Assembly: GCA_963456515.1 (NCBI GenBank)
Contig: CAUOMC010000001.1
Coordinates: 1 to 33,775 of the forward strand
Reading direction: 5' to 3'
Length of the DNA: 33,775 nt
Source of the DNA: an uncultured Candidatus Saccharibacteria bacterium
GTDB taxonomy: Bacteria; Patescibacteriota; Saccharimonadia; Saccharimonadales; Saccharimonadaceae
The position numbers were made by a program, and so were the translations under genes. Shown here in pieces: positions 1 to 33,775 of this stretch. The notes under the pieces were generated by a model. That model searched no databases and was not told the DNA's origin. It worked only from the letters and a program-made list of their open reading frames with translations. Position 1 is the stretch's first letter. Each line of letters starts with the position of its first letter.

Positions 1-148
1 CACGTGGTAGTTTATGCGGTGCCAAGCCTGAGGAGACCACCTGTACTACTCGTATACCATGGAGCATGCGTATAGGGAAATTACAGACTTCGTCCTGAGT
101 CACAGGTCTGAATATGACTAGCCCTCTTTTCCCACCAGGGACTGCGTA

Positions 149-1645
149 CTATTTCAGCTTTTGACGTAGGATCTTTTGGGCGAGGGCGGGGTTGGCTTGA
201 CCTTTGGATTGCTTCATGACTTGACCGACCAAGAAACCGATCACCTTATCTTGTCCTGACTTAAAGTCAGCCACCGCCTTAGCGCAACCCGGCGCAGCAA
301 TTACTTGATCAACGATCGCTTCAATCGCCCCCTCGTCACTGACCTGCAACAGATGCTTTGACTCAGCGACCGCCAGCGGATCTGCATCAGTCTGTAATAT
401 CTCGGCGAAGATCTCTTTACCGGCCGTCGACGACACCTCATTACCATTGAGCATCTGAGCCAGTTTGATCAGATGAGCAACAGACGGCAGATGGTCCAGC
501 TCACCGGACGCAGTCTCGTCGTCGCCACTTGGCAGACAACTGGCGAACAGATTGGCGACCCGCCGAGCCGCCGCCTCGCCTGACTGGTCCAGGACATCGC
601 TAATGACAACGGCAACCTGCCGATGCGACAGCAATACTCGCACCACCGAGTCATCAAGCTTGAGCCGAATAAACCTCGCCCGATAATCAGCGGGCATTAA
701 CGGGAAGTCAGCTTGCATCTCGGCGATATCTGCTTCGGTTAAGACGACCGGTGGGATATCGTCGTCGGGCATATAGCGATAATCTTGGGCATTTTCCTTA
801 CTTCGTTCCCCAAAAGTTTTCCCCTCCGCTTCTGACCAGCCTCTGGTCTGCTGTTTGATCAATTGCCCGCTCTTCAGGACGCTAATTTGCCGACGGATCT
901 CGTAATCGGTAGCTCGTTCAACTGCTCGAAATGAGTTCAGGTTCTTAAGCTCGGTTCTAGTCCCTAACTGATCGCCCGGCTTCGCCACTGAGATATTGAC
1001 ATCGAAACGCATATTGCCGTGATATAGGTCGCCGATGGTCACATCAGCATAGGTCATCAGTAGATGAAGCTCCTCCGTATAAGCCCGTGCCATACTAGCC
1101 GAGTGAATATCCGGCTCGGCAACAATCTCGATCAATGGAGTGCCGGCTCGGTTCAGATCAACTAACGAGTAGCTACCTAGATGAGTTAGTTTTCCGGCAT
1201 CTTCTTCAACATGAGCGTGGTGAATCCGCACTTGCTCACCGCTAGGTAGCTCAACCAGCCCGCCGATGATAAGAGGCTGATACATCTGAGATATCTGATA
1301 ACCCTTAGGTAGGTCGGGGTAGAAATAATGCTTACGGTCAAAACGGCTCTCATGAGCGATCCGACTACCTAGTGCCTTACCGGCTCGCACCGCCTTGACG
1401 ATAGCCCCTCGGTTTAATACCGGCAGCATTCCCGGCAGAGCATAGTCAATCACGCTGACCTTACTATTTGGCTCCGCCTCCCGAGCGTCATTATCGGTGG
1501 CACTAAAGAGCTTGGTGACAGTATTTAGCTGGACGTGACACTCTATGCCAATAGTCGGCAAGTAGCCATCCACCAGATAACGATTAACTTCGCCATCAAT
1601 TCTACTGCCATGTTCACCGGCACTACCTAATACATCTTTCGTCAT
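149..1645 (-). CDS. gatB: Asp/Glu-tRNA amidotransferase subunit B
   Basis: Motifs IGIECHVQL, FDRKHYFYPDLPKGYQISQ, EEDAGK, DLNRAGTPLIEIV, DYRY and C-terminal GFLVGQVMK; lies downstream of gatC-gatA. Confidence 0.97.
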   Translation of the reverse strand: MTKDVLGSAGEHGSRIDGEVNRYLVDGYLPTIGIECHVQLNTVTKLFSATDNDAREAEPNSKVSVIDYALPGMLPVLNRGAIVKAVRAGKALGSRIAHESRFDRKHYFYPDLPKGYQISQMYQPLIIGGLVELPSGEQVRIHHAHVEEDAGKLTHLGSYSLVDLNRAGTPLIEIVAEPDIHSASMARAYTEELHLLMTYADVTIGDLYHGNMRFDVNISVAKPGDQLGTRTELKNLNSFRAVERATDYEIRRQISVLKSGQLIKQQTRGWSEAEGKTFGERSKENAQDYRYMPDDDIPPVVLTEADIAEMQADFPLMPADYRARFIRLKLDDSVVRVLLSHRQVAVVISDVLDQSGEAAARRVANLFASCLPSGDDETASGELDHLPSVAHLIKLAQMLNGNEVSSTAGKEIFAEILQTDADPLAVAESKHLLQVSDEGAIEAIVDQVIAAPGCAKAVADFKSGQDKVIGFLVGQVMKQSKGQANPALAQKILRQKLK

Positions 1646-1649
1646 CGCT

Positions 1650-2075
1650 TTATATCGCTCCTAAATCCCGCAGGGCTTTCTTATATATCGCCAGCATACG
1701 AGTGGCTACGGATTTATTGACCGAACCATTCACCTCTTGAGCAATCCGATTGCGCACTTTATGCGCCGCCCAAACTCCATTAATATCGCTAAATAGCTTA
1801 TTTGATTTCTTTAGTCGATCACCCATTGTCTGCCCCGCCACTCCGCTCTCTCGTAGCGCTTTGTCCAGTAGCTTATCGGCACTGAGAATGGCGAATTGAT
1901 ACGAGGCTAAGTTATTTCTATCGATATTATTATCAATCTCCAGCCAGGCAGTCCGATACCGTTCTTTATTGAGAACTTTGCCATGACCTCTAGTCAAAGC
2001 AATGATCGCTAGGAGCACACCACCGACAACCGCCACGATAGCTATCATGATCGCAGTCGAAAATGCGTTAGGCAT
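1650..2075 (-). CDS. Membrane-anchored protein with a HEPN/DUF4145-like domain
   Basis: Likely start is the ATG at 2075, overlapping the gatA stop (the ORF track extends to 2135). N-terminal TM helix, then ADKLLDKAL...GQTMGDRLK...VWAAHKVRNRIAQE, which resembles a family I recall from CPR genomes. Confidence 0.7.
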   Translation of the reverse strand: MPNAFSTAIMIAIVAVVGGVLLAIIALTRGHGKVLNKERYRTAWLEIDNNIDRNNLASYQFAILSADKLLDKALRESGVAGQTMGDRLKKSNKLFSDINGVWAAHKVRNRIAQEVNGSVNKSVATRMLAIYKKALRDLGAI

Positions 2076-3480
2076 CGTCTGCCTCCAGTTGCTTCGCCAT
2101 AGCAAGTAAGCCGGCGTCCGCCTTGACCGGAGCAATCAGCTGTACCCCGATCGGCAGACCTGCTTTGCTACGACCGTTTGGTACAGATATAGCAGGTAAA
2201 CCGGCCAGCGAAGCAGGCACGGTCATGGCATCCGCCAGATACATCTTGAGCGGATCGTGAGTATTCTCGCCCAACTTAAAAGCCGGTGTCGGTGAGACCG
2301 GCGAGAGCAGGAAATCGTAGCTCTCAAATAGCTTGTCCAGCTGCCTGATCAGAAGTGTACGAGCCTGCTGCGCCTTAAGGTAATACGCATCATAATAGCC
2401 GCTAGATAGCACATAAGAGCCGATCATGATGCGACGTTTGTTCTCCGGCATCAGCCCATCGTCTCGGCTCATACCGTAGACATCATCCAGCCGATGCGCC
2501 TCAGGCGAGCGTTCGCCATAACGGATACCATCATAGCGAGCCATATTCGACGACAGTTCAGCAGGTATCACTATGTAGTAGATCGCTAGGGCATATTGCG
2601 CCATCGGCAGCTTCACTAAGTCCACCCGGTGTCCCGACTCACGTAAACGCTGCGCCAATTGGTTGGTCCGGCTAGCTACGTCATCATCAACCCCCTCGCC
2701 GATGAAGTCATCGATCAGACCGATACGCTGCCCGCCAGGAGACTCAGTTAGCGGAGAAAAATACCTGGGGTAGACCGTACTATCTCGCTGATCTTGACCG
2801 GCTAAGATATCAGCTATGATCTCACTATCCCGCACCGTCCGAGTTATCGGACCGACCGTATCGGTCGAGCTAGCCATTGCCACTACGCCATAACGGCTAA
2901 TCATACCATAAGTTGGTTTATAGCCCACCACACCGTTAAAGCTGGCCGGCTGACGGATTGACCCTCCGGTATCCGACCCCAGGGCAAAAGGCACAATGCC
3001 ACTAGCCACCGCCACCGCTGAGCCGCCCGAGGAGCCGCCTGCCACTCGCCTCTTATCAATGGCATTATGAGTCGGGCCGAAAGCGCTATTCTCGGTCGAC
3101 CCGCCATGAGCAAAGGCATCCAGGTTCGCCTTACCGATCATTATGGCATCCTCAGCCTCGATTCGCTCAATCGCCGTGGCATCAATTGGCGATCGAAAGT
3201 TATCCAGCATTTTACTGGCAGCTGTCGTGTGACCGACCTTAGTCAGGAAATTGTCCTTAGCTACGTACGGTACTCCGGCTAGCCTCCCCACGGGCTCACC
3301 CTTTTTAATCCTGACATCAAGCTGATCGGCTCGGGCCAGTGCCTGCTCGGCACAAACCTCCAGCAGACAGTGCAACTCATCTCGCTCCCCAGCTTGAGCT
3401 AGCGCCCGCTCTACCTCTGCCCTGGCTGAGGTGCGACCGGATTTAACGTCAGCTACAATTCGTTCTATCTCGCTCTTCAT
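2068..3480 (-). CDS. gatA: Asp/Glu-tRNA amidotransferase subunit A
   Basis: Amidase signature GGSSGGSA, GSDTGGSIRQPA and YDGIRYG; between gatC and gatB. Confidence 0.97.
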   Translation of the reverse strand: MKSEIERIVADVKSGRTSARAEVERALAQAGERDELHCLLEVCAEQALARADQLDVRIKKGEPVGRLAGVPYVAKDNFLTKVGHTTAASKMLDNFRSPIDATAIERIEAEDAIMIGKANLDAFAHGGSTENSAFGPTHNAIDKRRVAGGSSGGSAVAVASGIVPFALGSDTGGSIRQPASFNGVVGYKPTYGMISRYGVVAMASSTDTVGPITRTVRDSEIIADILAGQDQRDSTVYPRYFSPLTESPGGQRIGLIDDFIGEGVDDDVASRTNQLAQRLRESGHRVDLVKLPMAQYALAIYYIVIPAELSSNMARYDGIRYGERSPEAHRLDDVYGMSRDDGLMPENKRRIMIGSYVLSSGYYDAYYLKAQQARTLLIRQLDKLFESYDFLLSPVSPTPAFKLGENTHDPLKMYLADAMTVPASLAGLPAISVPNGRSKAGLPIGVQLIAPVKADAGLLAMAKQLEADDA

Positions 3481-3481
3481 C

Positions 3482-3766
3482 TTATAGCACCTTAGGGACT
3501 TTTACCTGACCATCTTCACTATCGGGCGCCAGTTGCAATAGCTCCCGTCGCTCCAGCTGGGGTTTGACTTCATCCGTCCGCCAGACATTCTCTAGCCCGG
3601 TTAGCTGAAAGGTCGGTTCGACTCCGGCGGTGTCCAGCTCGTCTAATTGATCTATATAGCCGACTATCCTATCAATATCACCGGCCAGCGAAGTCAGCTC
3701 AGCCTTACTCAGTCTAATATGACTTAGCTCCGCCAGACGGCGCACATCTTCTAAACTAACACTCAT
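3482..3766 (-). CDS. gatC: Asp/Glu-tRNA amidotransferase subunit C
   Basis: 94 aa; DVRRLAELSHI...VPKVL; immediately upstream of gatA. Confidence 0.95.
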   Translation of the reverse strand: MSVSLEDVRRLAELSHIRLSKAELTSLAGDIDRIVGYIDQLDELDTAGVEPTFQLTGLENVWRTDEVKPQLERRELLQLAPDSEDGQVKVPKVL

Positions 3767-3774
3767 CGCTCTTC

Positions 3775-3780
3775 ATTATA
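3775..3780 (-). promoter_or_regulatory. -10 element (TATAAT) of the gatCAB operon, 8 nt before the ATG
   Basis: Minus strand reads GTG-TATAAT-GAAGAGCG-ATG. Confidence 0.65.
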
Positions 3781-3819
3781 CACTCTTGCCGCCCAAAACT
3801 TGAGCTCTCGGAGAGCTAT

Positions 3820-4482
3820 CTACCTGGAGAGGGTGTTGACGTCGTAATAGTGCTGCATCAAGCTCTCGGTGCTGGTAGATGGAGTATGAGTCTTCACCAG
3901 TACAGCGATAGAAGCCAAGCTTAACCCGGCGATAGCCACTGATAAGACAATGATAGATAGCTGCGATGGCTTGAGCTCTGCCTTAACGAACTTACCGATC
4001 ATCACCTTAGCGCCAAATAGTCCGCCGGCTATACCGGACATGGGAATGATACCACCCAGTAAATTAGAGACCCATGGTGTATGCTCGTTGACTGACAGTA
4101 GCGACGCCAGCAAGATACCACAGGCCGCTACCGCTGCCAGACCGGCAAAAACCAAGCAAAACGATTGCCCGGCCTGACTAATCAGATGATAGCTCCGACT
4201 GTTGACCAGCATACCTGCATCCTTGGAAGCAACTATCTTACCAAGCGATAACTTAGCGACAACAGCCAGGAAAACCGACAGACACCCGCCCGTTACTATC
4301 GAAATAATACTCCCATTACCGAAAATGCTTAGTAGACTCGGTGCCGAGACGCCGGCATCAGCAAGTCTAGCGATGGCGCTGGTCAGAGTGAAAGCACCTA
4401 GACCCATCGATAGTATAGTTGCAATGACCGCTGTACCATACTGAATTATCAGCTCATTAGCTGTGGATTTCTTATCCTCCAT
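3820..4482 (-). CDS. Hypothetical multi-pass membrane protein (~5 TM)
   Basis: Several hydrophobic segments; the ATG at 4482 is preceded by GAGGAGG; TATAAT at 4527-4532. Confidence 0.75.
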   Translation of the reverse strand: MEDKKSTANELIIQYGTAVIATILSMGLGAFTLTSAIARLADAGVSAPSLLSIFGNGSIISIVTGGCLSVFLAVVAKLSLGKIVASKDAGMLVNSRSYHLISQAGQSFCLVFAGLAAVAACGILLASLLSVNEHTPWVSNLLGGIIPMSGIAGGLFGAKVMIGKFVKAELKPSQLSIIVLSVAIAGLSLASIAVLVKTHTPSTSTESLMQHYYDVNTLSR

Positions 4483-4627
4483 TATCCTCCTCACTACGGA
4501 TTACCCGTTAATTAGTTTATGGCTCTATTATACAGCTTGACTGACGCAAGACCAAACCTTGACCAATTGCGTGCTTATACTACTACACATCAAGTATCAG
4601 CCCAGTTCGCAGCAAGACAAACTCACA

Positions 4628-5425
4628 CTATTTCTTCTCTCGATACGTCGCTATAGCCTGCCGGGCAGCAGCCTGCTGAGCTTGTTGCTTGCTCGTACCG
4701 GTGCCCTTGCCCATTTCCCGACCGGCTACATAGACCCCAACGACAAAGGTCTTGTCGTGATCCGGACCGGACTCATCCAGCACTCGGTAGCTCGGCGTCT
4801 CATTATCAATTCGTTGCGATATCTCTTGCAGGTATGACTTGGCGTCACGCCAACTGCCGTCTCTCAAGATCTCGTCAACGTTAACTAAGATATGTTCCGA
4901 GATAAATTGGCTAGCCACCCGATAACCCTGGTCGAGATAGATCGCCCCGATCAGCGCTTCAAAGCAATTAGCCACTATATGCAGCTTGGCTTGTTCCGAT
5001 CCATCTCGCTCGCCTTTCGACATCCGTACCAGCGGCTCATAGCCAAGCTCATCACCGGCGTCACGGATTGATTCTGTCCGAACTAGAGCAGAGCGCCATG
5101 AGGTCAGCACCCCCTCCGGCATGTCAAAGCTACGAAAGAGATAGTCAGTCGTAGCCAGCTCCAATACTGCATCACCCAGAAACTCCAGTCGTTCATTATG
5201 AGCTTTTGCCACTCGCCGATGCTCATTAACATAGCTCCGATGAGTCAAAGCGGTGACCAGTAGGGATGGATTACTAAAGACAAAGCCTAGTTTAGCCTGC
5301 GCCCAAGCTTGGTAAGGAGCGAAATCAACCCCCTCCACGATCGGTACTACCGGTGTACCGGCTGCACGATGCGTAAACTCCATTCCGACCGCTCTTTTCT
5401 GGCGGCGATTTCTAGTCCTGCTCAT
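4628..5425 (-). CDS. rnc: Ribonuclease III
   Basis: ALTHRS, NERLEFLGDAVL, FEALIGAIYLD and a C-terminal dsRBD (GPDHDKTF). Confidence 0.97.
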   Translation of the reverse strand: MSRTRNRRQKRAVGMEFTHRAAGTPVVPIVEGVDFAPYQAWAQAKLGFVFSNPSLLVTALTHRSYVNEHRRVAKAHNERLEFLGDAVLELATTDYLFRSFDMPEGVLTSWRSALVRTESIRDAGDELGYEPLVRMSKGERDGSEQAKLHIVANCFEALIGAIYLDQGYRVASQFISEHILVNVDEILRDGSWRDAKSYLQEISQRIDNETPSYRVLDESGPDHDKTFVVGVYVAGREMGKGTGTSKQQAQQAAARQAIATYREKK

Positions 5426-6149
5426 TTAATTCCCCTCTCTGTACCAAGCGACGTCGCCCCAGCCGAATTAGCTTAGCGATATCTCGATAAGCGATAGCAT
5501 TGACCGCCTCGTCATAGCTAAACCATTTGATACCATTCATCCAATCCTCTTTTTTAATTTGGTCAGTATCGCCCAATGCTTTGAATAGATATATCTGAGT
5601 GCTCATGAGTACTAAGATATTCTCTCGTCGATAGCGAAAATGGATCTTACCCAGCCAGCAAATAGGATCAAGCTGGTAGACACCCGCTTCCTCACCAATC
5701 TCTCGAATCGCCGCTTCTTGAGCCGTCTCACCTTCCTCAATATGACCTTTAGGAATGGTCCAACGGTCAAAATGATCAGCGACCAGCAGAATCTCCAACT
5801 CACCAGCCTTGCTGAAACGATATATAACCCCGCCGGCAGTTGCCTCTCGAGATATCTCAGAGATGGTACTGTGGCTACCATTCTTGGTAATTACCTTCTG
5901 CAAATTGCCCCGCACCAGTGGCTTGGAAGCTAAACTGGTCTGACTCAGTGGGATGTCCCGTCGAACCTTAGCGACGGGCTTGGCTGACGCCTGCTCAGCA
6001 GTAGCTCGCTTCTTTAGCCACGCCGCCCGGCGACATCGATTGCGAGTCTGACCGGTACTACGCCGGCTGGACACCGACTCGCTAGCTCTAGGCGAACTCT
6101 TATTTCGTCTCTTGCGAAGACGTTTGTTTTGGTTGCTTGCTTTGCTCAT
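5412..6149 (-). CDS. NUDIX hydrolase (Ap4A-hydrolase-like) with a long basic N-terminal extension
   Basis: Nudix box WTIPKGHIEEGETAQEAAIREIGEEAG; likely start is the ATG at 6149 after GAGGAG (the ORF track starts at 6194). Confidence 0.88.
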   Translation of the reverse strand: MSKASNQNKRLRKRRNKSSPRASESVSSRRSTGQTRNRCRRAAWLKKRATAEQASAKPVAKVRRDIPLSQTSLASKPLVRGNLQKVITKNGSHSTISEISREATAGGVIYRFSKAGELEILLVADHFDRWTIPKGHIEEGETAQEAAIREIGEEAGVYQLDPICWLGKIHFRYRRENILVLMSTQIYLFKALGDTDQIKKEDWMNGIKWFSYDEAVNAIAYRDIAKLIRLGRRRLVQRGELNEQD

Positions 6150-6585
6150 CTCTCTCCTCGTTGATCTTGCGCCAAATGGTACCCAGTACACCATTAACGA
6201 AGCGAGAAGAGCTATCCGAACTAAAGGACTTAGCTAACTCAACCGCCTCGTTGATCGCCACCTTAGGTGGGATATCACCGGCAAACTGAGTTAGTTCAAA
6301 TACCGCCATCCGCATGATATCTCGATCAATGATGGAGATCTGGCTAAGCGGCCAGTCCGGCGCTACCGGAGCAATCATAGCATCCAGCTGGCGGCCGGCC
6401 CGATTGACCCCGACCGTTAACTTGCGGACAAAGTCCTTATCGTCGATCTTTTTCTCGTAGCGTTCCAGATTGCGATCCAGAATGCTCTCCAGATCAATCG
6501 ACTCGTCACCCAGTCTATCTCGAAAGTCGTATTCATAAAGTGTCTGCAGTGCAATAATCCTACCTAAATGCCGATTACTAGCCAT
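6100..6585 (-). CDS. nusB: Transcription antitermination factor NusB
   Basis: RHLGRIIALQTLYE, DRDIMR, PPKVAINEAVELAK, FVNGVLG. Confidence 0.96.
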   Translation of the reverse strand: MASNRHLGRIIALQTLYEYDFRDRLGDESIDLESILDRNLERYEKKIDDKDFVRKLTVGVNRAGRQLDAMIAPVAPDWPLSQISIIDRDIMRMAVFELTQFAGDIPPKVAINEAVELAKSFSSDSSSRFVNGVLGTIWRKINEERDEQSKQPKQTSSQETK

Positions 6586-6617
6586 CTTGTTTTCTCCCGC
6601 CTCATCAAGTTATTTTG

Positions 6618-6767
6618 CTACTTTAGCGCAGCTTTGCCGGTGTCGTTCTTGGTCGTGACAGCTTTGATCGGCGACTTAGCGTTCACTCGGCGAGCTAGCT
6701 TAAGTAGCAGATGACTACGACGATTGCCAGTCCGACGAGGGCTGGTCTGCTTCTTTGGCTTACCCAT
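6618..6767 (-). CDS. rpmF: 50S ribosomal protein L32 (49 aa, missing from the ORF track)
   Basis: Manual translation MGKPKKQTSPRRTGNRRSHLLLKLARRVNAKSPIKAVTTKNDTGKAALK*; PKK.TS..R...RRSH motif; upstream AAGGAG; directly upstream of nusB. Confidence 0.9.
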   Translation of the reverse strand: MGKPKKQTSPRRTGNRRSHLLLKLARRVNAKSPIKAVTTKNDTGKAALK

Positions 6768-6864
6768 TTACTTATCTCTCCTTCTTTGTGATAAATTATT
6801 TACATCTTATCAGCAGTTAGGCATTTTAGCAAGTTGCCAAAGTGCATTGCTGATGCTCTGGTGA

Positions 6865-6893
6865 TTGATTATACCTCCAGGATACGCTAAGAT
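6865..6893 (+). promoter_or_regulatory. sigma70-type promoter of the 6903 ORF
   Basis: TTGATT-17 nt-TAAGAT, 9 nt before the ATG. Confidence 0.55.
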
Positions 6894-6902
6894 TGAGCCA
6901 AG

Positions 6903-7253
6903 ATGAGACAACCGAATTATCCAAGTAGTCAAAGCGATAGCCTAAATGAGCGTAATCACGACACTGATAATATTGCCGAGCAAGAATTGTGCGAGTACGA
7001 CGCTGAATACCTGTATCACAAGAATGCCTGCCGACATAAGAAGCAACTGGAGGCGGTACGCCGGCAACAATACCAACGAGAATACTTCGATCAGATAGAC
7101 AGCGACCGAGCCAAGCAGAGACGCCGACGGAGAATAGTCGTAGGGATATCTGCCGCTATCATAGGGCAATTATTACTGAGCAGCCCTTTCTCCTGCTCCG
7201 CCCCTAGCAATAACTACCGGACTGAAGAGAGCACTACCAGCCAATCGCCTTAG
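6903..7253 (+). CDS. Hypothetical single-TM protein
   Basis: Charged N-terminus, RRRRRIVVG followed by a hydrophobic segment, short Ser/Thr tail; has its own promoter. Confidence 0.6.
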   Translation: MRQPNYPSSQSDSLNERNHDTDNIAEQELCEYDAEYLYHKNACRHKKQLEAVRRQQYQREYFDQIDSDRAKQRRRRRIVVGISAAIIGQLLLSSPFSCSAPSNNYRTEESTTSQSP

Positions 7254-7332
7254 CACCGCCCACTTCTCACCGACTCCTGCGAAGACAAATAGCAAGACAA
7301 GATAATATCTATATTAGAGCCACCTACCCCTA

Positions 7333-7361
7333 TTGACATAGACCGTCCTGCATGTTACTGT
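7333..7361 (+). promoter_or_regulatory. sigma70-type promoter of the 7372 ORF
   Basis: TTGACA-17 nt-TACTGT, 10 nt before the ATG. Confidence 0.65.
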
Positions 7362-7371
7362 ATCAACTACT

Positions 7372-7980
7372 ATGGAACGAAGACATCATCGAGGCAACTA
7401 TTCGTTGCCCCCGGAAGACACTATGGATTGGGATGCCGACCGAGTAGCCGGCTCCAATACGCCCAAAACAGTACGACGTCGAGATTATGATCGCACCAAC
7501 AGCGATCCTTATAGCGATGAAGAAATTAGCCTAATAAGGGAATGTCGTGAGAGAAATAGAGAGCGAGAGTTGCTGAGTCGACGAGAAGCAATCAGAAGCG
7601 CTAAGCGTATCGTAGTCGGAGGTGTTGCTACGATTATCGCCCTTAAGGGCGCTTTCGAACTCACGAAAATCGCTGTAGACAAGATAGATGAAGCATATTG
7701 GGCGGAGCGACCGTTCCATGATAGTGGCGAAATAATGACCCTAGAGTGGGGCGAAACTTGGCTCAATAAGATGTATATACCGGTTGCCAATAAGTATAAG
7801 AATATCTCCGTCGAAGATGTTGAGTACGCCTCCAAACAGCTCAACAAAGACTACGACGAGAAAGGCATAGATGTCAACGGCAAGCCCTCTAAGGGCTCCG
7901 GCAATACCGATCTTGCCGGATCAAGTAAGCGTGTACCGGCCTTTGATGTGGAGCTAGCGGACAATTCTGACAGGAACTAG
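7372..7980 (+). CDS. Hypothetical single-TM protein with a possible degenerate LysM-like segment
   Basis: KRIVVG-TM, then TLEWGETW..IPVANKYKNISVEDVEYASKQLN; has its own promoter and terminator. Confidence 0.7.
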   Translation: MERRHHRGNYSLPPEDTMDWDADRVAGSNTPKTVRRRDYDRTNSDPYSDEEISLIRECRERNRERELLSRREAIRSAKRIVVGGVATIIALKGAFELTKIAVDKIDEAYWAERPFHDSGEIMTLEWGETWLNKMYIPVANKYKNISVEDVEYASKQLNKDYDEKGIDVNGKPSKGSGNTDLAGSSKRVPAFDVELADNSDRN

Positions 7981-8012
7981 CTAGCTCCGGTCAGTACCCG
8001 GCAAACGACAAC

Positions 8013-8043
8013 ACCCCGACATCTCGTCGGGGTATTTTATTTA
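8013..8043 (+). terminator. Rho-independent terminator between the convergent 7372 ORF and leuS
   Basis: ACCCCGAC-ATCTC-GTCGGGGT followed by ATTTTATTT. Confidence 0.75.
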
Positions 8044-8059
8044 GTTTGACCTGAACACA

Positions 8060-10525
8060 CTACTTGACCACTAAGTTCAAGATCTTACCCGGTACGTAGA
8101 TGCGCTTAATGATCTTCTTGTCCTTAGTGAAGCGCCGGACATTATCTAGCTGAAGCGCCATTTCTTCCACTTGCTCGGCAGCTATTTGCTTAGTTACTTC
8201 CAGCTCACCCCTCAGCTTACCATTGACCTGCACCGCCACCCTAACCGTATCAGTCACCAGATACTGCTCATCGTAGACCGGCCAGGCGATTTGCTCTAAT
8301 CGACAATTCTCACCGTTAAGTTGGGAATAAAGCTCACTGGCAATGTGAGGTGCAAATGGCGCCAGCAGCTGGCATAAGCTGCTCAGCACCGCCTGCCATA
8401 GCCGGCGGTCAAACCCGGCTGTCTTCAGCTTAGTCAGGTTATTGAGATGCTCCATCAAGGTGGAGACAGCAGTATTAAACTGCGCCCCGTAGATATCCTC
8501 AGTCACTTTCTTGATCGTGGCATGTTCGGTGCGTAGTAACTCCAGCTGAGTCGTCTTATCAAGCTCGACCAGCTTGTCGGCAGATTTTGCCTCCAGATAT
8601 TCCTGCACCAAACTCCAGCACCGATTAAGAAAGCGATAGACTCCACCAATCCCGCCGGTATTCCAAATAGCATCCAGCTCGTATGGACCGATAAACATCT
8701 CATAGGTTCTCAGTGTATCCGCCCCGTAGCCGCTATCAATCACGTCAAGCGGGTCTATCACATTTCCTTTGCTCTTGCTCATCTTGAGCCCGTCCGGAGC
8801 ATTGATGTAGCCATTGTATAAGAGCCTCTTGACCGGCTCGCTAAAGCCTAGGTAGCCATGGTCGGCAAAGAACTTCGTCCAGAATCGAAAGTACAGCAGA
8901 TGCGCCACCGCATGATCACCCCCCACATAAAAATCAAGCGGGCACCAATAGTCAGCCTTGTCTTTATCCCACGCCCGCTGATTATCCCCGGCACTGGTAT
9001 AACGGAACAAATACCACGACGAACAGGCGTAGCTATCCATCGTGTCAGTCTCTCGCTTGGCCGGACGACCACACTTAGGGCAAGCTACATTAACCCATGA
9101 CTTAACCTTGGCTAGGGGTGACTGACCGTCGCCCGACGGCTGATAGTCATCAATATCAGGCAGTTTAACCGGCAGATCTTCCTCCGGCACCGGCACTTCA
9201 CCACAATGCGGACAGTGGATTATCGGTATTGGCGCCCCCCAATAGCGCTGGCGAGAGATCAGCCAGTCACGCATTTTGTACGTCACCTTGCTACGCCCGA
9301 TACCCCGCTCCTCCAGCCAAGCGACAATTTGCTCCCTGGCATCACTAGTTGAAATACCATTGAAATCACCGCTATTAATCAAAGTACCTTCACCATCATA
9401 AAAGTCGATCAGGTCGTCATCGTCGATATCTTCAGTCGGATCAATCACCTTGACGACCGGCAGCTTGTACTTCCCGGCGAACTCATAATCTCGCTCGTCA
9501 TGAGCCGGCACAGCCATGACCGCCCCTTCACCGTAATTACCCAGCACATAGTCGGCGATCCAGATAGGCATCTTCGCTCCGGTAGCAGGGTTAATAGCAT
9601 AGGCTCCCGTGAAGACACCTGTCTTCTCCTTATCACCCTGGCGCTCAATCTCAGATCGGCGCATTGCCTGCTCGCAATAAGCCGACACCGAGTCCTTTTG
9701 CTCGTCGGTCGTTATCTCCTTAACTAGCTTGTGTTCAGGTGCTAACACCAGGAAGGTAGCACCAAATAGCGTATCAGGACGGGTAGTGAAGACCTTAATC
9801 AAATGGTCGGACCCGTCAACCGCAAACTCCACCTCGGCGCCCTGGCTCCGTCCGATCCAATTGCGTTGCATTGTCTTGACTTTGGCCGGCCAGTCGATCC
9901 GGTCAAGCTCGTCCAGTAACTCATCAGCGTAATCAGTGATCTTAAAGAACCACTGCTTCATCTTCTTCTTTTCAACTTCACTGCCACAGCGCCAGCACTT
10001 GCCGCCCTCAACCTGTTCGTTAGCTAGAACTGTCTTGTCAACCGGGCACCACCACTGATAGCTCTCTTTACGATAAGCCAGTCCATGCTTGTACAGTTGC
10101 TCAAAACACCACTGTGTCCAACGATAATACTCCGGAGCAGATGTGTTAATCTCTCTGCTCCAATCTACTGCCATACCTAAGCGCTGATACTGCTTCTTAA
10201 AATTAGCGATATTTTGTGTCGTCGTTACCTTGGGCGAGGCGCCGGTCTTAATGGCGTAATTTTCAGCAGGCAGCCCGAAGTTATCCCAGCCGATTGGTCG
10301 CAACACATTGTATCCCTGCTGGCGATAGAAACGAGCCAACACGTCAACGATCGTAAAGTTGCGGACATGTCCCACATGTAGACCAAGACCCGAAGGGTAA
10401 GGGAACATCTCGGCTACATACATCTTTGGTCGGCTAGTATCTCCGTCGGTTGCCCGATAAGTCTGCTCCTCCCGCCAGATTTGCTGCCATTTCGCCTCGA
10501 CTTTTATAGGATCATACCGCTTCAT
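8060..10525 (-). CDS. leuS: Leucine--tRNA ligase
   Basis: MFPYPSG, HVGH, TVLANEQV, FTTRPDT editing domain, DWLISRQRYWG, KMSKS. Confidence 0.98.
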   Translation of the reverse strand: MKRYDPIKVEAKWQQIWREEQTYRATDGDTSRPKMYVAEMFPYPSGLGLHVGHVRNFTIVDVLARFYRQQGYNVLRPIGWDNFGLPAENYAIKTGASPKVTTTQNIANFKKQYQRLGMAVDWSREINTSAPEYYRWTQWCFEQLYKHGLAYRKESYQWWCPVDKTVLANEQVEGGKCWRCGSEVEKKKMKQWFFKITDYADELLDELDRIDWPAKVKTMQRNWIGRSQGAEVEFAVDGSDHLIKVFTTRPDTLFGATFLVLAPEHKLVKEITTDEQKDSVSAYCEQAMRRSEIERQGDKEKTGVFTGAYAINPATGAKMPIWIADYVLGNYGEGAVMAVPAHDERDYEFAGKYKLPVVKVIDPTEDIDDDDLIDFYDGEGTLINSGDFNGISTSDAREQIVAWLEERGIGRSKVTYKMRDWLISRQRYWGAPIPIIHCPHCGEVPVPEEDLPVKLPDIDDYQPSGDGQSPLAKVKSWVNVACPKCGRPAKRETDTMDSYACSSWYLFRYTSAGDNQRAWDKDKADYWCPLDFYVGGDHAVAHLLYFRFWTKFFADHGYLGFSEPVKRLLYNGYINAPDGLKMSKSKGNVIDPLDVIDSGYGADTLRTYEMFIGPYELDAIWNTGGIGGVYRFLNRCWSLVQEYLEAKSADKLVELDKTTQLELLRTEHATIKKVTEDIYGAQFNTAVSTLMEHLNNLTKLKTAGFDRRLWQAVLSSLCQLLAPFAPHIASELYSQLNGENCRLEQIAWPVYDEQYLVTDTVRVAVQVNGKLRGELEVTKQIAAEQVEEMALQLDNVRRFTKDKKIIKRIYVPGKILNLVVK

Positions 10526-11842
10526 TCACTCCTCCTCCAGCTCTTCCTCGTCATGTTTACCTAGCCCGGTAAACCAATCCTGTTTACGTTTCTGCCATTC
10601 TTCATCTTGGCGCACCAGTTTCGCCGCATCATCACTATCTCTCAGCAGCACCTTAGTCGCCTCCTCGGCATAGACCCGGTCTTGCGAGCCTTTGATTAGC
10701 ACCACTGCCCCCTCCTTCAGTACTTGGCTGGCAAAGGTACCGGCTGAAACGGGGTCAGCAAAAGTCCTGGTCTGACAACCATTCTTCCTGGCCGCCAGCG
10801 CCAATTGCTGGTTGGCCATATCACCAATGGTAATAACCCAATCAAGCATTGACGGATCACAAAACGAACCGACTTGCTGATGAGCTGATAAAGCGTAGTT
10901 ACCCAGCTCATTCATCGTACCCAGAATAGCCACTCGCTGTGGCGCTTCTATCTGATAGAGGGTCTGCAAGGCTGCAATCGCCGCAATGGGTGACGAATTG
11001 TAGGTATCATCTATCAGGGTTGAATTACGTCGACCGGGCAGAGGATTCATCCGTCCCGGTACAGGACGAAACTTCTCTATATTAGCCACCAGCTCGCTCA
11101 CCGGTACACCCATCCGCAAGCCAACTGTCACGGCAGCGCAAGCCGACTTAAGCATATGATTGCCCACCACATGCAAAACAGCCCTAATCGGCTGACTTAG
11201 CTCCGGTGCAGTAAAAACAACCTCATAGCCGGCCAGTGGCGACCCGCCGATCACATCTACCTGATATTGCCCGCCATCTATGCCATAGCTGGTTAGGTTA
11301 CCGGTATTAGCATAATTAACAAACCTACTATCCACGTCATCATTACCAACGATCACCAGCCCCGAGCAGCCCGACAGAGTGAACTCTTCTCGTGCCACTT
11401 GGTCGAGCCCACCCGGAAAGCCCTCCATGTGCTCCGGCGATACCGCCGTCAGTACCATAATATCGGGACTGAGGTAATTAGCATAAGTAGCCAGGTCGCC
11501 CGGATGATCGGTGCCGAGCTCTTGGATGATCACATCGACACCCTGAGGTGCTTTGACCCTTTGGCGCATCGCTCGAAAGACTTGTCGCCAGGTACTTCTC
11601 TGGTGTACTAGCTCTGTCGGAGGGTATTTTACGCCCATTAGCGCCAGCGGCACACTCAGGGGAGTATTGAGATTGCCCGCTTCCAGCTGAGTACGATATC
11701 TCCCCGCCAGGGCAGTGGCGATGGCTGTCTTAGTTGTAGTCTTGCCTACCGACCCCACCACCACGATTAGAGTCGGATGATGCTTCTTAAAATACTTCTT
11801 GATATACCTTTCCAGGCGCCACTGCACATATTGCTTAAACAT
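10526..11842 (-). CDS. murF: Mur ligase, MurF-like
   Basis: GSVGKTTTK P-loop, PGRMN, IDDTYNSSP, ILGTMNELG, VLIKGSQ. Confidence 0.85.
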   Translation of the reverse strand: MFKQYVQWRLERYIKKYFKKHHPTLIVVVGSVGKTTTKTAIATALAGRYRTQLEAGNLNTPLSVPLALMGVKYPPTELVHQRSTWRQVFRAMRQRVKAPQGVDVIIQELGTDHPGDLATYANYLSPDIMVLTAVSPEHMEGFPGGLDQVAREEFTLSGCSGLVIVGNDDVDSRFVNYANTGNLTSYGIDGGQYQVDVIGGSPLAGYEVVFTAPELSQPIRAVLHVVGNHMLKSACAAVTVGLRMGVPVSELVANIEKFRPVPGRMNPLPGRRNSTLIDDTYNSSPIAAIAALQTLYQIEAPQRVAILGTMNELGNYALSAHQQVGSFCDPSMLDWVITIGDMANQQLALAARKNGCQTRTFADPVSAGTFASQVLKEGAVVLIKGSQDRVYAEEATKVLLRDSDDAAKLVRQDEEWQKRKQDWFTGLGKHDEEELEEE

Positions 11843-11874
11843 AGTTTCATTATATATCAGGATGACTGATATAG

Positions 11875-14217
11875 CTAAGACCCGACTCGCCTAGGTCTCC
11901 GCTGAATCAGCAACTGAGCCAAGGCGATCAAGCCTATAGCTATCGCCGCCCATAGCAACACGATAAGTAGAGTCGTCGGATCTAGCTTGAGACTAAAGAT
12001 TTGTGCCACTCTAGGTAACAAGAGATGTAGAGCAAAGATGCCGCCACATAGACCAATCAGCCCGATTTTCCACCCTCTGATGGGTCGAGCCAACCAAGCC
12101 AGAACAGCTAATCCTATAGTCATTGCCGCTATTGACACACTGGTACCCGCCACTATCGTAGGCACACCTGCTCGACTAAGCTGGCTATAGCTCCCCAGCA
12201 TAGCCAGAGCGGTAATTACACCGGTGGGGATAGTGAAGCTCAGCACTCGACGTAAGAAGCCGGGGCGGTACAGCTGATTATTCGGTGCTAACGCCAAGAA
12301 GAAAGCTGGCACGCCAATACTAAGAGTACTGATCACCGTCATTTGAGCCGGTAGGAAGGGGTAGGCTAGCCCCAACGCCGTTACCGCCAGTGCCAACACT
12401 GCACTATAGACATTTTTAATGATAAATAAACCGGATGCCCGTTCAATATTTGCCACTACTCGCCGCCCCTCCGCTAAGACACTAGGCAGATGACTGAACT
12501 TGTTGTCCATTAGCACCACCTCAGCCACCGCCCGAGTAGCCGGTGATCCGCTATTCATGGCGATGCCTAAATCAGCCTTTTTCAGAGCCAAGGCATCGTT
12601 AACACCATCGCCGGTCATCGCCACTACCCTACCCGCTTGTTGCAAAGCCGCAACGATCCGGCGCTTTTGCTGGGGCTGAACCCGACCGAAGATATTATGC
12701 TTTTTAACAGTATCGAGAAACTTAGTTGCGGCTTCATCGTAGTCGGGTAGGTCACGGGCATCATAAGACCGAGGAGATAAGCCAACCCGTCGAGCAATCG
12801 TCGCCACCGTCCGAGCTGAGTCGCCCGAGATGATCTTGATCTCTACCCCTTGCTTCTTGAAGTAACTAAGTGTCGACGCAGCATCAGGGCGAATGCCTTC
12901 CGCCAGTGAAATGAGCCCCAGCGGCTTTACCTTGCCGAGTTCATCACCGATCGGCAATTGACTCAGCGCCACTATAGCTACCACTCGAAAGCCCTGCTTA
13001 GCCAGATCGTCAGCTCGCTTAACTGCTCTTTGACACAATTCACCATCACCCGCTAAGACAATCTCCGGCGCCCCCATGGCGTAACTTTCTCCATTCGCCA
13101 GCCTGACAGCGCTCCATTTGCGCTGACTATTAAAGGCAATGTGCTGAGCAACCTCTAGTGCCGATTCGTTGGCCAGGTAGGTCGCTACAGCATCACCGGT
13201 CGGTGATTCGCCGAGTCTAGCCAAGCTAGCGGCCAATTGGCGCAATCGGAGCTTCCCCTTAGTCAGCTCGACCATCTCAACAACCGCCATATTGCCATCG
13301 GTGATAGTGCCGGTCTTGTCTAAGAGCAATGTATCTACCCTGGCTAAAGTCTCGACCGCCGGCAGTTGCTGCACCAAGACCTGCTGCCCAGCCAGCCTGA
13401 CCACAGCCAACAAGAATGCCATGCTCGTCAGCAGTACCAGTCCCTCGGGAATCATACCGACGATAGCCGCCACGGTATGCACCACCACCTCCGACCAATT
13501 GCCCTGCCCAATTCTGAGCTGGCCAATGATTAGGATCGGCACTACCAAGAGCATCAGCCAGGCTATCCACTTCATGATCCGATTCGTTGCTTCGACCAGC
13601 TCAGACGAAGCCCGGTGAAACTGCTTCGCCTCCTTAGATAACTTGGCAGCATATGAATCATGACCCACTTTAGTCGCCCGCATCAGACCATCGCCAGCCA
13701 CCACCAGCGAACCTGATAGTACCTGGCTGCTAACCGGCTTAGCGATCGAGTCAGCCTCACCGGTCAGCAGGCTTTCATCAACTTCTAATCCAGCTGATTG
13801 AATTACTTCTCCATCAACCACTACCTGGTCGCCTCGTTCAACCATAATCAGGTCGTCTTGAACGATCTCACCGGCATCAAGTTCCTCTATCTGACCGTCT
13901 CGCACTACTTTCACCCTAGGCTTAGCGACGATCACCAGCTTGTCTAATACCGCCTTCGCTTTTAGCTCCTGGATAATACCGATGACGGCATTAAGCAGCA
14001 TAGCGATGAAGAAAAGCGAATTAACCGGATTCCTATTCACCACCAGTACTACCACTGCCAGCGCAGTAATAAGGGCGTTGAACGGAGTCAGGATATTTCC
14101 CCTTAGGATATCAGCCAGGCTGCGGGAAGTATCGGAGTCAGCTCGGTTGACCAGACCGGCTTGCTGACGAGACGCCACCTCGCCGGCAGTAAGCCCGGCG
14201 TATTGCTTACGATGCAT
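11875..14217 (-). CDS. Cation-transporting P-type ATPase (CtpE-like)
   Basis: DESLLTGE, IPEGL, DKTGTIT phosphorylation site, ISGD, MTGDGVND. Confidence 0.93.
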   Translation of the reverse strand: MHRKQYAGLTAGEVASRQQAGLVNRADSDTSRSLADILRGNILTPFNALITALAVVVLVVNRNPVNSLFFIAMLLNAVIGIIQELKAKAVLDKLVIVAKPRVKVVRDGQIEELDAGEIVQDDLIMVERGDQVVVDGEVIQSAGLEVDESLLTGEADSIAKPVSSQVLSGSLVVAGDGLMRATKVGHDSYAAKLSKEAKQFHRASSELVEATNRIMKWIAWLMLLVVPILIIGQLRIGQGNWSEVVVHTVAAIVGMIPEGLVLLTSMAFLLAVVRLAGQQVLVQQLPAVETLARVDTLLLDKTGTITDGNMAVVEMVELTKGKLRLRQLAASLARLGESPTGDAVATYLANESALEVAQHIAFNSQRKWSAVRLANGESYAMGAPEIVLAGDGELCQRAVKRADDLAKQGFRVVAIVALSQLPIGDELGKVKPLGLISLAEGIRPDAASTLSYFKKQGVEIKIISGDSARTVATIARRVGLSPRSYDARDLPDYDEAATKFLDTVKKHNIFGRVQPQQKRRIVAALQQAGRVVAMTGDGVNDALALKKADLGIAMNSGSPATRAVAEVVLMDNKFSHLPSVLAEGRRVVANIERASGLFIIKNVYSAVLALAVTALGLAYPFLPAQMTVISTLSIGVPAFFLALAPNNQLYRPGFLRRVLSFTIPTGVITALAMLGSYSQLSRAGVPTIVAGTSVSIAAMTIGLAVLAWLARPIRGWKIGLIGLCGGIFALHLLLPRVAQIFSLKLDPTTLLIVLLWAAIAIGLIALAQLLIQRRPRRVGS

Positions 14218-14899
14218 TGAAAGTCTTGTTAAATAGTGTTTGACCGTTCTCGTCGTCGATATTAATAGTTATCTTATTGATTGACATAAAGTTAGTGAAG
14301 GTCAGAATATACTTTCTCTTATCATTATTGATAGTAAAGCTAAAACGAAGTACGCCAACCTGATTCTCACCTTTTGGCTCATTGATCTCGCCCTTGAAGC
14401 TATCTAAATCAAGCGATACTTTGTTCAGCCTGATATTTAGTTTCATTGCCACTGCCTGAATAGCTGATTTAACAAGACCGGCATTGTCCCTGCCATATTT
14501 CCCGCCATACGTCTCAAAGCCATACCACAGCACATCATCCTTAAAGATGTATCTGACTATCTTATCCGGCACGCCCGCCTTGTAGAAGTCATCTAGCGGC
14601 ACATCGGTGCCGGGACCGATCACCATTCGATCGCCCTTCATCACCGCCGGCGCCGATTCGCACGCCCCCTTAGTAACCGGATCGATCCAATAGAGCTTCC
14701 ACTCACCATCGGTCGCCAAGGGCTTTGACACAGTAAAATCGTCAGTACTACTGACAGCCGCTACGGCTTTTCGCACCGTCGGATCGCCGCTACGCCATGG
14801 CTTAGCGATATTAACGATAGCCACTATCATGACGATCACTACGAAGCCCACTCCGACCCCCAGTGCGATCAAGCGACGTTTTCTCGAATCATCAAACAT
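14207..14899 (-). CDS. Hypothetical membrane-anchored extracellular protein
   Basis: N-terminal RKRR + TM; likely start is the ATG at 14899 just after the upstream stop (the ORF track starts at 14926). Confidence 0.72.
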   Translation of the reverse strand: MFDDSRKRRLIALGVGVGFVVIVMIVAIVNIAKPWRSGDPTVRKAVAAVSSTDDFTVSKPLATDGEWKLYWIDPVTKGACESAPAVMKGDRMVIGPGTDVPLDDFYKAGVPDKIVRYIFKDDVLWYGFETYGGKYGRDNAGLVKSAIQAVAMKLNIRLNKVSLDLDSFKGEINEPKGENQVGVLRFSFTINNDKRKYILTFTNFMSINKITINIDDENGQTLFNKTFNAS

Positions 14900-14903
14900 C
14901 TCT

Positions 14904-16844
14904 CTACGTTGCTCCCTTTCCCACAAATCTAAAGAACCCGGGCTTCACGCCATGCCGATCCTTCCGATCAATGATTGAGGGGCCATGATTCTTACCACAA
15001 CCGGGATTACGAGACCCGGCTAGGTGATAGGAGCCATCGCTATTAGTACCCAGATAGACCTCGACATGCCCATCCCACCAGGCAATATCACCCGGCTGTG
15101 GATCGGTCACTCTCTGATAAGCTTTCATATCAGGCATATGAGATGTTGTAAATTGTTCATAATAACCAGTCGCTTTGTAGACTACAGTCGCCACAAAACC
15201 GGAGCAGTCAATGCTATTCTCCATGCCCCGAAAATGCGCATCTATCATCTTCTCAAGAGGCTCCGGACTGTCATAATGACCGCCGCCCATAGAATAACAA
15301 GTGCCACCGGGTTCATTCTCCCAAGCCGCCATCTTCATAGCCACCTCGGCGATAGATCCATTTAAGCCGGATGACGCCTCGCCACACTCATCTTTATTTC
15401 TGTCCGGATCGCCATCCCGGATAAACTCGTATATTTTCTTATTCAGCTCGCTCTTGTAGTTAATCCCGTCATCCTCAAAGTCGGTTTCCTTGATATCTTT
15501 CTTAAACTTAGTATAGACATCAATATACTCCAGTTTCTTGCTGCCGGACAGACCACTCTTCAGCTCATTATTAAACTTCTCGATATCGGCGTTCTTGATC
15601 TGCGTCTTACTCTCCAGTACCGGATTGACCGAGACGACGAGGACTTTTCTGGCCTTTGCCCAGGCACCATTATCTGCTACCAGCTCCTTTAGCTTATCAG
15701 TGTAACGTTTAGCGCCACCGGCCATATCATTGACGCCCAGAGCAAAGACTATCGTATCACCCTTTTTGTCTTTGTCCTTGTCCTTATCTTTCTTGTCTTT
15801 ATTCTGGTCTTGGCTGCTCTGAGCCTGACCTTCACCCTCCTTTAGCTGACTACCAACCTGATTGATCGCTGTATTGACGAACCAATCATAGCCATCATTC
15901 TCGTCAGTAACCCAGATGTCTTTATCATTCTTACCACCGGCATTTTGCAGACCGATCGCTCGCTTATCACCAACCCAGAAAGCTCGCTCCTCAATCCTTT
16001 TTTCAATACTGGCGCCACCACCACTGGATGAACCGGAGCCACCTCCCAACCCCAAATAAACTACATAGGCGCCATAATCTTGGTTGGCAGGGTAGACCAT
16101 CCCACCGCCATTCCCCTTAATCTGCCCCCAGCTACTGCCATTCGTATTCGGATCTCTTTTCTCGTCCGCCTTATTCATCACATAGGGCGACCCCTCACCG
16201 TCAAGACCTTCCTGATGACTGTAACCCAGATTCTCCGCTTGCTTAACATAAGGATGTCCTTTGACACCTAAAACGTGACCTTCACCTGAGTTGTAAGCAA
16301 AGAAAGTACGCTTAAGGGTCCTTGGGTCGCTCCAATCACCACCACCGACCTTCATGCGCTTATCATCTATATCAGAAGCAGCCCTGTCGGTAGCCCTTTC
16401 AAATAGTGCATCGTCATAGTTCTTTCCACACAGCCATGATTCCACAGGATAGACACCGTATGGACCCTCGCACGGCCCGGTATCACCAGGCGCAAAACTA
16501 CTCTCTCGATAGTGAACAGCCGCCAATACTTGCCAAGGCATACCATGTTGCGATGCCACCTTCTGATAGATTGGCTGGTAGCGCTTAAGTTTCTCAAGCA
16601 TACCGTCGTCCAATATTTGGTTACCAGCATAGTCTTTATTATCCCCGATTGATAGACTACCACTACCGGGTACACACGGCTCAATATTGTGGTACGGCAC
16701 GCCCCAGTCGAATATCTTGCGCTGATCCTTACCCACCGCATAGGCACTCAGCGCTACTAAAATAGCCACCGCTACTGCACCGAGCGTACAGCCGGTAAAT
16801 CGAGCAACATATCTAGAGATTATTCGCCGACCCATCATAACCAT
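14904..16844 (-). CDS. Secreted multidomain cell-wall hydrolase: lysozyme/transglycosylase-like + degenerate SGNH + NlpC/P60
   Basis: Signal peptide; PWQVLAAVHYRES...FFAYN; WVGDK...ALGVND...DGINY; IDCSGFV...QPGDI..GHVEVY. Confidence 0.8.
   Translation of the reverse strand: MVMMGRRIISRYVARFTGCTLGAVAVAILVALSAYAVGKDQRKIFDWGVPYHNIEPCVPGSGSLSIGDNKDYAGNQILDDGMLEKLKRYQPIYQKVASQHGMPWQVLAAVHYRESSFAPGDTGPCEGPYGVYPVESWLCGKNYDDALFERATDRAASDIDDKRMKVGGGDWSDPRTLKRTFFAYNSGEGHVLGVKGHPYVKQAENLGYSHQEGLDGEGSPYVMNKADEKRDPNTNGSSWGQIKGNGGGMVYPANQDYGAYVVYLGLGGGSGSSSGGGASIEKRIEERAFWVGDKRAIGLQNAGGKNDKDIWVTDENDGYDWFVNTAINQVGSQLKEGEGQAQSSQDQNKDKKDKDKDKDKKGDTIVFALGVNDMAGGAKRYTDKLKELVADNGAWAKARKVLVVSVNPVLESKTQIKNADIEKFNNELKSGLSGSKKLEYIDVYTKFKKDIKETDFEDDGINYKSELNKKIYEFIRDGDPDRNKDECGEASSGLNGSIAEVAMKMAAWENEPGGTCYSMGGGHYDSPEPLEKMIDAHFRGMENSIDCSGFVATVVYKATGYYEQFTTSHMPDMKAYQRVTDPQPGDIAWWDGHVEVYLGTNSDGSYHLAGSRNPGCGKNHGPSIIDRKDRHGVKPGFFRFVGKGAT
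15761..15810 (-). repeat. Low-complexity Lys/Asp coding repeat (QNKDKKDKDKDKDKK)
   Basis: Tandem 6-nt (CTTGTC-like) units within the hydrolase gene. Confidence 0.7.
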
Positions 16845-16886
16845 TAGCTATATTCTACCATAACCGTCATTAAATATTCCTCTATA

Positions 16887-16962
16887 TGGTGGAGTAGATC
16901 GGACTCGAACCGACCACCTCAGCAATGCGAATGCTGCGCTCTACCGGATGAGCTACTACCCC
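16887..16962 (-). tRNA. tRNA-Ala(CGC)
   Basis: GGGGTAG acceptor with G3:U70, anticodon loop TT-CGC-AT, GTTCGAGTC, encoded CCA. Confidence 0.95.
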
Positions 16963-16986
16963 AAGCCTCCGTTATCATTATACTAC

Positions 16987-17023
16987 AAAACAAAACCTCG
17001 CCGGAGAAGTCCACGAGGTCTTG
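16987..17023 (-). terminator. Rho-independent terminator downstream of the ncRNA candidate
   Basis: Minus strand CAAGACCTCG-TGGACTTCTCCGG-CGAGGTTTTG followed by TTTT. Confidence 0.7.
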
Positions 17024-17033
17024 CCGCTTTTAC

Positions 17034-17117
17034 TGGCTGTTGTGCGCCCACCCGGGGGCGTTACGCTTTTTTGTTTTCTTGGTTCCAGACGGGTTAGCCC
17101 CGCCTGCACACCAGCCA
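17034..17117 (-). ncRNA. Unassigned structured small RNA candidate
   Basis: Closing stem TGGCTGGTGTGC/GCACAACAGCCA, hairpin AGGCGGG-GCTAA-CCCGTCT, A-rich linker, hairpin GCCC/GGGC; promoter upstream and terminator downstream. Confidence 0.6.
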
Positions 17118-17122
17118 CTTTT

Positions 17123-17150
17123 ATAATACCACAAGCATAATCAAGCACAA
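17123..17150 (-). promoter_or_regulatory. Promoter of the ncRNA candidate
   Basis: TTGTGC-16 nt-TATTAT with an extended TG; the predicted start falls at the base of the closing stem. Confidence 0.6.
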
Positions 17151-17154
17151 GCCC

Positions 17155-19197
<2,043 letters not shown>

Positions 19198-20619
19198 CTA
19201 CCCCTTAGCAGCTGATCGCTTATCCGATTTGTCAGCACCCGAGGCTGTCTTGCCGGTCTTAGTGACTCTCTGATTCTTACCGCTGCCCTTAGTTCTGACT
19301 CGGTCTGACTTAACCAGCTTGCGCCTCTGCCAAGGCCAGACCACTCGACCGATCGTACCCACAGGCTGCTCCGGACTATCTAGGATTCGTCGGTACAGCA
19401 CATACATATACGCCGAGGCCCAAGTACAAGAAATAGCCGCCAGTAAACTAACCACCAGTTGAACCGCCGGAAATGTCTTGGGCTTCAGGATAGAATCAAG
19501 TAGTACCGTCGGAATCAAAACTAGCGCCCATAGAGCAAGCAATGGCAAGAACATCATTAGGATTCTAAACAAGATCTTGACCCGTCGCCCCGCCACCTGA
19601 ATGCTAGTCTCGTAATAAGCCCGCATGGGGTAGAGCCCGGGGATGGTAACTGAAACCAGTGTTAGTAAGCTGGTGACCATCCAATAAATTGTTAGCACTA
19701 ATACCGCCAAGATCACACACCACGCCGCCATATTCTCGATGGCGACACCTTGGTTGATATAGCCCGCTCCCGTGATGGCGGAATACGAGATAAGGACTAG
19801 TGCCAACGGCAACAGCTGAACCAGCACTGCTACCAGCAGTACCATCATAGGCACCAGCGGTGTACCGGCACTATAAATAGCATCTCGCAAACAAAGCTGA
19901 TTGCCACTGTAGACTCGTCGAGCGATGAAGATAAGACTAAGCCAAGCTACCGCTACTATGATGAAAGTGGCTGCCTGACGATTGGCGTCCGTCACTGTCA
20001 GACTGGTGATGATTGCCTGGGTAACCAGCCCGGCCTGCTTTAGAAAGGGGTGCAGATCGACCTTTTCCATCGCTTCCCTAGTATCGACATAATTGCTGTG
20101 GGCATTACTCACCCCAACCACCGCTATGATCGCTAGCGTCATCAGTAGAGTGATCTTGAGATAGATCAGCCAGTTGTCCCGCACCATCCGCCAAACCTCG
20201 GTCACGAAGCGACCATAGCCGGAGATGTTGATCTGACGAACCGCCTGAGCGTGAGTGGTCAAGTAAAAGCTGCGGTGAGGCGAAACATGGCGATGATGCT
20301 CGGTCTTCCGGCAAGCCCAACGATAAACCGACCGAAAGAAACGACCTACGGCAAAGACCGGGCACAATAAGTAGTACAAAGGACGCACTCGGTGATATAG
20401 CCGAGACTCATCTCGTCGATCAAGCTTAGCCTCCTGGCGAGAGCGTGCTCGGTTGATTTTAGCCGCCAGTTTACGACGACGAGCCTCGCCCTTCTGACGC
20501 AAACGAGTCTCAGCCCGCACCAAATCTTCGTCAACTGTCAGCAACCGCTCTCTTAGCAGTTGCTCCCGATGGCTAATCCGATAGCCTCTATCTTCTCCGT
20601 CCGATTTACGTCCCGCCAT
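19198..20619 (-). CDS. Hypothetical multi-pass membrane protein with basic N- and C-terminal tails
   Basis: About 6-7 TM segments; tightly coupled between htpX and ligA. Confidence 0.8.
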   Translation of the reverse strand: MAGRKSDGEDRGYRISHREQLLRERLLTVDEDLVRAETRLRQKGEARRRKLAAKINRARSRQEAKLDRRDESRLYHRVRPLYYLLCPVFAVGRFFRSVYRWACRKTEHHRHVSPHRSFYLTTHAQAVRQINISGYGRFVTEVWRMVRDNWLIYLKITLLMTLAIIAVVGVSNAHSNYVDTREAMEKVDLHPFLKQAGLVTQAIITSLTVTDANRQAATFIIVAVAWLSLIFIARRVYSGNQLCLRDAIYSAGTPLVPMMVLLVAVLVQLLPLALVLISYSAITGAGYINQGVAIENMAAWCVILAVLVLTIYWMVTSLLTLVSVTIPGLYPMRAYYETSIQVAGRRVKILFRILMMFLPLLALWALVLIPTVLLDSILKPKTFPAVQLVVSLLAAISCTWASAYMYVLYRRILDSPEQPVGTIGRVVWPWQRRKLVKSDRVRTKGSGKNQRVTKTGKTASGADKSDKRSAAKG

Positions 20620-20620
20620 A

Positions 20621-21502
20621 CTACATCTGCCCCCCTATCTTTTTCAGGCGGGCAATGCGATCATTGATTGACGGGTGTGTGCTGAATAGTCTGTTTAAGA
20701 GGCCCTTTTTTAATGGGTTGACGATATACATATGTGCAGTGGCGGTATTTTGACGCTGCAACGGCCTGGCAGATCGATCCAGCTTCTGCAGCGCCATGAT
20801 CAACCCCTCGGGGTCTCTAGTCAGCAAAGCTGCCGAGGAGTCAGCCAGATATTCTCGCTGTCTCGATACAGCCAGTTGGATCATAGCCGCAATTATCGGC
20901 GACAAGATCGCCACTATGATCATCACGATGTAAATATATGGACTACCGGAGTCGTCATCATCACTGCGACCGGCTCCAAAGGCAGTCCTAAGTAAAATAT
21001 CTGAGATTAGCCCAATCGCACTAACTAGACCGAAGACAATCATGCTGACTCTAATATCATAATTAGCGATATGCGACATCTCATGAGCAATCACACCGGT
21101 CAGTTCTCTCTTGTCTAATTCCTTCAGCAAACCGGATGTCACTACGACATAAGAATGCTCCGGCGTTCGCCCGGTCGCAAAGGCGTTAGGCGAGGCATCT
21201 TGGATGACAAACACCCTAGGCATCGGCTGTCCGGAAGCAATCGCCAGATTCTCTACGACGTTCCAGAGATCGGGGTTGTCAGACTTCTTGATCTCTTTAG
21301 CACCACTGGCTGCTACAGCCAAGCGACTCGCCACAAAATACTCGATTACGGCATACACCAGAGCGATACCGATAATCCAGAAGGCAATGTTTTGATCCTT
21401 TCCCAGATAGCCAACTAACGCTCCGATGCCACCAATGAGCAAGAGAAACACCGCCATGATAATGACAGTGTTTCTCTTGTTGGCCCGAATAGCACTATAC
21501 AT
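20621..21502 (-). CDS. htpX: M48 zinc metalloprotease HtpX
   Basis: PNAFATG, HEMSH, SRQREYLAD, LFSTHP. Confidence 0.95.
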   Translation of the reverse strand: MYSAIRANKRNTVIIMAVFLLLIGGIGALVGYLGKDQNIAFWIIGIALVYAVIEYFVASRLAVAASGAKEIKKSDNPDLWNVVENLAIASGQPMPRVFVIQDASPNAFATGRTPEHSYVVVTSGLLKELDKRELTGVIAHEMSHIANYDIRVSMIVFGLVSAIGLISDILLRTAFGAGRSDDDDSGSPYIYIVMIIVAILSPIIAAMIQLAVSRQREYLADSSAALLTRDPEGLIMALQKLDRSARPLQRQNTATAHMYIVNPLKKGLLNRLFSTHPSINDRIARLKKIGGQM

Positions 21503-21523
21503 CTATACCGGCTAACCCTTAGA

Positions 21524-22090
21524 CTAAAGCTTAACCTCCGGGGCTTTTTCAATCGCAGCTCGGTCTTCTACCTCGAAAAACTCTCGAGTATGAAAGCCGA
21601 AAATACCGGCAAAGATGTTGTCCGGGAAGGTCTTGACCTTGATATTCAGCTCACGCACTCCGCCATTGTAGAAGCGACGGGCCGACTGAATCTTGTCCTC
21701 AGTATCGACTAGCTCTCCCTGTAGATCACGGAAGTTGTCAGAAGCCTGTAGCTGCGGGTAGGCCTCGGCTACAGCAAAGAGCGACTTCAGTGTATGCTCC
21801 AGCTCGCCCTCCGCCTTAGCAGCGGCAGCCGGCCCTTGCTTAGCCGCCGACATCACTGATGCCCTAGCCTGCGACACCGCCTCGAAGACGCCCGACTCAT
21901 GCTTGGCATAGCCCTTGACCACCTCAACTAGATTCGGGATCAGGTCTGAGCGTCGCTTCAGCTGGACGGTAATGTCGCTCCATGCCTCATCAACTCTGGT
22001 ACTTAGCTTGACTAGTCCATTATAAATTGCCACAGCAACTAGAATGAGCAGTACAACGATACCGATGATCACCCAAACGAACGTTGGCAT
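21524..22090 (-). CDS. lemA: LemA family protein
   Basis: YNGLV...QLKRRSDLIPNLV...EAYPQL...ARRFYN; upstream AGGAGG. Confidence 0.95.
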   Translation of the reverse strand: MPTFVWVIIGIVVLLILVAVAIYNGLVKLSTRVDEAWSDITVQLKRRSDLIPNLVEVVKGYAKHESGVFEAVSQARASVMSAAKQGPAAAAKAEGELEHTLKSLFAVAEAYPQLQASDNFRDLQGELVDTEDKIQSARRFYNGGVRELNIKVKTFPDNIFAGIFGFHTREFFEVEDRAAIEKAPEVKL

Positions 22091-22201
22091 AATTCTTTAT
22101 CCTCCTATGTTAGTAACACTTATAGTGTACTTGGTAGTGGCTATATTTTCAATAGCCACCGAGGTTGGACTGCCGTCTGCGACTAGTGTAAGCTAGGTCG
22201 T

Positions 22202-22708
22202 ATGACGACAATCTACACCACCGGTTATGATTCGTCGCTAGGGCTCATTCATCTAGCCGGCGACGAGCAAGGACTGATAGGACTATGGTTCAATGGGCAG
22301 AAATACGATCAGGACTTACCACCCGGTTTCGTCCTGACGGCAAACGACCGACCGGAAGCATTTCGACAGGCCAATCGCTGGCTAGATATATATTTCAGTG
22401 GTCGTGAACCGGGCTTCACACCGACACTGAGCATGATAGGTACAGATTTTCAGCTAGAGGTCTGGCGAGCATTGCTTGACATTCCCTACGGTCAACTCGT
22501 CAGCTACCGAGAGATAGCCTGCCAAGTCGGCAACCCCGGCGCTCTACGAGCCACCGCTCACGCCATTAGCCGTAACCGCATATCTATTATCATTCCCTGT
22601 CACCGGGTCATCAGCAGTAACCACAAGCTAACCGGCTACGCCGGCGGCATAGAGAGAAAAAGAGCGCTCCTACGGCTAGAACGCTCGTTAGATCTTATTG
22701 ACGATTGA
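22202..22708 (+). CDS. ogt: Methylated-DNA--protein-cysteine methyltransferase
   Basis: GTDFQ..VW..L..IPYG, IIPCHRV active site, GYAGG. Confidence 0.93.
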   Translation: MTTIYTTGYDSSLGLIHLAGDEQGLIGLWFNGQKYDQDLPPGFVLTANDRPEAFRQANRWLDIYFSGREPGFTPTLSMIGTDFQLEVWRALLDIPYGQLVSYREIACQVGNPGALRATAHAISRNRISIIIPCHRVISSNHKLTGYAGGIERKRALLRLERSLDLIDD

Positions 22709-22709
22709 T

Positions 22710-22796
22710 TGGTGGGCGAGGAGGGACTTGAACCCTCACGAGCTAAAGCTCACCAGATTTTGAGTCTAGCGCGTCTACCAATTCCGCCACTCGCCC
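22710..22796 (-). tRNA. tRNA-Leu(CAA)
   Basis: 87 nt, long variable arm, anticodon loop CT-CAA-AA, encoded CCA. Confidence 0.95.
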
Positions 22797-22801
22797 AAAC
22801 T

Positions 22802-22875
22802 TGGAGGCACCTGTGGGAGTTGCACCCACCTACACGGTTTTGCAGACCGTTGCGTAACTGCTCCGCCAAGGCGCC
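22802..22875 (-). tRNA. tRNA-Cys(GCA)
   Basis: 74 nt, anticodon loop CT-GCA-AA, U73, encoded CCA; atypical T-loop TGCAACT. Confidence 0.93.
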
Positions 22876-22888
22876 ATGCCGTGAAGCA

Positions 22889-22932
22889 ATTATATCACAA
22901 GTGTTGCATGCTGGAGACTCCTCCTATATAAT
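22889..22932. promoter_or_regulatory. Divergent tRNA promoters
   Basis: Minus strand TGA-TATAAT (22889-22897) for Cys-Leu; plus strand TTGCAT-17 nt-TATAAT (22904-22932) for Phe. Confidence 0.7.
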
Positions 22933-22947
22933 CTGAATAGATGTTGT

Positions 22948-23023
22948 GGCTCTTTAGCTCAGTTGGTAGAGCAGAGGCCTGAAGAGCCTTGTGTCCCCAG
23001 TTCAAGTCTGGGAGGAGCCACCA
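22948..23023 (+). tRNA. tRNA-Phe(GAA)
   Basis: 76 nt, anticodon loop CT-GAA-GA, GTTCAAGTC, encoded CCA. Confidence 0.95.
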
Positions 23024-23044
23024 TCAAGACAACTCACCTTCCTT

Positions 23045-23070
23045 GAGACCTCCGTTACGACGGAGGTTTT
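23045..23070 (+). terminator. Terminator after tRNA-Phe
   Basis: ACCTCCGT-TACG-ACGGAGGT followed by TTT. Confidence 0.8.
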
Positions 23071-23282
23071 GTCGTTTACTCCCAACCGGCCTATTAAGAC
23101 CCTGCATTCCAGTTCCTACATTTCAATCCAAAAGTTGACGACTGAGCAGTTTATTTGATAGCATATCTAGTGATCGTTATTCATACGATGGGTGTGTCTA
23201 GCTTTGATTGCTTGTATCTACATAGCAGCATACACCGACATAGCAGATACCATAGTTATTTGTAGCCTTTGCAGGCTAGTAT

Positions 23283-23359
23283 GCGGGTTTAGCTCAGTTG
23301 TTTAGAGCGCTTCCTTGCCAAGGAAGAGGTCGAGAGTTAGAGTCTCTTAACCCGCACCA
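23283..23359 (+). tRNA. tRNA-Gly(GCC)
   Basis: 77 nt, anticodon loop TT-GCC-AA, encoded CCA; atypical D-loop (GT for GG), T-loop TTAGAGT and A73. Confidence 0.92.
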
Positions 23360-23362
23360 TAA

Positions 23363-23467
23363 ATAGAACTTTTTCAGAGGTCGCTTTTGAGCGACTATTT
23401 CCATCTTAGTCCCGAATTGGTGGTATTTTACGCCAAAGCTCGAACCTATTTCGAGCGTAAAAGCTGA
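23363..23467 (+). pseudogene. Possible C-terminal remnant of a site-specific (serine) recombinase
   Basis: Frame without an ATG, IELFQ...SPELVVFYAKARTYFERKS*, directly after the tRNA 3' end; the ARTYF-like ending resembles CPR recombinase termini (from recall, unverified). Confidence 0.35.
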
Positions 23468-23480
23468 GCTGCGCAAGCTT

Positions 23481-23641
23481 AGCCCCGACGCCTGCGGGCG
23501 CACGCACCCGCTCGCCCTACCAGAAAGACCCTTTGAATTATCTTTTTGAAATTTCCCTCGCCGATCTTTTTATTTTTTAGTTGAAAAGGATGTTTTCTGG
23601 GTAGGGACAGTGACTGCCTGGGCATTAGAGGCGTTGGGGCT
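23481..23641 (+). ncRNA. Large multi-stem structured element (RNA candidate or mobile-element end)
   Basis: 13-bp closing stem 23481-93/23629-41, side hairpin GCGGG/CCCGC, long imperfect stem 23515-40/23578-606, with several G-U pairs on the + strand. Confidence 0.5.
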
Positions 23642-23694
23642 TCGCCAAGGCGACAGCCTGACATATCAATTCTGAAGAACGAGACTTGATTTTA

Positions 23695-24441
23695 TTACTT
23701 TATTCTATCCTCGCCAACCACTCTGCCGCCCCACTCGACAACTGCAAATCCTTTGCGCTCAAACGAATCAAGTTTCTGCGCCGGCAACACCACCGGTCTC
23801 CTGACTGGTTTAATATCCATCGCTACGCGCAGCAACGAGTCAGGAGCTGGACTTATCGTTAGCTTGTTTCGTGACTGTAATTCATCAGTTAAACGAAAAT
23901 GAATGACGCTCTGACCAATGTCTCGTAATACCGGTAGCCAATATATCATAAATTCATTTCGTTCCCGACTGTTCAGACCAATTTTTGTTAGTTGCTTTTC
24001 TAACACGTGCGCCGCCGTATCCTTGGTGACGTAAAAACCTGTCGAAAAATCATGAGGCGAAGTGTCTTTCCCTTCCCAATAAAGAGCGTAGTATTGTTTG
24101 CCTGAAGCGTCCGACAAATTGCCATCGGGCTGAGCAGTTACTCGCCAACCATCACCGTACAACGGATAAGTCGTAGTAAAGTTCTCTGGTTTTTGCAGCT
24201 GCACCGAGATACTCGTGGTAGCTGTGGGGTAAAGATAGATAATTGGTTTCCTCAGCTTCATGTGGCCGTCCAGTCCGGCGCACGATGAATCTGTGTCTGT
24301 GCCTGTGCTAGACGTATTAACGCCAGTAACTATCGCCCAAGTTGCCGCGGCAGTAATTCCACAAATTGACAAAGTGTACAGTGCCAAGAATAAAGCAACT
24401 ACCCACGGCTTAAATCGCCAGTAGGTTGTTTTGTTTCGCAT
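23695..24441 (-). CDS. Conserved hypothetical membrane-anchored protein (KPxIYLYP...VVEWGG family)
   Basis: TM anchor; RKPIIYLYP, YPLY.DGW.V.A.PDG, LYWEG, EFMIYWLP, P.PDSLLRV, GF.VVEWGG; upstream GAGGAGG. Confidence 0.85.
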   Translation of the reverse strand: MRNKTTYWRFKPWVVALFLALYTLSICGITAAATWAIVTGVNTSSTGTDTDSSCAGLDGHMKLRKPIIYLYPTATTSISVQLQKPENFTTTYPLYGDGWRVTAQPDGNLSDASGKQYYALYWEGKDTSPHDFSTGFYVTKDTAAHVLEKQLTKIGLNSRERNEFMIYWLPVLRDIGQSVIHFRLTDELQSRNKLTISPAPDSLLRVAMDIKPVRRPVVLPAQKLDSFERKGFAVVEWGGRVVGEDRIK

Positions 24442-24582
24442 AAGACCTCCTCTTGTTTATAGCTTCACCTCATTAATCAATATCTCGTGATTTAGGTTAA
24501 CCATTTTCATAGTTTAATTGTAACACAAGATTGAACTCGCAACCGGTCAATTTCGACAAACTCTCTGTTGTATAATGTAGTT

Positions 24583-25767
24583 ATGGAACAGCCAAATCGC
24601 CAGCCGCTCGCTGAACGAATGAGACCAAGCAGTCTAGACGAAGTAGTTGGCCAAGATGAGGCAATGGCTGTGCTACGCCCAATCGTCGAGCAAGGCGAGC
24701 CGGTATCGCTGATCTTCTGGGGACCGCCGGGAACAGGCAAAACCACCTTAGCACGAATCATTGCCGGTGAAGTGAAGGCTGATTTCATCGAGATATCAGC
24801 CGTCTCTGCTAAGAAAGCCGATATAGAGAAAGTAATTGAACGAGCTCACCAAAACTGGAACTTACAACTACACACCATCCTCTTTGTCGACGAGATCCAT
24901 CGTTTTAACAAGGCTCAGCAAGATGCATTCCTGCCTCATGTTGAAAGCGGACTAATCATGCTGATCGGCGCCACCACCGAGAATCCCTCATTCGAAGTAA
25001 TCCCGCCCCTCATCTCTCGCTCCCGAGTAGTCATCCTTAAGCAATTATCGACCGACCAGATCAAGCAAATCCTCAGTCGAGCCATCAAGTTGGAGAAACT
25101 AGAGCGCCGAATCTCCCCTGACGCTATTGACACCATCGCCAGCCTAGCTCACGGTGACGCTCGCTATGCTCTGGGTGCCCTGGAATTAGCCGAAAGCCTG
25201 GCACCTGGTAGGAAAAAGATTACCAGCCGGCTGGTCGAACAAGCACTGGGACAGCGTTTACCACGCTACGACAAGAAAGCGGATGGGCACTACGATATCG
25301 CCAGTGCTTTCATCAAGTCAATGCGCGGTAGTGATGAAACAGCTGCTCTATACTATTTAGCTCGGATGATCCAAGCCGGCGAGGATCCTAAGTTCATCGC
25401 CCGGCGGATGATCATCTTCGCCAGCGAAGATATCGGACTGGCCGGTAACGGTGCTCTAGGACTAGCCACAAACGCCTTTCTGGCTATTGAACGAGTCGGC
25501 TTACCTGAGGGAGGAATTATTCTGTCACACGTCGTTGTCGCCCTCTGTCGAGCCAAGAAATCCCGTGAATCATATGACGCTTGGCTGCAAGCCAGGCAGC
25601 TGGCTGAAGAGTTTCCCGACAGCCCCATACCGCTCTTCATTCGCAACGCCCCGACTAAGCTGATGCGCCACTTGGGGTATGGAGAGGGCTATCAATGGAA
25701 AGCCGGCTACCACCAGGCAGGTAGCTATTTGCCCGACGAAGTTCAGACGAAGTTCAGGCTAAGTTAG
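24583..25767 (+). CDS. rarA: Replication-associated recombination protein A (MgsA/RarA)
   Basis: PLAERMRP, GPPGTGKTT, DEIHRFNKAQQD, GATTENP, SAFIKSMRGSD; the ATG at 24583 lies 6 nt after TATAAT (the ORF track uses TTG 24568). Confidence 0.95.
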   Translation: MEQPNRQPLAERMRPSSLDEVVGQDEAMAVLRPIVEQGEPVSLIFWGPPGTGKTTLARIIAGEVKADFIEISAVSAKKADIEKVIERAHQNWNLQLHTILFVDEIHRFNKAQQDAFLPHVESGLIMLIGATTENPSFEVIPPLISRSRVVILKQLSTDQIKQILSRAIKLEKLERRISPDAIDTIASLAHGDARYALGALELAESLAPGRKKITSRLVEQALGQRLPRYDKKADGHYDIASAFIKSMRGSDETAALYYLARMIQAGEDPKFIARRMIIFASEDIGLAGNGALGLATNAFLAIERVGLPEGGIILSHVVVALCRAKKSRESYDAWLQARQLAEEFPDSPIPLFIRNAPTKLMRHLGYGEGYQWKAGYHQAGSYLPDEVQTKFRLS

Positions 25768-25838
25768 ATCAGGATCAAAGCCAAAGCAAATAATCAAGCC
25801 TGGCAGTTCAATGGTCGGCGGCTTATTTAGCTACCGAG

Positions 25839-27362
25839 TTATTTACGTTTAGCCAGCTTTAGCTGAGCCTGGTCGATAGTGCGTTGCGCCTTGCGCTCCT
25901 CGATAATCCTAGCCAACTCGACAGCCAGGGCGTCTTTTGTGGCGGCAAAGGTACTTTCACTCACCGACGACTTGAGTGCCCTTACGATTCGAGCCAAACG
26001 ACCCAGCTCGGTATTAGTATAGATACAACTGATCCAGCTGAGATTCGCCATCAGGTAGCGCAGTGTGTCAAGCTTGAGCCGGTCAGTTCGACTAATCTGG
26101 AACTGAAACCAGGGGAAGCCTCCACCAACACTATCTGTCGGATATTCCGCCACTAGCATATACTTAGTGACATAATTCTGAAAGAGCTCTTGGCTAGCCA
26201 GATCATTACCGCTGACAGATCCATCAGCGCTGACCAGCTGTAAGACCTCAGACACTTGAACCAGCTCATCAGCCTCGCTGAATAAATGTCGCAACTTCAC
26301 GTCGGTGGAAGCTCGGCAAAAACTAGCTACCGCCCGCACGTAGTTATCAGCCATTTTGACCGACGGCAGTTCGGCCAGACCATAAAGTAGCTTTTTACTC
26401 CTGACGGTTTCGCTATGCACTGCCTGGCAGAAATAATTTACCTGCTCCCTGCCGGACAACATTTCAGCTTGCTCCAGCTCAGCAATGTCACGAATCAGGA
26501 TCGGATACTTGCCGTCGCTGTCCGGCTCGTCAATGGCTCGCCTGGCCCGCAAGTGATCAGTTACCCGCTCAATCGTTGGCAAGCTAACGCCTAGCACCTT
26601 CTGCGCCAGCCGATCGGAAGCTTCACCCATCGCCAGGAAGACGTTCATCACGTCGACCGGCTGTACCTGCCCGGTACTTGCCACCTTTTTAGCCACTTCC
26701 TGCACTAGTAGCACCTTACGCACCAAGTCAGCCGACAGGTCAGACTTAGGAGCTTCCGGAGTCAATACTTTAATTATCGCCTCCAGAACCTCGTCGTTCC
26801 GACAGACAATCTTATATTTATCGCCATAGATTAGCTCGCCGTTCTTAGGCAGAAGGTTGGCATTATTCGCCAGATAAACTGTGATGTCACCCACCGTAAT
26901 GGATCGGAAATGGTCCCGATGATCATTGAGCAATTTACCGGCATGCTGCAGGTACTCTTCGTCCTGATCCGGGAAGATATTATGGTCATAGATCAAGACT
27001 TTGCCATCTTGCTTTACATATAGCCGTACATCAGTCAGCTTAGGCTTCCCCACCACCTCACCATAGACGATATCGCCGGCCTCAAATGGCAGACGAAACT
27101 CTACGCTCTCAGGCGCTACCGTCTCGATCGGTTGCTTGTTCTTGCGACCACGACCACGCTTCCTTGCTTTCTTCGTTGGCTGATCGTCAGCCGAAGACCG
27201 GCTCGCTTCCGGCTCACCATTCTGCGCCAGAATTTCCTTTTTAATCCTGATTAACTCCCTCAGGCCATCTAGGCCGGCGCCGACACCACCGACCTGGCCA
27301 CCGGCCGGTGTAGCAACGCCATTAGCTGGAGTTATCACCGGATCACCACTTACCTCACTCAT
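25839..27362 (-). CDS. Hypothetical protein (507 aa)
   Basis: Long ORF with its own promoter (TTGAAA-17 nt-TATGGT, 27374-27402); no family recognised. Confidence 0.75.
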   Translation of the reverse strand: MSEVSGDPVITPANGVATPAGGQVGGVGAGLDGLRELIRIKKEILAQNGEPEASRSSADDQPTKKARKRGRGRKNKQPIETVAPESVEFRLPFEAGDIVYGEVVGKPKLTDVRLYVKQDGKVLIYDHNIFPDQDEEYLQHAGKLLNDHRDHFRSITVGDITVYLANNANLLPKNGELIYGDKYKIVCRNDEVLEAIIKVLTPEAPKSDLSADLVRKVLLVQEVAKKVASTGQVQPVDVMNVFLAMGEASDRLAQKVLGVSLPTIERVTDHLRARRAIDEPDSDGKYPILIRDIAELEQAEMLSGREQVNYFCQAVHSETVRSKKLLYGLAELPSVKMADNYVRAVASFCRASTDVKLRHLFSEADELVQVSEVLQLVSADGSVSGNDLASQELFQNYVTKYMLVAEYPTDSVGGGFPWFQFQISRTDRLKLDTLRYLMANLSWISCIYTNTELGRLARIVRALKSSVSESTFAATKDALAVELARIIEERKAQRTIDQAQLKLAKRK

Positions 27363-27441
27363 AAACTAGCTTTACCATACCATATACTTGCCAGCGTTTC
27401 AACTAGCTTGCGTGATATCCCACCCCGGTGTAATAATATCT

Positions 27442-27528
27442 TGGTGCGCCCGAGAAGACTTGAACTTCCACGTCGTAACCGACACATGCACCTCAAGCAT
27501 GCCTGTCTACCAATTCCAGCACGAGCGC
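27442..27528 (-). tRNA. tRNA-Leu(GAG)
   Basis: 87 nt, long variable arm, anticodon loop TT-GAG-GT, encoded CCA. Confidence 0.95.
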
Positions 27529-27554
27529 TCACTGGTTATTATACCATCCACCCC

Positions 27555-28529
27555 CTAGAAGCAAATAGTAAAAGTCGCTCCGCTGCCACACCGACTAGGG
27601 TTATTTGTAGCCGATACCCTAGCACCCATCTGCTCCGCCAATCGACTGGCTAGACTAAGCCCCAGACCGAACCCTTCAGAATTACGTGACTCGTCTGCCC
27701 GATAAAATCGGTTAAAGACATTTGGCAAATCTTTGTCGGCTATACCGCTACCGTGATCCCGCACCGCCAGACTCTTCTTGCCATCGCTAATGATCTCAAT
27801 TTGACTATTCTCCGGTGAGTACTTGATAGCATTATCCAGATATATATAGAGTATCTCTATTAGGGCATCGGCGTTAGCTACCAGCTTCAGCGACTTGTCG
27901 CCGAGCTGATTGTCTATCGTTATCTTTTTTACCCCTGCTGTCGCTTGAACCCGGTCAATAGCTCGTCCGACCACCTCACTGGCATCAATTGCTGCCAGCT
28001 CCAGCTTGCCGGAGCCGCTCAGCCTCAGTAGAGTATCGGTCAGCTGACGCAGCTTATCTATCTCCTCGAGATTGCTCTTTAGCTGTTCCTTGTAGTCTGA
28101 CTTCTTAGCTTCGTCATCACGTAGCAATACCTCGTTCTCCATCCGCATGGTAGCGAGCGGCGTTCTCAGCTCATGACTGGCATCCGAGACAAACTGCGTC
28201 TCATCCTCCATTGCTTTCTCGATTGGCTTTAGTGTTCGTCGTGCCAGCAGATAAGACGCCATTGCTCCGGCTATCAGGATGCCAACATTAATCCAGAAGA
28301 GGCTAGCCCACACTTTAGTCTCAACATCGTGCACCCGGTGATTATAGACGTTGGCAAAGTCACTCTCGACTCTCAGCTGGACGATGAGGTCGGGCGTCTT
28401 ATAAGGACGCCTGATCTCACCCATGGCAGTCATACCAATCCCCATCGAGAAAGATAGCGATACAACCATGATGATAATAGTGTAGATCGCCGTAAGTTTG
28501 ACCGTGGCCTTATCAAATATCTTCATCAT
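27555..28529 (-). CDS. Sensor histidine kinase
   Basis: Two TM segments, H-box FVSDASHELRTPL, DNAIKYS, D.GSGI, FNRFYR, GFGLGLS. Confidence 0.95.
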   Translation of the reverse strand: MMKIFDKATVKLTAIYTIIIMVVSLSFSMGIGMTAMGEIRRPYKTPDLIVQLRVESDFANVYNHRVHDVETKVWASLFWINVGILIAGAMASYLLARRTLKPIEKAMEDETQFVSDASHELRTPLATMRMENEVLLRDDEAKKSDYKEQLKSNLEEIDKLRQLTDTLLRLSGSGKLELAAIDASEVVGRAIDRVQATAGVKKITIDNQLGDKSLKLVANADALIEILYIYLDNAIKYSPENSQIEIISDGKKSLAVRDHGSGIADKDLPNVFNRFYRADESRNSEGFGLGLSLASRLAEQMGARVSATNNPSRCGSGATFTICF

Positions 28530-29203
28530 GACGCCGCTTCCAGCCGATAGCCGAAGCCCCGAATCGTCTGGAGCAGTTCCGGTCCGGCAAATGGTTTGTC
28601 AATCTTGCGCCTCAGCGACCCGACATGAGCTTCAACCGTATTGGGCAGAATATCAGCATCAAAATCCCAGACGTGCCCAATCAACTTATCTTTACTGATC
28701 GTCCGACCTTGGTTGCGCATCAAATATTCCAAGAGGGCATACTCAGTCGAAGTTAGCTTGATCCGCTTCTTACCTCGTCGCACCTCCGACCGACTGGTAT
28801 TCATCGTTAAGTCTCCTACCTTAAGTACAGTGTCAACTGCATCTGAAGGACGACGAAACAGCGCCCTGATCCGAGCTAGCAGCTCCTCAAAGCTGAATGG
28901 CTTCACCATGTAATCATCAGCCCCGGCGTCCAGCCCCTCTACTCGATTACGAATCTGCCCTTTAGCAGTCAAGACGATGACAGGCGTTCTAATCCCCTTG
29001 CTACGTACCTCCCGGATAATCTCCAGACCCTCTTTTCCCGGCAGCATCCGGTCGATAATCATCAGGTCGTATTCATCATGTAAGGCAGCCGCCAGGCCAT
29101 CCTCGCCATCGTTATACACTTCGGTGGCATAGCTCTCCTGTCTAAGACCTCGACTCAGCGCATTGGCTAGCTTGGTTTCATCCTCGATAATCAAGACCTT
29201 CAT
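28526..29203 (-). CDS. OmpR/PhoB-family response regulator
   Basis: IIEDE, DRMLPG, GADDYMVKPF, winged helix ending TIRGFGY. Confidence 0.96.
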   Translation of the reverse strand: MKVLIIEDETKLANALSRGLRQESYATEVYNDGEDGLAAALHDEYDLMIIDRMLPGKEGLEIIREVRSKGIRTPVIVLTAKGQIRNRVEGLDAGADDYMVKPFSFEELLARIRALFRRPSDAVDTVLKVGDLTMNTSRSEVRRGKKRIKLTSTEYALLEYLMRNQGRTISKDKLIGHVWDFDADILPNTVEAHVGSLRRKIDKPFAGPELLQTIRGFGYRLEAAS

Positions 29204-29228
29204 TTTACCTCCTTTGTCACTTTACACT

Positions 29229-29266
29229 AGCATACTAAGCCGTGCTAGCTGAAGATTGGCTAAAGA
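29229..29266 (-). promoter_or_regulatory. Response regulator promoter with an 11-bp-period direct repeat over the -35 position
   Basis: -10 TATGCT (29229-34); TCTTTAGC-N3-TCTTCAGC at 29248-29266. Confidence 0.55.
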
Positions 29267-29286
29267 CTGCCCGCTCTCTCGTCACC

Positions 29287-29315
29287 AAAATAACCACCTC
29301 TATAGCAGGTGGTTA
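29287..29315 (-). terminator. Terminator after the Val-Ala-Val tRNA operon
   Basis: TAACCACCT-7 nt-AGGTGGTTA followed by TTTT on the minus strand. Confidence 0.8.
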
Positions 29316-29329
29316 CTCGAAATAATGCC

Positions 29330-29406
29330 TGGTGGGGCGGAAGAGACTTGAACTCCCGACCTCTACAGTGTGAATGTAGCGCTCTAGCCAGCTGAGCTAC
29401 CACCCC
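29330..29406 (-). tRNA. tRNA-Val(CAC)
   Basis: Anticodon loop TT-CAC-AC, GTTCAAGTC, encoded CCA. Confidence 0.95.
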
Positions 29407-29417
29407 GGAATCCTAAG

Positions 29418-29494
29418 TGGTGGAGCACAGCGGATTCGAACCGCTCACCTCTTCGCTGCCAGCGAAGCGCTCTAGCCAAATGAGCTAGTGCCCC
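29418..29494 (-). tRNA. tRNA-Ala(GGC)
   Basis: G3:U70, anticodon loop CT-GGC-AG, encoded CCA. Confidence 0.95.
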
Positions 29495-29497
29495 AAA

Positions 29498-29574
29498 TGG
29501 TGGGTCGCAAGGGGCTCGAACCCCTGACCTCCTCGGTGTAAACGAGGCGCTCTAGCCAGCTGAGCTAGCAACCC
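29498..29574 (-). tRNA. tRNA-Val(TAC)
   Basis: Anticodon loop TT-TAC-AC, GTTCGAGCC, encoded CCA. Confidence 0.95.
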
Positions 29575-29625
29575 ATCTCCTCAGCTGTAGCTATCATAGC
29601 ACATCGTCGCTCTAAAGCCGAAAAT

Positions 29626-30672
29626 CTAGCAGACCACTCCACCGCCCAGGCAGACCTGATCGTCATAGATGACCACCGATTGCCCACTAGCCACAGCCCG
29701 CTCCGGCTCTTTCAGCGTCACGACCAACCGATCACTATCCTGCCACCTGACTGACGCTGCTTTCAGCGGGGCACGATGACGCACTCTGACCAGATAATCA
29801 CCCTCTGCCACCGGCGCCTCGTTAATCCAGCTTAGTTGTGACAAAGTCAGTTCGTTGCGCCAAAATACTTCACTGTCAAGCCGGCGGCTAACATAAACTA
29901 TATTGCACCCCATGTCTTTACCTACCACATAATACGGCAAGCCTCCACCGACATTCAGGCCATGACGTTGTCCTAGGGTATAGAAGATCGCTCCGTCATG
30001 CTCACCCACATGACAGCCCGTCTCTTGGTCGATAATCTCACCGGGCTCAGTCCGAATATATTGTCTGAGAAAGTCCCGCATGTTCACGGTGCCGACAAAA
30101 CAAATCCCCTGAGAGTCAGGCTTTCCGGCGGTGCTAAGCCCTAGCCGTTCGGCATCAGCCCGCACCTCGGTCTTAGTCTGATAACTGCCGAGAGGAAAGA
30201 TAGTCTGAGCCACCGATTCTCCGGTAATCCGATACAGAAAATACGTTTGGTCTTTATCTTGGTTATCCGCCCGCATTAGCCGACTTCCCTGCGAGCGAGC
30301 ATAGTGCCCCGTCGCAATTTGCTCTGCGCCGTCTCTAAGCGCTGCCTGGCGAAATAGCCCAAATTTAACCTCCTGATTACACATGATATCCGGGTTTGGC
30401 GTCCGGCCTGCCTGATACTCCCCGATCATATAATCAACTACCAGCTGCTTATATTCATGACGAAAGTCAAATACTTTGAAGGGGATGCCCAAATGAACTG
30501 CCACCCGCTTAGCATCAGCTAAGTCATCAGCCCACGGACAACGCATACCGGGCACGTCATTGATCCAGTTCTGCATGTAGACGCCCGTCACATCGTAGCC
30601 CTGTCGAGCCAGCAAGGCCGCAGTTAATGACGAGTCCACCCCGCCCGACATACCAACGTAGACTCGGCTCAT
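29626..30672 (-). CDS. mnmA: tRNA 2-thiouridylase MnmA
   Basis: GMSGGVDSS, TPNPDIMCN, ATGHYA, KDQTYFL, DSQGICF, YTLGQR. Confidence 0.97.
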   Translation of the reverse strand: MSRVYVGMSGGVDSSLTAALLARQGYDVTGVYMQNWINDVPGMRCPWADDLADAKRVAVHLGIPFKVFDFRHEYKQLVVDYMIGEYQAGRTPNPDIMCNQEVKFGLFRQAALRDGAEQIATGHYARSQGSRLMRADNQDKDQTYFLYRITGESVAQTIFPLGSYQTKTEVRADAERLGLSTAGKPDSQGICFVGTVNMRDFLRQYIRTEPGEIIDQETGCHVGEHDGAIFYTLGQRHGLNVGGGLPYYVVGKDMGCNIVYVSRRLDSEVFWRNELTLSQLSWINEAPVAEGDYLVRVRHRAPLKAASVRWQDSDRLVVTLKEPERAVASGQSVVIYDDQVCLGGGVVC

Positions 30673-31271
30673 TCTGACTCTGCGTTCACTTTAGCGATGC
30701 CGAGTAACTCGGTAATAGCGATAGCCCAACCGCGCTTGGTTAAGAACCACCTATGCCACAGTTTGTCGTTAGCCGGCATAGTCCGGTAGTAAATCGTGTC
30801 ATCGACATACTCAAAGTTGAGCTTAACTCTCTTGAGATGGTACGGGCTACTGACCAGGATAACATTCTTAGCTCGCAGTTCATGCAAGATCTTGACCGTA
30901 TTCTCGGCATTTTCTTTGGTGTCTCGGCTCTTCTCCTCTACGGTAATCAGACGCTTGGGTATGCCGGCTTCAACAGCTAGCCGTCGCATCGCCTCGGCGT
31001 TCGAGATAGAATCAGGATCAGCTGAGGCACCGCTAAAGATAATGTGTCGAGCCCAGCCCGCCTTAAAGAGTCGAATAGCCATAATCGCTCGAGCTTCGGT
31101 GTCACCCCCACTGACCGCTACAATGGTATCCGCCGTGGTACAGTTGTCCAATACCGAGGGGGCAACACAAGCCGACAGATCATCTTCATTCAAAACCCGA
31201 TTGATCGTACAGACGACTATCACTAATACCACTACGATTGACCCGGCCAGCACCGCCAGTTTACGTCCCAT
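30669..31271 (-). CDS. YdcF/ElyC (DUF218) family protein
   Basis: N-terminal TM, VSGG, IIFSG, SNAEAM, E.KSRDTKENA, LVSSPYHLKR. Confidence 0.88.
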   Translation of the reverse strand: MGRKLAVLAGSIVVVLVIVVCTINRVLNEDDLSACVAPSVLDNCTTADTIVAVSGGDTEARAIMAIRLFKAGWARHIIFSGASADPDSISNAEAMRRLAVEAGIPKRLITVEEKSRDTKENAENTVKILHELRAKNVILVSSPYHLKRVKLNFEYVDDTIYYRTMPANDKLWHRWFLTKRGWAIAITELLGIAKVNAESE

Positions 31272-32412
31272 ATCCTACCACCCCAAATTTGCTCTGCTCG
31301 CTGACGGCTCGTACGATTAGCTCACTTGCTTGCACTACATCGTCCTCAGTCGTTGGCCGGCCGAGCGACAAACGAAGCGACCCATCCACCTCAGCCTCAC
31401 TTCGCCCCATAGCCAGCAAGACGTGGCTGCGACGCCCTTTGTTTGCGGCACAGGCAGATCCTGTTGCCACTTGCACTCCCAGCTCATCCAGAGCGAAGAC
31501 CACTCTCTCACCGTCCACTCCGGTGATAGAAATATTGAGGATGGCGGGCGAATTATTGTCACTCTCATTAAAACGAATACCTGCCAAATGCTTCATTAGG
31601 CTCTGCTTTAGACTCTGACGTAGCTGGCCCAAGCGCCCGACCTCACTGTGGCGACGCTCCTCCGCCAGCACCAGAGCCTTAGCGAAGCCAATGATACCGG
31701 CTACATTTTCCGTACCGCCCCGTAACCCCATCTCTTGACCGCCACCGATAATCAAAGGTTTGAGCTTGACTCCCGCCCGGACATAGAGTAGTCCCACCTG
31801 CTTTGGGCCGTAGCACTTAGCGGCATTAAGAGTCAGCAAATCAACCCCCAGCCTAGCTACATTGAGATCCAGTAGTCCCGCCGCCTGCGAGGCGTCGCTA
31901 TGCAGCAGGATCGGCTGAGCTACATTACGTTTTTGCCGATCAGCTCTCACTTGATCTATGACCATGGCAATATCTTTTAGCGGCTGAACAACACCGGTCT
32001 CACCATTAACATAACCGACCGACACCAGACCAACCTCATCATCAATTGACTCCGCCAGCTGTTTTAGCTCCACTCGACCATCAGACCGAACAGGCAAGAT
32101 TACGCCGCCTCCGGCCTGCACCGCATTGAGCACGGCCGGATGTTCCGTCGCCAGAGTTATCACCTTGCCCGAGACTCCATTTAGCGCCAGATTGACCGAT
32201 TCAGTCGCTCCGGCAGTCATCACCACCTCAGCCGACCTGGCTCCAATGCAACGAGCCAGCTCAGATCTGGCCCGCTCAACATCTTGCCGTACTTGAGTCG
32301 CCGCAAGATATGGTGCCGACGGATTATAGAACTTATCAGTAAAATACGGCATCATCGCTCGGAGGACTCGCTCGTCCACCGGAGTAGCCGCCGCATAATC
32401 TAAATAAACCAT
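31261..32412 (-). CDS. iscS: Cysteine desulfurase (IscS/NifS type)
   Basis: YLDYAAATP, GATES, EHPAV, HSDASQA, KCYGPK, RGGTENV, GSAC; in an operon with mnmA. Confidence 0.92.
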   Translation of the reverse strand: MVYLDYAAATPVDERVLRAMMPYFTDKFYNPSAPYLAATQVRQDVERARSELARCIGARSAEVVMTAGATESVNLALNGVSGKVITLATEHPAVLNAVQAGGGVILPVRSDGRVELKQLAESIDDEVGLVSVGYVNGETGVVQPLKDIAMVIDQVRADRQKRNVAQPILLHSDASQAAGLLDLNVARLGVDLLTLNAAKCYGPKQVGLLYVRAGVKLKPLIIGGGQEMGLRGGTENVAGIIGFAKALVLAEERRHSEVGRLGQLRQSLKQSLMKHLAGIRFNESDNNSPAILNISITGVDGERVVFALDELGVQVATGSACAANKGRRSHVLLAMGRSEAEVDGSLRLSLGRPTTEDDVVQASELIVRAVSEQSKFGVVGYGT

Positions 32413-32545
32413 TACCTCTATGATACCACTAGATTACTCAGCCACCATATAACTCACCTCATCCAAGCACGACCGAGCTAGAGCCGGTTGTACTGCCCAA
32501 ATACCGACATAAGTAACGCACCGCCTTTATCTACCTAAGCTATCC

Positions 32546-33775
32546 TTAGCCTGACGTCGATAGAGCAACCTGCTTATCCACCCCTAACGCCTGAGCCAAA
32601 ACCTCATCATGGGTGGCATAGACGATCGCTCCGGGATACTCTGCTAAAGCCCGCTCAATATTCTCTCTAGCCCGGATATCCAGATGGTTGGTTAGTTCAT
32701 CAAGGATTATCAGATCAAGTCGATCCAAGATTAGTTTTAAGACCGCCATCTTGGTTAGCTGTCCTCGTGACAATTGATTGAGTGGCACTGCCACTGCAGT
32801 TGGGCTCAGATCCATCGTCGAAGCAGCTTGGTAGATCTCGCTAGCCTCAGCATCTGCTTGGCTGAGTAGATTTCGCTCAAGGTCCAGTCCATAGACACAC
32901 TGCGCCACGTAGCCATAGCGCACACCGGTCGTTATCTTGACAGTGCCGCTGTCCGGAGCCAGCTGACCGATAATAATTCGCAGCAAGGTCGTCTTGCCTG
33001 TTCCGTTGTTGCCAATGATTCTGACTCGCCCACCCGTTCGCACGGTAAAACTAATCTCTCGAAATAGGCTCTTCCGGTAACTCTTAGTCAAGCCGTCTAC
33101 CGCTAAAATCCGGCGGTCGCCCAGCTGTTCAGCAGTAAAGTTAGCCCGATAGGCCTTACGTACGGTCGGCCTCTCGACACCGGCCAGCTGATCCAGCCTG
33201 GTCTTGACAGCTCGAATTTCCTTGCCGGCTCTACTTTGCTTTCCGCTCTTAGCATTTTTGAAAGCACCTTTATCTTCATGTTTCAGCTTATCGAAGTGGC
33301 TATTATCAGCACTATGCGCCCGTGACTTAGCCGCCATCATACGTTTATTCAAGCGTTTACGCTCCAGTTTTGCTTTAGCGTATTCTCCCCACTGCTCCGT
33401 TTCAGCCTGTTTGATCCGCTCTTGATAGTCGCCGTAGTTGCCTCCATACAGTTTAGCTTTGCCGGCCTTGATCACCACCAGGCTGCTAGCTACAGCGTCA
33501 ATGAAACGCCGATCGTGACTAACTATTATTGCCAGGCCGTTAAACCGTCGTAGTTCGTCTACTAGCCATTGCCTCGCCCGAGCATCCAGATTATTGGTCG
33601 GCTCGTCCAGCAGTAAACAATCGTAGTGAGCCTCAAACAGCTCCCTTAGCTTAGCTCGGACGGCTTCCCCACCCGACAGGGTATCGTCATGATGATCTTG
33701 TGGCAGACAGCCTACCCTTCCCGTCACCTTGATCGAACCATCGTCCGGAGTCATTTGACCTGCAATCACACGTAA
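32546..33775 (-). CDS. ABC-F family ATPase (5' end outside the window), Msr/Vga-like architecture
   Basis: Frame is open to the window edge; LSGGE, LLLDEPTNNLD, VSHDR, basic linker, second GNNGTGKTT, LSRGQ, LDELTNHLD; no TM. Confidence 0.88.
   Translation of the reverse strand, partial: LRVIAGQMTPDDGSIKVTGRVGCLPQDHHDDTLSGGEAVRAKLRELFEAHYDCLLLDEPTNNLDARARQWLVDELRRFNGLAIIVSHDRRFIDAVASSLVVIKAGKAKLYGGNYGDYQERIKQAETEQWGEYAKAKLERKRLNKRMMAAKSRAHSADNSHFDKLKHEDKGAFKNAKSGKQSRAGKEIRAVKTRLDQLAGVERPTVRKAYRANFTAEQLGDRRILAVDGLTKSYRKSLFREISFTVRTGGRVRIIGNNGTGKTTLLRIIIGQLAPDSGTVKITTGVRYGYVAQCVYGLDLERNLLSQADAEASEIYQAASTMDLSPTAVAVPLNQLSRGQLTKMAVLKLILDRLDLIILDELTNHLDIRARENIERALAEYPGAIVYATHDEVLAQALGVDKQVALSTSG

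Follow-up and report, generated by a model that had tools for sequence, protein, structure and literature searches.

Comparative analysis of the intergenic region between ligA and a tRNA-Ala gene in an uncultured Candidatus Saccharibacteria bacterium indicated that the element lying there is an uncatalogued non-coding RNA family of the order Saccharimonadales, matching no Rfam family. It is a conserved single-copy feature of most Saccharimonadales, which are tiny bacteria living on other bacteria; the genomes of Saccharibacteria are among the smallest of host-attached bacteria. On covariation evidence, the conserved core of the element is a rod composed of a closing stem (P1), an invariant GGUGGGC bulge, a second helix (P2, formed by GGGGC and GCCCC in the window) and an A-rich loop. 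The element is very probably a transcribed RNA gene, and its product is likely an RNA of ~130 nt. The window is the whole stretch of DNA analysed (33,775 nucleotides, contig CAUOMC010000001.1 of assembly GCA_963456515.1), and the source genome measures 727 kb and is 95% complete.

The original prediction, made from the letters of the window, had proposed a stand-alone, lineage-specific structured RNA, and this is borne out by the element's own flanking signals, by covariation and by the lack of any convincing match beyond the order. No description of such an RNA was found in the open-access literature searched. For TM7x, a 2022 transcriptome preprint speaks of 'no currently validated small RNAs' (10.1101/2022.03.25.485537).

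The locus and its conserved fold

Every sequence feature named in the original prediction stood at its position on the minus strand. The parts of the locus are as follows.

17155..19194, minus strand: ligA, NAD-dependent DNA ligase (Pfam), the upstream neighbour, outside the RNA
17145..17150, minus strand: -35-like hexamer TTGTGC, read from the sequence; a TTGACA-like hexamer is present in most homologs
17123..17131, minus strand: extended -10 element TG-G-TATTAT, read from the sequence
17106..17117, minus strand: 5' strand of the closing stem P1, from covariation
17087..17105, minus strand: lineage-variable 5' hairpin, from the minimum-energy fold; its loop and inner stem overlap the 5' strand of P2
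17097..17101, minus strand: P2 5' strand GGGGC, from covariation and the homolog parse
17066..17080, minus strand: A-rich single-stranded loop with AAAYAAA, one strict copy in the window
17055..17059, minus strand: P2 3' strand GCCCC, from covariation and the homolog parse
17046..17053, minus strand: invariant bulge GGGUGGGC at the P2-P1 junction, from homolog conservation
17059-17046, minus strand: GCCC/GGGC hairpin of the original prediction, read from the sequence
17034..17045, minus strand: 3' strand of the closing stem P1, from covariation
16985..17026, minus strand: intrinsic-terminator-like hairpin (about 17026-16991) with U-rich tail, z = -3.75
16887..16962, minus strand: tRNA-Ala(CGC), the downstream neighbour

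A transcription start near 17116 is predicted from the position of the -10 element. The unit had been described as free of open reading frames, and none of at least 80 aa was found over it. Folding with ViennaRNA made the core more stable than its shuffles (z = -2.18; 5 of 200 shuffles as good) and the core with its terminator more clearly so (z = -3.66; 0 of 200), and the plus-strand fold of the same region was weaker (z = -1.38). A simple signal scanner run on the window reported no promoter and no minus-strand terminator, its two terminator-like sites both lying on the plus strand. These misses and the z-scores indicate that the promoter, terminator and fold signals are only moderate in the source genome by itself. 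However, the promoter and terminator signals stood far above chance once homologs were compared. A -35/-10 pattern was located directly upstream of 113 of the 152 distinct homologs that had flanking sequence, whereas the antisense side showed one in 4 of 152, and the -10 element ended 6-8 nt ahead of the model start in 92 of these 113. A terminator-like hairpin was present downstream in 108 of the 152, the mean of shuffles being 1.95. It was also observed that the terminator tail of the window (16987-16995) is a perfect 9-nt complement of part of the A-rich loop (17069-17077).

The multi-branch, three-way fold put forward in the original prediction held in part: its closing stem is conserved and the multi-branch form is the minimum-energy prediction in the source genus, but the conserved structure is the rod instead. 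In an alignment of 75 homologs fitted to the covariance model, the rod formed by P1, bulge and P2 was paired in 95.1% of cells, with two-sided changes in 14 of 14 pairs and a covariation score of 0.468, compared with at most 0.089 for slid controls. P1 considered separately presented two-sided changes in all 8 core pairs and 95.7% of cells paired, and RNAalifold, unaided, yielded the same rod on this model-fitted alignment. The metagenome set, whose rows include 11 that are antisense or weak, showed 97.7% pairing and two-sided changes in five of six P2 pairs. The pairing of GGGGC with GCCCC had been mentioned as an alternative fold; it is real, although by no means secondary, being the covarying helix itself. 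An anchored parse of 157 distinct cores, obtained after 4 rows were dropped, found P2 with at least 5 bp in 156 of them and with 38 different 5' 5-mers.

Conservation of letters was confined to other parts of the element. All 74 genome-derived cores have GGUGGG and 73 of them also the C after it, a count in which the first five letters had served as the anchor. Two copies of AAAYAAA were found in 97 of the 157 homologs, one copy in 58 and none in 2, with variable spacing. The 5' hairpin behaved differently: its arm sequences differ between genera of the source family with complementarity kept, it is strongest in that family, and several other lineages display a plain rod without it. Since it overlaps the 5' strand of P2, this hairpin would either take part in a pseudoknot or compete with P2 as an alternative fold. 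The GCCC/GGGC hairpin of the original prediction can form with at least 4 bp in 143 of the 157 homologs by using the invariant bulge letters; it has no covariation, because its 3' side is invariant, and its mean ensemble probability is 0.14, against 0.67 for P2.

Distribution and gene neighbourhood

A degenerate pattern found the element as a single copy in 78 of 82 genomes of the source genus, the reversed control giving 0. For the order, a covariance model on the rod fold (R2) was built from 37 order-level homologs, and 29 candidates were scored per genome. R2 matched 101 of 151 Saccharimonadales genomes at E <=0.01, nearly always in one copy, a figure that takes in 3 weak matches not viewed singly and one unpublished genome (G114); in the other 50 the element was not found by R2 among the candidates scored. 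A model on the originally predicted fold (R1) performed poorly for distant homologs, reaching 56 of 151 genomes at E <=1. All 27 other members of the source family in the class-level draw carry the element, 24 of them at E <0.002 and 3 with weaker matches that were confirmed by eye.

Beyond the order, the best match among 143 genomes of other Patescibacteria had an E-value of 4.6e-4 and none was convincing; none of the 13 top matches viewed combined the full closing stem, P2, bulge, promoter and terminator. In 101 sister-order genomes there was one full-length match (G396, E 2.7e-6), with P1 and bulge and no clear promoter or terminator, the remaining matches being A-rich leaders of a different locus. 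Four sister-order loci (L224, L225, L226, L230) share a conserved leader that contains CTCCACCTCAC, AAAAYAAAAA repeats and an AT-rich palindrome; the ORF behind this leader in L225 and L226 is one that we take to be rsmH-like from its N-terminal motif. Thirty ligA loci, 25 from sister orders and 5 from model-negative genomes of the order, had no match within flanks of ~1.5 kb. Longer stretches of those 5 model-negative genomes provided one weak candidate, and a loose bulge pattern produced 6 matches in 5 model-negative genomes, none convincing. The weak candidate is a putative short divergent copy in G146 (L335:1446-1510, minus strand, E 0.019), which keeps P1, P2 and the GGUGGG bulge and has a U-rich loop. 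Viral contigs returned 58 pattern matches, none of them full.

Metagenomes were scanned with a pattern that fixed the 3' side and the A motif only, and since the 5' strands were left free, the scan is an independent check of the model. It gave 120 loci, of which 100 were tested; 92 matched R2 on the sense strand, two of these being cut by contig ends. For the locus of one family member no RNA dataset was listed, and one small-share run, probably DNA, contained two short relative contigs over the element, which speaks neither for nor against expression. In a 73% complete genome (L018, G010:C24), ~40 nt comprising the 3' part of the element and the start of the terminator are absent, through deletion or misassembly.

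Regarding the neighbours, 32 of 75 genome loci have the end of ligA no more than 400 nt upstream of the element. A tRNA-Ala gene is found at up to 400 nt in 37 loci, sharing the strand of the element in 28 of them and lying on the other strand in 9. The original prediction had held that the element is not simply the leader of tRNA-Ala, which has a TATAAT of its own at 16982-16977, and both points stand: besides the opposite orientation in 9 of the 37 nearby loci, the genes downstream vary. Across the 75 loci, the downstream protein genes differ in identity and strand. With no constant downstream gene or strand, the element is not cis-regulatory, and a test of the riboswitch or T-box leader reading found no constant same-strand downstream gene with an overlapping expression platform.

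These observations bear on the reading of the element as a compact tertiary RNA, with a pseudoknot and A-minor triplexes, that would bind a small molecule or catalyse its own reaction. Aptamers typically combine unpaired letters that do not vary with A-rich linkers. The element has both, and the overlap of the 5' hairpin with the P2 5' strand in the source family corresponds to a pseudoknot topology. However, neither an Rfam riboswitch nor an Rfam ribozyme matches, no downstream gene is constant, the terminator in the window is separate from the core, and the plain rod of several lineages dispenses with the hairpin altogether, which leaves this reading distinctly unlikely.

A tRNA-Ala gene directly after ligA, with no element in between, was seen in 4 of 25 sister-order loci. 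From this linkage, the element appears to have been inserted into an older, pre-existing gene order. A gene for a membrane protein of ~245 aa is often placed directly upstream of the element and, in several loci, between it and ligA (L124, L120, L134, L137, L150, L152, L202, L204 and others). In 10 loci from two families (L176, L212-L216, L218, L220, L221 and L136), the other strand carries an RRM-type gene no more than ~700 nt upstream.

Relation to catalogued RNA families

At the gathering threshold, Rfam recognised only tRNAs on the window; a tRNA-Leu(GAG) at 27442-27528 of the window is called by ARAGORN and not by Rfam at that threshold. Over the element region, with E-values up to 10, sub-threshold chance matches were the only ones returned (tfoR, PK-repBA, DnaX), and 20 homolog loci gave tRNAs and sub-threshold matches, weak Thr-leader matches lying over the element in 3 of them. 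No significant family match therefore emerged from the catalogue, and the element proved conserved and covarying in its relatives.

The original prediction had further allowed for a highly reduced 6S-like or SRP-like RNA, and neither identity was supported. The Rfam 6S model (RF00013), which matches 21 of 151 Patescibacteria genomes, had no match in the source genome. A profile derived from 18 Patescibacteria 6S loci pointed weakly (E 0.13) to contig C66 of this genome, where an intergenic 6S-like RNA gene missed by RF00013 was located (G000:C66:3462-3594, minus strand; L242:863-995; L470). A closing stem and a terminal stem make up its fold (z -3.63), together with a bubble that holds a 3' hairpin, and the core of this RNA family, GGGA...CACCCACCU, is conserved. 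From fold and homology, the C66 RNA would function as 6S. A model that includes it (R3) recovered 6 of 7 held-out Patescibacteria 6S loci and the source-genus homolog, and matched 118 of the 151 order genomes. As a by-product, these searches revealed a 6S-like RNA family of Saccharimonadales overlooked by the Rfam model. The element and the 6S-like RNA occur together in 79 of 151 order genomes, and this co-occurrence with a separate gene indicates that the element is not the 6S orthologue of the lineage. Both are similar in that 6S RNA (RF00013), too, has a closing stem and comes from a stand-alone gene, present once and driven by a sigma-70-type promoter, but the element has neither the central bubble between two long helices nor the terminal stem.

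The element could still be a second RNA-polymerase-binding RNA, acting like 6S or Ms1 without being 6S, and the strong consensus promoter, the single copy and the rod with an internal loop would suit such a role. Against it, a separate 6S-like gene exists, no terminal stem extends beyond the loop, and R3 found no match over the element core in 14 loci even with filters off, its weak matches near the element (E of at least 0.7) falling on neighbouring terminator or flank hairpins. We regard this role as very unlikely. An antisense relation to 6S was also considered and rejected: the bulge complements a conserved CCCACC of the 6S-like RNA, yet co-folding of the two brought no gain.

With respect to SRP, neither an SRP RNA nor an SRP54 GTPase above the cut-off was found in the source genome (95% complete), and the Ffh M domain was found in 0 of 5 further genomes. 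These five, four of them single-contig and the source genome standing outside the set, also yielded no Ro60 (TROVE), no CsrA and no Hfq (each 0 of 5). That the element is a remnant of the SRP RNA might be imagined from the absence of any other SRP RNA gene in the genome. It is exceedingly improbable, given that no Ffh or FtsY above the cut-off and no SRP match in Rfam were found, that the helix-8 motif is missing, as the original prediction had noted, and that the element was not found in the other Patescibacteria sampled.

The element is likewise independent of the 6S-like, tmRNA and RNase P genes, the last two being encoded elsewhere. A full-length tmRNA match lies on contig C34 and a full RNase P RNA copy on C76, and the element has neither the tRNA-like ends and tag frame of the former nor the catalytic core of the latter. 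The tmRNA (G000:C34:1848-2265; L097) scores 43 bits against a gathering threshold of 47, is missed by ARAGORN and appears to have a long tag frame. The RNase P RNA (G000:C76:2082-2470; L100:1501-1889) was observed to be without P15 and the L15 GGU.

In a further reading, the bulge would pair with tRNA 3' ends, GGU with RCC and extendable to GGUGG with CCACC. The element would then act in trans as a holder or sensor of tRNAs, or stand in for the missing CCA-gripping module of RNase P. The L15 GGU is stated to bind tRNA CCA ends and to be missing in Chlamydiaceae (PMC9945441). The RNase P RNA of the source genome is without the P15 and L15 GGU of the Rfam consensus, and CCA is encoded in all 41 tRNA genes found, 12 of which end in CCACCA. 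In about half of the genome loci (37 of 75), tRNA-Ala is within 400 nt of the element. Moreover, the 3' part of the element, in its majority form and judged by eye, resembles the printed Rfam RNase P consensus CCGGGUaggccGCuuGAG in 14 of 17 letters with one gap. However, this resemblance was found post hoc, and the homologous letters are paired differently in the element. By eye, 48 of 48 RNase P segments recognised across the class have no canonical L15, 30 of them from the order and 18 from sister-order genomes in which no element was found; the loss of L15 thus appears not to track the element and to be older than its detectable form. Furthermore, ligA and tRNA-Ala are linked in the absence of the element in 4 of the 25 loci from sister orders, and co-folding of whole RNAs gained only 0 to -4.9 kcal/mol over 7 tRNAs and 0 for tmRNA, RNase P and 6S. 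A role at tRNA 3' ends is thus unlikely in general, and its stricter form, a detached tRNA-gripping module whose GGUGGG bulge would pair with CCA ends in trans, replacing P15/L15 or serving as a tRNA sensor, is decidedly improbable.

Two known systems present similar letters. The P15/L15/P16 region of type A RNase P RNA (RF00010) has a GGU internal loop between two helices and similar 3'-side letters, but the element has no catalytic core and no AAAUA strand opposite the GGU, and the bases that follow are paired differently. The T-box antiterminator (RF00230) has a GGGUGG bulge between two helices that is complementary to tRNA ends. In contrast, the element carries its bulge on the 3' strand, where the bulge letters are not followed by ACC, and it has no specifier stem, no terminator overlap, no regulated gene and no Rfam match. 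Pairing of the bulge with the anti-Shine-Dalgarno sequence was rejected as well, the 16S 3' end GAUUACCUCCU giving it three Watson-Crick pairs only. This 3' end was read in two genomes of the order (L457, L458).

Protein binding as a candidate function

The explanation that we prefer, and hold tentatively, is that the element RNA may act as a protein-binding decoy or scaffold. In bacterial RNAs, variable stems combined with fixed loop and bulge letters are the usual mark of protein-binding sites. Such sites are presumed here because the stems of the element vary and its loop and bulge letters are fixed. The stems would form a rigid frame that resists nucleases and tolerates sequence change, and this frame would present two handles of fixed sequence: the GGUGGGC bulge and the single-stranded AAAYAAA motif, in one copy or two. 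A repeated single-stranded motif on a covarying frame, a feature of decoy-type RNAs, was indeed found, and the tandem, variably spaced arrangement of AAAYAAA suggests that a protein binds twice. The tandem A-rich motifs might mimic the A-rich translation-start regions of the mRNAs of the genome, in which case the RNA would titrate or organise a protein that reads these regions, with an S1-type or RRM protein as candidate partner.

The start regions of the source genome were consistent with this proposal in part. At up to 30 nt from predicted start codons, AAAYAAA reaches 0.6/kb (20 in 32.5 kb), ~5-fold its genome-wide density of 0.13/kb, and AAAGAAA is absent from -30..0 of the predicted starts. 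Within -30..0, however, the number of AAAYAAA motifs does not exceed what base composition gives, with 10 observed against 6.4 in shuffled sequences and 56 of 500 shuffles as high. RRM genes are present in 143 of 151 order genomes, but none was found in the source genome G000, in G189 or in G219, all carriers of the element, and an RRM protein cannot therefore be the sole reason for keeping the RNA. The candidate copy of G146, which keeps the bulge with a U-rich loop, implies that the A motif may be dispensable. Alternatively, AAAYAAA could be a minor-groove tertiary strand, as in pseudoknot structures.

Among known decoys, CsrB/RsmZ (binding CsrA) and CrcZ (Hfq/Crc) are similar in having short motifs repeated single-stranded on a structured frame with their own promoter and terminator. 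The element differs from them in its motif, in its one or two copies and in its extra invariant bulge, and the cognate CsrA and Hfq belong to the proteins found in none of the five genomes searched. Bacterial Y RNAs (Ro60/Rsr) are also alike, since a stem formed by their 5' and 3' ends encloses a large loop; the element, in contrast, has no C-bulged Ro-binding helix, and the TROVE protein was another of those found in none of the five.

A base-pairing regulatory sRNA was considered as well, in which the A-rich loop or the G-rich bulge would serve as seed and an RRM protein possibly as chaperone. Its template is found in the FopS RNAs of Bacteroides with the RRM protein RbpB (PMC11697453), and FopS and GibS resemble the element as small RNAs of an Hfq-less lineage with an RRM protein. 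They act by base pairing, however, and the element is single copy rather than one of 14 paralogs (PMC11697453), with RRM genes not found in three of its carriers. The RRM gene near the element in 10 loci agrees with such a role, as does the presence of TTT[AG]TT in 32 of 67 terminator tails of the element against 8 of 36 other terminators. On the other hand, pairing through an A-rich seed is weak, no conserved target came to light, some carriers yielded no RRM gene, and the terminator tails often overlap the promoter of the next gene. Base pairing is accordingly hardly likely as the main role.

Returning to the protein-binding reading, the single-copy RNA persists in two thirds or more of the genomes of a large order, alongside the 6S-like RNA, tmRNA and RNase P, which makes it likely that it serves something basic. 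Since Hfq, CsrA, Ro60 and SRP were not found in the genomes tested, its partner should be an unrecognised regulator or a core factor newly used. The covariance-supported structure and the two invariant handles render the element directly testable.
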